A stretch of 63,862 nucleotides of DNA, the filler included, from Reticulomyxa filosa (lineage: Eukaryota; Protista; Foraminifera), in assembly GCA_000512085.1 (NCBI GenBank). It is 25 parts of 25 records of this genome, joined end to end, with 100 filler letters (N's around TTAATTAATTAA, not from the genome) between each part and the next. Parts side by side here need not be neighbours in the genome. Positions count along the whole stretch, not along the records: positions 21,858 to 25,990 come from ASPP01009491.1; 24 more parts are not named here. The stretch is one strand, 5' to 3'. A program made the translations under genes and the position numbers. The notes under the pieces are model-generated. The model made no database searches, was not told the DNA's origin, and saw only the letters and a list, made by a program, of their open reading frames with translations. Below are positions 1 to 63,862 of the stretch, piece after piece. Position 1 is the first letter of the stretch. Every line of letters begins with the position of its first letter.

Positions 1-2
1 CT

Positions 3-950
3 TCTTCTTCTTCTTCTTCTTCTTCTTCTTCTTCTTGGTTCAATACAAAAAGATATCGCTTCAGATATGACACTTCAACAACAATAACTATCCAATTTTA
101 CAACGGCATTTATTTGCAATATTTTCCTAACCCTGGTGTCAGCATCTATGTTCCTTTCTTTTTAAAGTCAGCCAAAAGCCAAAATGGTGGATTACTCGGC
201 AAGTTCAATGGCAATGCAAATGACGATTGTTTAACAAATGATATGAATTGTTGTAGCTGTTCATCGTGGCAACAAAGTGCAAGAACAGATGCGACAGGTT
301 TTTGTAGCTGCAACTATAATTTAAAAAAATTGGACAAACACCTTTGCTCTAGACGACGCTTATTCGAAGACGACAACAGCACTTCCATATTCGAAAGCAC
401 TTCCCTATTCGAAAGTACTTCCCTATTCGAAAGTACTTCACTATTCGAAAGTACTTCCCTATTCGAAAGCACTTCCATATTCGAAACCACCTCCGAGGCT
501 GTCGTCTTCGACTACAACAGTCTCAATAACACTGAAAAAGAGTATCTTAACTCTACTTGCGACAGCAACTATGAATGCATGTATGACTTATACTTTACTA
601 ATAATAAAACGCTTGCTTTAGCTACAAAAGATACACATGACCAATTTGTTAATAAATCAAAAGAAATTGCTAACAACTTTGACTGCAGTCCTTCTTGTCA
701 AAACAATGCAACTTGCTTAGATAACAATATATGTCAGTGTGTCACTGGCTTTGCCGGAAATCGATGTGAAAATAACATTACTGTCCCTGCATACAATCAA
801 ACATATCTCGATTTCGTCTTAACTCTTCCAACCATTTCACCGACTTATTCGCCTTCTCCTGCTCATCCAAAAAATCTTTCTCTTCCACGCCTTACTTTAT
901 CGTCGTTATTGTTGTTGTTGTTGTTGTCGTCGTTGTTGCTCTTGTTTTGA
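3..950 (+). CDS. Surface protein, 5'-truncated: VWD-like motif, Cys-rich region, STSLFE repeats, EGF-like domain, probable GPI/TM C-terminus
   Basis: The frame is open from base 3. Motifs: GLLGKFNGNANDD (VWD-like), CxxNYECMYD, EGF CSPSCQNNATCLDNNICQCVTGFAGNRC, a P/S/T linker and a terminal poly-Leu hydrophobic tail. Confidence 0.7.
   Translation, partial: SSSSSSSSSSSWFNTKRYRFRYDTSTTITIQFYNGIYLQYFPNPGVSIYVPFFLKSAKSQNGGLLGKFNGNANDDCLTNDMNCCSCSSWQQSARTDATGFCSCNYNLKKLDKHLCSRRRLFEDDNSTSIFESTSLFESTSLFESTSLFESTSLFESTSIFETTSEAVVFDYNSLNNTEKEYLNSTCDSNYECMYDLYFTNNKTLALATKDTHDQFVNKSKEIANNFDCSPSCQNNATCLDNNICQCVTGFAGNRCENNITVPAYNQTYLDFVLTLPTISPTYSPSPAHPKNLSLPRLTLSSLLLLLLLSSLLLLF
378..485 (+). repeat. Six-copy 18-bp coding tandem repeat (STS[LI]FE)
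   Basis: AG(C/T)ACTTC(C/A)(C/A)TATTCGAA repeated six times. Confidence 0.95.
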
Positions 951-1080
951 TTTCAGTTGTATTTTTTGCTCTCTTTAAACAATGAACAACCTTTCAGTAT
1001 CGAGTTTCAAATGACAGTCCCGTGATTTTTTTTATTTTTTATTTTTTTAGTTTGGCATCATACGTTTTCTTATTTTGTTG

Positions 1081-1180
1081 NNNNNNNNNNNNNNNNNNNN
1101 NNNNNNNNNNNNNNNNNNNNNNNNTTAATTAATTAANNNNNNNNNNNNNNNNNNNNNNNNNNNNNNNNNNNNNNNNNNNN
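1081..1180. other. Artificial contig linker N44-TTAATTAATTAA-N44 (first of 24)
   Basis: Identical 100-bp linkers start at 1081, 2200, 3850, 8288, 11361, 12581, 14468, 17557, 19147, 21758, 25991, 27838, 29679, 31340, 35379, 37008, 39151, 42470, 46512, 49731, 50878, 54453, 58766 and 61404. The core gives stops in all six frames. Confidence 0.99.
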
Positions 1181-2199
1181 TTTGGATATTTGATCAGTGG
1201 ATTCAAAGATAAAAATAAAAATGTTCAATGTTTATGTGCAAAATCACTTGGAAAGATTGTAGAAAAATTGAATAGAATTCAATTGAATATTGCATTTCAA
1301 TGTGTAATAAAAAAATTGAATGATAAGAATGAAGACATATTAGTTAGAATGTCAAGTGCAGAATCTATTGGAAATATAGCAGTGAAATTAAGTCAAACAC
1401 AATTGAATGATGCTTTGCAATGTTTGGTGGATGGTTTAAATGATGAACAGGAGAATGGATTTGTTCGTAAATATTGTGCATACTCGATTAAGGGGCTTTT
1501 AATGAAATTAAATGGAATCGATGAAAACACTTTATCATTAAGGCAACCACTTGAAACAACTCTGACAATATTCAAGAAGAATCAATTCAATAATACCTTC
1601 ATGCCGTTATTCAATGAGTTCAAACATGCACGTTCTATCGATTCAGATTGTGTCAAAGAATTGGAAAAATTCTTATGGAGATCAAATGGCCAACAATTTA
1701 ATTCTGCTTTCAAAGTTTTGGCTGATGGACTCAAGGGTAAGAATGGACATGTTCGCTACTTATGTGCCCGCGTAATTGAAAAAATAGCATCGAAATTAAA
1801 TGAAAAACAAATGGACGAAGTACTTGAGTATTTGCTCTTTGGTCTCAATCATTATACTCCTTTTTGTTTTTCATCTAGCATAGATGACATACTTAGTAAT
1901 TTTAATGACAAGCAATTGTATTTATTTACGAAATGTTATTCGCAAATCTTGAAAAAGGACAAGAAGGCAGTTGAAATACTGTCATATATGACAGAGAACA
2001 TGTGGCAACGTGTTGTAATGTATATGTTGAAAAGGGATACCCCAAGAAAGGAAAAGGAGAAGAGAAAATTGATTGATAAGAAATACACACAACAAAATCA
2101 ATTGAATGGAAACAAAGAAATGAATAATCTCAATGATATTCACATGGAAATATCGGCAATCTTTTTATGGATACATATCCCTCGCATTCAATTTAATTC
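1181..2199 (+). CDS. HEAT-repeat protein fragment (truncated at both ends)
   Basis: Repeated units such as LNDKNEDILVRMSSAESIGNIAVKL and LKGKNGHVRYLCARVIEKIASKL. The frame is open across the contig. Confidence 0.8.
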
Positions 2200-2299
2200 N
2201 NNNNNNNNNNNNNNNNNNNNNNNNNNNNNNNNNNNNNNNNNNNTTAATTAATTAANNNNNNNNNNNNNNNNNNNNNNNNNNNNNNNNNNNNNNNNNNNN

Positions 2300-2901
2300 C
2301 AAAATTATTCGTTCTTGGTATTATCCTACACCAGAATATGAACGAGATATTGATGAACAAGTTGATTTTCAATCAATTGAAAATGAAATATATGACAAGG
2401 CTATTTTAGGTCGACATATAATCAACATAAGTATTCCATTGTTCCAATGCTCTGATGAAATGACCATTGAAAGCTATTTAGTATCTCTTGAACGTTTCCA
2501 TCCCGAAATCAAAAATCATGCATCCAATTCTGATGAATTGGAAATTATTCAGTCATTGTTTAGTGATCCACAAGAAAGAGAAAATGCAGTTCAAATACTT
2601 GGTCAAGTAATTATGTTATTGGTTCGTCATATCAACAAAATTCAGCTGTTTAGTTAGATTTTTTTTATATTTGTCACCTTTTTTTATTTATTCTAAAAAT
2701 CAATGGGTAAACACATTGAATAGGGATGAAATGCTGTGCAATTGGATGGAGACAATGCTTTTCGATGAAAGAGATTATAGCTTGTTTGATGAAAAGAACG
2801 GAATTAAATTGCTGGTAAAGCACGTAGGTGAATTATGGCATACATTAAAATATAAAAAAACGGAAAATATTTACAATAAACATTTTTTTAAATTTTGTTG
2901 A
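2300..2901 (+). CDS. C-terminal fragment of a large protein, possibly RNF213-like
   Basis: DFQSIENEIYDKAILGR...IPLF, ILGQVIMLL and LLVKHVGELW loosely resemble the RNF213 C-terminus. One probable intron lies near 2653-2722. Confidence 0.35.
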
Positions 2902-3698
2902 TAAGCCGATACTAATTCTTTACTGCTTTGTTGCTTATTGTTTTTGTTCATATTTTTTTGATGTCAATTGGTTCAAGTAAAGATCATGGACTATCGAATG
3001 TGTATGTTTTTGGAGACAGTTCATTTTACTTCATATTCCAAAAGAAAACAAATCCAACGATTAAAATTTAAAATTAAATATTAAAAAACAATTTTGATTT
3101 GTGATTATTATTGCATCAGGTAACGTTTTAAAAAAATATGAACGAGAACTGATACATAAAACATTCTCTCAAATTTTTTTGTAGTATTAGACTGCATTGC
3201 ACAATCATTTCTTTAAAAAAATTTGGATTAAGCGTTCATTATAGACTTACGATTGAGTACACTCAATATAACAAGCACCGATTTTTTATTCATCTGCCCA
3301 CATCATCATTGTCACTGCTATTAAGAAAATATGCTAAATTGATTGGAAGTCCACGTATTGTACGTTTTCAAATTTCATTTCAAACGCGTTTATCATTGTT
3401 CGCACAAATGCAATAACGGATTTATTCGTGTAAGTAAGTTTTTTTAACTCTCAAAGTATCAAAACTTTTTACTACTTCAGCAAATTGTGTCGCTAATTTG
3501 AAAACATAGAGTCAATTTGGTCTAATTTGATCAGCAAAGAAACGTGACCAATTAGTTCTTTTATTCAATTATGTGCAATTTTTTTATCATTAACCAAATA
3601 AAAAATATCAATGTAATACTTTTTTATTTCTTAAAAAATGGTCACATCCCCTTTTTTAGAAAAAGCAAACTTAAAAAAACTTCAGCAACATTAACAAT

Positions 3699-3849
3699 AT
3701 GAGTAATCGAACTACAACACAAAAATCTTTTGAAAGAGAAACTGAACAAGCCAAACAAAGTCAACAGCTTATTACTAACTTTCAAACTTTGAAGGCGCTG
3801 CCCATTATACTAAGAGATTCTCAATGTGTGCTACACAAACACGAACTCC
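3699..3849 (+). CDS. Kelch-type beta-propeller gene, 5' end (paralogue of the gene at 32721)
   Basis: FQTLKALPIILRDSQCVLHKHEL matches FQSLKALPTPLYLSQCVLHKHEL in the full paralogue. Truncated by the contig end. Confidence 0.8.
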
Positions 3850-4832
3850 NNNNNNNNNNNNNNNNNNNNNNNNNNNNNNNNNNNNNNNNNNNNTTAATTA
3901 ATTAANNNNNNNNNNNNNNNNNNNNNNNNNNNNNNNNNNNNNNNNNNNNTTACTTGTCCTAAAATTATCAAAGCGAGTGCCAATATCCATTTCCACCACT
4001 GGATTGCATATAATGTACTCAAAATGATATACTTGCTCCCCAAGAAATAATAATACCAGATGCTCACAGTAATAAACTGTACTACTTTAAGCATTGAAGC
4101 CACGTTGCAATAATCGTCAACGATGACAGCGACATGATTATGTAATTTGAACAAGCAGAAAATAAATAGAATATGACTACATTATAAAAGAGAAAGATTG
4201 TGGAAGGAACAAAAGGAGTGTTAATTTCAAGTTCCAAAGGTGACTTGACGAATGTAAACATAGCACAACTAGTCAATGAACACTTGCAAGAAGATCTAGC
4301 GAAAAGGGGGTACAACGTAGTACGAGCAGCATTCACTGGCTCAGAAGAATATATCACACTTTGAAAGTCAATTCTAAATACTATCGAAAGTTGCGATAAA
4401 TGTTGTCTGCCGATGCTCAAGACAGTTTTCTAAAATCTGTCAAAAAAAATCAATGAAAAGTTTATTTACGTTAAGAAAATGACAATATGTATGTATTTTG
4501 CTGATTTTAGTTTACTTTACAACATATTTTAGGAATTTATTTAGAATCAAGATGCTATTTGAAGATTTGGATCCTGCTTTTGAATAAAAACCTAAAACAG
4601 TTTGTCTAATTTGTCTTGTCTGTTTATTTCAGTATCGAAAATTTGTAATTGAAACTACCTTTATTTTTTGCAATAAAACAACAAGCAACACCGAAATTAC
4701 TTGGTTTGAACGGTGGAACAACTCGGTTTGAAGCGAAAGAGCCAATAAAAATTAACTGAAAGCTGCCTTTTGCTGCTGAGCAAGATTGAACTCTTGAGGA
4801 TGTTGTCAACAGCAACTATTGTTTGAAAGAAA

Positions 4833-6090
4833 ATGAATCAATCACATTTCCATTCACCCTCTTTCGTTTTAGGTCCAACTTTGACACCTCAAATCCGTGA
4901 AGAAATATTTTTACCTAAAACTGTCTCTTTTGATCCAAATCTTCAAATTTCTCATCTGCTCATTAATATACCAAATTCTAAGTATTTGAAAGTAGAAGCT
5001 TGCCCTGATGAGAAGTCGCAGTGCCAATTTCAATTTACTTCTCAGGAAAAGCAAGATAATTCATCGGATAATAGCGAACAAGCGAAATCATCGGAGAAAA
5101 TAGTGACTCCTGAAAGACTCGAACACAAAAACAATGAGCAAGAACAAAAATTGAGTCTGTTGGTAGGACCAGAGACGCTCCGAAGCATTTTAAGCCCAAT
5201 TTCGGAGAGGGAAAAACCAAAGTTTTCAGTGTCAAGAAAAGTTGGCACAATTTATGAGGACTGGAAAACAAAAGTGAAGAATGAACAAGAATGTAAAACA
5301 AAGTTGGAACCCTTTTTGATCAATGAAATGAAAAAATGTCAACAACTTGCGGAAATGAAAGAAACTCAAAAACATGAGCAAAGGTTACGAATTCTCTACC
5401 GTTTTCGACTGAAAAGATTACACAATACATTTATGCAACAAAAATTGTCTCAATTGTGTACCAAGCCGCTTATTTTCACGCCAAATGGGAAAAATCCATT
5501 CAGCCCTTCCTTGGAAGACATGAAGCAAAAAGTTTTTTGTTGACAATATATTTTCCTCTTTTATTTTTTTATATTGCGGTTTTAAAAAAATTGTTGTTTT
5601 GATTGTGATCGACATGTAATAGATCACAACGTGTAGTGAACGACTTCAAGAATTGTCACTTCCCCAGTATCGAAATGATGTAAATTTTCCAGATGCCATC
5701 GATCATTGTTCCCCAGAAATTTCAAAAATATTGAATGACATGCGGCACATTACCGACATTCGGCAGAGATACCACTGGACGTCTTTTTTTCCCGGTTATC
5801 ACACCGGCAAAGAAAATAAAAAAAAAGCACCTGTCACTACTCATAGCAAAAATGCTGACTCCACAACTTCTGGTATTTTTATTTTCCCACTATATTATCG
5901 TAAACACCGCAATCCGCTGTGCTGAAACTTCTTTTCAGGTGCTAAAGTATTGGACCCACAATTGTCAAAGCGAACAGGCAGCAAAGTATCAGATGCAAAA
6001 AAGGCAGAAATGCTGGCTGCAAGTGAAGACATGATGAATCAATTAAATCAGTTCGAAATGAGGCTGGAAGGCCACTCACGTAAAAAGTGA
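4833..6090 (+). CDS. Hypothetical intron-containing protein
   Basis: A 236-aa ORF with a coiled-coil-like segment, followed by further coding-like segments. No recognised motif; the 3' end is approximate. Confidence 0.5.
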
Positions 6091-6404
6091 GCTTTCCCCT
6101 TTGCAGGGTTTTTAGTAAACAAACCGTTATTACTGTATTTCAAGTTTTAAATTTGACAAAATTTTGTAAAACCTTTAAAAAGCATACATGAACAAATTTT
6201 TTGTATTCCATTTGCAGAGCATCTTCTGAATTAGAGGGTAAGACGGGGAATCATTTTGTTTGCTGAACAATCCTTAGTCTCTTACTCAGTTAAGCCACAA
6301 TTTTTTTTACTATGCTGGGCGTTAAAAGTAATATTCAGATATTGCTTCTATTTGAAACTTGCAAAAAGTTGCGTGCAAAAAAAAAAAGGTATATTTGTGT
6401 TATT

Positions 6405-7611
6405 TTAAGGTAACAACTCAATCATTCCTTGACAAATGGCAAAAACAAAAAAAGCATTATTTAAAGGGGGTAATTCATCACAAAAGAACTTGTATTCATT
6501 GCCATTGAAAGCAACAATCAAGTGTTTTTTATCGTGACAATGGAAAGTGAAAGTGACTTTCTGGCGAGCAATGGATTGAATATTTTGGGATAAAATTTTT
6601 TTGTTATTGTGAAAGAGACGTCCATCGGATGTGATCATCCACCCGTGTTCATTCAAGCAATCATAGCCATCCCTGCGCATATCTTTATCGCCAATGCCAA
6701 ACCACCCATTGTCGCTCATCCGAAACTTCACCGTCATACTTTTTTGATCCGACAACTCGTGGCTGAGTTTGAGTACTCGACAGACAGGATAGTATTCATA
6801 TTCTTCCAAGCCTCCAGCACACGTGGCCAGTCCAGCAACAGTGCCATCGCTAATGATCGAGTAGTACTGCTTGCTAAACTCCTCATCGAATATATTCCAT
6901 TTCCCTGGCGTTTGTTTCAGAAGCTCTTGCCTTTGCTTCTTCAACGACAGCCAAGACAATGTCATATGCAATTGCTGGCTTCACTATCCTCTGGATCGTG
7001 TACACATTGACTCTGATGACTCGCGCGATCGCGCAACTTGCCTGTCCATTGACACTTCCCTTGCGCGTTTTCGTTGCCACATTTGCTTGTCAGATCTTCT
7101 GTTTCTTCTCTCCACGTCGAGTTCACTTTGTACACTGCCGTGTGTCCGTCGCTCCCTGCTGGACATTTCCCCTTATTTTCAATACACTTTTTGCAATATC
7201 TTTTTGGAGACTTTTCTTCGTGACACGACAACTGCAGATTTACGTACAGATTTTTTTTTTTTTTAAAGTTTTTTTTACGTGCTTTTATGGATTATATGCA
7301 TATATACACACATACATATATATATATGTATATGCTAATAGAATGCTCGTTTTTGTTATTCACTCCCTCTCCTTCTTTTCAATTTTTTTTTGTAAGAGGT
7401 TTGCGATATGCAAGTTGGCTTGCCAAGGACGAAAAAAGGGGCTTTGTTTTTTTCATTTTGTAAAAACCTCCACTGGCTCTTTCGCGGCTTTTGAACAGAT
7501 CTCACAGGCATACTTTTGCAATGTCGCCTTATCGGCAACAAATATACTCAAATCGTACCCATGCGACACTGGCACAGTCTCAGACTTATTTTTTGCATCT
7601 TCTTTTTCCAT
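6405..7611 (-). CDS. RING/TRAF-type zinc finger plus SPRY/NHR-like protein (one frameshift near 6980)
   Basis: Exon 1 (7611-7468) reads MEKEDAK...YACEICSKAAKEPVE. Intron 7467-7232. Exon 2 reads LSCH...CKKC...CP...C...CQWTGKLRDRASHQSQC. A beta-sandwich-like C-terminus (GWFGIG, GWMITSDG) follows in another frame. Confidence 0.7.
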
Positions 7612-8387
7612 GATCAACTATTTGTTTATAGAGTTTTTTGCAGGAACCTTTCCGAACCTTTACAGTTTTATATAATAAATTCAAAATTAAGGAAAAACAA
7701 AGGCCATAAAACAAGTCACAGCTATGAAGCACTGTAAATGCTAAAAAATAAAATCTTTTTAAACATAATCTCATCTTCTTCACGAAAGCTCTATAAGATA
7801 TAATTTGACTGATGTTTTAGTTACATTATCTTTTTGTCACGTAGTGAAATTTGGCAATTCACGCTCCTGCAAACAAATTATTTATACTTTTGTAGGATAA
7901 TCTAAACAGTAATACATGCCCCAACATTCGTAGTCTTGAGTTGGCCACTCAAAAATAAAATAATAAAAATGCTTTTTTGTGGGAAATTGAATAAGATGAC
8001 CTTTGTTTGATTTGACTATCAGAACAACTCTGCAATATATATTGAACTCTTGTTGGCTCAATGCACAAAAATAAATAAAGAATTTCAATTGATAATTTTT
8101 TTATTGAGAGAATTAACAATACGGTATCAGAAAATAAAAGTAAAAGGGCTTTGATAATATTTTTTTAAAAAAAAGCAGTAAATGCGCTGCACACTGCAAG
8201 TGTGACATCTGTTTCTCTAATGTATCAGAGATTATAATTCGAGTATTTGTGACAATACAAGAGCAAGAGGAAAGACTCGAGAGTAAGNNNNNNNNNNNNN
8301 NNNNNNNNNNNNNNNNNNNNNNNNNNNNNNNTTAATTAATTAANNNNNNNNNNNNNNNNNNNNNNNNNNNNNNNNNNNNNNNNNNNN

Positions 8388-9440
8388 TTTGGATTATTGT
8401 CAAAAACTCTTGCGATTCAATTGACTCAAGGCATCGGTAATGTGGTCATGTTTGCAATTGGTCTGTATTGCTGGACTCAATCTCCGAGGTTTTTGGATAT
8501 GTTTGCATTGCGTCGTGAATTGCGGTATCTAGGAACGATCGGAATTTGCAGTGTTGTCATCTGGATCATCCTGACCATCGTCGCGGAGACCAAAGGGAGA
8601 GTCCTGCTGCTGAGGTTCCTCATCACCACAGACTATGTGGTCACGATCTTATTTGTGCAATATTTACACACTCACTATGTATTGGTTTTATGCGGGTTCG
8701 ATTATGGCTTATTGCCATGGGCTGTGTTTTATGCCCCTTGTTCTAAAGTTTAATATTCTTTCAAAAAAAAAAAAAAAGGGCAGAAGGAGGAAAAAAATGA
8801 ACACATTTAAAAAACAAAATTTTAATGGCTCTTTACTGCAAGAGGGGAAAAAAATCTTTAGAAAAAGTATGGGCCTAGTGGTGAACACAAGATTTCTGGC
8901 GTTCGATCTTTAAGTGCCGGTGTTGAACCAATAACATCTGAAACAGCTTTACGGATGGTGCTACAAAAATCAGAGTATTTAACATTGTTTGCACAATTTT
9001 TGGAAAAAGAATACTCACTGGAAAATTTACTTGCGTTTGTGGAGTTGCATCAGTTTTTGGGGGAAATGATTAGTGAATATCAAGTATTAAATGAGTCATG
9101 GAATGAAACATTCCGCTCCTATGTTCTATGCGAAGAAATGCCATTGTCGTATATCAATCAACAAGGACAAAAGGATGAATGGGGTACCAAGTTCAAAATG
9201 TTGCATGACAAGTACTTGAACGGTTATAATAGTGTGTATGAATTGAATATTAGTGGATCTCTGCGAAGGCAATGCTTGCAAATTGTGGAGAAGCCTGATT
9301 TCACTTTAGAGGATGTCGTTGCATTGTTAGTGTCCGTTTTGCAAAGCGTTGTTTATTTGTTGATAGACTCACTAACCAGATTTCGACAAACACCGGAGTA
9401 TCACAATGCAGAGCATCTCATTATTGAAAAAGGATTATAA
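8388..9440 (+). CDS. Transmembrane (7TM-type) RGS domain protein, 5'-truncated
   Basis: Three hydrophobic helices, a phase-0 intron at 8748-8861, then RGS motifs FAQFLEKEYSLENLLAFVEL, ELNISGSLR and DSLTRF. Confidence 0.8.
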
Positions 9441-9822
9441 TTTTTTATTTTCTTCTAATTTTATGAAGAGGGTTGTTTTTCTTGTTTGTGTAACTTCTCT
9501 TCGGGTTTTTTCTTTTTTTTGTCCCCTTATTTCTCTTTTTCGAAGATAACTAGTGAGTGTGATTTTCAATCCGACTGATGTGGTTATTTATTCTTTGTTA
9601 ATTGAAACGAAACACTTGCTATGGAAATTCAAAAAAGAAGCATTTTGTCATCCCGTCCTCTCCAAGTCTTTGATTTTTCAAGTTAGCATTGCTTGACAAA
9701 AAAAACAATCATAATGACAATAACTCAATGAAAATAAAAAGACAACCCAAGCAACTATTTGTTTGAAATTCAACACTTGCACTTTTTTTTACTTGATAAA
9801 TTGCTATTGCCCGCAAAGTCAA

Positions 9823-11322
9823 TTAGTTAATGTCTTCCAAATCTTCATCTTCGTCTTTGTTTTTACCTTTGTCAGGCATTCTTTCATGATTTGGATTTTT
9901 AACTTCATCCAATTTCAACTCATTAAGATCATCCAATAACTCGTCGATCCTACAATATATTATTTATTATTTACATCAATTTCCAACTTCTTCCAAATCT
10001 AAATTCCAATAGCAAAAAAAAAAAAAAAAAAGAAAACTAACGGAATCTTTGGAACATCCTCATGGCCTTCACTAGTGGCGATACTAGCAACATCATCACC
10101 ACCACGAGCGATTCGTTCCAATTTTTCTCGATCTTTATAAATGTTAATTTTCAAGCGCATTTCCAAGTCCTCTTCCAATTCTCGCATAAACTCTTCTGCA
10201 TCTTCTTCTTCTTTCTGTTGAGTGTGTTTATCCACTTCGTAAGCTTTTTCTTTGGGCAATGTCTTTAACTTCCATTTTCGTTTTCTGGCATGACGACCAC
10301 TACGATTGTAATTTTTCTTCACAATGATGACATCAGGGAGTTTCATTTTGCGAGTGTATCTTAAAAATTCTGTGTTGGTGTTCAAAAACTCACGAGCGTT
10401 GCTCAAGCGTTGCAAATCATACCCGCACACGGTATCTCCTTCTCTGATGATACCCCCCAAATGTGTTACTGTCTCCAATATCATGGCACCGTCAGTTCCC
10501 ACTTCATTTTCACGCACTAACTCCACCTCTGCCAATTGAAACTTATTGTGTCTGACATTCTACAATACAAAACAAATGAGATCAACCAATTGTTATGCTA
10601 TGCTGTTATGTGTGCACGTATAAGAATATACTTTTGAAAAGAGAAAAAGAGGATGTCTAATCCGAGTGTAACTAAATGTTTGACGGCCATGACAAAGAAC
10701 AAAGAAAAATCTTTGGAGCTGGCGATGCTTTCAAAGCGATGAGTGAAATATTGAGAAGAGTTGAACTCGATAACGTGCAATGAGGTTGGATCAATGAGAT
10801 ACAATGCACTAGTTATTTTATAAGCCAACACGATGGGACTGCGTCCACCCAATTTCGTTCGCGCTTTACTTGGGACAATTACCAAGTCGCCCCTACAAAC
10901 TGGAGCAATCTTCAATCAATTGAATAAACAAAATCAAGTTTGATATATGTTAATTCCATTTCAAAAAAAAAAAAAAAAAAAAAGAAATTGATTTAAACTT
11001 CAACAAAAAACGTATATTTAAATTTGGCAATGTTGGACTTGTGATCGTGGGACACCAAGCGTTTGCTTTGTTTGGCTTCGACAGGAACAACACTATGAAG
11101 GAAAGTGACAAATGCCTGTGCGTGACTTCGGCTGGAAAAGAAAAAGTCGATACCATCCCTTTGCTCGGTGATCCCCAAGCATTGGCTGGTCATCCCGTGC
11201 TTCAACAAGACTTGCTCCAAGTACAAAAACGTTCGCTTATGCGTTACTTTTTGTCGCACTTGAACACACGCACGCCACACGTGATGTGTGAATGATGCCT
11301 GGCATTCCGTGCATTGTTGATT
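9823..11322 (-). CDS. NMD3: 60S ribosomal export protein NMD3, multi-exon, 5'-truncated
   Basis: CTEC...WRACVQVRQKVTHKRTFLYLEQ, GIDFFF, EIAPVCRGDL, THLGGIIREGDTVCGYDL, PDVIIVKK, RKWKLK, FMRELEEDLEMRLKINIYK. Confidence 0.95.
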
Positions 11323-11460
11323 CTATTACAATCCCATCATACATTTTGTATATGTATATGNNNNNNNNNNNNNNNNNNNNNNNNNNNNNNNNNNNNNNNN
11401 NNNNTTAATTAATTAANNNNNNNNNNNNNNNNNNNNNNNNNNNNNNNNNNNNNNNNNNNN

Positions 11461-11676
11461 TGCTGTTTATGTTCATTTTTATTTTCAACATTTCTTTGTT
11501 ATTGAAACTTTTATTTTTGCTTTAGTTAATTGTCTTTTTGGTTAGTTAAGTACATTGTATAAACATGCATAATGTGTATTTATTGATTACTTTGTAAGAC
11601 ATTGTAATTTTAGTACTGTTTTTTCCTTCTTTTTGTTTTTTTTGGAATTTCAATGCTACAACATTCTCTACTTAAA
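11461..11676 (+). repeat. Left arm of a 216-bp perfect inverted repeat
   Basis: Reverse complement of 12235-12450 (TGCTGTTTATG...CTACTTAAA). Confidence 0.95.
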
Positions 11677-11690
11677 AAAAAAAAAAAGTA

Positions 11691-11963
11691 TACGGCAAGG
11701 CAGCAAGGAAACTTGGATACTTATGCTCATACAAAGGAGTCAGACCAAGTTTATCTACGTACAATCTATTATACAAGACCATCATCCGTCCGAGTTTCGA
11801 GTATGCATCAGCGGCAGACACTCATAAGAGGCGATTAGAAAGGATACAAAGGATGTATCGAATTCTTGGTGTAATGAACCAGACTGCTCATGACACTGTC
11901 AATGTAATCTATCTCGAATGGCGACGAAGACAAGAAGAAGTGAAAGCTCTGAATTATATCTAA
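11691..11963 (+). mobile_element. Non-LTR retrotransposon (LINE) reverse-transcriptase thumb fragment, degenerate
   Basis: An ATG-less frame reads YGKAARKLGYLCSYKGVRPSLSTYNLLYKTIIRPSFEYASAADTHKRRLERIQRMYRILGV, the classic LYK..IRP..EYA...LERIQ signature. Confidence 0.85.
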
Positions 11964-12234
11964 TGGACTGGTAAATTGTCAGCATTATCTCGTGGATGTC
12001 CATGCGGCTGAGGCTCTTTTTAACTTGAAAGACCTGAAAAAAAAAAGTAGGTTTTCTATTACGTTACTCTTATTGTGTTATTAGGAATATGATTACCAGG
12101 AGTTTCTGCGGTGGGATCACTGCCCAATTTCGGCGCGTATCTTGTTCGGCATGTTTGTACATTTTATTTTCATCCACACTTGCGGCGCTGTCATTGATCC
12201 AATAGATCTCTGGTACGTTATCCTCATTAAATAA

Positions 12235-12450
12235 TTTAAGTAGAGAATGTTGTAGCATTGAAATTCCAAAAAAAACAAAAAGAAGGAAAAAACAGTACTA
12301 AAATTACAATGTCTTACAAAGTAATCAATAAATACACATTATGCATGTTTATACAATGTACTTAACTAACCAAAAAGACAATTAACTAAAGCAAAAATAA
12401 AAGTTTCAATAACAAAGAAATGTTGAAAATAAAAATGAACATAAACAGCA
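12235..12450 (-). repeat. Right arm of the 216-bp perfect inverted repeat
   Basis: Reverse complement of 11461-11676. Confidence 0.95.
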
Positions 12451-13309
12451 AACAATATTTCTTTCATAGAATTGTGGAGCGTCAACGTAGACTTGGTTGG
12501 CTCACAATTCCAAGAGAAGGAAATACAGCGCGGAATTCGCTCCAACTGGCTGTATTCTCACAAACTTCAAAATGTGCTGANNNNNNNNNNNNNNNNNNNN
12601 NNNNNNNNNNNNNNNNNNNNNNNNTTAATTAATTAANNNNNNNNNNNNNNNNNNNNNNNNNNNNNNNNNNNNNNNNNNNNTTCCGGGTTTTTAAAAACCC
12701 GGAATTCAAACCCTTTCGGTTCCAACTCAAGCATGATTTGCATTTCCAGGGGCAACAAGCGGTTAATTTTGAGAAAGCTGTCGTTCTTTTTTTTAGCAAA
12801 AAGAGAAAAAACATTATTATTTCACTTGTGGTATTTGTATTAGTTTTGTCCTCTGAGATGATTGTGACAAATTGGACAATGAAAACATTACTTATCTGTC
12901 CATTCTCTTTACTAAAGGAGAGAATAAAAATTGGATTTATGAAAGATAGGTCGTGTTTTACACACGGAGGAATTAATTCTTTCAAAGCTTCCAAATCATA
13001 ACGTTTCAACAGGACATCATTTACGATATTTACAATGTTGTCGACAACAACACAAATTACAACCGATAATAGACACATGTATTTGATTTTATTTATTTTT
13101 GATAACAATTGATTGTAAAAAAGCTGCAAAGATTTGTTCGTTTCAGATAAAGTTATAAGTGGTGGAGGTTTCTCCAATTTCTATTTTGTTTTCTTGGTTT
13201 TCTCTCTTTCGTTTCAGTGTTTTCACTGTGCGTGGCAAGACACAAGCAAAAAGATTAATGATTAATGTTTGACACGTATTAACATAATGAAAAGAAGGAG
13301 GAAAAATGT

Positions 13310-14390
13310 TTAACTGCGTTCCCAATATATGATAACAGACAATACAACACTGAGTGCCACCGCACCAACGACAATGACACCAATGGAAAGACCTTTTCAT
13401 ATATATGTATATGTATATGTACATATATGCATATATATACATAATGTCATATTAGATGTGATAAAAAAAAGAGAAACTTTGGCCTTCTTCAAATTTGGGC
13501 GTTGGACTCTGTGTCGGCCTCATGGTGGGCGTGAGCAGCGCTACTTGTCCAGAAATGGTGATTGAAGTCAATTGTTGAGCATAGCTGTTGCCTTTGTCTT
13601 GCGCGGCTAGTTGATGGATGTTTTGTGTCAAGTCTGATATGAAATTGTTGCTCGTTATGGTGTTGAAGGTGATATCTTCTTCCTTCTTACTTTTGGTTGA
13701 CACCGAGTATCGTAACAATTCGATCGTGTCGTCTTCTCCACTTAGCAATGCTATTTCATCACGTTTGTCATTGTCATATTCAATCGATTTTTATCTTGAA
13801 CACATCTTACATCTCCGTTGAAAACAAACAAACAAACAAACAAATAAAAAATATGAAAAAGGAAACTTCTTCTGCCAAAATCCAATTTAAACTTTTTGCC
13901 GATTCGGAAATGAGGAATACCACGAGTTGGCTGTCTTGTAGGCTGCTGTGGAAAGCCATGCGTTGGCAGCTTGGCTGGTATTCCATGTCATTTGTAATTA
14001 TTTTGTTTTTCATTCAATCCAATTTTCAGTCTTTCTTCTTTTTTTTTTTCTTTTCAAAAAAAAAAAAAAAAAAAAACAAACAGAACTTGGCCTTCGAGTG
14101 GGACTGGACGTGACAGGATGTGGAGTGGGGAAGACTGTCGGGTTGGTTGGCATTTGTGTGGGATAGGGCGTCGGAACATATGTTGGTATCGTTGGAACCT
14201 TTGTGGGCATGGTGGTGGGCAAAGTGGGGACTTTGGTGGGATGACGCGTCGGAGGGACCGTGGGAGATCGAGAAGGCTTTGGCGTCGTCGGCGCACTAGT
14301 TGGAAACGTGGTTGGTAATGTAGGCAATCGAGTGGGTTTGTACGTGGGCGAAGTACTGGGTAATCGAGTCGGATGTTTTGTTGGAGTAGC
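13310..14390 (-). CDS. PT-repeat (mucin-like) type I membrane protein, multi-exon, 5'-truncated
   Basis: PTxxPT repeats at 14090-14390, internal exons, and a terminal TM segment GLSIGVIVVGAVALSVVLSVIIYWERS*. Confidence 0.75.
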
Positions 14391-14420
14391 TATTCACATA
14401 TAAATATATAAATATATATA

Positions 14421-14459
<39 letters not shown>

Positions 14460-14899
14460 GTATATAANNNNNNNNNNNNNNNNNNNNNNNNNNNNNNNNN
14501 NNNNNNNNNNNTTAATTAATTAANNNNNNNNNNNNNNNNNNNNNNNNNNNNNNNNNNNNNNNNNNNNCGAAGGAGGACCCACGAAAGAAACGCAAATGTT
14601 TTTGAAGTCGGGATATTCAAGATATTGAAAAGCACTTAGCCAACAATGAACCATCGCATAAAGACCAAATCGAAAAGATCAATCCACAGAAAAGTTGCAT
14701 AATTTGAAAACAGTCACTTATCCAACTCTGCAAGACTTGGGTGAAAAATAATACATGAAGATACTCGGCAGTGAATGGAAGATGTAGGAAATACTTTTGG
14801 ATAATATCAAAAAAGCGATTAAGTACAAGAGCGAAAAAGCGAGGAAGAAGTAGAATTAAATGATAACGACTTTGATGACGAAGACAAGATAATGCAACA

Positions 14900-16940
14900 T
14901 CTGCAAATACAATTGACAAAAATCCAATTCAAGATTGGGGACTATGTGAAGTTTTATCTCAAGTGACAGTAGGAGTTGCAAAGTACATTGGAGAACCGAT
15001 TTGATGAAAGGAGATGTCATCGAATTGGAGTTGGACACATGGAATCCTTAGTGCAAAATGGCACAGTGTGAGGAAAGAAACATTTTCGCGTGAAATGGTC
15101 ACGACGTACATTGGAATCAATAGGCATTTCTCAATTAGTGTTCCCTTTGGTAAAGCCATTGGACCCGAAAACACCCAATGCGGCTTTCAAATTGAAACAA
15201 TTAAAAATCGACAATCGCATAGTATTGTCAATTGAAGAGCGACAGTTGTCAGCAAATACATTGGTTATCATCCTTTTGCCAAGGATGAAGTTGTTGGGAT
15301 TGAATTGGATCAGTGGTGCGCGAATACTCACGATGGCAGCATCATCTTTGACACATTACCTGGACGTCGGGTAGAGTGTGAAATGTGATATCGTTGTTGT
15401 TGCTGCTATCGTGAACGTTCGTGTACCAATCATCCAAATCAACACCAACAACTTCGTCTGGGCAAAACGATTGCAACATAAGAAAAAGAATCCGGAAAAG
15501 GCAAAGACTTAATTGAAATAGAAGAAAAAATCAATCCAACCAAGAATCGTTCCAGATTGTCAAATATATTTGCTCGGACCATATCATTGATCGAGATAGC
15601 ATTTGTATTAAATTAAGTATGTTTGTTTATCCACAAATAATTTTTTTAAACATATAATGATATCTTTGCTTCTTTGTAGACGTATATGCACCTGACAATC
15701 AATCAATGAATCTACTTTCAGGTTTGTTTTGTTATGCGATATTTGTAGTCAAAAGATATATCAATTCGTGATTTGGTTCGAAATATAGTATTCAAAAAGG
15801 ATAGGTACGTTCTCCAAACGAAGACCAATTTTCAAGATCCAATCAGTTCCGGAAATAGTTGCAACAGATGAAAGCGACGACAAAAGGTGGATCCAGTATT
15901 GAACGGCGAGTGCGAAAAAAAAAGTTAATCTGACTATTTTTTTTTTCAAACGGCGTATAATGTTGAACTTTGAAATTTGGAAAAAATAGACATACGTACA
16001 TTGGAAAAGGCACGAAAGGATAAGGCATTTGAGTTGAAAAGAATATCTAAAGATACCGTGGTCAAATGATAACACACATGTAGCTTTGTCATTATTTGTC
16101 AATTGTTATTTAGATAGAATGTAGATTAGGACAAATGAACAAAACAAAATTCAATAATTATGTTTTTTTTTAAAAAAAAAAAGACCTGGATGCTGTATAT
16201 TTGCACGGGACCATGTAATCAAGATGTAGACCGGGCGAAATTGCGCAGTGACCGGATATCCAACAAATCGAGGTGGGACGAACAAGGTGCTTCAGTGTGA
16301 ATCAAGGACAGGTAATAACTCACTCATGCTTCAGTATTGTAGCCAATTTGTTGCCCACGTTCGATCAAGACAACGACGCAACTCGAGCAGGCCTCAAGAC
16401 GAATATAATCGAAGAAAACAGAATCGAAGAAAACGGCGATTAGCTTTTTGAATTTGGTGATAGTATGGAATTGACCAATGGTATGTTGGCCATGATTCGT
16501 TCATTGGAACCTCACACTTCACAACAGACCGGCAAATTCTTGTGTAGTGCACTGTAGCTCGTACAACGGAATACGCTACTTTGAAGCGATTAATACTTGT
16601 GATATGATAAAAGCGTCGCTGCAATGGTGATCCAAGTCGCCGAAACGACGATGCCCAGAATGTGGATATGAGTATTTGAAGGTGCAAATTCTACTGGAGT
16701 GTACATGGCGTGTGACCCCTGCTATCAACATGGGTAGCAAATTCACCAAAGGAAATTACGAGCTTGGTATCAGCTACAAGTTAATGGCTCTGAAGAAAAA
16801 TCAAAACATATGGATGGACTATTCGTATTGTGTGCATGCGGATATGCACAACTTTGAATTTTGGTCCGTGTGTGCTGATGGAATGAATCACGAGCTATTG
16901 AATATTGGTAATTGGGTACGAGTCGCCAATTTGCATTAAT
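14900..16940 (+). pseudogene. Decayed multi-CAP-Gly domain gene
   Basis: GVAKYIGEP..GDVIELELDTWNP, KYIGYHPFAKDEVVGIELDQWCANTHDGSI and FGDSMELTNGMLAMIR, broken by many stops and frameshifts. Boundaries approximate. Confidence 0.7.
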
Positions 16941-19111
16941 TTGATATTTGATTGCGCCAAAGATTCCTATGTGATTCAAATGTCAAAACGCACGTCGACT
17001 CAAACCCAAACAAACAAAAAAAGAAGAACAGCAAATACTAAACTCAATACTGAAGAGAAAAATAAGAGTTTTACCATGGGTCATTGTATCTCCTAAGTCT
17101 TTTTTGGAAATGCTTGCGTCAATTTGACAATACCAATGTGCGTTTCTCATCACAAGTGCAATTATGACTGATGGACTTCGTAGTTGCTATTACTGTAGCA
17201 GCGACTGAATTGGAAGACAAAGAATAAGAAGATGCTGGTGATAACAATGAAGAAAACAAATATTATTCAGTGACCATGCCGCATTAGATTTATTTTAAAA
17301 CAAAGGAAGATTGTCATCGACTTTATCTTGTTATAGAATTGCTCTCCACGCACATACGATTGGCGACTTTGCGGATCCTCAAATAGTACCAACTTCACAT
17401 AGTGCGCCCCCCCAATGGAAGTTGCTTGACTGGTGTGGCAATGTTAAACGCAGTGCCAATGATAATAATGGTGATAATGATGACGACGTAGTCCATGTTC
17501 TTCTATTTATTAGTCAATTGTTCTGACACATTGGACTGTCGTTGTGTCGACAATATNNNNNNNNNNNNNNNNNNNNNNNNNNNNNNNNNNNNNNNNNNNN
17601 TTAATTAATTAANNNNNNNNNNNNNNNNNNNNNNNNNNNNNNNNNNNNNNNNNNNNACATAATTTGAACAATGAAAATTAAAATATTAAAATGCATGAAA
17701 AGTTAAATTATTGTATCGAGAACTTTGAATGAAAAAATAATATGATTGTTATCTGTGAACCAAGACTGAGATTGTGACAGTCTTTAAATGAAAGTATCAG
17801 AAACATGGATGTTGTACCTTTCTTTTTGAAATCGGTGATTAAGAATCTTGAAATGTTTATAGCTTTGCCATGTTAAGACTTACAAGCAAGTTCTTTTTTA
17901 GTGAAATTAAAAAAAAGAGAGTTCTATGGTATTTTATCCTTTTTGTTTGTTTGCTTATAAATGATTGGAGTTTTTAAGGGTGTTTTTCACTAGTTTTTTT
18001 GTCCTAAACTTTTTGTAAAGTTATGCAACTGTAATCCCTGTTCAATCAACATTTTACAAAAAAAAACTTTGAAAAAAAAAAGTAAATTCTTCTACATGTG
18101 TAAATCAACTTGTCAATTATTTATTCTTTATTTTATTTGAATTCATACACATGTGTTTTTGAAAACATCAAATCCAGGTTAAAATAGATTTCATTTTAAT
18201 CAAAACAATTATGCATAAGATATACAATCAAATGCGCTTCTTTTACAAAAAAAAATGATTACGTATGTCTATTAATTGGAGGACTCCAAAAAAGATCGTT
18301 TGTAATTTTTTTTATGAATCAAACAAAATCGGACTAAATTTTACCTCTTTCAACAAAGTTGTACTCCTGTATTCCAATAAATCCAAAAAACATTGCATAT
18401 TCGTCATTCTTTGAAGGAATATACAAAAACAATTTAAAAAGTTTAGAATAGTATTTTTTTTAAATTTAAAAAACAATGCATTTGGGAAATGTCAACGACT
18501 TGGCATACCAACAAAATTATTTGTGACGATAGATTCTTAAAAGGCAAAAACTAGAACAAGGATTTCAAATTATACAAATGTATACAGCTGAAATCAGTTC
18601 AAAACTGATGTTACAAGCAAAATCTCTTATTTTGCATTTTTTTTTAAACAAAGGAGTCAAAATAAAATTTAAAAGAAGTGAAAACAAATCCATTCTCCTT
18701 GTAATATATATATTCGCATGTTATTTGAAACCTACAGACAATTATCTAAAGAGTTGATAAGAAGGAACAAAAAAAGAGTTAACCAATTTTGACTCAAATC
18801 CAAATATTATAATTTAATCAAATTTCCAATTTTGGTTATATTGTCCTTGTCAAACTGTCAAATTTCATTGAAAAAAAAAATATTAGAGCTAAAATCGAAC
18901 GATTGTAATTTCGTTAAATTTTTCAATCCCTTTGAATATAAAGCTAGACGATTTTTGATAGGTTGTTCAATAACAATCGAAAAAGTTAATTGACGTAAAC
19001 GTTATCATTTTTTATATTGTTTGCAGTGTAAAAACAAAACAATTTTTATTTAACACAAATTTTTCCAACTAAATTAAACATAATCTCTTAAAGGAACCGC
19101 GCAACTTAAAG

Positions 19112-19146
19112 CTTAGGGCTTAGGGCTTAGGGCTTAGGGCTTAGGG
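19112..19146 (+). repeat. Telomere-like repeat (CTTAGGG)5 at the contig end
   Basis: Five perfect heptamers running to the contig end, with the G-rich strand oriented 5'->3' outward. Confidence 0.8.
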
Positions 19147-20247
19147 NNNNNNNNNNNNNNNNNNNNNNNNNNNNNNNNNNNNNNNNNNNNTTAATTAATT
19201 AANNNNNNNNNNNNNNNNNNNNNNNNNNNNNNNNNNNNNNNNNNNNAATAATTAAAATCACATTGTGGATCAATGATACAATCACTTAGTGCAATTCTAA
19301 GGAAAAGGACAACCAAAGAAAGTAATTTAAGAAATAAAATAAAACGGGTGGTATCGACGAATAATGTGGGATGCGATTGTGTTGCATTGATGAAAATGAT
19401 CAAATATGCTGCAACAATCAATACAAAATTAAAAATTTCATATTCAGTGCTGGAAAAATTCCTTTGGCGCATGTCTGTCTCTTTGAACTTTGAGATGAAT
19501 TTCCATCTTCTGCTGATTTACTTTCTTCACTAATTGTTCGCTTTTGCAATACAATTGCTGTTTTTTCACTGTTCACAAACGATTATATCAATCGTTTTGA
19601 TACATCATTTTCCATGCATAATCGAATCTCTTCTTCGTTGCCATTCAATAATATTTTTTCCGTTTCCACCAAGTACCTTTTTGATCAACAATACAACATT
19701 ATTTTTTCTTAAAAAAAAATATGTTAAAAAAATTCTCTTGTTTCACAAGCAACAAACTGTTGGAAGGTAACCATTATGGAAGACACTCCACTTGTTGGCT
19801 CTTCTGCGTAATTGTTGCAAAAGTTCACTTAACTGCATTTCAAATACAAAAAAAGTAAGTTTTATTGAATAAAATATTCGTGATCCAAGAGTAACTTTGA
19901 TTCTTGTCTAAAATTGAACGTTGAAAGCTTAATGCTTTGTACAAAAATACTTTAATAATACAAAACATTCCAAAGGATATTTAAAAAGATTCCAACAATC
20001 AAAATGGCAAAAAAATTACAAAAAACAAATCATTAATTTTTATTATAATTTTCAAAATAAAAAAAATATTAACAATTTTTTAAAGTTTTTTCATACTTTT
20101 ATTAAAAATCAAATACATTTTTGATTCTATAGATTTTATTTAAAAAAAAATTTTAATTTTAATAGGGGTCCTTTTTTTTTTTTTTGAAATCGATTGTTGT
20201 TAGTTTTTTTTTGACAAAGAAATTGATTTGATTTTTTTTATTATATT

Positions 20248-20895
20248 ATGTCAAGTATGAGCAATTGTAATCATTCAATTTCTAAGATCAAGTGTAATTG
20301 TGATTCAAACCACGTTGAATGTAAGATTTGTCATCGAGAAAAAATGCACAATATAATGGATAACTTAAATCAAAGTGATTACAGTAATTTCTGGAATAAC
20401 ATTCGCGATAAGTATATGTACGGTGGTCACATGAAATATGCCATTTATTTATTTTGCAATTCCACTCCGACTTATTGTATATGCAACAGAACATTGTGCA
20501 AACAATTCAGAGTTGCTTTTGGTCTATCAAAAGACATTCGATTTAACAAAGAAACCAACGTTGCAACTTTAAAAGATTTTAGATTTACAAAAAAAACAAG
20601 AATAACTAAGATTAAAGAAGCATTGGAAACATATATAGCTAATGGACAGATTAGAAAAAAATTTAAAAAAGTACAAGTACAAGCTCAAGTTCAAGCTCAA
20701 GCTCAAGCACAAGCTCAAGCACAAGCTCAAGTTCAAGTTCAAGCTCAAACTCAAGCACAAGTACAAGCTCAAGCTCAAGAACAAGCTCAAGCGCAAGCCC
20801 AAGGACAAGCACAAGCTCAAGCACAAGTACAAGCTCAAGCGCAAGAGCAAGAAGTTGACTTTAACGAAGACCAGTTGTGTGAACAAATTAGATAA
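20248..20895 (+). CDS. Hypothetical Cys/His-rich protein with a (QA)n repeat; the frame continues past TAA to 21048
   Basis: 215-aa intronless ORF. The in-frame continuation LKAENKLLKLQIK... runs for 50 codons. Confidence 0.6.
   Translation: MSSMSNCNHSISKIKCNCDSNHVECKICHREKMHNIMDNLNQSDYSNFWNNIRDKYMYGGHMKYAIYLFCNSTPTYCICNRTLCKQFRVAFGLSKDIRFNKETNVATLKDFRFTKKTRITKIKEALETYIANGQIRKKFKKVQVQAQVQAQAQAQAQAQAQVQVQAQTQAQVQAQAQEQAQAQAQGQAQAQAQVQAQAQEQEVDFNEDQLCEQIR
20671..20850 (+). repeat. Coding hexamer repeat, about 30 copies (Gln-Ala/Val)
   Basis: CAAGCT/CAAGCA/CAAGTT/CAAGTA units. Confidence 0.95.
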
Positions 20896-21240
20896 CTCAA
20901 AGCAGAAAATAAATTGCTAAAATTACAAATTAAATCAACTAATGATAACATAAAAGAAGCCTCACGTATACTAAACTGTAGTTTGAAAAGGAAATACAGT
21001 ACGTTTAATTCAAACCAAGAAAAAGTCAGTGGATATAACGCTGATTGATTTTAATTTTTTTTGTTTATGTTTTTGTCAATGTGTTGGCAATTTATTACTT
21101 CAAAAAAGTTTTTTTTAAAAAGGCATTGCATATTTTTTTTAATCTTGTAAGTTGTGAATTATAAAAACAAAGCACTTTTTTCCAGAAATTAAATTTGTTT
21201 CAGTATCAAATGCCAGTGCAATGTCGGCATGATCATTCAG

Positions 21241-21610
21241 CACAAATTTTCGCAATCTATCACGTACTTGGTCTATTATTTGCTTTCCGATCGTGTGATG
21301 ACTTCGTGCAAAAGTGCATGCATCTTCGTTTGCTGATAACAAAAAATGGCCGTTAAACAGTGACCCAAGTGGTCCAGATTCACCTCATCAATTACATTTG
21401 TCTCTAAATCCATCTTGCAAAAGTTATTTACGACATATGCATATACATTTTTCTTTTTTTTAAGTTAGTTTAGCCTTCAAAAATTTATTTAAAAAAAAAA
21501 ATCAACGCTTTAACTGCAACGTTTCTTGGAACAACAAACGCTCCAGAAACAGCGTTTTGCATATCTTTTGAATTTCTTCCAAAAGTCTTGTCAAACCATC
21601 CACCATATTT
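21241..21610 (-). pseudogene. Divergent alpha-tubulin (foraminiferal alpha2-like) pseudogene fragment
   Basis: VPRNVA|intron|MDLETNVIDEV, a frameshift, then SGPLGSLFNGHFLLSANEDACTFARSHHTIGKQIIDQVRDRLRKFV. Homology ends abruptly. Confidence 0.85.
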
Positions 21611-21857
21611 TTCGGTGATGATAGGTGTCAATATTGGTTGACTGCCAAATTTGTACGTTCGTTGCAGAATTTTGTACATTGCGCCAAATGAGACACCTGG
21701 GAATAAACTCAGCCATCTATTTGATTGATATTATGTGATACCGAAATATTAAAAGTGNNNNNNNNNNNNNNNNNNNNNNNNNNNNNNNNNNNNNNNNNNN
21801 NTTAATTAATTAANNNNNNNNNNNNNNNNNNNNNNNNNNNNNNNNNNNNNNNNNNNN

Positions 21858-22531
21858 TTGACTTGCAACAAACACTATTAATTTTTTTAAACATTAAATA
21901 AATGAACTGTACAAACAAGAATCCACTCCACTTCACCTCAAATCCCACTCTGTTTTGTTTTTATATACGTAAACCTGTACAGCAGAGTTCATATAACAAG
22001 TGTTTCCAAGATTTTTTAAACCAACAAGGCCCTGATGTTTGCTTATCCACTTAATGTCACAGAAATTGTTGGAATCGTTATTTTTCGAGTCTTCTTCGTC
22101 TTCTTCGTCATCTTCTTCGTCATCTTCCTCTTCTTCTTTCTCTTCCTCTTCTTTGTTGCTCTCTTTTCTGTTTTTTGCCATCGATGTCGATGACTGATCT
22201 TCGTCTGTTTGTGGTGGATTACATTTTTTAATTTTTTCAAGTGCTTCGACAATCTTCATTGCTGAGAGTTTTCCCAATTTGTACTCATCTTGAAGTTTTG
22301 ATACTGTGAAGTCTGCCAGCATTTGTCCTGTTAATTCTTTTCCTTTCATTTCTATAACCTGTCTCATTCCCTTTTTGCCAATTTCAATCAAACTTGCAGT
22401 CCAATCTAAGCAATAACAAAACCAAATTCATTCTTTAAACAAGGCAATACTTTGTTTCTGATTTAACTTGTGATGTCCGAGTTAGTCCATTTCTCCAAGG
22501 ATTTTGTTGCGTATTCGTCTTCTACTTGCAT
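21858..22531 (-). CDS. SAM-like domain plus ubiquitin-specific protease (USP), 3'-truncated
   Basis: ATG at 22531 and intron 22467-22406. SAM-like EKWTNSDITNW...ELTGQMLADFTVSKLQDEYKLGKLSAMKIVEAL, an acidic linker, then the USP Cys-box GLVGLKNLGNTCYMNSAVQ. Confidence 0.85.
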
Positions 22532-22926
22532 TCTTTCGAGAAAGACAAACGAGAAACGAAAAAGAGTAAGTTTAAGAAAAGGTATTCTTTGGTAGAACAA
22601 AATAGCTTCACTTTACAAATTTGAAAACCAAAATCAAAGAAGAAAACGATTTCGATATTGTAAAGAAAAAGGAATCAAAATAAGATATAAAACTTTTTTC
22701 AGAAAAAGATCGTCCACTCCGTCTTTTACTTTGAATAAACACAATAAATTGGAGATATGCATCTTTTTAAAAATTAAAAAAAATCATGGCAATAATAGTT
22801 AATCATTAGTATTAGCAACAATGGAAAGATTAAAAAAAAATATAAATCAATAAGAGGAGAACGGAAAACTCCTTTTTTGCTACCTATTCAGTCTTTTCTG
22901 AATTGAGAAAGAAATACCTGTCAAAC
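22532..22926. promoter_or_regulatory. Putative 395-bp bidirectional promoter
   Basis: AT-rich interval between two divergent ATGs. Function is inferred from position only. Confidence 0.5.
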
Positions 22927-25184
22927 ATGCAAAGCGAAATAAAAATAACAATACCTTCCAAAAATTGGGGAGCAAATGTATTAGCAGGTAACAAAAAACA
23001 GCGTTTTTATTTCCTAAGTAAATCAAACATACAAAATAAACACTTTGAATATATAATTTTATAATTCATTCTAAAAGCTTGGATTAAATTACATGCATGG
23101 AATGAACAAGAAGTGAAGAAGCTTGTAACGTTTGTGGAAGCAAACAGCATAAAGGGCTGTGAATTATTAGAAATGTCAAGTGGAGACATTGAAAAAGATT
23201 TGGAGTGCACCAAAGGCATTGCCGAAGAACTTCATCGCTTGATCAATATTTATAACAAAAATGTGGAGAATTGGACTCCGTTAGAATTGTCATCAGTGGT
23301 TGAATTTCTAAATATAGTAGTTGATGCTGATCTTCGAAAGAGTGTGGCAACGTATATCGTTCGTAACGGTGTGATTGCAAGTGAGTTTAAAAAATGGAGT
23401 GGAGACGATTTAAAAAAAAAAATGGGTATTGAAAAAGGCGTACTTTGGCTTGTTCGTTTATCAAAGTACATTGCTGCTTTGAGTACGAACAAGACAAGTA
23501 CAAACGACAAAGAAAGAGATGCAAGAAGTGAAAACGAAAGTGAAAGAGAAAAACAAAGAGAAAAAGACAGAAAGAAAGAGGAAGATAAAAAACGGAGCCA
23601 AAAAGGATGAAAACATTTGCTGAGAAAGCTGCAAGGAACGTGTTTGACGATGCCAAGGAGACATTATCGTCATTTTTTCCAATCATACGTACACCAAAAG
23701 GTGACGGAGTCTTGTTGAGAAGCTCAGTTACTCCAGACACCACGGTGAAGGAATTACGACTGCTCATTAGCGAGCAGTTGATACAAGACGGAAAAAAGCT
23801 CCAACTTCTATTCAACAGCCAGGCTCTGGTAGACGACAAAACTTTGGCATTTTACCACATTGTCAATAGTCAATGTATCATTTCGACAGCAAGTAAAGCA
23901 GCAGGAGGATCCAAAATGACTGGTTAATCTACAACAATGATTTCCTATTCCAAATTTTTTTATTTTTTTTTTTTTTTGCTCTTGCTTTTAGTTTTAACAG
24001 TTTTTTTGTTGTTGTTCTCTGCCATTTGTGGATTAAAAACAGAAGGCAGAGTCTTAAACTTAAAAAATCCATTGATTCATGTTACCGACAAACCTGATTG
24101 TATTACATATGATAGTGATGCAGACTATCCACGTGCAGTTAATCCAACAAAGAAGACAACCTCTTTTTATTATATTCGATGTTTATGTATACATAAACAT
24201 CCTCAAACAAACGTTTTAGGCAATGCCTTGTGGTCACGCGATTACAGCGCAAACAATGTTTGACTGGCTCAAGAGTAAGTGATATGAATGGGATAATGTT
24301 TAAAAAAAAAAATGGAGTGGGAAATAAAAGAGTAGAAATTAATAAATAAAAACTATAAAAAAAAAAAATTGAAAAATAGCCCTGTTTGAAAAAAATGAAA
24401 AACTCACGGATATTTATTGTCCATTGCCAGAGTGCAATCAAGTGTGGGATTGGACTTTGGTAGCAACTGTTGCTAATTTGACAGCAGAAGAAAACTTACG
24501 GTATACGTTAGAAAGAGACAGAAGGAAGAATGGTAACGAAAACATGAAAAAATGCCCAAAGTGTTCGATCAATATCGTAAGACCAGAAGACTTGACTATG
24601 TTTCGGTAATATCATGTTTTTATATACATATACACTTTTTTTTTTTTGGATATAAAATATACAACAAACAAACAGCATCAGATGCACCGCTTGCACTGGA
24701 GGCGATTTTTGTTTCATGTGCTGCAAACCCTGGCTTAAAAATGGATTCCAAATTTGTGGCAATCCTGATTGTAGTGGAGAGCATATTAATAATTCTTTAC
24801 AAAAAATGTGGCACCAAAAAAGCCAATGGGCTGGTCTGAGGATAGAAAAGACGCTGTCATCCCAATTTTACGAGCCTGTCCTAAGTGCTTGACAGTTACT
24901 TGTTTCTTATTATATCCTTGTATTCGTAACTCAAAATTTTTATTTTTTTATATTCCTATGCTTTTTTAGCTCATCGAACACGAAGAGAGGTGCAAGCACA
25001 TGAAATGTCCAAATTGCAGTAATGAATTTTGTTTTGCTTGTTTGGGTATCAAAACTCCTTCAGGTTTGTGCTAACCTTTTTTTTTCCCTCCTCTTTTTAA
25101 CTTTTTTTATTTTATTTTACAGGATGGCCCTGCAACACCTACACGACAGTGTGCCCAATTGCCGCCAGGCAAACATTGACATAA
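22927..25184 (+). CDS. SAM-SAM-ubiquitin-like-RBR E3 ubiquitin ligase (multi-exon; two frameshifts at A6 runs)
   Basis: Two SAM-like units, a UBL (TTVKELR...QLLFNSQALVDDKTLAFYHI), RING1 (C...MPCGH...CPLPEC), IBR (CPKC...CTAC...FCFMCCKPW) and RING2 (RACPKCLTLIEHEERCKHMKCPNCSNEFCFACL). Frameshifts near 23590 and 24803. Confidence 0.85.
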
Positions 25185-26654
25185 AAATTTCAACAGTACT
25201 TTTTCTTCACAACTTGTTGGACTGTTTACAAACCTACTAAAAAAAGTGTCTTCAAATTTTTTCGTGATCTATATTTTATGCCAAAAATAAGGTATGCTTG
25301 AATATCAGAATAAGCTACCTAAAAAAAAGTAGAAGTTGCAATAAATGCTAAGTTTAACAGCAAAATCAGATTACTGTTTTCTTATCACTGATATTTCATA
25401 GCTATCTCCCAAAGTATTCATCATTGCACATATTTCGTTACTAATGTGTTTTTTTGTGGACATGCGCTCTCTATCAAAACACAATATTTATAGAGCATTT
25501 ATTTTTATAATAAATGTTATCAATACTAAGACCCTCTGAATATGGAGGGGAACCAATGTGTTCAATTGCCCAGATTTGTGATTTGTGTTTTCAAGTCAGT
25601 TACCCGCGTTATTTAAAATTTCTCAATCTTGCACTACTGCACCTCAATCTCGCGTGGGACGTCTGCGGCTGATAAGAGACTGCACTAAATGTAATACGAA
25701 AAGGTTTACTCAAAAAGAGACCAGTTTTCGGCAAAACAAAAGTAAATTAAATAAATAAAAGGTTAATGACACAATAAAAGAAAGAAAACAAACAAGAGTA
25801 AAGAAAGTTGGTGGAGAAGTTTAACCCACTGGAGGCTCCTCAAATCCTTCAGAGTTCAGTCATATGTAGTAGGAACTTGCCCTGCACTAGTAATTACGGA
25901 GCAGCAGGTTGTGTTTTCGTAAATGATTGTAAGAATGAAGTGAAGTTTGTAATTTGTGATTATCATTTACAAAAACATAACCTGATTCTTNNNNNNNNNN
26001 NNNNNNNNNNNNNNNNNNNNNNNNNNNNNNNNNNTTAATTAATTAANNNNNNNNNNNNNNNNNNNNNNNNNNNNNNNNNNNNNNNNNNNNAATTTCACTG
26101 GCTTAGTTTTGTTTTAAGATTTTTTCAAAACGATTTTCGTTTCAAAAAAAAGAGGAGGAAAACACCATTTGTTAAATTGAGCAGACAACAAAGATTATGT
26201 ATTGCTCTAGATAATTAAAAAATAAATAAGGAATGACGTGCAATCAAAAGTTGACAAAGAATAACACTGGATGTGAAAGATACAAAAAATGTTTTGATCT
26301 TCCCAAATGCATCCTGTACGATCTTATATGTGTCTTCTAAAAAATCTGATGATTACTTTCTTGTCATGATATTTTATTGCTTCTTCATAAAAATATTAAA
26401 TCTTTTCATCTTAAAAAAAAACAATATTATCACTTTCATGCCACTTTTTTAACATATTCTAAAGTCTTTTTCTTTTTTAAAAAACGCTGGAGTGAGAAAG
26501 AAACATTAATTTTCATTTGAACATCAAAAGGATTCATTTCAAGACCGAAATAGTGTCTTAAAACAACTAGTTTGTTCGCTGAAGATACAACAATTCATGT
26601 GTCGATATTCACAAGACAATAAAGAAAGTTAATCATTGGCCACAAATATAAATC

Positions 26655-27837
26655 CTAATCTTGAGTAAATGAAATATTAGTAAGTTTCTTTGCAATTCCA
26701 ACAAAATGAGTTTCCAAACCATTTGCATCCAAATCACTTTTTACTATTACACCAAGTGTGCTTGCCATCTTATTTAAAGTAGGGCTCTTCCCTGTGCTGA
26801 GAATACAAGGGAAGAAATGAAATCCATTGGAACAAAATGCTTTGATTTCTGCCAAGAGTTCAGAAGCTCCATTATCTGAATCTGCGCCATCAGTCAAAAA
26901 AATAAGGACAATAGGCTTTGATGCATTTCGTTTCACAACATCGTAGACGCAACGAATGGCGTTAACAAACGATGTACCTCCCCATGGCACATGAGCAGGA
27001 AGAAGAATAGTACGAACTGTGTCTAGACTGAGTACTATATTTTCTGTAATAGTTTTGACTGTACTCTCATAAAATATGATCGTTCCTTTGTCTCTACATC
27101 CTGTTTGCCATCGTTGTTGAATAAACGAGTGAACTATTTTTGAGTATTATGTATTTACATATTTGTTTCCCACAAACAATCTAGACCAAAAGTTGTTTAA
27201 ATATTCAACTGGCATCATACGTTGCGTTTAATCTATTGTTAAGATTACATGCATTAAGAGTAGATTTGTAAATTTGCATTTCTGCTCTTTTGGGTCTAAC
27301 ATCAGTTCTGGCCATTCTCCCACTGACATCAATGGCAAAAATCCTGTTGATAGATATTTGTGAACATAAATGCCTTTTTTTTTTGTGAAGGGAATAGGCC
27401 AGAAAAAAAAAATTCTTAACACATGATAGTCGCTAGAGCGATGAGAGCATGTAAAAACATGACCATCCATAACAGTAGTGTTGGCGGCGTTACTCTTTTG
27501 TTCTGTCACAGGATCGTGCCATAATCTTTCTGCGCAATAAGATCTCTTGACCTCACCACATTCATCTTTGGTTTTTTCATGATCTGGATGAGGACAATAA
27601 TGATTGCATCTTTCAAATTGTTTCTGCAATAAAGGTTGACAAGGATCTTCAAATTTCAAGCAGTTTTCCCAATAATACTCGTGCGTGACTTTGTCCAAGT
27701 CATTTCTTCCTCCACACTCCTCTGGATTTGCATGTCTTCGCAAATAAAGAGGCTCATTGTTTTGTGTATGTACAATATTGCAGCTTTCACCAGGGTGGTT
27801 ACATTTGATCAGATGGAAATGACCTCTTCCCATTTTC
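26655..27837 (-). CDS. C-terminus of a Cys/His-rich plus vWA domain protein (resembles giant VLIG-GTPase/vWA proteins)
   Basis: GRGHFHL..C, FEDPC...F..CNHYCPHPDH, SYC..LWH, DGHVFTCSH, then vWA motifs IFAIDVSGRM, GGTSF and LIFLTDG. Two introns. Confidence 0.7.
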
Positions 27838-28859
27838 NNNNNNNNNNNNNNNNNNNNNNNNNNNNNNNNNNNNNNNNNNNNTTAATTAATTAANNNNNNN
27901 NNNNNNNNNNNNNNNNNNNNNNNNNNNNNNNNNNNNNATCCCATAGATCCCTCCAATATTGTCCTTCGCATAATTGCATTTGTTATTTTTATCATTTTCA
28001 CAGGGAAAAATCTTGATTATTGTTATTCTTTTTTCATGAATTTGAAAATAAATACAGTAGATGTAAAAGAAAGCCGTGAAGAAACAACATCTAGACAAAA
28101 TATTCAAAAGATAAAAGCATAAGTTTTATCCAACAGCACAAATAATCACAGTATAAGTGATATTTAAAAGACTTTGACAATAATTTAAATCTTAAATACA
28201 AAAAGTCATAAAAGAACACAAAAAATGAAAAATCAATCAATAACCTTCATGATATGGTATGAATATTCAATCCACTGTATTTGTGAAGGACAATCATACT
28301 TAGTGTAATAATTTTTTTGATAGCTTCACCAAAGTGCAAAATCTTATGAACTTCAAGCAAGCATTTGTAGATATGGAAAACGAATTAGAAAGTATTGGAA
28401 TTAAAAAAGGAAATTATTATAATTGGTACTATCAATATGATTATATTCCGTCGTTACATCTGTGGAATTGTTATCAAGCAGTGATCAGTAAACAAGTCAT
28501 GTTTTGATTATATATTCTATTTGTTGTTGTTAATAAAACAAATGACATAAATGATATAAAAGATATAGCCAATCATTTTAAATAGATATAAAATAAGGTA
28601 TCCTATTCCAATATCCATGATACATGATTAAATGTAAAAAAGAAAACCAATTTTCAAAATTCAATGTGCTCAAAAAAAGAGTATTTGTAAAGATTATTGA
28701 AAACATAAAGAATCAAATAAACAAATCCTATGAAAAAAAGAACAACAATTTTTCTTTTTCATTATCGAAGCTAACCAACTTTGTCAAAGTAATCATTAAT
28801 TTTGTTTATAAGAGAATGAAAGCAAAGTAGTGAGTAATTATTGATTTCACCAAAATCTA

Positions 28860-29678
28860 AAAGGAAACGAAAGATTATGGTGGTGATTTTAATCAAGCAT
28901 TTGGTATTGGAAGACTTACCATTTTATGTGATAACCCTACTAAATTACGAACTGCGGTTGCAATTATGAAAAAGGTAGAACAATTCAATTTGATTGTATC
29001 TGAGACAAAGACGACGTGCAAGCAACACTGAGGAATTGTACAACATTGGATATACTGTGTGAATATCTCACAATAAAATTGAACAAAAGATATCTGAGTG
29101 ATGTTTTTTCAACATTTGATGAATGGATTAAAAGATAAGAATAAATATGTCTGTTGGTCATGTGCAAAATTTTATTTGGAAAATATTGTTTGGAAAAAAT
29201 AAATGAAATGAATAAACAAAGAAATGGTATTTGGTTTATTGACATAGAATCCTTGTATTCAATTAAATTGTAATGATAATATTATATAAAGCTTATATTA
29301 CAGAATAATTCACATTGAAATAAATTACTCATATAATGAATCTCGATAACTTCATTGCATTTGGCAATCTACAAAAAATATTGGGATATTGCTTGTTATT
29401 GCGTTGAAAAAGGAGCATGGGTTGACGTCGGAGAGGATACTATTAATGCCTCCATTTTCTAATCTCCTTTGAAAGGCATTCAATTAATTATAAATTACAA
29501 AAATAACAAGAATAATAAAGAATATTTACAAATGATAGAAATGTGCAAATGGATATTTAGAAAACGAATAAATATATCCAATGAGTTGATGCTTTCTTTG
29601 ACATATCGAATACTAGCTGCACCAACAGCAAATTTTTTCTTAAAAGCAATTAAATGTTTCAATATTTTAAATATCGAA
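28860..29678 (+). pseudogene. Decayed RelA/SpoT-like nucleotidyltransferase plus ankyrin gene
   Basis: KDYGGDFNQAFGIGRLTILCDNPTKLRTAVAIMKK and the ankyrin-like TSLHLAIYKKYWDIACYCVEKGAWVD, with multiple stops. Confidence 0.45.
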
Positions 29679-30189
29679 NNNNNNNNNNNNNNNNNNNNNN
29701 NNNNNNNNNNNNNNNNNNNNNNTTAATTAATTAANNNNNNNNNNNNNNNNNNNNNNNNNNNNNNNNNNNNNNNNNNNNACCAATTTGGAGATATAAATGG
29801 TTAGCTCAAAAAAATGAAATCAGGTAAAGAGATCCTTCAATATCTCAGGAATATTTTATCTTAAGATTCTCTTTATGCAGCTGTTAAAAGATGTTCAGAA
29901 TTGAAATACCTAATTCAATTGTATTATTAAAATTATGAAAAGCAAATCTATTCTTCCAGATATCATATTTTACAATATGCTTTTACGTCACTTGATGATT
30001 TGATTTACAAAATATTATTTGTACAATGACTTAAGAAACAACAAGTTCAATCTGGTGAGTAATTGATTGTTCCTTTCAAAAAAATATTGTAAAATGGAAT
30101 TGTATCCACTTTACTTTCTGCCATTTTTTTTACATTAAATAAAGTTTTTTGAAGCAAAATATGATGTACCATCTTAAGAGACTTTTAAT

Positions 30190-31070
30190 TATCTTTATTT
30201 TCATTCATTTGTGTATTTTTTTGTTGTTCAATTATTGTTTTTGTTTCACTTGAATTTCTTGTTTCATTTTTTTAATTTCATTGTCTTTTGATTCGATATC
30301 TTTTTTTAATTTTTGAATCTCAACAAATGTTGTTTTCTGTTTAACCATTATTATTATTATTATTGTTTTTTTTGTTTTTAATATTTTTGAATCAAATGAA
30401 AACAAATAAAAATGTAACAAGCCTGAGCAGAAATTAATTATATGTGTTTTTTTTTCCAAATTTAATTTCCTAATTTCTTCCTATTTTTATTTTTTTTTAA
30501 AATGAGCATATTTTTTTGTTGAAATCATTAATAAATAATAAATGGTACCTGATATCATCGAATAGTTTGTTGAAATGCATCAAATGATTTGATAACCAAA
30601 TTAAAATGTAACTTCATATTCGATATCAAGTGATCATAGATCACAGATTTTAAATATTTGTGATTGCATCCAAATGACTCAAACCAACAGTTAGCCATTT
30701 GTAAACAGCAAGAATGTTCCAAATGATCATTCACCAATTTTCCTTTGAAATCACATCTAACAATTCAGGTGTTTCTCCTTCTTCATGTCCTTGTTGTGAC
30801 ATTTGTTGCTTTTCTTGTTCTTGTTGAAATTGTCATGGACATATCACATTCAATTCATTAATGCATCGTTTCGCCAATTGAGTTTGAGAATACGAACAGT
30901 TGTCGTGATGCTCGACTGGACAAGAATTTGGATTTTGACCAAGGAATTGATTCAAGCAATTCTATCCAACGATCAATAATTCATCCATGTTTTTGTGTTG
31001 AGTACAATTAATTTCCATTGGGTTGTCGGCGACTTGTCTGTAAATCAAGCAAATAAAGTCGTGAATGGAT
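30190..31070 (-). pseudogene. RING/TRAF-type zinc finger plus coiled-coil pseudogene
   Basis: DFICLIYRQVADNPMEINC...VG*NCLNQFL...CPVEHHDNC...ICP*QF...CDFKGK...DHLEHSCCL...CWFESFGCNH, with in-frame stops and a frameshift. Confidence 0.8.
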
Positions 31071-31439
31071 TCGACTATATTTTTTTTTTGTGCAAAAATC
31101 ACATCATTTGAAAAAAATTCATTTCAAAAATTGTTTTTACTATTAAAATTAAAAAAGATAGTATATTCTAATTACTCAAATCAGAAGAGTCAATTTTAAT
31201 CCAATTTTTCATTTAGTTTTTTAAAATTGGAGTAGATCCACTTGCAAACAATTTCTAAATTGGACATTAGTTCATCCTTCTGCCTTTGACTTGAGAAACT
31301 TGGAAGAAAAAAAGGGTCGATTAAATCAACACATAATAANNNNNNNNNNNNNNNNNNNNNNNNNNNNNNNNNNNNNNNNNNNNTTAATTAATTAANNNNN
31401 NNNNNNNNNNNNNNNNNNNNNNNNNNNNNNNNNNNNNNN

Positions 31440-31730
31440 TGATTAATTTGGATGATGAACGAAATGTGTCAAACATGAAAACAGCATATACCTATGTTAT
31501 AATATTGGAATGTTTTGATTGATATTTAAGAAAAGAAAGAATAAATGAACTAACATAATTGACAACAAATTTGTCAAAATCTTCGATCCATCCTAATTTG
31601 ACGTTAATGTTCGAATCCAATGATGAATAATGATTTGGATCTGTTTTTCTTTTGACTGTTTCAATCATAAAGAAAAATGAGAAAAGCAATAAGAAAAACC
31701 TAAAAAACAACTTAGACGAAACTCTCATTA
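31440..31730 (-). pseudogene. 5' end of a probable WD40-family gene with an N-terminal IIHHWIR-KLGWIEDFD box (frameshifted)
   Basis: SKEKQIQIIIHHWIRTL/NVKLGWIEDFDKFVVNY|intron|VYAVFMFDTFRSSSKLI. The WD repeats themselves lie beyond the contig, so WD40 is inferred from family familiarity. Confidence 0.55.
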
Positions 31731-32720
31731 CTAAGGTAAATTTTTCCCTTTTTTCCTTGAGATGATCTCTGGATGATGAAAAAGATTCTTTTCAACTTTT
31801 TTTTTTAAGATCACGAAGAGTCAATAAAAAATGGAAATAAATTTTTTTTGTTTAATAAATATAAACTTTGTATTGAGAAATAAGTGTTTTGTTTTGTAAA
31901 ATTTTAAGACATATATTTTTTTTGCACAGTTTTAGAGATTTGTTAATTGTTTGCAATGACAAAAAGAAGAATTTGAGTATAGTTGATGAAAGAAAATGAA
32001 GAACTTGTTGAAACTGGAATAACTTCTAATTTCTTAGTGTTTTTGATTAAGAATATTTATGGAAATCAATATTGTTGTATCTTCTTCTAATTCTTATTTT
32101 TTTTTAATATCGATGTGACATCAGCACAACTTGCTGGATTTGTTTCATCCATAATATATTTATTGAAATATTCAAATAAAATTACATAAATAGCTTTTCC
32201 TTGGATTGAATTTACAAAGTTGATCATAAACAAATTCTTTTGTTGTAACAGCTATTTTCAATCAAATATGAAAATTGTTAACATCAAGTGAATAATCATA
32301 AGTATATTTATTCTATGTTTGAACAATTGAGTGCTCAAAGAAAAGCGTTTTTACTTACACAGATCTAATAAAAAATTCACAAAATAAGTAACATTATATT
32401 ACCCTTCTATGATTAGTATTTTTTTAATTTGAAGATTTTTGCATTGTAGAATTGTTGTTTCAAAATGTTTCTTATATAAGTCTTAGTTCAACTTTTTCTT
32501 TTATAAACAAAAGTTCAAAAATTTTTTCATGAAAGAGTATTTCAAGAGAAAACTGAAAGGAGAAATCTATTTGTAAATAATAATGAAAATTTAAAACTGT
32601 AATTAATAAGAGTTTTTATTTGAGTTATTTATTGCTTGTATCTTTGTTCAAAAGGGCCACGTCATACCCCCTTTTTAAAAAAAGTTAAAAACTTCTTAAA
32701 AAAAATTCAGCATTAACAAC

Positions 32721-33965
32721 ATGGGTAATCGAAACACAACTTCCTTTCAAAGTTTGAAGGCTTTGCCTACTCCACTTTATCTATCTCAATGTGTGCTACA
32801 TAAACACGAACTCCTCATTTGTGGAGGTTGGGACAAAAGAGCTTGTTATTCATATCATACAATCAAAAACGAATATAAGTTAATCTGTGAGTATCCAAGT
32901 GATATTACATTGATGGGACTCTGTGTAGTGGAACTGGTAGGTAACAACAATAAAGACAGTAATGAAATCACTTTGTTGTCTTTTGGTGAATCTTCACTAA
33001 TAAAAAAACACACATTAATGATGAAATACGTTAGCGTTTGGAGTAATAACAATAGTAATAATATTAATGGCAATGAAATGAATAAATCAAAGGAATCAAA
33101 GAAATTAAACAATTACAATGAATGGGTTCCTTTCACAGACAATCACAATCATCCAATTTACATTGGAAGAAGTGGAGGTTATTATCAAGGAATGCGTGCA
33201 GTGATTGGTGGAAGCAACAATAATTTGTTATTTATCACTTATTGGAAAAATAATATTAGTGTGTTTGATTTAAATACATTTCAATTTATTAAACATGATA
33301 CCTTACCAACTAAAAATGAAATATCATTTCATTGCTTTGTACTAAATTCAGAAAATGAACAAGAAATGGTGAAAACAAATAAAAAAAATTGTGAAATGCT
33401 ATTATTTTGTTTCAATACAGGATTATTAATTGAATATGATGAAGATAACAATACTTTTCAATTTCATCAACTACCTGTTTGTAATGCTATTGCATCATCA
33501 TTTGCATATGCATATGTGCGTGTCAATGATATCATCTTGTTTTTTGGCGGGTGGAATAACAATGAAGGTGCTTCTTCAAAATCTGTGCATAAATATTCAA
33601 TTCGAGAAAACAAATGGATGACATTTGAAAACACTTTACTCAAACAATTGTGTGGTAGTGTTGCAATACTAAGCGAAGACTGCACTTATATACACATCAT
33701 TGGAGGAAAAGATGATAAAGAAACAACAGTATCAACTCACATGAAAACAAAAGTGCGTTTATGGGATCCTTTACAGTTGGTAATAATTTATTTATTTAAT
33801 CTTTTGTGATTAAACACAAGTTAATTATATTGCATTAAAAATAATAAACAGTCAAAAAATGAAATAAAATGTATTATTCAATATTGGATTCGAGTTTTAA
33901 AGATAAAATTAGGATGGATTGATGATTTTGATCAAATTATTTTCAAATTCAAAAGCAATATGTAA
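32721..33965 (+). CDS. Kelch-repeat protein with a C-terminal IIQYWIR-KLGWIDDFD box
   Basis: Exon 1 (32721-33779) has LLICGG, VIGG, ILFFGG, IHIIGG and Y..W motifs. Intron 33780-33851. Exon 2 reads SKNEIKCIIQYWIRVLKIKLGWIDDFDQIIFKFKSNM*. Confidence 0.9.
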
Positions 33966-34602
33966 ATTCCAGATTGTTTTGATTTTGATCTTATTGATTT
34001 TTGTAATTTTTTAAAAACTTAACAGTTTTGTGTGTCTCGTATTCATGAAATTTACTAATTTTTTTTTATCATTTCAAAAAATTCTTACAACAATAGATAC
34101 TGCAAACAATTGACACTTGTTAAAAGGGATAAAAAACAATTCAATTTGTCAAAGTTTTTTCAAAGCTGAATAATATATTGTTTGTTATTTATTTCAACAT
34201 AATATTAAAAAACAGACAAATCCAGCATGTATTATTATAGTATTCATCTGTTTGTTTATTTTTTATTAAAATCAAAATAAATGAAAAAGCAAAAAGTATC
34301 AATTCTTGAATATTTTATATTAATCACAATTATTGAAAAAAAAACAATGGGTGACAAAACCACAAAATTGAGATAAAAAATGCACTCCGATTTCTTGTCT
34401 TTTTCCCTATTTGCTGTAATATCATTTTTTTTTTATCAAAGAAATTAACAAACAACAATGGAACAATCCCAACAATCTTTTTCCGATATTGATGGAAGAC
34501 ATGCTTCAGCAGCCGACATTTCATCTCTCGTCACCGAGAATAAGTTAATAAAAATTGAGTAAATGTATTATTAAAAAAACATTATTTTGTGTTTACTTTA
34601 AC

Positions 34603-35327
34603 ATGATAAGGATTGAAAGGAATGACGAGTTGGAAATAGTAAGAGAGATCTATATTCACGTGCTATAGAATATCTTAAACTATCCTAAAAAGGCAAAATA
34701 TCATCAAATCAATAAGCAAGCTCTATACAACAATGTACTGAATAAATGTCTGCGACGAAATGTCGACATAGATAGGGTAATGACAAGTATGGAGCACCGT
34801 TTAAAGCAATGTGGCTTTCGAATAAGAGCAGAGGATAGGAATTGGCATTATCAAAATGATACGCAATTATTATGGCTCTGGAGCCAGTATTGCGAATGGA
34901 TCAATATGCGGTATATTGTATTCATTTTTGTAGCCACTCTGTTTTTATTCAAATAGCAATAAATACAAAAACGACGACATTTTTTAATAATTATTTTGAA
35001 AATAGACATGAAATGGATGGTGTGCCAAAAGCAATAAGTATGTTGGGAAATGGAAAATGGAGTGAATATTCAATTGTGTTTGATTATGAACATCGAAGAA
35101 TTGTGCTGTTAGAAAGTAAAGAATTGAAAGTAAAGACACTGCAAGTTGGCAATCGAAAGAATTTGTCGTTGGAGTTGAATGTTGATATTAAATACTATAA
35201 CGATTTTTCTGATGTTAATACAAATCAAACCAAATGGGCTTGTCTCATTCTCAATCATACTTGGCACTTTCGTATGAGCGACACTATTGCAAGAGATTGC
35301 TTTGCAAATTGTTGCTCCGTTAATTAA
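34603..35327 (+). pseudogene. PUB-like domain gene with a premature TAG
   Basis: IYIHVL*NILNYPKKAKYHQINK...LKQCGF matches the PUB consensus NIL..P...KY..I. Confidence 0.55.
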
Positions 35328-35341
35328 AATCAAAACACACA

Positions 35342-35378
<37 letters not shown>

Positions 35379-35478
35379 NNNNNNNNNNNNNNNNNNNNNN
35401 NNNNNNNNNNNNNNNNNNNNNNTTAATTAATTAANNNNNNNNNNNNNNNNNNNNNNNNNNNNNNNNNNNNNNNNNNNN

Positions 35479-36495
35479 ATGATGGTTCAACAATTTACAC
35501 GACACATGAAATTAAAAAAAAGATTCAAACAAACCTGCTGTTGATGACCTCGTTGAATAAGCCCAAACTTTCATCCATGGCGTTGACATCTTCATCTTCA
35601 AACAAATTCTGATCATAACAATTCAAACTTGCCACGAATAACACAGCGTTGACGTTGTCAAAACAATGGATCCACTTGCTTCGTTCACTTCTTTGCCCAC
35701 CGACGTCAAATAGATCAAATGTATTCTCTTTAACTTTAAATGTGGATTCTCTGATCCCTTTTTTTTTTTTTTTTTTTCACCCCCCCCACGCACACACAAA
35801 TGTTTTGCATAGTCTTCAGCCAAAATCAAACATACAGTCAATAATAATGGCACCTCCCTCTTTCTCTGTCGAAAGTTACACACCAGTGGTGGGGATTCTG
35901 GCCAAAAGGATGTCCTCTTCAGTTGGTTCATAATCATTTACTCCTATTCTTTCAATATTGTCAAAAAAATAAGGACAGCTGTCAACTATTCCCAAATTCG
36001 TTCGGTTGCAAAACGCTTTTTTGATTGCATCATCTGCCCACAACGTTTTTATGTGCTTTGCTATGTCAGCTATTTAATTATATTTTCCAGTTCGGTCATT
36101 CAATTCATATCATTTTGTCTCCCAAAAAAAAAAAAAAAAAAAGTGACTCAACGTGTAATTTTTTGGTCCCTGTTCAAATCGAGCAGAAAATCTAATGACA
36201 GCTTGGTTTGGCTCGATACCTCGTATTTGAACTCGTCAATACATGCCTCGATAATATTTTTCATTTGATGGATGATTGAATCATGGATATACCGCGCGCC
36301 GTGCAATTTGTCATCTTCGTCCAGCCCTTCTCCGTGGATTTGACACAACTGCTTAAAAAATGTTGATTTGCCAATATTACCAGCTCCTAACAACAACAAT
36401 TTAAAACGTTTCGAAGCTACCACTTTATCTGCTTCTAGCTCTTGTTGGACTTGTTGGTCCAATACCACTTGCTGGCGTTCCAAACATTGACCCAT
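35479..36495 (-). CDS. Heterotrimeric G protein alpha subunit, 3'-truncated
   Basis: MGQC N-terminus, KLLLLGAGNIGKSTFFKQ, DILLARIPTTG and FDVGGQRSERSKWIHCFDNVNAVLFVASL. Several introns. Confidence 0.95.
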
Positions 36496-36957
36496 AATTT
36501 CTTTTTTGTTGTGTTTTGGCTTTATACTCCTTTAAGAAAAACTTTTCACAAACTGCTTTGCTCCTCCTGTTTAGTAAAAAGGAAAAAACCAAAAAGCGGA
36601 ACCATTTTTCTTTCATAGTAATTAAGCATCGCTATCAAATCAATAACTCTGTTTTTTCTGGAAGCTTCTTGTGCATATGCTATAATCACATTTTCAAAAA
36701 AGATTTGTTCTAAATTTTTAACTTTTCGTTTCTGGTTGACAAACTTTTATTGATCGAGCAAAACTTCATGAAATATTTGGTTTTTTTATTCTGCCCTCTG
36801 CAATATATTATTTTTGAAAATGCAAAGTATATTTTTTTTGTTTTCCGGCAAGAACAAACAAGGGCAAGGTTTTCATTTCACAAATAAAGCTATAGAAAGC
36901 AAATAATTGCAATTGCTAGTGTTTCTCAAATACTAGTTCGGCGGAGTGATATTGATT

Positions 36958-37007
36958 ATGAGCGACAATGACGACGATCCGTTAGCTTTGGTGGTAGACA
37001 ATGGAAG
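36958..37007 (+). CDS. Actin or actin-related gene, 5' end
   Basis: MSDNDDDPLALVVDNGS, cut by the contig end. Confidence 0.8.
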
Positions 37008-37868
37008 NNNNNNNNNNNNNNNNNNNNNNNNNNNNNNNNNNNNNNNNNNNNTTAATTAATTAANNNNNNNNNNNNNNNNNNNNNNNNNNNNNNNNNNNNN
37101 NNNNNNNTGAAAGTAAACCATTGTTATATTGAAGACAGATTCAACTTGGATCGTAGTGATAGTTGCAAAAAATTGTGTGCATGTGAAATCGATGGAAAAA
37201 TGCAAAGAAAACACTTGTAACCGTTCTTTCGCTGACTCTTATTGTTGAAGGCAAAAAAAGATTAATTTTGTTATCATAACTAGACTAGTTTGCAAATAAT
37301 CAAATTGCTTTACTTGCATTTACATTCTTTTTCAAAGATTCATTGTGTATACTTTAGAAAAATTTCAAACAAATCCAATGTTTTGGGAATTGACTTTTTT
37401 AAGAATTTGCCAAAGGAAAAGTTGAACACAAAATGAACAAAAACAAACAAAAAAAGGAGAAGGAAAAAAATCAGTGCTTCTGATAAATAAATTTCTGTGA
37501 AGCCCTCACCCAACAAGCATTTTTTTTTCCCTCATTTTTATCCAAACAAATAACCAGCAAAACCAAAAGAAAATAATTTTGTATAAAATGTCAAGCGATT
37601 TAATTTTGTTCATCACCTTTTTCCCTCCCCCCCTCTCCTTTGCCCCCTTCTCCCTTTCTCCTCCGCTGTCCCTTCCCTTGCGTTCCCCGAACATAAGCAC
37701 CAAACATTAAAAATCAAATTGAAAAAGGTCATTTAAAAATTACTTGCCTCCATTTGCCACATCTTCGTCAAACTTTTGCTGTGTCTTTCAAAAGATGTGA
37801 GGAAAATCATTGTTTTTTTTTTTTGTTTTGTTTTGATTTTTTTTAAAAAAAGATGATTTGTGGCAGTT

Positions 37869-39050
37869 TCAATCTTTGTTGGTTTGGTGATCGTCACAGG
37901 ATGTGTGATTGTTGTTTTCCTTACAACCACAAGAGTCACAACACCCAAGAGAATTGAAACTGTGAATGCAAAGTTTGGAATTGTTTGACGTGGCAGTGAG
38001 GCGCAGACTGGCCGAAGTTGCAGATAAAAGTATCTCTTCTTTGGACTCATCCTCTCTTTCAACATTCTTGGCATCAGAAGTAATAGCATTGATGTTATTA
38101 TGATTGACATTTCCATTTTCTAAAACAGTGTGTTGATCAACAACAAGATGGCCATTATCAAGACTGGTATTGCCATTGTTATTATTTGTGACGTTTTGAA
38201 TATCGGAACTCTGTCGACATTGCAATTGGGAAGAAACAGAGGATGAAGCCATGCATTCGTTATGAAACACTTGATCAATGGAAGGAAAGAGCTGTGGCAA
38301 TAGTGAAACTATGATTAACGATGCGTCATCAAAGCAAGCCTCTCCAAAGCATGACTTGGCCCGCGAAATTGTGTGTCTTAAGATCACACTCACCACTTTT
38401 TTGGTGTCCAGTTTCATTTTCGTTACCGTATCGTTCACATAACTGGCGAAGATTTCCCATTTCCAACAATCCCAAACTCCGTCGGAACCAACAGTTATAA
38501 CATCTGTACCCCAAACCAACCCCAACTTTTCCATCCAATTAAAAAAAATATATATATACATATGTGTTTACATATATATAAATGTATATTAATATATGTA
38601 TGTACATATACTTAAACAAATAAATCAACAAATAAGTAAATTTATTTATTTATTTATAACATTCGTGATTGCCATCCAACTCACGGAACGTCAAGTCCGG
38701 CTCGTGCGACAGACCAAATTGAACGGCATAAAAATCCCCCAAAGATCTTGTCATAGCGATGCAAGTGGCATCTTGCGAGACGCCTTGAGGCGATACCGCG
38801 TACACCGCCGGCTCGTATCGCACATTGGTTGGACGAAGGTTGTTTTCAAACGAGCGAGCTGCATATTTCGGGTTTTTCATTCCATCGGTTAAAAACACCA
38901 GCGGACACTCATACTTACGACATGAATTTGATTGGTCGTACACAAATAACAGCTTCTGTGGATACTCATTTGTTGGCAAATCCCTAATGCGCGAGTATTC
39001 CACCAAGCTATCGGGGCTGTGATCCTTTGTTTCCCCATTTCATTTCGTTT
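37869..39050 (-). CDS. PP2C/PPM-type phosphatase, 5'-truncated
   Basis: AMTRSLGDF, SHEPD, VGSDGVWD and DDASLIIV, followed by an Asn/Ser-rich tail. Confidence 0.85.
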
Positions 39051-39250
39051 GTGTTGTCACACAAACACCCGTGGCAATTTGCAACAAAATAAGTAAATAA
39101 ATACATACATACATAATATACATATAAATATGTATGTATATATGTATGTANNNNNNNNNNNNNNNNNNNNNNNNNNNNNNNNNNNNNNNNNNNNTTAATT
39201 AATTAANNNNNNNNNNNNNNNNNNNNNNNNNNNNNNNNNNNNNNNNNNNN

Positions 39251-40350
39251 GCCGACGACGACGACGACAAGGGCAAAGAGGACGAAAACGAAAATGAAAA
39301 TGAAAACGAAAACGAAAATGAAAACGAAAACGCCGAGGAAGAGGCCGACGACGGTGAGGCCGAGGAAGACGAAGAAGTGGAAGAAGAGGAAGATGTCGAG
39401 GGAGTGGAAGATGTTGAAGCGGACGAAGAGGATGAAGAAGTCGACGAAGAGGACGAAAATGAAGAAGGGGAAGAGGAAGATTTGATCGACGGTGAAAAAG
39501 AATATCATCGCCACGAAGTTTTGACCGAAAGCGACAAAGATTTCTTGACTGAGTATGAAAAACTCATGACTGGATTGGGTGGCACGGAAACACCTCGAAC
39601 CAAAGTCAAAAAGTCGACCAATTTCAAATATGCGTCCATGATGGCGGAGGAATTGGGATTGCAACAGCCTTCGATCAAAGGAAATACTGATACTGAAATC
39701 AAAGATACGCTTCAATTTAACTTGGTCACGAAAAAAGGTGTCGCTAATTCAAAAAGTAAAATCGGTACCATTACCATCCCCAAAAATGCAAAGTTCATCA
39801 AACAAAGACAAACCACCGCGCAGTTACAAAAGAAGGAAAAAGATACCATCAAAGATATCACCATTGAAAAATTAAGACAGTGCGAAGGAACCAGTTCTAC
39901 TGAAGAAGCGTATTCAGGAGAGGATGAAGATGGCAATGAATACATGTTAAATTTGTTTTTGTTATTGTAATATTAAACATAACAAAACAAAGTAAAGTAG
40001 GCTATCACACATATGTATATTTATAATAACAAAAAAACAAAGGGCCGAAGTGGAAATGAGAGAAAAAGAGATGAACACGAGAAGTTAAATTGAAGACATG
40101 TGTCTTTTTAAATTTATTTGCTTTGTTTTTTGTTGTATATTTCACATTTGAGTATTATGTGCGTGTGAACAAACAACAAACGATAAACGACAATTATCAA
40201 TGGCAACTATTAGATACAATGGCAACTCCCACTCGATTTAACAAACCCAAGAAATTCAAACAAAGAGATCGTGACAAAGACAAGGAAAAAGTCAAGAAAT
40301 TTGACCGACCAAACAAAGTCGCGCAATCTTTGACTAACAATAATATGTGA
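39251..40350 (+). CDS. UPF2: Probable UPF2 (nonsense-mediated decay factor) C-terminal region
   Basis: A long acidic tract, then DKDFLTEYEKLM, FNLVTKKG...ITIPKNA and EKDTIKDITI, matching the order of the Upf2 UPF1-binding region. The 3' exons are approximate. Confidence 0.6.
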
Positions 40351-41060
40351 ACGCGCACTTGATCGGCTCTTTGATGCAATACAATTCCGATCTCTACCGC
40401 AGGAAAAAAATAAAGGGAATAAAAGAAAGGGAGAGAAGAAAAAAATCAATTCAATCAGGATATCTTGTCGTTGCAGATGATTACTGCAAGATGATTCAAA
40501 TGACACATTTTTGTGCAAGACATATTATGACAAATCGAAACAAGTGAATTGAAAAATTGTTCTGCCCAAGATGGATTTGATGGATTTGAGAAACATCATT
40601 CAATTTTTTTTTTTTTTCCAAATAATGAAGCAACACATAATGGTCAATATTTGGACAGTGCATTTCTTATTTTTTATTTTTTACACAACGGTTCATTGTT
40701 GGGCAAACTATGGCGTTCATAGTGACATCATGCATTTTTGCAATATTTCTTACCTTTATTTTAAAACTTTCAACAAACAAGCAGCTGCAGATAGACAAAA
40801 GATTATAATGTTTCATTTTTTGCGAAGGAAAATTTATTTTTCCCTTGATCAAAATTGTGAGTTACAATGGTTTAAAAGCTGTTATACTTTTAAAAATAAA
40901 TGTGTTCAATCAGAATTTTTTTTTGCATGAAAATATTCCGATATTAATGCTGGACTTGCAATTTTAAAAAACGTTTGTGAAAATATTTATCTTATTCTTT
41001 GTTACATTCGACTCCCCTTCTTAACTCATTGAAAAACTATTTTTGAAAGATTTCATACAA

Positions 41061-42450
41061 TCACTTTGAAGATCCAGTATGTTGAGTTTTCGTAGGAATA
41101 TTTTGTTCGATCCAGCCAGCAATGAAATGCTTTGCATTAGTTGAATTCATAGAAGGAAAACTCAAGTGCTGTTGAGATAAAGCATTAAAAACCTGGCTCA
41201 TGAATTTCTGATTCTTTATCTCGGCGAAAATTGGAAAATCACGTTGAAGTTCTGTGCCATTGTATAACTTCTTCCACTTCCAACAGTCATTAAGAGAAGA
41301 TTTCGAAATCCATTTTTGCAATTCTTTAATTGTATCGGTGTTCTCGTTTTTTTCTCTCAGCACACTTTCGGCCAACATGATACCATACTTCCACTCTTCC
41401 TTGCCAATGAGCAAAGCATTTCCAACCAAAGCATTGTGTTTGGGTGACCCAAATTCGATTTGCTTTTGGTTTTCCTCTTTACAGCAAAGGCTTTGCAGAA
41501 ATAAATCTGCTATTTGATGAAACATTATAACTTTCAATGCTAAGTTTTTTCCGAGCTATATGAGTTTACGAAGAAAACAAATTCAATATGCATTTTCTTT
41601 TTTTCCCCCAACCGTTTTGAGATTTGAAAAAGTTATAAGCATATACAAAGGAAGAAGAGGAGGAAAAAAAGTGAGTTAAGTATACGTATGTGTATTTATG
41701 CAAAACTCCGGAAATAGACCCCAAACAAAAGTAATTGACAATTTCTTGTTTTTTCTTTCTGAAACGAGATTTGACATTTCGAAATGGAAATAAAAACGAT
41801 GCAAATAGCAATTCATGTTTGATTTGCTGAATGGAAGGAGTTTCAGAGAGTTCAGATTTTTTTTCCTCTTTGTGATCATTGTTAATTAGCCTGCCCCACC
41901 ACAAACAGCATATAATATATTACAGCGTTATAATTGTAACGGACAACAGCGACAAAAAAAAAAAATGCAATAATAAATGCATGCACAAATAAATAAACAT
42001 ACGCTTCCATTTCTACGCAAATTCGTACTCCAGTCTTCAAAGCCGAGGCAAAGTTAAATCCATCCGGTACTGTCAAACAAACAAGCGTAAGTTTTTTTAA
42101 GTGATGTTGTTATTGTAAAGTGAGCAAAGTTGCAAACTGATGGCGTTATGTGGCAACTCAAACAAAATGTCAGCCAATCCCAACTGGACGATGATATCCA
42201 ATGCCACTGATACGTAGTGTCCTTTCAATATTTTGTCAAACTCGATCGCGTAACGATTGCGACTTACTTTTGTCCTCAGTATCGCCTATTCACAACACAA
42301 GACATGCCCAAAAAAAAAAAAAAAATTGCGAGGACCAAACACCTTTTTTTTTTTTTGTTTGCATACATGAATTTGGGGATCCTGCATTACTTCGATTATC
42401 TGAGTGTCCAATTTGAAACCCAATTTCGTGATTGCGTGGCGAATATTTCG
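41061..42450 (-). CDS. CCA tRNA nucleotidyltransferase, C-terminal part, multi-exon
   Basis: KLGFKLDTQIIEVMQDPQIH, LRTKVSRNRYAIEFDKILKG...ALDII..LGL and WKWKKLYNGTEL (compare KISRERVG.E..KIL and W.LKPL.NG). Confidence 0.65.
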
Positions 42451-43726
42451 AAACACCTTTTTTTTTTTTNNNNNNNNNNNNNNNNNNNNNNNNNNNNNNN
42501 NNNNNNNNNNNNNTTAATTAATTAANNNNNNNNNNNNNNNNNNNNNNNNNNNNNNNNNNNNNNNNNNNNCACATTACGTCTTAATGAAGAGAAAAAGGGT
42601 TTCTTTTTTTTTTTGTCGTCTGTCCACTTCGCTAAATAAAAAAAAAATGGTTTTTATCTTTGGATGCTGTGCATCCTTCAACAAAAGAAAAAAAAAAAGT
42701 GAATAATGGGGTAAGACCCCCCGTCTCCGCAAGGAGTAAACACGGTTTGTTATACAACATATATATATATTTTGACATAATCGATTGTCTGTGTTTTCAA
42801 TAATAGCAGCCCGCCCAGCAAAAAAAAAATATATATATACGTTCTCCTACCCTCCAAAGACAAATTTTGGGGTTGAAGCCACCCCGCGTTGAAAAAAAAA
42901 TAAAAGGGTTTGAATTTATTTTTTTGATTTTTTATATTTTATTATAAAATAATTGTTTGATTTGTTAATAGGCATGCCCCCATCAAAAAAAAAATTTTTG
43001 ACCCACCCACTTCACATCGCCAAAAGAAAAATAAATAGAATATTGGAATTGGAGCTCATCTCCAAGAATCAAAGTTTTTTTTAATTTTTTTTTCTTCAAA
43101 AAAATGAAAAATTATTTGATTTTGTTATGTTCATAGGTTGCAAGTCGTCGATGAAAAATTGGAAGTTTTTGTTTTTTTGTTTTTTTATTTTCATTTTTTA
43201 TTTTTTATTTTTATTGAGAGGGATAGGGAAAAGGAAAGGGAAAATTTAGGGAAAAGGAAAGGGAAAATTTAGGGAAATTGAAGGGAAAATGGAAAAAATA
43301 AAGAGAAAATTGGGAAAATTTTAAGAAAAATTGGGTAAATTTTAATTAAGAAATGAAAAATTTTGATTAAGAAAATATGGGAAAATTATAATTAATAAAA
43401 TTAGTGAAATTTTAATTAAGAAAAAGGAAAAAAATTATATTTTAGAAAATGAAAAAAATTAAAAAGAAAAAAAATTATAACAATTGTAAAAAAAAAGAAA
43501 AAAAAGAGAATAATTGGAAAAAAAGAAAAAAAAGGGGGAAAGTGAAAAAAAAGACGGGAAAATATCCCGCAAAAGCGCTAGGATGAGCGCTAATTTTATT
43601 ACCGCCACGACCAAAAAGATGTTGTCAAAGTGGCGAAAGTTGGCACGCAAGAAAGAAGAAGATAAAAGCGATTGGTGGTTCAAGTAGTGATAGTACCAAA
43701 GATAGTGAAACTGCGATTTACTGGAG

Positions 43727-46102
43727 CAAATCACGACGTTTGAAGAATCTCTATTTGCGAGTGGCCAAATTTGGTTAAGGAATTATCGAAACGACTGGCA
43801 AAAAGGAAGATGAAAACGCGAAGAAAGTGAAGCAAAAGAGTACGATGGCATAGCACGTTGGTTTTTGTTTTTAAAAAAAGTTTCTAGGCTTTGCTACATT
43901 TGATTATGGAATGGCTCTTTATGAACACGGGCTGCGATTTTGCGCATTGTCAGATATGAACGAGCTTCCAATAACGCGCCCTAATGAAACTGCTGGACGA
44001 ACGTGGCAATATCAAGGCAGTGACAACCTAAATCATTGGAAAGATTTGTTCGCCATTAACGTATGGTAGACAAGTCTCAGCGGATGACTACTTTCAACAA
44101 AAACAGTATGGGAGTTCAAATGGAATTCAGTCTGGCACAGCATCAAAGAGGGAATGAAATTGCGATTTATCAGAGCCAAGTATAACAAGTCTTGTGAAAT
44201 GAACAACAATTGTTCCTTTAAGACATTTTGGTTATTTGCGATATCACATTCATTTGTACTTTACTCAATGAACACTCCACACAAATCCTACAATTTAGAT
44301 GTGTGCTCATACCTACTCAGAGCGCCAGCTCTTTTTTTATTAAAATAAATAAAATGACAATAATGTATACGTGTGTATATGTGTATGTAGAGACAGATGC
44401 GAACAATCAAGCGAAAACTGTGGTTAGTGGCGGTAATAGAATTTTGTGGTATGTACCTAATATCTTGCGTAATGGGAAGATCGTGGCCCTTGCAAGCGAT
44501 TTCTCTTAGTTCGTACGCAATGGAGGTGATTAGAAGTGGATTTTTACTGATAATGTTGTTGAACGTTCGCTATCACGTTCCAAAAACAACCACGACGACA
44601 GGCACGGCCAAGACGCAAATATTCTTCACGGGCCCAACAGTGGAAACAGTGGATTGATGCAAAAGTCAATCTGATTACCTTCGCTGGACTGTCTCCGAGA
44701 TCAGCTATGGGCTGACGGACGACTTGTTAGATACTTGTATTTGTTGCATTATCCAGCATTTGCTGAACGACTAATGCATCCAAGACTGAAGAAGAAGATA
44801 ATAATGGTACAATCAGTGAATCGCAAATCCAAACGTCGAATATGGTCGTTATTGGAAATGCTCTCATTACAAGGGCGACGAGAGTGGATGGCTTTGGTGA
44901 CATTGTTGGAATAATTGGACAAGCTCAATCAAATTAATCCAGGACAAACTGGATCTTGGTGCCGCATGACCACAAAATCAAGCTTGCCAAGATAAAAAAA
45001 AACGAATGTTTGATGATCTTGCAAAGTGGCAGTGATAGGACAGACCGAAGAAAGAGAAAACAATGAATAAGATAACGAGAACGTTTTAGAAAAAATTAAT
45101 ACTAGTGGGCGAACAAATCACGACGTTCGAATAGTCGCTATGTGCGAGTTGCCAAATTTGACTGAGGAATTGCACGAAACGAAGCCAAGATTACTGACAA
45201 AAAGGATAGTAGGAAGCAAAGAAAGGATATTCCAAGAGTCCGGGGGTTATACTACGTTGGACTTGTTTTTATTTTTATTTTTTTAAAGTTTGTTTGATTA
45301 CGGAATTTCTCGTTATAAACACAAGTGGCGATTTTGCGCGTTGTCAGATATGGACGAACTTCCATAGCGCACCCCAATGGAACTGCTGGACGAGTGTGGC
45401 AATATCAAGGCAGTTTCACCTGAATCATTGAAAAGACTTGTCTATGCACACGTTGATGGTGAACAAATCTCTGCGGATGATTATCATTCAACAAAAACAG
45501 TATGTACACTTCAAATGGAATTCATTCTGTCACTGCAACTCTACATGGAATGACACAACATCAAAGAGATAGTGGAATTACAATTTATCGGGGCCAAGTA
45601 TAACAAGTATTGTGAAATAGCCAACAAAAAAAAAAAATAGGATACAAACATCAATGGCTCCTGTACGACATTTTGTTTATTTGCGATGTCGCATTCATTT
45701 GTGCATCATGCAATGAACACTGCACACAAATCCAAAATTTACACGTATGTTTATACTTACTCACATTGCAAGATCTTTTTTTTTTTAAAAAAAAAAACAA
45801 TAAATGATACGTGTGTATGTGTATATAGAGACAGATGTGGATAATAAAGCGAAAACTGTGGTTGGTAGCGGTAATAGCATTGTGCGAGCCGTTTGTGGTA
45901 TGTACATGATATCTTGCGTAACGGGAAAAACGCAGCCTCATTTCTCTGATTTCGTATGCAATGGTAGTGCTCGTAAGTATTGACAATGTTGTTGGGCGTT
46001 CGCTATCACGTTTCAATAACAGAGACAATAACAACCACAACGACAGGCACATGCAAGACGCAGACCTCTTCCATGGGCTCAAACAGTGAAAACATTGGAA
46101 AT
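43727..46102 (+). pseudogene. Decayed gene of tandem discoidin/F5-8-like domains, present as two diverged direct copies (43727-44655 and 45114-46102)
   Basis: Shared blocks such as CAAATCACGACGTT, GCGATTTTGCGC.TTGTCAGATATG and AACTGCTGGACGA. Peptides RTWQYQGSDNLNHWKDL, ILRNGKIVA and QIFFTGP. Confidence 0.55.
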
Positions 46103-47967
46103 AGTGTCGGTGGTGCGTCATCCAATTCCAACGGCGCCGAAAGAAAGATCTAATAAAATAGCAAAATCAGCATCGAGACACAAAGAAATTGTATTGGAAA
46201 TATTAGCAGGCAGCAAGACGACCGCCGATAACAAGAAAAACTTGCGTTGTGGAAATTGGTACTGTTTATAGATTGCTCACTTTTACTGGATTGTCTACGG
46301 AATCGGCGACCTGTATTTCGTTGTTCTTCAAGTGTTGGATAATGCGGCGGATACAAACATTGAGTAGCATCCATCAAGTCGTCCGTCAGCCCATAGTCAC
46401 TTTGTACACATTTGAGTTGGGTTCGAATCGACGTGAGCTTTGAATTGTAATGCAGTTGAATCATGGCACACAAGAAACAAGAAATGCGAAGCCAATGCAA
46501 AAAAAAAAAAANNNNNNNNNNNNNNNNNNNNNNNNNNNNNNNNNNNNNNNNNNNNTTAATTAATTAANNNNNNNNNNNNNNNNNNNNNNNNNNNNNNNNN
46601 NNNNNNNNNNNCTTTCGCAGGCGGCAAATGCCATTGCGTTGGAACTGGATCGTGACCTGTTGTTCAATGCCACCACTTTGACTCGTTCAAAGACACCATT
46701 GCCTGGCGCATTTTGGTGCTTCGAGAGTGTCATTACACCGACCCAAATTGCAGTTCGAAATGATCCTGTCTCACTTTGAGGAAATGCTCACGTCCTTAGA
46801 ACGCTACTACGACTTGGCCAAGCAAGACGGTGAAATCATTGCCACTCGAAACTATTGACGACGACCTCTTTGTACCTACTTAGGTCGACGCTTGCTACGG
46901 CCTCGCACGCTTCGTACTTGCCAACAATTATATCACCACTCAGCTTGTCACCTTGACTATTCTTCTCACCGGTACTAAATGACCAAGTCGGTAGGCTGGT
47001 TGTCTAGCCATCATTCACTGTCACCGACAGACCTAGCTCCAATGCCAATGCCAAAGCTGCGCCTTAAAGATCACCAAAAACTTTCGAAGCTTCATCGCGC
47101 TCGAATGCGTCCAAATCAAAGTGTAGGTTCCAGTGTTCGACAACCCATACGACATGCCTCTTGTCATTGCTAGCAAATATATCTACCAAAAATACCATTC
47201 GCATTCAAACTCCGGATGGTGAACAAAAACCAAAACTATAAGTAATGGCGAAATGCATGTAGATATATGATCCGACAATTGTTAGGAGTATAACTTCATC
47301 TTGATAATAAACCAATATCAGAATGGTGGTTAGACAGCGACTTGCAGCGAAGGGCGCATGCACAGAGAACCGTGATTAGTGAAATTGGGAAGAAACGTGC
47401 GAATCAGAAGTATCAAAATTCACTGTGCGAAGATGCGTATTGTGAATGAATCGGACCTGAAGGTATTGAGACTTACATTGATCGTGTGTTGTGCAAGCCA
47501 GAAGAAGATCTAATATGACGTTTGTATATTCCGATGAAATTGAACGAAGATGGCCATGTTGTGTTATTTGCTCGACACGACACAGCCCGAATTTTTGGAC
47601 GTCTTTGTCATTCAATTGCCAAATTTGGAAGATACCCTTCCATTGGAGGCTCATCTTTGCCGCTAAAGTGTTTGGCATCAAGTTGGGATTATCCAAATTG
47701 ACGAAGAATGAACAAAACATGTTTCAATCTATCTATTTGTATACAAACATTTAAACTGTTGATGAATTCATGTGTAATTTCATTAATTCGCTATTGCCAG
47801 CCAGATTGATGATTCACAATTTTTAAAAAATTATAAACTCATCCCTATTTATAATAAAAAAAGTGATTGTTGTCACCCAACCATAAAATCTCACATTTTC
47901 CCTCAACAAATAAACAAATAAATACATATATAGCAAATATTGTCGGAACTCGTCGGGCGCAGCAAGA

Positions 47968-48942
47968 CTAAACTCGACACATAACTCCGACAGTTCGGAG
48001 CACTGTCGTGGCCATTAGTTCTGTTATGCCTGCAATACTGATGATGAATCCAACCAAAGACAAGATGACGCTGATGATGGGGATGTCAGTAGTGATTATT
48101 GTCGGGGCAGGGGATGTCAGTATGGTCTGTGTGGTGGCATTGATCAGAGATTCTGGGAAAGGCGACAGCGGGACATTCACACGGATGGCTATGCTTACTG
48201 ATTAGTTTTTATATCTCATTTCCTTTGTCCGATAAATCATCAAAATCCAGGCATTCCATTCGCGATTGATCATAGTGGTGATTGGTAACAAATATGGACG
48301 CACGTGAAAGCGCAAAATTTGAATGAACGGACTCAGTAATTCCAACACGTCGCAATGGATTCGTGTTGTTTGCGTTGGACGTTGTCGTAGTCATGTGCGT
48401 GCCGTCCAATAGCTTGACAATATTCAATATCGGCGGACTCACAAATGGTAAATAATTGAGTGACTTGGTTTCCATTAGCTGGAAGATGTGCAGTATTATC
48501 AACAGACAGTCGTTGTCCAGATGCGAGCTCTGCGACTGCTGGTGTTGTGGTTGCTTTGATCTTTGCTTAACACTGACAGCAACGGTTGAATCACAATGTA
48601 CGCTTAGAAGCGTCTTCATTACAACTAAAGTTCAGCATTATGTTTTCGCTGAAGAAATTGAGTTCTATTTCTTCGTACTTGCTTTCGTGTTGGATTTCTT
48701 GTTCTAATTTCTCACACAACACTTCAATATGTGTTTACATTTAAATAAACAAATAAATAAATATTATATGTATATATTATATTTATTTCGATTTTACCAA
48801 ACTCCAATTCAGACTGCTCGTTATCAATATCAATAGTATTCTCTTCAATCTTTCGACTATCATTTTCGATCTTTTCCTTGTCATCACTGGCAGTGGTAAT
48901 TGTCTTGATAGACTTGCTTCGACACTGCAATAACTTGGACAT
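47968..48942 (-). CDS. Hypothetical low-complexity protein or its remnant
   Basis: Consecutive minus-strand ORFs separated by intron-like DNA. No recognised motif. Confidence 0.3.
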
Positions 48943-49049
48943 AGACTACTCTTTTTTGATCGATATTGTGTTTTTTAAATTTTTGCTTATGAATTAGCGC
49001 ACAACTTCTGAACATTACGAAGAGATTTTATCAAATATGCTCTTTACAA

Positions 49050-49690
49050 TACACATATTCCTGCTTATTTGCATATGCCTATATTGGCACCTTGTTATTA
49101 TGGATAAATACCTTTATTGTCTTGGGATTGTGTGACTGTGTTCAACGTCCAACTTGATTGTTTTTCCAGTAAGGTTTTCACAAAGCTGTATAAGTATATT
49201 TATAATTATAATTATATTCCAAACAAACAAATAAATAAAAGATTGCGAATTTTCGAAAAATAAAAACAACTACTTACATTTGAATCACTTAAGGCCCTTC
49301 CATCTTTCAATTGCTTTCCAGCAAAGATTAGTCGTTGTTACTATGGTGGATGCTTTCCTTCTCTTGGATCTTGTCATTGTGTTCAACGTCTAAGATAATT
49401 GTTTTGACTGTCAAGGTCTTCACAAAGTTATACTTTTTTTTTGTACGGAATTGGTTTATAAAAATTGTTTATAAAAACATATACAACTTACATTTACATG
49501 TCACCAAATGTGCTTTCTTTTTGGATATTGTAGTCATTCAATGTTCAGCAATCATCTAATAGCTTTCAGACAAAGATCAATAATTGCTTCTTCATTGTCT
49601 TGGATTTTGGCTTTTACATTCTGGATCGTGTTGTTGGGCTCGACATCCAACGTGATTGTTCCAGTTAAAGTTTTCACGAAGCTATTCAGA
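49050..49690 (-). pseudogene. Polyubiquitin pseudogene, three decayed monomers
   Basis: [28 protein letters not shown]...LNDYNIQKEST; FVKTLTVKTIILDVE...LIFAGKQLKDGRALSD; FVKTL.GKTIKLDVE. An intron precedes each FVKT. Confidence 0.9.
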
Positions 49691-50461
49691 ATAAAAAGCA
49701 AGTAATCGTCATATTCGTATTAAGATAAGGNNNNNNNNNNNNNNNNNNNNNNNNNNNNNNNNNNNNNNNNNNNNTTAATTAATTAANNNNNNNNNNNNNN
49801 NNNNNNNNNNNNNNNNNNNNNNNNNNNNNNTGTTTGTTTCTGTTTTTAAATTGATTGTTGCTTTGCCAAGCTTGGAGAATAAAAATTTGAATATTCGACT
49901 TTGAAACATTAAAACTGCGTAAACATAAATTTCATAAATGATATGTTTAAAAGACATTTGATGGATTGCTATTTCTTTAGATGATAACGCAACTCTTGGG
50001 ATGCAGCAATTTGTAGTAGAGATCATTGCGAAGAGGATTTTTACAACATTAATGTGATTAAATATACAATATTTTATCAAATAAACACAAATGAAATATT
50101 TTTACAAATAACATCCATTATCTCTTTATTGACTTGTCTCATTTGCAAAATTTGAGAAATGATTTAATTCATTATAATATTTTAGTAATAAGATACAAAT
50201 AATTAAATTAATTGTTGACAACTAAAAGATGTATTATTTAAAATGAGTATAATATTACCAAATCCAATATTCGCACATAATGATAACTTAGTCTTTGATA
50301 CCAAATAGATTTTATTGCTACAACGCCCTTGTAGATTGACTCCTCAAATTTCTACTTTTTCCATTTCTTTTTGTACAATCTTGTTATTGTCATTAATTTT
50401 ATTCACTGTATTTTCTTGTTCTTGTTTCTATTCATTATTTCAAACAAAGAGATACAAAATA

Positions 50462-50877
50462 CAGTTGTGACAAAAAAAAATTAGCACACTAAAATATGAA
50501 CTTTTTGTGTTTCTAACAAAAATTCTAGTAGAATTGTGATTATTTTTTCTGGTTTACTGGATATACATTTACAATTTTATAAGTAGTTTGTAAAAATAAA
50601 AAAATTTTCAAAAATGATTGTAAGTGTGTAGTTTTCATGTTGGACTTGCTTTAGTTGCGGTCACAATTTTCCATATAAACTTTTCTTTTTCAATATTCCA
50701 ACAAGTTTTGTATTTATTGTTATTCTTTGGAGGTGTTTGATAAAGAATGTGAAGATATTGACAAAGATATTTGTAGAACGTTAGTGGAATCCATACCTGA
50801 TAGGATAAAAGTTGTGATCAAAGCAATGGATGTAAATACGAAATATTAAGAATTTTTGTTGGTGTTTTTTGTTTGTT
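50462..50877 (+). mobile_element. Internally deleted Tc1/mariner element (left TIR plus transposase C-terminus)
   Basis: TA|CAGTTGTGACAAAAAAAAATTAGCACAC at 50460-50489. 50727-50849 encodes EDIDKDICRTLVESIPDRIKVVIKAMDVNTKY* (Tc1 consensus LVESMP.RI.AVIKAKGG.TKY). Confidence 0.8.
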
Positions 50878-52039
50878 NNNNNNNNNNNNNNNNNNNNNNN
50901 NNNNNNNNNNNNNNNNNNNNNTTAATTAATTAANNNNNNNNNNNNNNNNNNNNNNNNNNNNNNNNNNNNNNNNNNNNTGTATGTTAAATAGAAAATTTGC
51001 AACGAGTTTATGCAAATTATAAATGTACAATTTCTTCTGTTAATTACTTGATTTCGACATTCGGTTTGTTTTCTCATTTCTTTCTCAGCACAGATGATGA
51101 CAAAAATGACAAGAAGCTCAAAACGACAAGTAATGGCCCTAAGAGGAAAATGATATCATTGTTTGTTTGTATGGTTAAAGAACTCGCACCAACTGTTTCT
51201 GACATGGAGAAGAGTTATCTTGTGGAAGGTGGAAAAGGAAGGGGACGGAAAAAAAATGTTTTTGATAATTGTTTGTTTTTCTTTCTATTTGTCCTCAAAC
51301 AAGTTTATCAAAGATATAATACAAAGTTTTTTTTAAACTGTCTAATTTTAAAAGACGTAATTAAACATTTTGACGTTTGCATAAAACGATTCAATAACAA
51401 TAAAAATAAATATCTGAATCTATAATAATGAACAGTCTGTATCTTCAACTGGACTAAAAAAAAGAAATAAAAATAAAGGACAAAATGTTGAATAATTATG
51501 AAAGATTTAATAAAAAACAAAATGATATTTAAAAACTAAGCGAGCAGAAATATTTTTTTAAAATTAGGTCGGATGTTGTTTTTTCATGAAGACAATCAAT
51601 CGTCTCTATAAGGTACCGTTTTAGGTGTCAATTTTCTTTGCATTCTACTGTAGATATTATAATCTTTGTAATATTTCTGATCAGAAACAAATTTTTAGAA
51701 AAAGATCAAATTTTTTTTTTTTATGCAAGATTCAAATTAGAAAACGTATATGTCATTGTAAAAAATTTGTAGCATTTTCGACTTGTGCATCATAAAAACA
51801 GGAGAAAAAATTGTTTTATGACTTTTTAACTAATATTTAGTAAACAATTTTTGTAAAAGTTCGACATAGATATTTTTTCCGTTTGAACAGTCAAAAAGCT
51901 GTTTCGAGCACAATTGAATCGCCATGTTTCAGAATTCACATTAAAAAAAATTTAATTCTTTCAATTTTATTTAATCCTTTTCAAACATGAAGGAAAAAAA
52001 CCACACAATATATCCAATTTAAACTAATATGTTCTTTTT

Positions 52040-54110
52040 TTTGAGTGGCTTGAAGTTAGTGTCATCGTCCTTAAACAAATCTTTGGTAGCAGTTGGTCCT
52101 TTCTTTTTATTTATTCACGCGCCACTTGATTGTTGAACAATGTGTCTTCCTGATCACTGTCCAAAGTTGCAGATTTTTTGTTAGTGTTAGGATCATCTTC
52201 TTCATCAAGAGGATTTTTCTAAGTGATATATTCAACAACACAAAGATCAGAAATATATTGGTGTAACAATTATTTCTTTACACAAACAAAATACAACTCT
52301 ACGTACAATTTTTGCAGGCGCGACAATAAACCAGTCACTTTCAGCATCGTCAAATATATTCAATCGATGTTCAACAGGATTTACATTCACATGAGGCGTG
52401 TTCGGCTTCTTCTCCTTCATCACTTTCAAACAAAGCTTTTCCTGAGTGCGCTTTCGATTTTACTACTGTTTCCATAATTTTGTCATCGTCGAAGTTAAAT
52501 AAGGAATCCTTCGACGCAGGTTTGGTGGATTGCACTGTTTTTTATTCAATCAAAAAAAAAAAGAGCATCATTATTTTATCTTGTCTTGTTTATCCTTTCT
52601 CCCTTTATTCGACTACAGGCAGATGACGGAGGAAGAGAAAAAATAAACAAACAAACAAGTAAACAAATAAACAAGCAGACTTTTTTGATAGACATAGATA
52701 TTCCACTTGCGATAAAAACAATGTCTCATTTTTGTAGAATTTAAAAAAAACATACACACACAAAAGAAATAGTCATATCAAAACTTGTTCATCTTTGATC
52801 TCCGACTCTTTCTTTTGTTCAGCCACAGACAGTGGCAAAGGTCCAACCTCATTTTCATCGCCGTCAAAGTTCACTTTATTTCTGTTTTTCGCCTTTTTTT
52901 TTTTTTTACGTGCCTTGTTGCGTGGGCCTGTCCAAAAGCATACTGTTGCTGACTTCTCCGCTGTTTTGTGGATGCTTGATGACAACTTTGGCGTCCAGTC
53001 TCAATGCGAGCGGGTTGCATGCCAAATGTCCGAATTTTTTGCTCAATTTGCCAGTGAGCTGTGACCTTGCGGGTGCACTGGCAGATGAAGTGGTCGTTGC
53101 GGCCAGAGGATCGATTTCTTGATGGGGCTTCTCATCAATTGGCGATACATACTCACTTTTCTTTGAAATGCCATGATTGTTGCTTTCGCTTTCAGAAATG
53201 ATCATTGGTCGTATGGAAGCATTAATGTCGTCGAGTCAATTTCCGATTGACTTTTTTTGCTGCTGGGCTATCCCCTGGTGGTTTTACCTGCGTCCGTTTC
53301 TTCGACGACCATACCTTCAACCGGGACTTCTCGAACCACGTGCTTGCTAAGTCTGGAATTTCTGAAATTTTCGGTGTCATTGTCACTATCGGAGTTCCAA
53401 AGACAGGATTGCTTCTTGGTTGACACTTTTGGTTTAAAGTTTTCGTCCGAACCGGGGTCCAACTTTTCCACACAAACATGCACATCAAAAATTTTGCTTG
53501 CAAATACATTCAATCAAACAAAAAAAACAAGTAACGCTAACGTACCGTCAGTGGATATTTCAGCTCCTTGCTTGCACGTTTTCTTTTTCATTTTTTTTCT
53601 TTCTCTTTTGTTTTGGCAGGGACAAAAATTTCATTATCACTGTCATCACTCCAATCCAACAAATCTTTTTTGATGTAACGACTTTTTCGGCTTTGGTTTC
53701 CTCTTTCGAGATATCGGATTGTGATTTTCTTGCGTTTTCTGTGATTTGACGGATTTGGTCACTGCCTTGCTCGTGCCAAACGTCTTTCATGGTGTGTGGT
53801 TGGCCGGATCTTAGAGCGTAAACATTGATGACCACTACGAGTTTCGACACATCGCCAACAGGTTCGGAAGCCCTGGATTTTTCGCCAGTTTTTAATTTTC
53901 ACATTGATCTCCTTTGCCACACTTAGCTCGTCACTTTTTTCCTTGCATTGTATGTCGCCGAAATGAACAGTTTATGTTTGACTCTAAACGATGTTATATT
54001 CATCATATTTCATTCGTTTAAGAAAAAATACGTAAGTGATACAAGTAAAAATAAAAAATAAACTGGATGTTTGGTTTTTTAACGTCCGTGTCTGAGTCAC
54101 TGTCCAGGTT
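52040..54110 (-). pseudogene. FAM21/WASHC2-like disordered acidic protein, frameshifted
   Basis: LF-acidic motifs (SLFNFDDD, ALFESDE, NIFDDAESD, DLFKDDD) plus GHLACNPLAL and a downstream LLDRP..basic segment. Stops and frameshifts are present. Confidence 0.4.
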
Positions 54111-54619
54111 CTACACAGCATTCATTCCTTTTTCCAAAAATAACAATGTCCGAATCGGACACAAACTTTTTTTCATTCATTATGCACTATTGTAAAAAAC
54201 TACAATATTTAAATTTAAAAAAGCAATAATATTAAAAAAATATTTTTCTCTCATCAATATTTCCAACAAAAAAAAATTTTTTTTTTAAATTAGTGGTCAT
54301 TTTTCGTTGGTTTTGACATGCATTTTTCATTCTCTTGCCAATATGAAAAGGATATTTAACACCCGTTTTTTTTTTAAGGTGTTTTGGAAAGAGCAACAGA
54401 TAGGCTGTTCGAAATTATTTGTAACTTCTTGGGATTCTCAATAGCGCCATATNNNNNNNNNNNNNNNNNNNNNNNNNNNNNNNNNNNNNNNNNNNNTTAA
54501 TTAATTAANNNNNNNNNNNNNNNNNNNNNNNNNNNNNNNNNNNNNNNNNNNNTGTGTGTGTGTGTGTATACTATAAATTGGTCTCATTAACATTCGACAA
54601 ACAAAACAAAAGATTGTTA

Positions 54620-54960
54620 AGTTTTTCCTGCGAGATTTGAAACTGAATCCCAATTTCCAAGACAAATCAATGATGACACCATTACGATGGGCTGCATACT
54701 TGGGATATAAAAATATTTTGAAGGACTTGTTGACACACCAAGCGGAGGATCTTTTGGATGAATATGGTCAAAATGTTGTGTTTTATGCCGCAAAGAAAGG
54801 GCATATCGAATGCTTAGATCTCTTAGCAAAGGCAAATGCTGATTTCAGCGTTCGAAATAATGAGGGGTTAACTGCTTTGGAAAAAGCTGCTGACAAAGAC
54901 ACTTCGCGATTTATTAAAAAAGTCAGGGACTTACACCAAAATCATGCGTTTGCAGATTGA
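54620..54960 (+). CDS. Ankyrin-repeat protein, last exon
   Basis: TPLRWAAYLG, NVVFYAAKKGHIECLDLL...ADFSVRNNEGLTALEKA. Confidence 0.9.
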
Positions 54961-55397
54961 TTGTGATTTGTTTGTTTGGTCTTTTTTTTTTCAGTTTGTG
55001 CATAGTAAAATACTCACTTTTCCTCCTTAAGGCGATACAGTCAGTTGAAAAGTAAAATTGTGTCAGCAAATCTGTTCAAAGTTGTTATCATATGCAACAT
55101 GTTCACTGGCAAAATTTGCAATTTTTCGAATAGCAACAAATATTCTTTTTTTTTTGGCTCATTTTCTTAATATATGAGTTAATTCCTGTACTATTACATT
55201 CTTTACGTAGTTGACCTTCTTTCTCATGATGCTTGATCTATCTAAAAATTAATGCATGAAATGTGCATTACAGCAATTTTTTATTGAAATTGCGTCTTTT
55301 AAACGTGCTAATGTCCGGTGAATATACAGTTAAAGGAGTATTAGTACGAAAAAAATACTCGCGTTAGCAACATCGTGCAAAAAACAACTGTTGACCA

Positions 55398-56438
55398 ATG
55401 AATCCAGTAATCCAAGTGGCAATATGGATGCTCCCTCTGGAGATTATCTCGTCCTGCGTTGCTTGTGAACTTGCACGACGTTCAAAACTTGTTCATTGCA
55501 TTTTGATGTTCATTGTTCCCGCATGTTTAACCCCTTACTGGTTGCTGTCAATCATTGAAAAAAATGATTGGTTCGCAATCTCGAAAGTCTACAGTGTGAC
55601 TTGTTTTGGTGGTGTTGGTATATATGTACATCGCTGGGTGCTGAATGTAGATTTAAAAGCGAAATGGACAAAAGAGCGCTTCCATTGGTGGCGTAGACTA
55701 GAATCGATATTTGCGTATTGTACTCTATTTGTGAACGTTTTAGAAGCAGTATTACAAGATGCCTCGCAACACCGATATGTAAATGTTGTCACCGGAATTT
55801 TGCTAGCTTTAGCTCAAACTTGTGATCAGGAATTGCATCAGCCATCACCAGAGGGTCCAATCTACGATGGGTTGTGGTTCCTTACGTAAGTTTATATTTC
55901 CTACACATATGTTTTTAAAGTTGTAATGTATGTACATAGGATTTCATTTTTTTTTTTTTTTTTATGTGTTTGTATACGTATAAGTGGTACAAATGATCCG
56001 CAAGACAGCGTACATGATCATATCTATCCGGTTGCGTATGTCTTGTGGAATCATACGTTTTGCTATGGCAGCTACGGCCATTTGGGGGTTATCCATTTGG
56101 CTGCGCCATTTTTGTTGAGTTGGCGGAATGGGTGGAATTTGTTCATGATGTACCGAGGCTATGCATTGGCGTTTTGTTTTCAAGTTCTGTTCTCGCATAA
56201 AAACGGGTCATCATGGTTTTTCTGGGATAAAAAAACTTATTATGGTCTGTACTATAATCATACCTATTATTCGTGCTTGCAATGGATCGCCTTGAACTAT
56301 GTTATTTTTGGCTTATTGTTGCATCAACTTCGTTTGTACCGCGAGGACACACAGAGAGGTCATGAAAAGAGAGTTTCGAGTCTCTTTCAATGGATATTAT
56401 ATGCTATTGGAGTTCCAAGGAAAAGCAAAAAAGAGTAA
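55398..56438 (+). CDS. Polytopic membrane protein, DUF5692-like; intron 55886-55984
   Basis: WFAISKVYS, NVLEAVLQD, NVVTGILL, AYVLWN and MYRGYAL occur in the order recalled for DUF5692. Confidence 0.6.
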
Positions 56439-56706
56439 TCTCATTATTGTATTGGTTAATGTGCACTTATTCCTGACAACAAATTAAAATTTTTGTCCAA
56501 AATGGAATGTACCATACCGGGATGCAAAACAATTGAAGATTTTATTAATAAAAAGATCTTTTGGGAGGGTCAGAAGTTTCAATGTGAAAAGATTTTTTTT
56601 TGGGACGAGAAACTTGAAAATAATTTAAAAAGAATCATTTTTCAATATTGCAAATCATCAAAACAAAACAAACAAAAAAAAAACAACAGTTTTTATGAAA
56701 TTCGGA

Positions 56707-57862
56707 TTAGCCTGTCCAACCAAGCATTTTTTTTACGTGTCATTGACAGTGAAACTCACACCAATGCCAATTGGGGTTTTAATTAGTCCAAGTAGTAAAC
56801 CTTTGTAAAAGCCGGCAATTCCTTCGTTTCGGTAAATCCACTTTAAGGCTTCTTTGGCACTTGTATGCTTTCGAAAGTTACCACCAAATTCTTCAAGCTC
56901 AGTATCCGATAGTTGTCGTTTCGTTCCAAATACTTGTTGTCGTCTTTATTTTTTTTTAAAAAGAAGTTGTTCATTTTAATTATGACAGAAAAATCAACCT
57001 TTATTTTTTTTTAAATACCTTCGAATAGTATCGACAGGATAGCAGATTGTCGTTGTAATGGCACCAGCCATAAATCCCAACAGCAATCGGTGTGCAAGAT
57101 TGGATAAAAATGAATGATCATGCCATTCCCTCAATTTGTGTGATTTGGTAGTTTCGTAGATACCAAAGCCCATGCCACCGCGTAGCACTGTGCCAAAGAG
57201 CGTAAGAGGTAAGCCTTTATATAATGCTCGTACATCTTCTTGTTTGGCGATGTCTTTCAAAGTTTGGGCGACATTTGTATAGTGAAACACGCGATACTGT
57301 GTTACGATTCTCACATTTACTGTATCAAGTGGATGCGTAATCAATGTTGTTGTTGCTGATGCCAATGATCCACTTAAGCTTCGCAACAATGGCAAGTGTT
57401 GTTTCATATCTATGGTTCATGTCCAGATCAGTTTTTTTATTTGCGGAAATTTCTGACCAATTTTTTCACACGTTGTTATTATTTTCTTTTTTTTTTTTAG
57501 GTAACCTAACAGTCAGATTCGGACTCAATCTTTCGCATATATACAGGAAACAGTGTGTACACCAGCGTGGCATGAGGAATGTTTCGAGTTATGGCAGATA
57601 CACTACCGCGCCAAAGACCAAAGAAAAAACCTTCCTTTTGAATTATCGCATGGAACACGCCAAAAATGGTTCGTGATTCCATCACAGTTTTATGTTCGGA
57701 TACTTGTCTCAACCATTTCACGCGTTGAATTGGTTGTTTCACGTACGTGGCACATATTCCTGCCAATGCCCCTGAAATAAACGTTATGTATAGAGGTTGA
57801 TGGTGTTTTGATTTCGCTGATTGTATTGACGGCCCTTCATCGGGAGAGGAACGTGAAGACAT
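56707..57862 (-). CDS. Mitochondrial carrier (SLC25 family; CoA-carrier-like)
   Basis: Three carrier repeats: PIQRVK/EGFFFGLWRG, PLDTVNVR/ALYKG and PVDTIRR/GFYKG. Two introns. Confidence 0.92.
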
Positions 57863-58182
57863 GACCTACACCAATTTTTCACCCCCCTCCAAGGCCCACA
57901 TAATCCTCACACAACTCTGATTCGTAAAGACAGCCAAATTTACTAAAATTAATTTTTTCCTCTTTTGTGGTTGTGTCACCAAATGAAATTAGGAATTCTT
58001 TTTTTTTTTATCAATTTTTTGGAATGCTTTAAACCATTCAAACAAGTTGTCAAGTACACAAATGAAGTTTTAGTTAGCTGTGTTCACAACAATGAGTCAT
58101 TGACTAAAACACAACACATACTAAACGAAAAAAACTTACCTAAAAAATTTTTTTAAAAGTATTGAATTGACAAAGACCACAG

Positions 58183-58410
58183 ATGATTGAAGCATTAGAG
58201 TATTTTATCTCTTGGGTCGGTGAATTCAATTGGCTTTTGATAATATTTAAATTGGACAATATATGGTTTATTGCATTCACACTGGCCGTAATTTCTCTGC
58301 TAACTTACCTATTGTTGCGATATTTAAATCCATTATTCGCCCAAAACTCCATCCGTAACAAAACTCCAACACCTTCATTTTCTCCTTTAGATGTGGGGTA
58401 TGTTGGTTAG
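58183..58410 (+). CDS. Hypothetical membrane protein, first exon
   Basis: ATG-initiated hydrophobic ORF divergent from the carrier gene. Confidence 0.35.
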   Translation: MIEALEYFISWVGEFNWLLIIFKLDNIWFIAFTLAVISLLTYLLLRYLNPLFAQNSIRNKTPTPSFSPLDVGYVG

Positions 58411-59249
58411 AGAGGAGAAAAAAAGAAAAATGTGTGATTTTTTTAAGTTGTAGTAACAAAAGGGAACAGAATGAATCAAAAACTCATATTAAGCAAATAC
58501 AGGGCATGTTGTCAACGAATTTAGAGCAATTGTTGTTTCTTTTGTCCTTTTTGTTCTTGTGTTCTTGTTGGGCCCCTGTTCAAATGATTCACGTCCTTGC
58601 AGTCCACGAGCCGCAGTAGTGTCAATAAAAGTTAGGTCATCAAACAATCAATAAAAAAGGGCATCTATTCCACTGTTAGTGATAGTGCAATTGAAGTAAA
58701 GACATGCAAAAGCAAGACTTTTTTTTTTTTTTTTTACAGGGCCCATTTTTTTTGCTTTTTTTTTTNNNNNNNNNNNNNNNNNNNNNNNNNNNNNNNNNNN
58801 NNNNNNNNNTTAATTAATTAANNNNNNNNNNNNNNNNNNNNNNNNNNNNNNNNNNNNNNNNNNNNATTGTAATTTTTTTGTGTCAGTTCATTTTGGGGAT
58901 TTTTTTTTTATGTCAATAAAAGGTCATAACAAATAATTGCTTTCCAATTATTGTATGACTATACATTTAAAAATTGTCAATTGACTGTTCAAAAAACTCT
59001 GATAGAATTTATGCAGTACGAGATTAAAGAATTGTTACTGCTAAATGAAAATTATGTCGGTGATCACTACTAATTGCCGCACTGTCAATGTAGCAAAGTA
59101 AAAATTACAAAAAACTTAAATCAAACAAAGAAAAAACTAAAAAGAGAACTTTTAACATAATCACTTCAACGGGTGGCATTTTAGGGTGTAGTTTTTTTTT
59201 CCAACTTAATGTAGCACGCATTCCAAACAAAACAAAGTTTCATTTACAC

Positions 59250-61403
59250 TGCTTACTATGTCAACTTCACTATATCTGGGGGGACTTCTAATGGTTCTGA
59301 TTTCGTCCAACTGGCTCTTTTTTTTAATATTCAACACCGATTGGCGTGCCAGCTCCGCTTCCACATTGCACGTTTCCTCCGTAATCATCTCCATTTACTT
59401 ACTGATTTCTTCTTCCACTCGGATGGCCTACTCTCTGGACTTGGTCGCCTCTTGCTCCGAGTGCATCATCTGGTGAAGCTTTTCGTCGGCAATCCGCTGC
59501 TGCCCCGACAGCTGTGTCTCCTTTTCATTCAGGTCGAGCTATCGCTTTTCCACCACATCCTCCTCCGTCTCGTGCAGGATCTTCAGTCCGACGCTCAAAC
59601 GCCGCTGCAGTTCGTCGAGATGATGTCGCTTTTCGTCGAACAGCTTCACAAAGTGCCAGATTAAGCCCAAGTAAGTGTCTGAGCGTTATATGTACGTGGA
59701 CCGGGCCATGTAGTTCTTGACCAGGTATTGCATCACGATCTCGGATCATTTCGTGGAATTTCACCAATGCATTGACCACTGAGAGCTCAATCGACGACGA
59801 TGACTTGATATTAGTCATACTTTTATTAATGCTATTCTTGTCTTGCTTTTTATCTTCATCATTACCACTGCTCTATCATCCATTGTCACTGTTTGGCCAG
59901 TGTCCTTGTTGCTGTTCGTTTCCCCTTTGCATTGGCAAGCTGCAGTCGCAACGCGACATAAACTCCTTGGCCACTTGCCTTACCAATAGTGTCTCCTTGA
60001 GTTTTTCTCCTCCTTCCTCGCGTGCCTCGTGCAGTTTGGCGGAGCAGCTGTGTTGCAGCTCCTCCTCCTCCTCCTCCTACTCCTCTTCGAAAAGGCCAGT
60101 GACTTCACCTGACGCGAGCAGCGCATTCATGCGTTCCAGGAACGCACTGTGTAAGATATTGGATTCGTCGACACAAGAACGTGATGCGTTCGCTGTCGAC
60201 GCCCGGCGCGAATGAGAGCACTGCGCAAATCCTGGTCAAAATGTTTCTGAGTATAGTCTTTGTGTACCTTGATTTTGGAAAGTAGACATGCCATTGAGCC
60301 ACGACACGAAGTGAGAAAACACGCTTTTGCCAGCGCCGGAAGCGCCGACCTAACAAATGTCCCAAAGGCTGTCGAAGCACACGACCGAGCAGTCCGTCGT
60401 AGATGACTAGCGCTACGTCGAGATCTTCCTCGTTGAAATCTTTCACACGTTGCACAGCGTACCCATGTAACTAGGCTTTGTCCAAAGATAAATAATTCAC
60501 TTTGACATTACATATAATCCGAAAACAAAATCGGATGTGCAAGTACGCATCTGCGACTTCGCGTATCAATTTCCATATGTCCAGTCCTTTTCCTCTGTCG
60601 TCACCCAGGCGGCCACTAAACAGACGTAATGCTTTGTATGCCCACAAACGCACCATCTTTTTTGCCGTCGTGACATCCTACGTTCTCCAGGTTGATCAAC
60701 GCGCGCACCCATCGATTCAGCTCTCGCGGACTATATACGTATAGTGCTGTTGGATGTCCAATCTGAAGTGTTGCTGCGACTTTTGGTATACGTCCATAAT
60801 TGAGTGTGTGATGTTTTCGCCAAGACCTTTCAGCGACGGCGTCATCTTCAACAGCGCTCGAACGAACGTGCTGTAAATTACCAACAATGAGTCTCTCACT
60901 GGAAAGTCGATCAATACCAATGGACAATGGTTCACAAAACGATGGGGGAGGGGGGGGGACAATACTACACGTTCCGCATCCGTGGGAGGATTGCATGCGC
61001 CTACGATTTAAATGTTTTCCAATTACACCCAATTCATATCCGCGTGATCACAGTATCTCCACCTCCCCCCCCTTTTCAATCAATTGACAAAGGAACGTAT
61101 TGATCGCATGCATGCCGTACTTATCTCCCGCAGGCAGATTGCACTCGTCGCAGAACACGACCAATATCTTGTTCGGCATAATGGGACGCAACGTATACCC
61201 TTGCGATGTCTGAAGTACTTTGCAATGCTGCTCGAAGCACTTGAACAATAGACTGGGATTAGCTGTCGACGAAAAGTTGAGCTCATTGCAGGCTACTTCT
61301 CAGTACAGCCTTGAGTGTCATCGATTTGCCACTGCCAGGAGGGCCGCACAGAATGACCTGTCTTCGCTCTTGCAGCCACGATCCGATAACGCGTGAGTGT
61401 CGA
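59250..61403 (-). pseudogene. Cytoplasmic dynein heavy chain pseudogene (AAA3 to stalk)
   Basis: [83 protein letters not shown] and QSVLNIKK..LDEIR, with many frameshifts and stops. Confidence 0.93.
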
Positions 61404-61503
61404 NNNNNNNNNNNNNNNNNNNNNNNNNNNNNNNNNNNNNNNNNNNNTTAATTAATTAANNNNNNNNNNNNNNNNNNNNNNNNNNNNNNNNNNNNNNNNN
61501 NNN

Positions 61504-61957
61504 CACACGTATCGTAAAAATATTTTTACGCGGGGGAAGCGTCAAGCGCAAGGGGTAAGAAATAATAAAGAGGGGGAGGGGGGAACTAAAAAAAAAAAAA
61601 AACAACAAACCGTGGTATCCGGCTAATCGGAAGAATTCACTTGTCCCTGGCTTTCCTGACTTGTTTTCACACATCTTGAGAAGTGCATCCATAAACCGGT
61701 TTTGATCTTTTTCGGTCATCGAGTTAATCTCTTGTCGCACAATTAGATCATGCGCTATTTTTTCTTCCGTTTCTTGAGTGCGCTCGTTGTCCGCTAACGT
61801 TCTTATTTTCGTTTATTGTGTCAACATTTAACAAAATTGACTTGTAAAGACGAAATTGTCCTTTTTTTTTTCCTTTTCCCTCCTTACTACGTGCACCAAA
61901 CTGTTTTTTGTCATTTTGATTCGTTGATGGTGTGACTTGAGTTTTAGGCTGTGACAT
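61504..61957 (-). CDS. Tyrosinase-like protein, 5' end
   Basis: VRQEINSMTEKDQNRFMDALLKM...SEFFRLAGYHG matches the tyrosinase N-terminus up to the first CuA histidine. Confidence 0.7.
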
Positions 61958-63026
61958 TATTCCTTTCTCGACTACTGTTTAATGCAGAGATTTTTTTTCC
62001 TAAGACTAGAGCAAGTGGGCTGCAACGTGCGTGGAAACTCAAAATACCCGCGTGGACTTGGGCTAAGTAAATTACATTTTGTCGTTAGTGCAAGTTACAA
62101 GAAAAATACTAATGGACTTGCATTGGCAACTTTGCCTACTATCATTTAGATTTGTTACTTTGTGAATTGGATATGTTATTTATGGTCAAATTCACGTGCA
62201 ATAATTTAACATATTAATTATCAAAAACATAAATTAGTGAGCATTACTAGTCAAAGGTAAGATATACTAAAGCACGCATAATCATTAAAATGGTGTAAAA
62301 TGAAGTAGACACACATGAAAAAAGTCCGGGTTTAATCATGTTTGCTAATTTAAGTGGCAATAACTAAAATTTGTGACAAACTTCATCGTTTCAATATTCA
62401 ATTACTTGTATGTCTTCAATTCACAAAATACAAACTAACAATAAACTTATTCATGATTACTTATATCTTATGATAACAGGCACATATACATATTAACTAA
62501 ACTAAAATTGTTAATTTTTTTTATAAAAAAAGCTTGATATTTATTCCTAACTAAAAAGTATCATATTCGTAGTGTCAATTTAAATATGTCTTCGTTGGTC
62601 AACGAACGAGACATTTGCAAGAAATTTTTTTAAATGTTGATTTTTCAAATAGAAAGTCAATCACATTCAAAGATGATATTTTCGTGGGTCAGGACTTTTG
62701 TCACAAACAAATAATATATTTTTTATTGTGACTCAGCCGACAAAAGTTTTAACATATTTTTTTTGGCCTTGTTGACACTAAAAAATCGTACTACGACTTA
62801 ATTTAATTTTAAGCGAAGTGCAAGTATATTGTTTTTCCACTGACTTCTTTTCTCTTCGATACGAAGTACTAAGAAAATCATCAATATACTTTTGTATCGA
62901 GTGCTTTTGCTTTTTCATTTCGAAATAGTTAGTCAAACGTGCAAACGTTCGACGGCCAGGGCGTTTTGAAAGTTTTCGTGTCATAAAGGAGGCAACAGTC
63001 AAAAAATTGACTTGTCTTGGCATGTA

Positions 63027-63862
63027 ATGACCGAAGATCTTGCGGAGAGCAAAATTGAAAATAAGCAAGCAAGCAAAAGTGCAGCTTTGGTGCGTGCACT
63101 TCTTGCAGAAAATGCAGCAGTCCCTCACAAAGTGTTGTCAAAAGTGTTTAACGTTCCCCTGGAAACAGTAGAAAAAATAGAAGTTTAGAAAAATTTGTGT
63201 GTGTGTTTTTTTTTTGTTAACACACACACACATAAAAGTTCAGCATGCACAAATTGTTTTCGTTTTGTTTTGCTTGGCAGGAAGAGATACGAAACACAGA
63301 AAAGATATCAGGATCGCCATTGTCATGGGATTACGTAATGGTATTCGACACAGGCGACGAAAACAAGATACGCAAGGCAACACGCAAAGAAAAGCTCGAA
63401 AAACCAACGTATTCTGAGGATGAAGAAGAATGGGAAAGAGGGATGTCACAAAGGAAATACTTTTTGCAAATTATCTTGCAAACGCAAAGAGATTTGGAAA
63501 ACGCGCGTTTGTCGACTAAATTTTTCAAGTTTTCAATTTTTTATTTTTTTTTTTTTATTTAGTTATTAAAAAAATGAATAAAAAGGGGGAGGGGGGATCT
63601 AAACTAATTCGGGCATAAAACAAAAAAAAAAAAAAAAGATCATCGGATGAAAAGTATATATTTTTGCTCATTGGAATGACGGAAGACAATATCAAACATT
63701 GGGCGGCGTTCAGAAAGACTGATCTGGAAGTGAATCCCCTTTCAGCGTGTCAAGAGGGGCGTCTTCAACAGTTTCCTTTGGCACTGCGTACTTTTGTTGT
63801 TTCGTAAAAAAAAAAAAAGGGGGGAGGGGACTATAATTAACAGTGGGGTATACGTCACATTC
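63027..63862 (+). CDS. Anoctamin/TMEM16-like protein, 5' part
   Basis: MTEDLAESK...|EEIR...SWDYVMVF...LENARLSTKFFK|SSDEKYIFLLIG resembles protist anoctamin N-termini. Confidence 0.5.

Follow-up and report, generated by a model that had tools for sequence, protein, structure and literature searches.

On balance, we interpret the locus as a copy of a bidirectional, lineage-specific pair of genes in Reticulomyxa filosa, which consists of a putative USP-type deubiquitinase and a predicted RBR-type ubiquitin ligase. The ligase appears to represent an undescribed RBR subfamily, with a tandem SAM, a linker, charged or coiled, a ubiquitin-like domain (UBL) ending in GG, and a RING1 with a single zinc site, followed by IBR and RING2. 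Taken jointly, both readings are considered moderately probable. The window, i.e. the whole stretch of DNA analysed, comprises 63,862 nt (filler included); the piece which carries the locus corresponds to the whole of contig ASPP01009491.1 (assembly GCA_000512085.1) and is identical to it in sequence. The annotated protein on this contig is RFI_13118.

Start codons at 22531 (-) and 22927 (+) belong to two divergent genes separated by 395 nt, and the head-to-head arrangement described in the initial annotation was thus confirmed by reading the sequence. The gene on the minus strand encodes a helical N-terminus which is connected by an acidic linker to the USP Cys box, after which the contig edge is reached. 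The gene on the plus strand has eight exons; in the encoded protein, two SAM domains are followed by a charged linker, the UBL with its GG, a RING1-like finger, the IBR and the RING2. Searches throughout used individual exons or natural homologues. Rfam gave no match for a non-coding RNA anywhere in the piece. The coordinates of all features are listed in Table 1.

Table 1. Features of the divergent gene pair. Positions count along the window; residue numbers refer to the intronless homologue P0003.
Feature	Position	Strand	Remarks
USP exon 3, first 17 nt	21858..21874	-	C-L-L-Q-V, common to all three copies; contig end follows
USP intron 2	21875..21974	-	100 nt; directly after the Cys box
USP exon 2	21975..22405	-	helical domain, acidic linker, Cys box
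USP Cys box	21975-22031	-	catalytic Cys codon 21996-21998 (by motif)
USP acidic linker	22086-22151	-	
Helical SAM-like domain of the USP	about 22215-22405	-	pattern-based; domain of ~80 aa
USP intron 1	22406..22467	-	GT..AG, 62 nt; conserved in L002
USP exon 1	22468..22531	-	ATG at 22531; 21 codons plus 1 base; sequence reading
Intergenic region, presumed bidirectional promoter	22532..22926	.	395 nt, shared
RBR exon 1	22927..22987	+	ATG 22927; beginning of SAM1; matches residues 5-14
RBR exon 2, first part	23078..23480	+	remainder of SAM1 (to about 23250), SAM2 (23251-23480)
Charged K/E-rich linker of the RBR gene	23481..23606	+	holds frame break 1
RBR exon 2, remainder	23607..23922	+	frame 0; UBL; family-invariant GG at 23904-23909
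RBR exon 3	24043..24137	+	N-terminal half of the RING1-like finger (D-C-I-T-Y-D); residues 339-368
RBR exon 4	24220..24274	+	P-C-G-H at 24226-24237, RING1 ligands C3 and H4 (P0003 and ARIH1 alignments)
RBR exon 5	24380..24605	+	C-P-L-P-E-C 24418-24435 (RING1 C7, C8); helical linker; IBR start C-P-K-C 24553-24564
RBR exon 6	24676..24894	+	rest of IBR (frame 2); frame break 2; RING2 start C-P-K-C 24877-24888 (frame 1)
RBR exon 7	24970..25063	+	RING2 core; catalytic-position C-K-H-M at 24991-25002
RBR exon 8	25123..25184	+	last RING2 ligands W-P-C ... V-C-P; TAA stop 25182-25184; residues 567-585

Two further copies of the pair are present in R. filosa; besides ASPP01009491.1, the contigs concerned are ASPP01009490.1 and ASPP01038989.1. 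L002 is a near-identical, collinear copy (94% DNA identity) with a divergent USP gene upstream of the ligase gene. The same layout is found in L003 (RFI_36258), of which the ligase is only 31% identical and the USP N-terminus ~23% identical. Both copies also carry the USP start motif M..(D/E)DEY, and the position of the intron following the Cys box is the same in the window, L002 and L003. The pair was therefore duplicated as a unit, and its head-to-head order persisted as ligase identity fell to ~31%, which supports the paired gene unit proposed initially. Because even the 31%-identical paralogue RFI_36258 has a divergent USP, the pair is old and has been kept together, and since a distant duplicate has an identical layout, the two genes probably work as a pair. 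Linkage beyond this locus stands for the paralogues L002 and L003, all within R. filosa, whereas it does not extend to the family members P0012 and P0013 of other organisms, which have no USP neighbour.

It is rather unlikely that this adjacency is merely historical, i.e. that a duplicated segment happens to hold two unrelated ubiquitin-system genes without functional coupling. The layout outlived the divergence of both proteins, and between the two close copies, the intergenic DNA is under stronger constraint than synonymous positions: the 395 nt differ from those of L002 by 2.5% substitutions, compared to a dS of 0.09 (Fisher p = 3e-4) and to 6.2% in introns (p = 0.008). Furthermore, RBR ligases and USPs have opposing activities in one pathway, which argues against two unrelated genes. 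A historical adjacency would be consistent with the linkage being seen inside R. filosa only and with the intergenic regions of the window and L003, between which no similarity was detected and for which a search for common motifs scored below shuffled controls. It would also be consistent with the spacing, which was rejected as a special feature: 395 bp is ordinary for a genome with a median intergenic distance of 426 bp (PMC13746701).

The USP gene starts with the beginning of the N-terminal helical domain in exon 1 (W-T-N-S-D-I-T). Intron 1 was called since the frame stays open only when 22406..22467 is spliced out. Exon 2 ends with the C19 Cys box N-x-G-N-T-C-Y-x-N-S-x-x-Q, which matches positions 1-17 of the Pfam UCH profile (E = 3.6e-4); the score is below the gathering cut-off because the gene is truncated by the contig end. 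In the sister contig L002, the USP core is prolonged by 352 codons, which adds profile positions 46-147 and gives an E-value of 2e-10. The Cys box recognized at first sight is thereby corroborated. Every contig of the three copies, L002 included, ends before the His box, and metagenome scans found no relatives of the USP.

For the ligase gene, the window exons tile P0003, an intronless homologue of 585 aa, from residue 5 to residue 585 in order, with the junctions at predicted sites. The region 23078..23480 is 42% identical to residues 16-148 of P0003, and in exon 5 identity reaches 51 of 74 positions (residues 388-461). The cluster of P0003 and P0021 consists of intronless contigs of ~2 kb from at least four environmental JGI samples, and its two longest members have an identical 5' end, which we take as a sign that the family is expressed. 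A literature search outside the R. filosa genome paper returned no description of SAM-USP proteins, SAM-RBR proteins or their pairing.

Both genes had been proposed to begin with SAM-like domains. For the ligase, this is supported by an AF2 model of P0003 residues 1-160 (43% identical; the alignment included the window sequence), which predicts two five-helix bundles with a pLDDT of 76.5. In this predicted structure, each half superposes on complete SAM domains (Z 7-9.4, rmsd 2.0-2.8), and the top Foldseek and VIA matches are all SAM domains. The ligase N-terminus is accordingly modelled as a tandem SAM fold, a supported prediction. Pfam SAM did not match it even at E = 10; Pfam is silent even on N-termini which fold as SAM and is therefore uninformative on SAM here. 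This also applies to the USP N-terminus, where Pfam SAM had no match either.

The USP N-terminus is best termed SAM-like in its sequence pattern, short of a demonstrated SAM fold. Its AF2 model, calculated for exon 2 alone, is poor (pLDDT 62) and has no SAM among its Foldseek matches, which carry no meaning. The top named match in the ESM Atlas is a SAM cluster at 0.89, which is taken as a lead only, and the USP N-terminus of L003 gave no usable match in the Atlas. Comparison of the USP N-terminus with the ligase SAM domains by hhalign and HMM scoring remained at null level, and a PDB sequence search with the SAM-like pieces returned chance matches only.

These results bear directly on the proposal that heterotypic SAM-SAM contacts join USP and ligase in a single polymeric complex of writer and eraser, in a layout like that of paired immune genes. 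SAM domains oligomerise, the ligase has tandem SAM domains by prediction with the tandem SAMs of SARM1 and liprin as best whole-model Foldseek matches, and the pairing of both genes is conserved; on the USP side, the sequence pattern and the Atlas lead point in the same direction. The poor USP model, the Pfam and L003 Atlas searches and the absent profile similarity between both N-termini stand against it, and an immune role is without evidence. A common SAM-SAM complex is thus distinctly unlikely in our view. Under the favoured reading, the shared ~400 bp between the two genes would drive both of them, the ligase would self-associate via its own tandem SAM domains, and the USP would trim or reverse the ubiquitin chains built by the ligase, either on the ligase itself or on common substrates, as in other couples of an E3 ligase and a deubiquitinase.

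The UBL matches Pfam ubiquitin above the cut-off (E = 6.5e-6; 26.3 bits versus 25.4), and the profile of the UBL family matches ubiquitin itself, GG included. The GG closes the UBL in every UBL-bearing family member, among them members with R-L-x-G-G, and lines up with the ubiquitin RLRGG. Linear ubiquitin fusions are known USP substrates. The locus might therefore be a precursor-processing cassette, in which the USP cuts at the GG and releases a SAM-tagged ubiquitin-like protein and a free RBR ligase. However, the residues before the GG have drifted from L-R-G-G in the SAM-bearing branch (K-A-A-G-G in the window), neither an E1 nor an E2 is linked, USP neighbours are absent from UBL-RBR members elsewhere, and the GG could persist as a mere hinge. 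We regard such processing as highly improbable. The same slight chance is given to the wider version, in which the locus would be a self-contained cassette of a polymerisable SAM-tagged UBL protein, its own RBR ligase and a USP acting as dedicated protease and de-conjugating enzyme; if true, Foraminifera would have a ubiquitin-like system of their own.

Besides the UBL, the initial annotation had assigned a complete RING1-IBR-RING2 to the ligase. The UBL, the IBR and the Cys at the catalytic position of RING2 hold, whereas the complete RING1 was rejected: instead of the eight ligands of a C3HC4 finger with two zinc sites, only C-G-H and C-P-x-x-x-C are left, which form zinc site II. In the alignment of 10-13 family members, Thr occupies C5 and C6, C1 and C2 are missing or poorly conserved, and the alignment with ARIH1 likewise leaves one of the two sites. 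The IBR is detected by Pfam in exon 5 alone (E = 0.0028) and in P0003 with a match spanning IBR and RING2 (E = 4.7e-10); its cysteine pattern is family-invariant, with Cys in place of the last His. Exon 7 matches Pfam IBR (E = 1.9e-5) and IBR_1 (E = 8.9e-6). Its C-K-H-M aligns with the C-N-H-M of ARIH1 (G-G-C-N-H-M-V-C), which places the catalytic Cys and His of RING2. As a separate observation, fusions with Macro and kinase domains are found as well in the RBR branch to which the ligase belongs.

Two 1-nt breaks interrupt the reading frame of the ligase in the window, one near 23603 and the other within 24801-24820. The A-rich tract near 23598-23606 holds break 1, after which frame 1 stops at the TGA 23608-23610. 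At position 23603, L002 carries one extra base and reads through (AAAAA in the window, AAAGAAA in L002). Break 2 lies among A6 runs, and a nucleotide alignment to L001 gives a net shift of +2 between 24794 and 24817. Every R. filosa ligase copy (three of three) has a frame break: that of L003 lies in an A7 run at about position 2740 of L003, that of L002 outside any homopolymer. At both breaks of the window and at the break of L003, the copy is one base short with respect to the reading frame of the intact relative. The assembly is a draft with an N50 of 3.6 kb (PMC13746701).

The two breaks in the window are more likely miscalled A-rich tracts of the draft assembly than real lesions. If they were real, the window copy, perhaps together with the other two of R. 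filosa, would be a recently inactivated pseudogene and no ligase would be made from the locus, which we consider possible, if somewhat unlikely. Between the window copy and L002, dN/dS is 0.32 for the ligase (0.06 over exons 3-5), whereas the USP has a value of 0.42. Indels which disrupt the frame are strongly depleted from coding sequence: 10 indel events were counted in 954 non-coding nt versus 4 in 1742 coding nt, two of the latter being in frame. Of the four breaks known from the three copies, two consist of one missing base within a pure A-run, with a third in an A-rich tract, which resembles homopolymer miscalls. The USP part is unbroken in both copies, and related ligases are unbroken in environmental contigs. 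Inactivation would account for the number of breaks, including the non-homopolymer one in L002, and for the catalytic motif of L003, which is C-K-F instead of C-K-H (His to Phe). Exon substitution density (4-5%) is similar to that of introns, and the difference to L002 at break 1 goes beyond run length, which fits decaying duplicates. Repeats make up ~30% of the R. filosa genome (PMC13746701), and the three copies imply that the locus has been duplicated.

E3 ligases and deubiquitinases often form antagonistic couples. To our knowledge, such coupling is almost never encoded in the gene order of eukaryotes. A head-to-head pair of ligase and USP which has been kept through deep divergence of its paralogues would be a compact natural case for the co-regulation of these couples. 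The value of the locus is limited by the little-studied organism, the fragmentary assembly and the frame breaks in the window copy. The RING1 with one zinc site raises the question of how the E2 is recruited, and the GG kept by the UBL the question of whether the UBL is cleaved or not.

Among known systems, ARIH1 (HHARI) is nearest in sequence of the relatives with a solved structure (E = 5e-7 across RING1-IBR-RING2). The ligand patterns of IBR and RING2 match and the catalytic Cys-x-His is aligned, whereas the RING1 of R. filosa is without C1, C2, C5 and C6 and its IBR ends in C..C, not H..C. The R. filosa ligase has neither an Ariadne nor a UBA-like domain and adds an N-terminal tandem SAM and a UBL. 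In Parkin and HOIL-1L, a UBL before the RBR regulates activity, and a ubiquitin-like domain ahead of the RBR module is likewise found here. Unlike these proteins, the R. filosa ligase has no RING0 or NZF; it has SAM domains, a RING1 with one zinc site and a UBL which ends in GG in every member. Beyond RING2, neither of them gives a significant sequence match (Parkin E = 0.0057).

The tandem SAM of SARM1 is the top Foldseek match to the ligase model (prob 0.99), with liprin as a comparable tandem, and the SAM of BFAR superposes on the model with Z 9.2; BFAR and LRSAM1 are SAM-bearing RING ligases. Compared to SARM1 and liprin, the two ligase SAMs are oriented differently (tandem TM about 0.33) and have no Pfam SAM match. 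The effector is an RBR module rather than the TIR of SARM1 or the simple RING of BFAR and LRSAM1.

Plant NLR pairs (RPS4/RRS1, RGA4/RGA5) are arranged head to head, and the R. filosa pair resembles them in its divergent genes, its presumed short shared promoter and its duplication and retention as a unit. The proteins belong to unrelated families, and nothing points to an immune role in R. filosa. In LUBAC, the RBR ligase HOIP acts with the bound deubiquitinases CYLD and OTULIN, and a USP-type enzyme limits or edits the chains. The LUBAC genes are unlinked and binding occurs via PUB-PIM contacts and SPATA2, not SAM, whereas the link in R. filosa is a genomic one. Nevertheless, LUBAC with CYLD and OTULIN, in which an RBR ligase is combined with a USP-type deubiquitinase, is the best functional analogy to the R. 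filosa pair.

Sequence comparison indicates that a USP gene with a Cys box and the gene of a ligase with a catalytic RING2 are inherited together, head to head, in R. filosa. Both lie in 21858-25990, which is the entire contig ASPP01009491.1 (4133 nt, GCA_000512085.1; sequence identical). The piece is AT-rich (GC ~34%), with short GT-AG introns (62-120 nt). Intron size and spacing fit the published genome figures (introns averaging 87 bp, a median of 426 bp between genes, N50 3.6 kb; PMC13746701). An Rfam scan of the piece gave no match. The annotated protein is RFI_13118, a 'hypothetical protein'. The public models for 22473-23610 (+) and 23937-24609 (+) are wrong: RFI_13118 begins antisense within USP exon 1, crosses the intergenic region and ends at the first frame break of the ligase, and the second model (157 aa) joins pieces of RBR exons with introns translated through. 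The 806 nt 3' of the ligase stop (25185-25990) contain short ORFs only, without a called gene or Rfam match.

The ligase model of eight exons on the plus strand was checked against P0003, a homologue of 585 aa encoded without introns on the JGI environmental contig L001. The translated exons cover P0003 residues 5 to 585 in order, and nucleotide matches to L001 end exactly at the predicted exon junctions. Single exons or natural homologues served as queries throughout.

Exons and introns of the two divergent genes (window coordinates)
Feature	Position	Strand	Basis
USP exon 1	22531-22468	-	sequence reading
USP intron 1	between exons 1 and 2 (62 nt)	-	sequence reading
USP exon 2	22405-21975	-	sequence reading
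USP intron 2	after exon 2 (100 nt)	-	sequence reading
USP exon 3	initial 17 nt only; gene cut by contig end	-	sequence reading
RBR exon 1	22927-22987	+	P0003 tiling
RBR exon 2	23078-23922	+	P0003 tiling
RBR exon 3	24043-24137	+	P0003 tiling
RBR exon 4	24220-24274	+	P0003 tiling
RBR exon 5	24380-24605	+	P0003 tiling
RBR exon 6	24676-24894	+	P0003 tiling
RBR exon 7	24970-25063	+	P0003 tiling
RBR exon 8	25123-25184	+	P0003 tiling

The minus-strand Cys box reported in the initial annotation was recovered: USP exon 2 terminates in the textbook G-L-K-N-L-G-N-T-C-Y-M-N-S-A-V-Q and exon 3 resumes C-L-L-Q-V. Pfam UCH matched at profile positions 1-17 (E 3.6e-4), under the gathering score because the remainder of the gene is missing from the contig. 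The collinear sister contig ASPP01009490.1 (L002) extends the USP by 352 codons, with a UCH E of 2e-10; the His box was reached in no contig examined. At 22102-22108, in the Asp/Glu-rich acidic linker, L002 is longer by 18 + 3 nt, in frame, and the tract varies in length between the copies with the frame preserved.

The gap between the two genes, 395 nt, is the norm for this genome, so the short distance alone says nothing on pairing; it is recurrence that counts. The head-to-head layout noted in the window does recur within R. filosa. L002, a recent duplicate or haplotype, is 94% identical over 2.6 kb and has the same layout. On ASPP01038989.1 (L003), a SAM-UBL-RBR paralogue only 31% identical (RFI_36258) has a divergent USP upstream, which carries an intron after the Cys box at the same position, shares C-L-L-Q-V-(K/R)-P-L and starts with a motif like that of the window USP; the N-terminal domains of the two USPs share 23% identity. 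This equal layout in a distant paralogue shows that USP and ligase were duplicated as a unit and stayed together through deep divergence. Nothing in the window corresponds to the hydrophobic open frame (890-1284, -) with which the annotated USP model on L003 opens; the L003 start that is homologous to that of the window USP probably lies near position 795. Downstream of the L003 ligase is a third gene (3451-4517, +; 288 aa, no Pfam match on record).

Between window and L002, substitutions amount to 2.5% in the intergenic DNA; synonymous sites reach 8.6% (p 3e-4) and introns 6.2% (p 0.008). This is modest evidence for a putative shared promoter under constraint. No motif common to the intergenic regions of window and L003 was found. 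No USP neighbour was seen for family members on long contigs of other organisms. In two eukaryotic assemblies (ENA contigs L005-L007), intronless UBL-RBR homologues lie 1.5-6 kb downstream of E3_UbLigase_R4 (UBR4-like) fragments, not beside a USP.

Both proteins had been read as starting with SAM domains, which was supported for the ligase only. An exhaustive HMMER search with the N-terminal 133 aa of the ligase against 1.84 billion representative proteins returned three proteins only, its own product, RFI_13116 (93% identical) and P0003 (43%), and Pfam detected no SAM in these N-termini. An AlphaFold2 model of P0003 residues 1-160, built from an alignment that included the window sequence, gave two five-helix bundles (pLDDT 76.5). 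The best 50 Foldseek matches were all SAM structures, the SARM1 tandem SAM first, and with VIA-align either half fitted complete SAM domains (Z 7-9.4, rmsd 2.0-2.8 Å, 65-73 residues). From this predicted structure of a homologue, the ligase N-terminus was accepted as two SAM folds. The USP N-terminus has a SAM-like pattern (W-x-x-x-D-I-x-x-W ... G-x-x-L ... L ... G ... I-x-x-x-L-x-x-I) and its best named ESM Atlas match is a SAM cluster (0.89, rated a lead only). An AlphaFold2 model of its exon-2 part alone was poor (pLDDT 62) and matched no SAM, an ESM Atlas search with the L003 USP N-terminus gave no match, and profile similarity of the USP N-terminus to the ligase SAMs was at null level.

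The predicted UBL of the ligase scored above the Pfam ubiquitin cut-off and was thereby confirmed. It ends in GG in every UBL-bearing family member, aligned with RLRGG of ubiquitin (R-L-x-G-G in several). The nearest solved relative of the RBR module is ARIH1 (E 5e-7), whose catalytic C-N-H-M aligns with C-K-H-M at 24991-25002, in agreement with the catalytic-position Cys noted earlier; in RFI_36258 this motif (L003 about 3250-3342) is C-K-F, not C-K-H. A complete RING1-IBR-RING2 had been described. The zinc ligands of IBR and RING2 are indeed invariant throughout the family alignment, but RING1 is incomplete: only P-C-G-H and C-P-x-x-x-C (zinc site II) are kept, Thr takes the place of C5 and C6, and both C1 and C2 are missing or unconserved. 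The reduced RING1 is a trait of the family, not decay of the window copy.

The ligase frame slips one base near 23603, where L002 is one base longer and reads through (AAAAA versus AAAGAAA; A-rich, not a mere run-length change), and again between 24801 and 24820, near two A6 runs. The L002 ligase has a separate 1-nt deletion outside any homopolymer, and in RFI_36258 the frame is interrupted close to L003 2740, where there is an A7 run. Of the four breaks, two are in pure A-runs and a third is in an A-rich tract; at each of these three, the copy concerned is one base short relative to the frame of its intact relative. Against real decay of the ligase copy stand the dN/dS values between window and L002 (ligase 0.32, exons 3-5 0.06, USP 0.42; dS about 0.09) and the sparser indels in coding DNA (4 in 1742 nt, two in frame) than in non-coding DNA (10 in 954 nt). 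Location in A-runs, low dN/dS and few coding indels therefore make us lean towards assembly error in the draft genome.

A profile search yielded 18 clusters of UBL/one-zinc-RING1/IBR/RING2 proteins, most of them plain UBL-RBR of about 320-340 aa; members of the family that bear SAMs occur in R. filosa and AT-rich environmental contigs only. Two members come from Logan/ENA: P0015 joins the one-zinc-RING1 RBR core to an N-terminal Macro domain, and in P0020 a protein kinase forms the C-terminus, after a UBL and the RING1-IBR portion of that core. The IBR-RING2 part is also matched, at 38% identity, by P0019, which is listed as an 'unnamed protein product' on a 137-Mb contig of the hawksbill turtle Eretmochelys imbricata; this protein could be a true animal member or contamination. 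The environmental homologue comes in two forms, P0003 (585 aa) and P0021 (614 aa), from at least four JGI samples, on intronless contigs of ~2 kb; L001 and L009, of the same cluster, start at the identical base, which precedes the ATG by 66 nt. We read these contigs as transcripts; on that reading, a relative makes an intact SAM-SAM-UBL-RBR protein. P0021 is richer than P0003 in K-E-Q-L repeats between SAMs and UBL, the probable reason why it is longer. This suggests that the spacer is a variable coiled coil.

The broken frame of the window ligase and the draft state of the genome take some weight from the finding. A limited literature search found no description of the SAM-USP, the SAM-RBR, the RBR branch or the gene pair; the building blocks are all known, and what is new is the architecture, the RING1 with a single zinc site and the conserved pairing of the genes. 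Given what is established for SAM domains, for RBR ligases and for couples of an E3 with a DUB, such as HOIP with CYLD and OTULIN, both genes would be co-expressed from a common promoter, the ligase would oligomerise via its predicted SAMs, and the USP would undo or edit the products of the ligase. The direct SAM-SAM bridge between USP and ligase proposed initially is possible, though unsupported, and it is quite improbable that the USP cleaves the UBL at the invariant GG.
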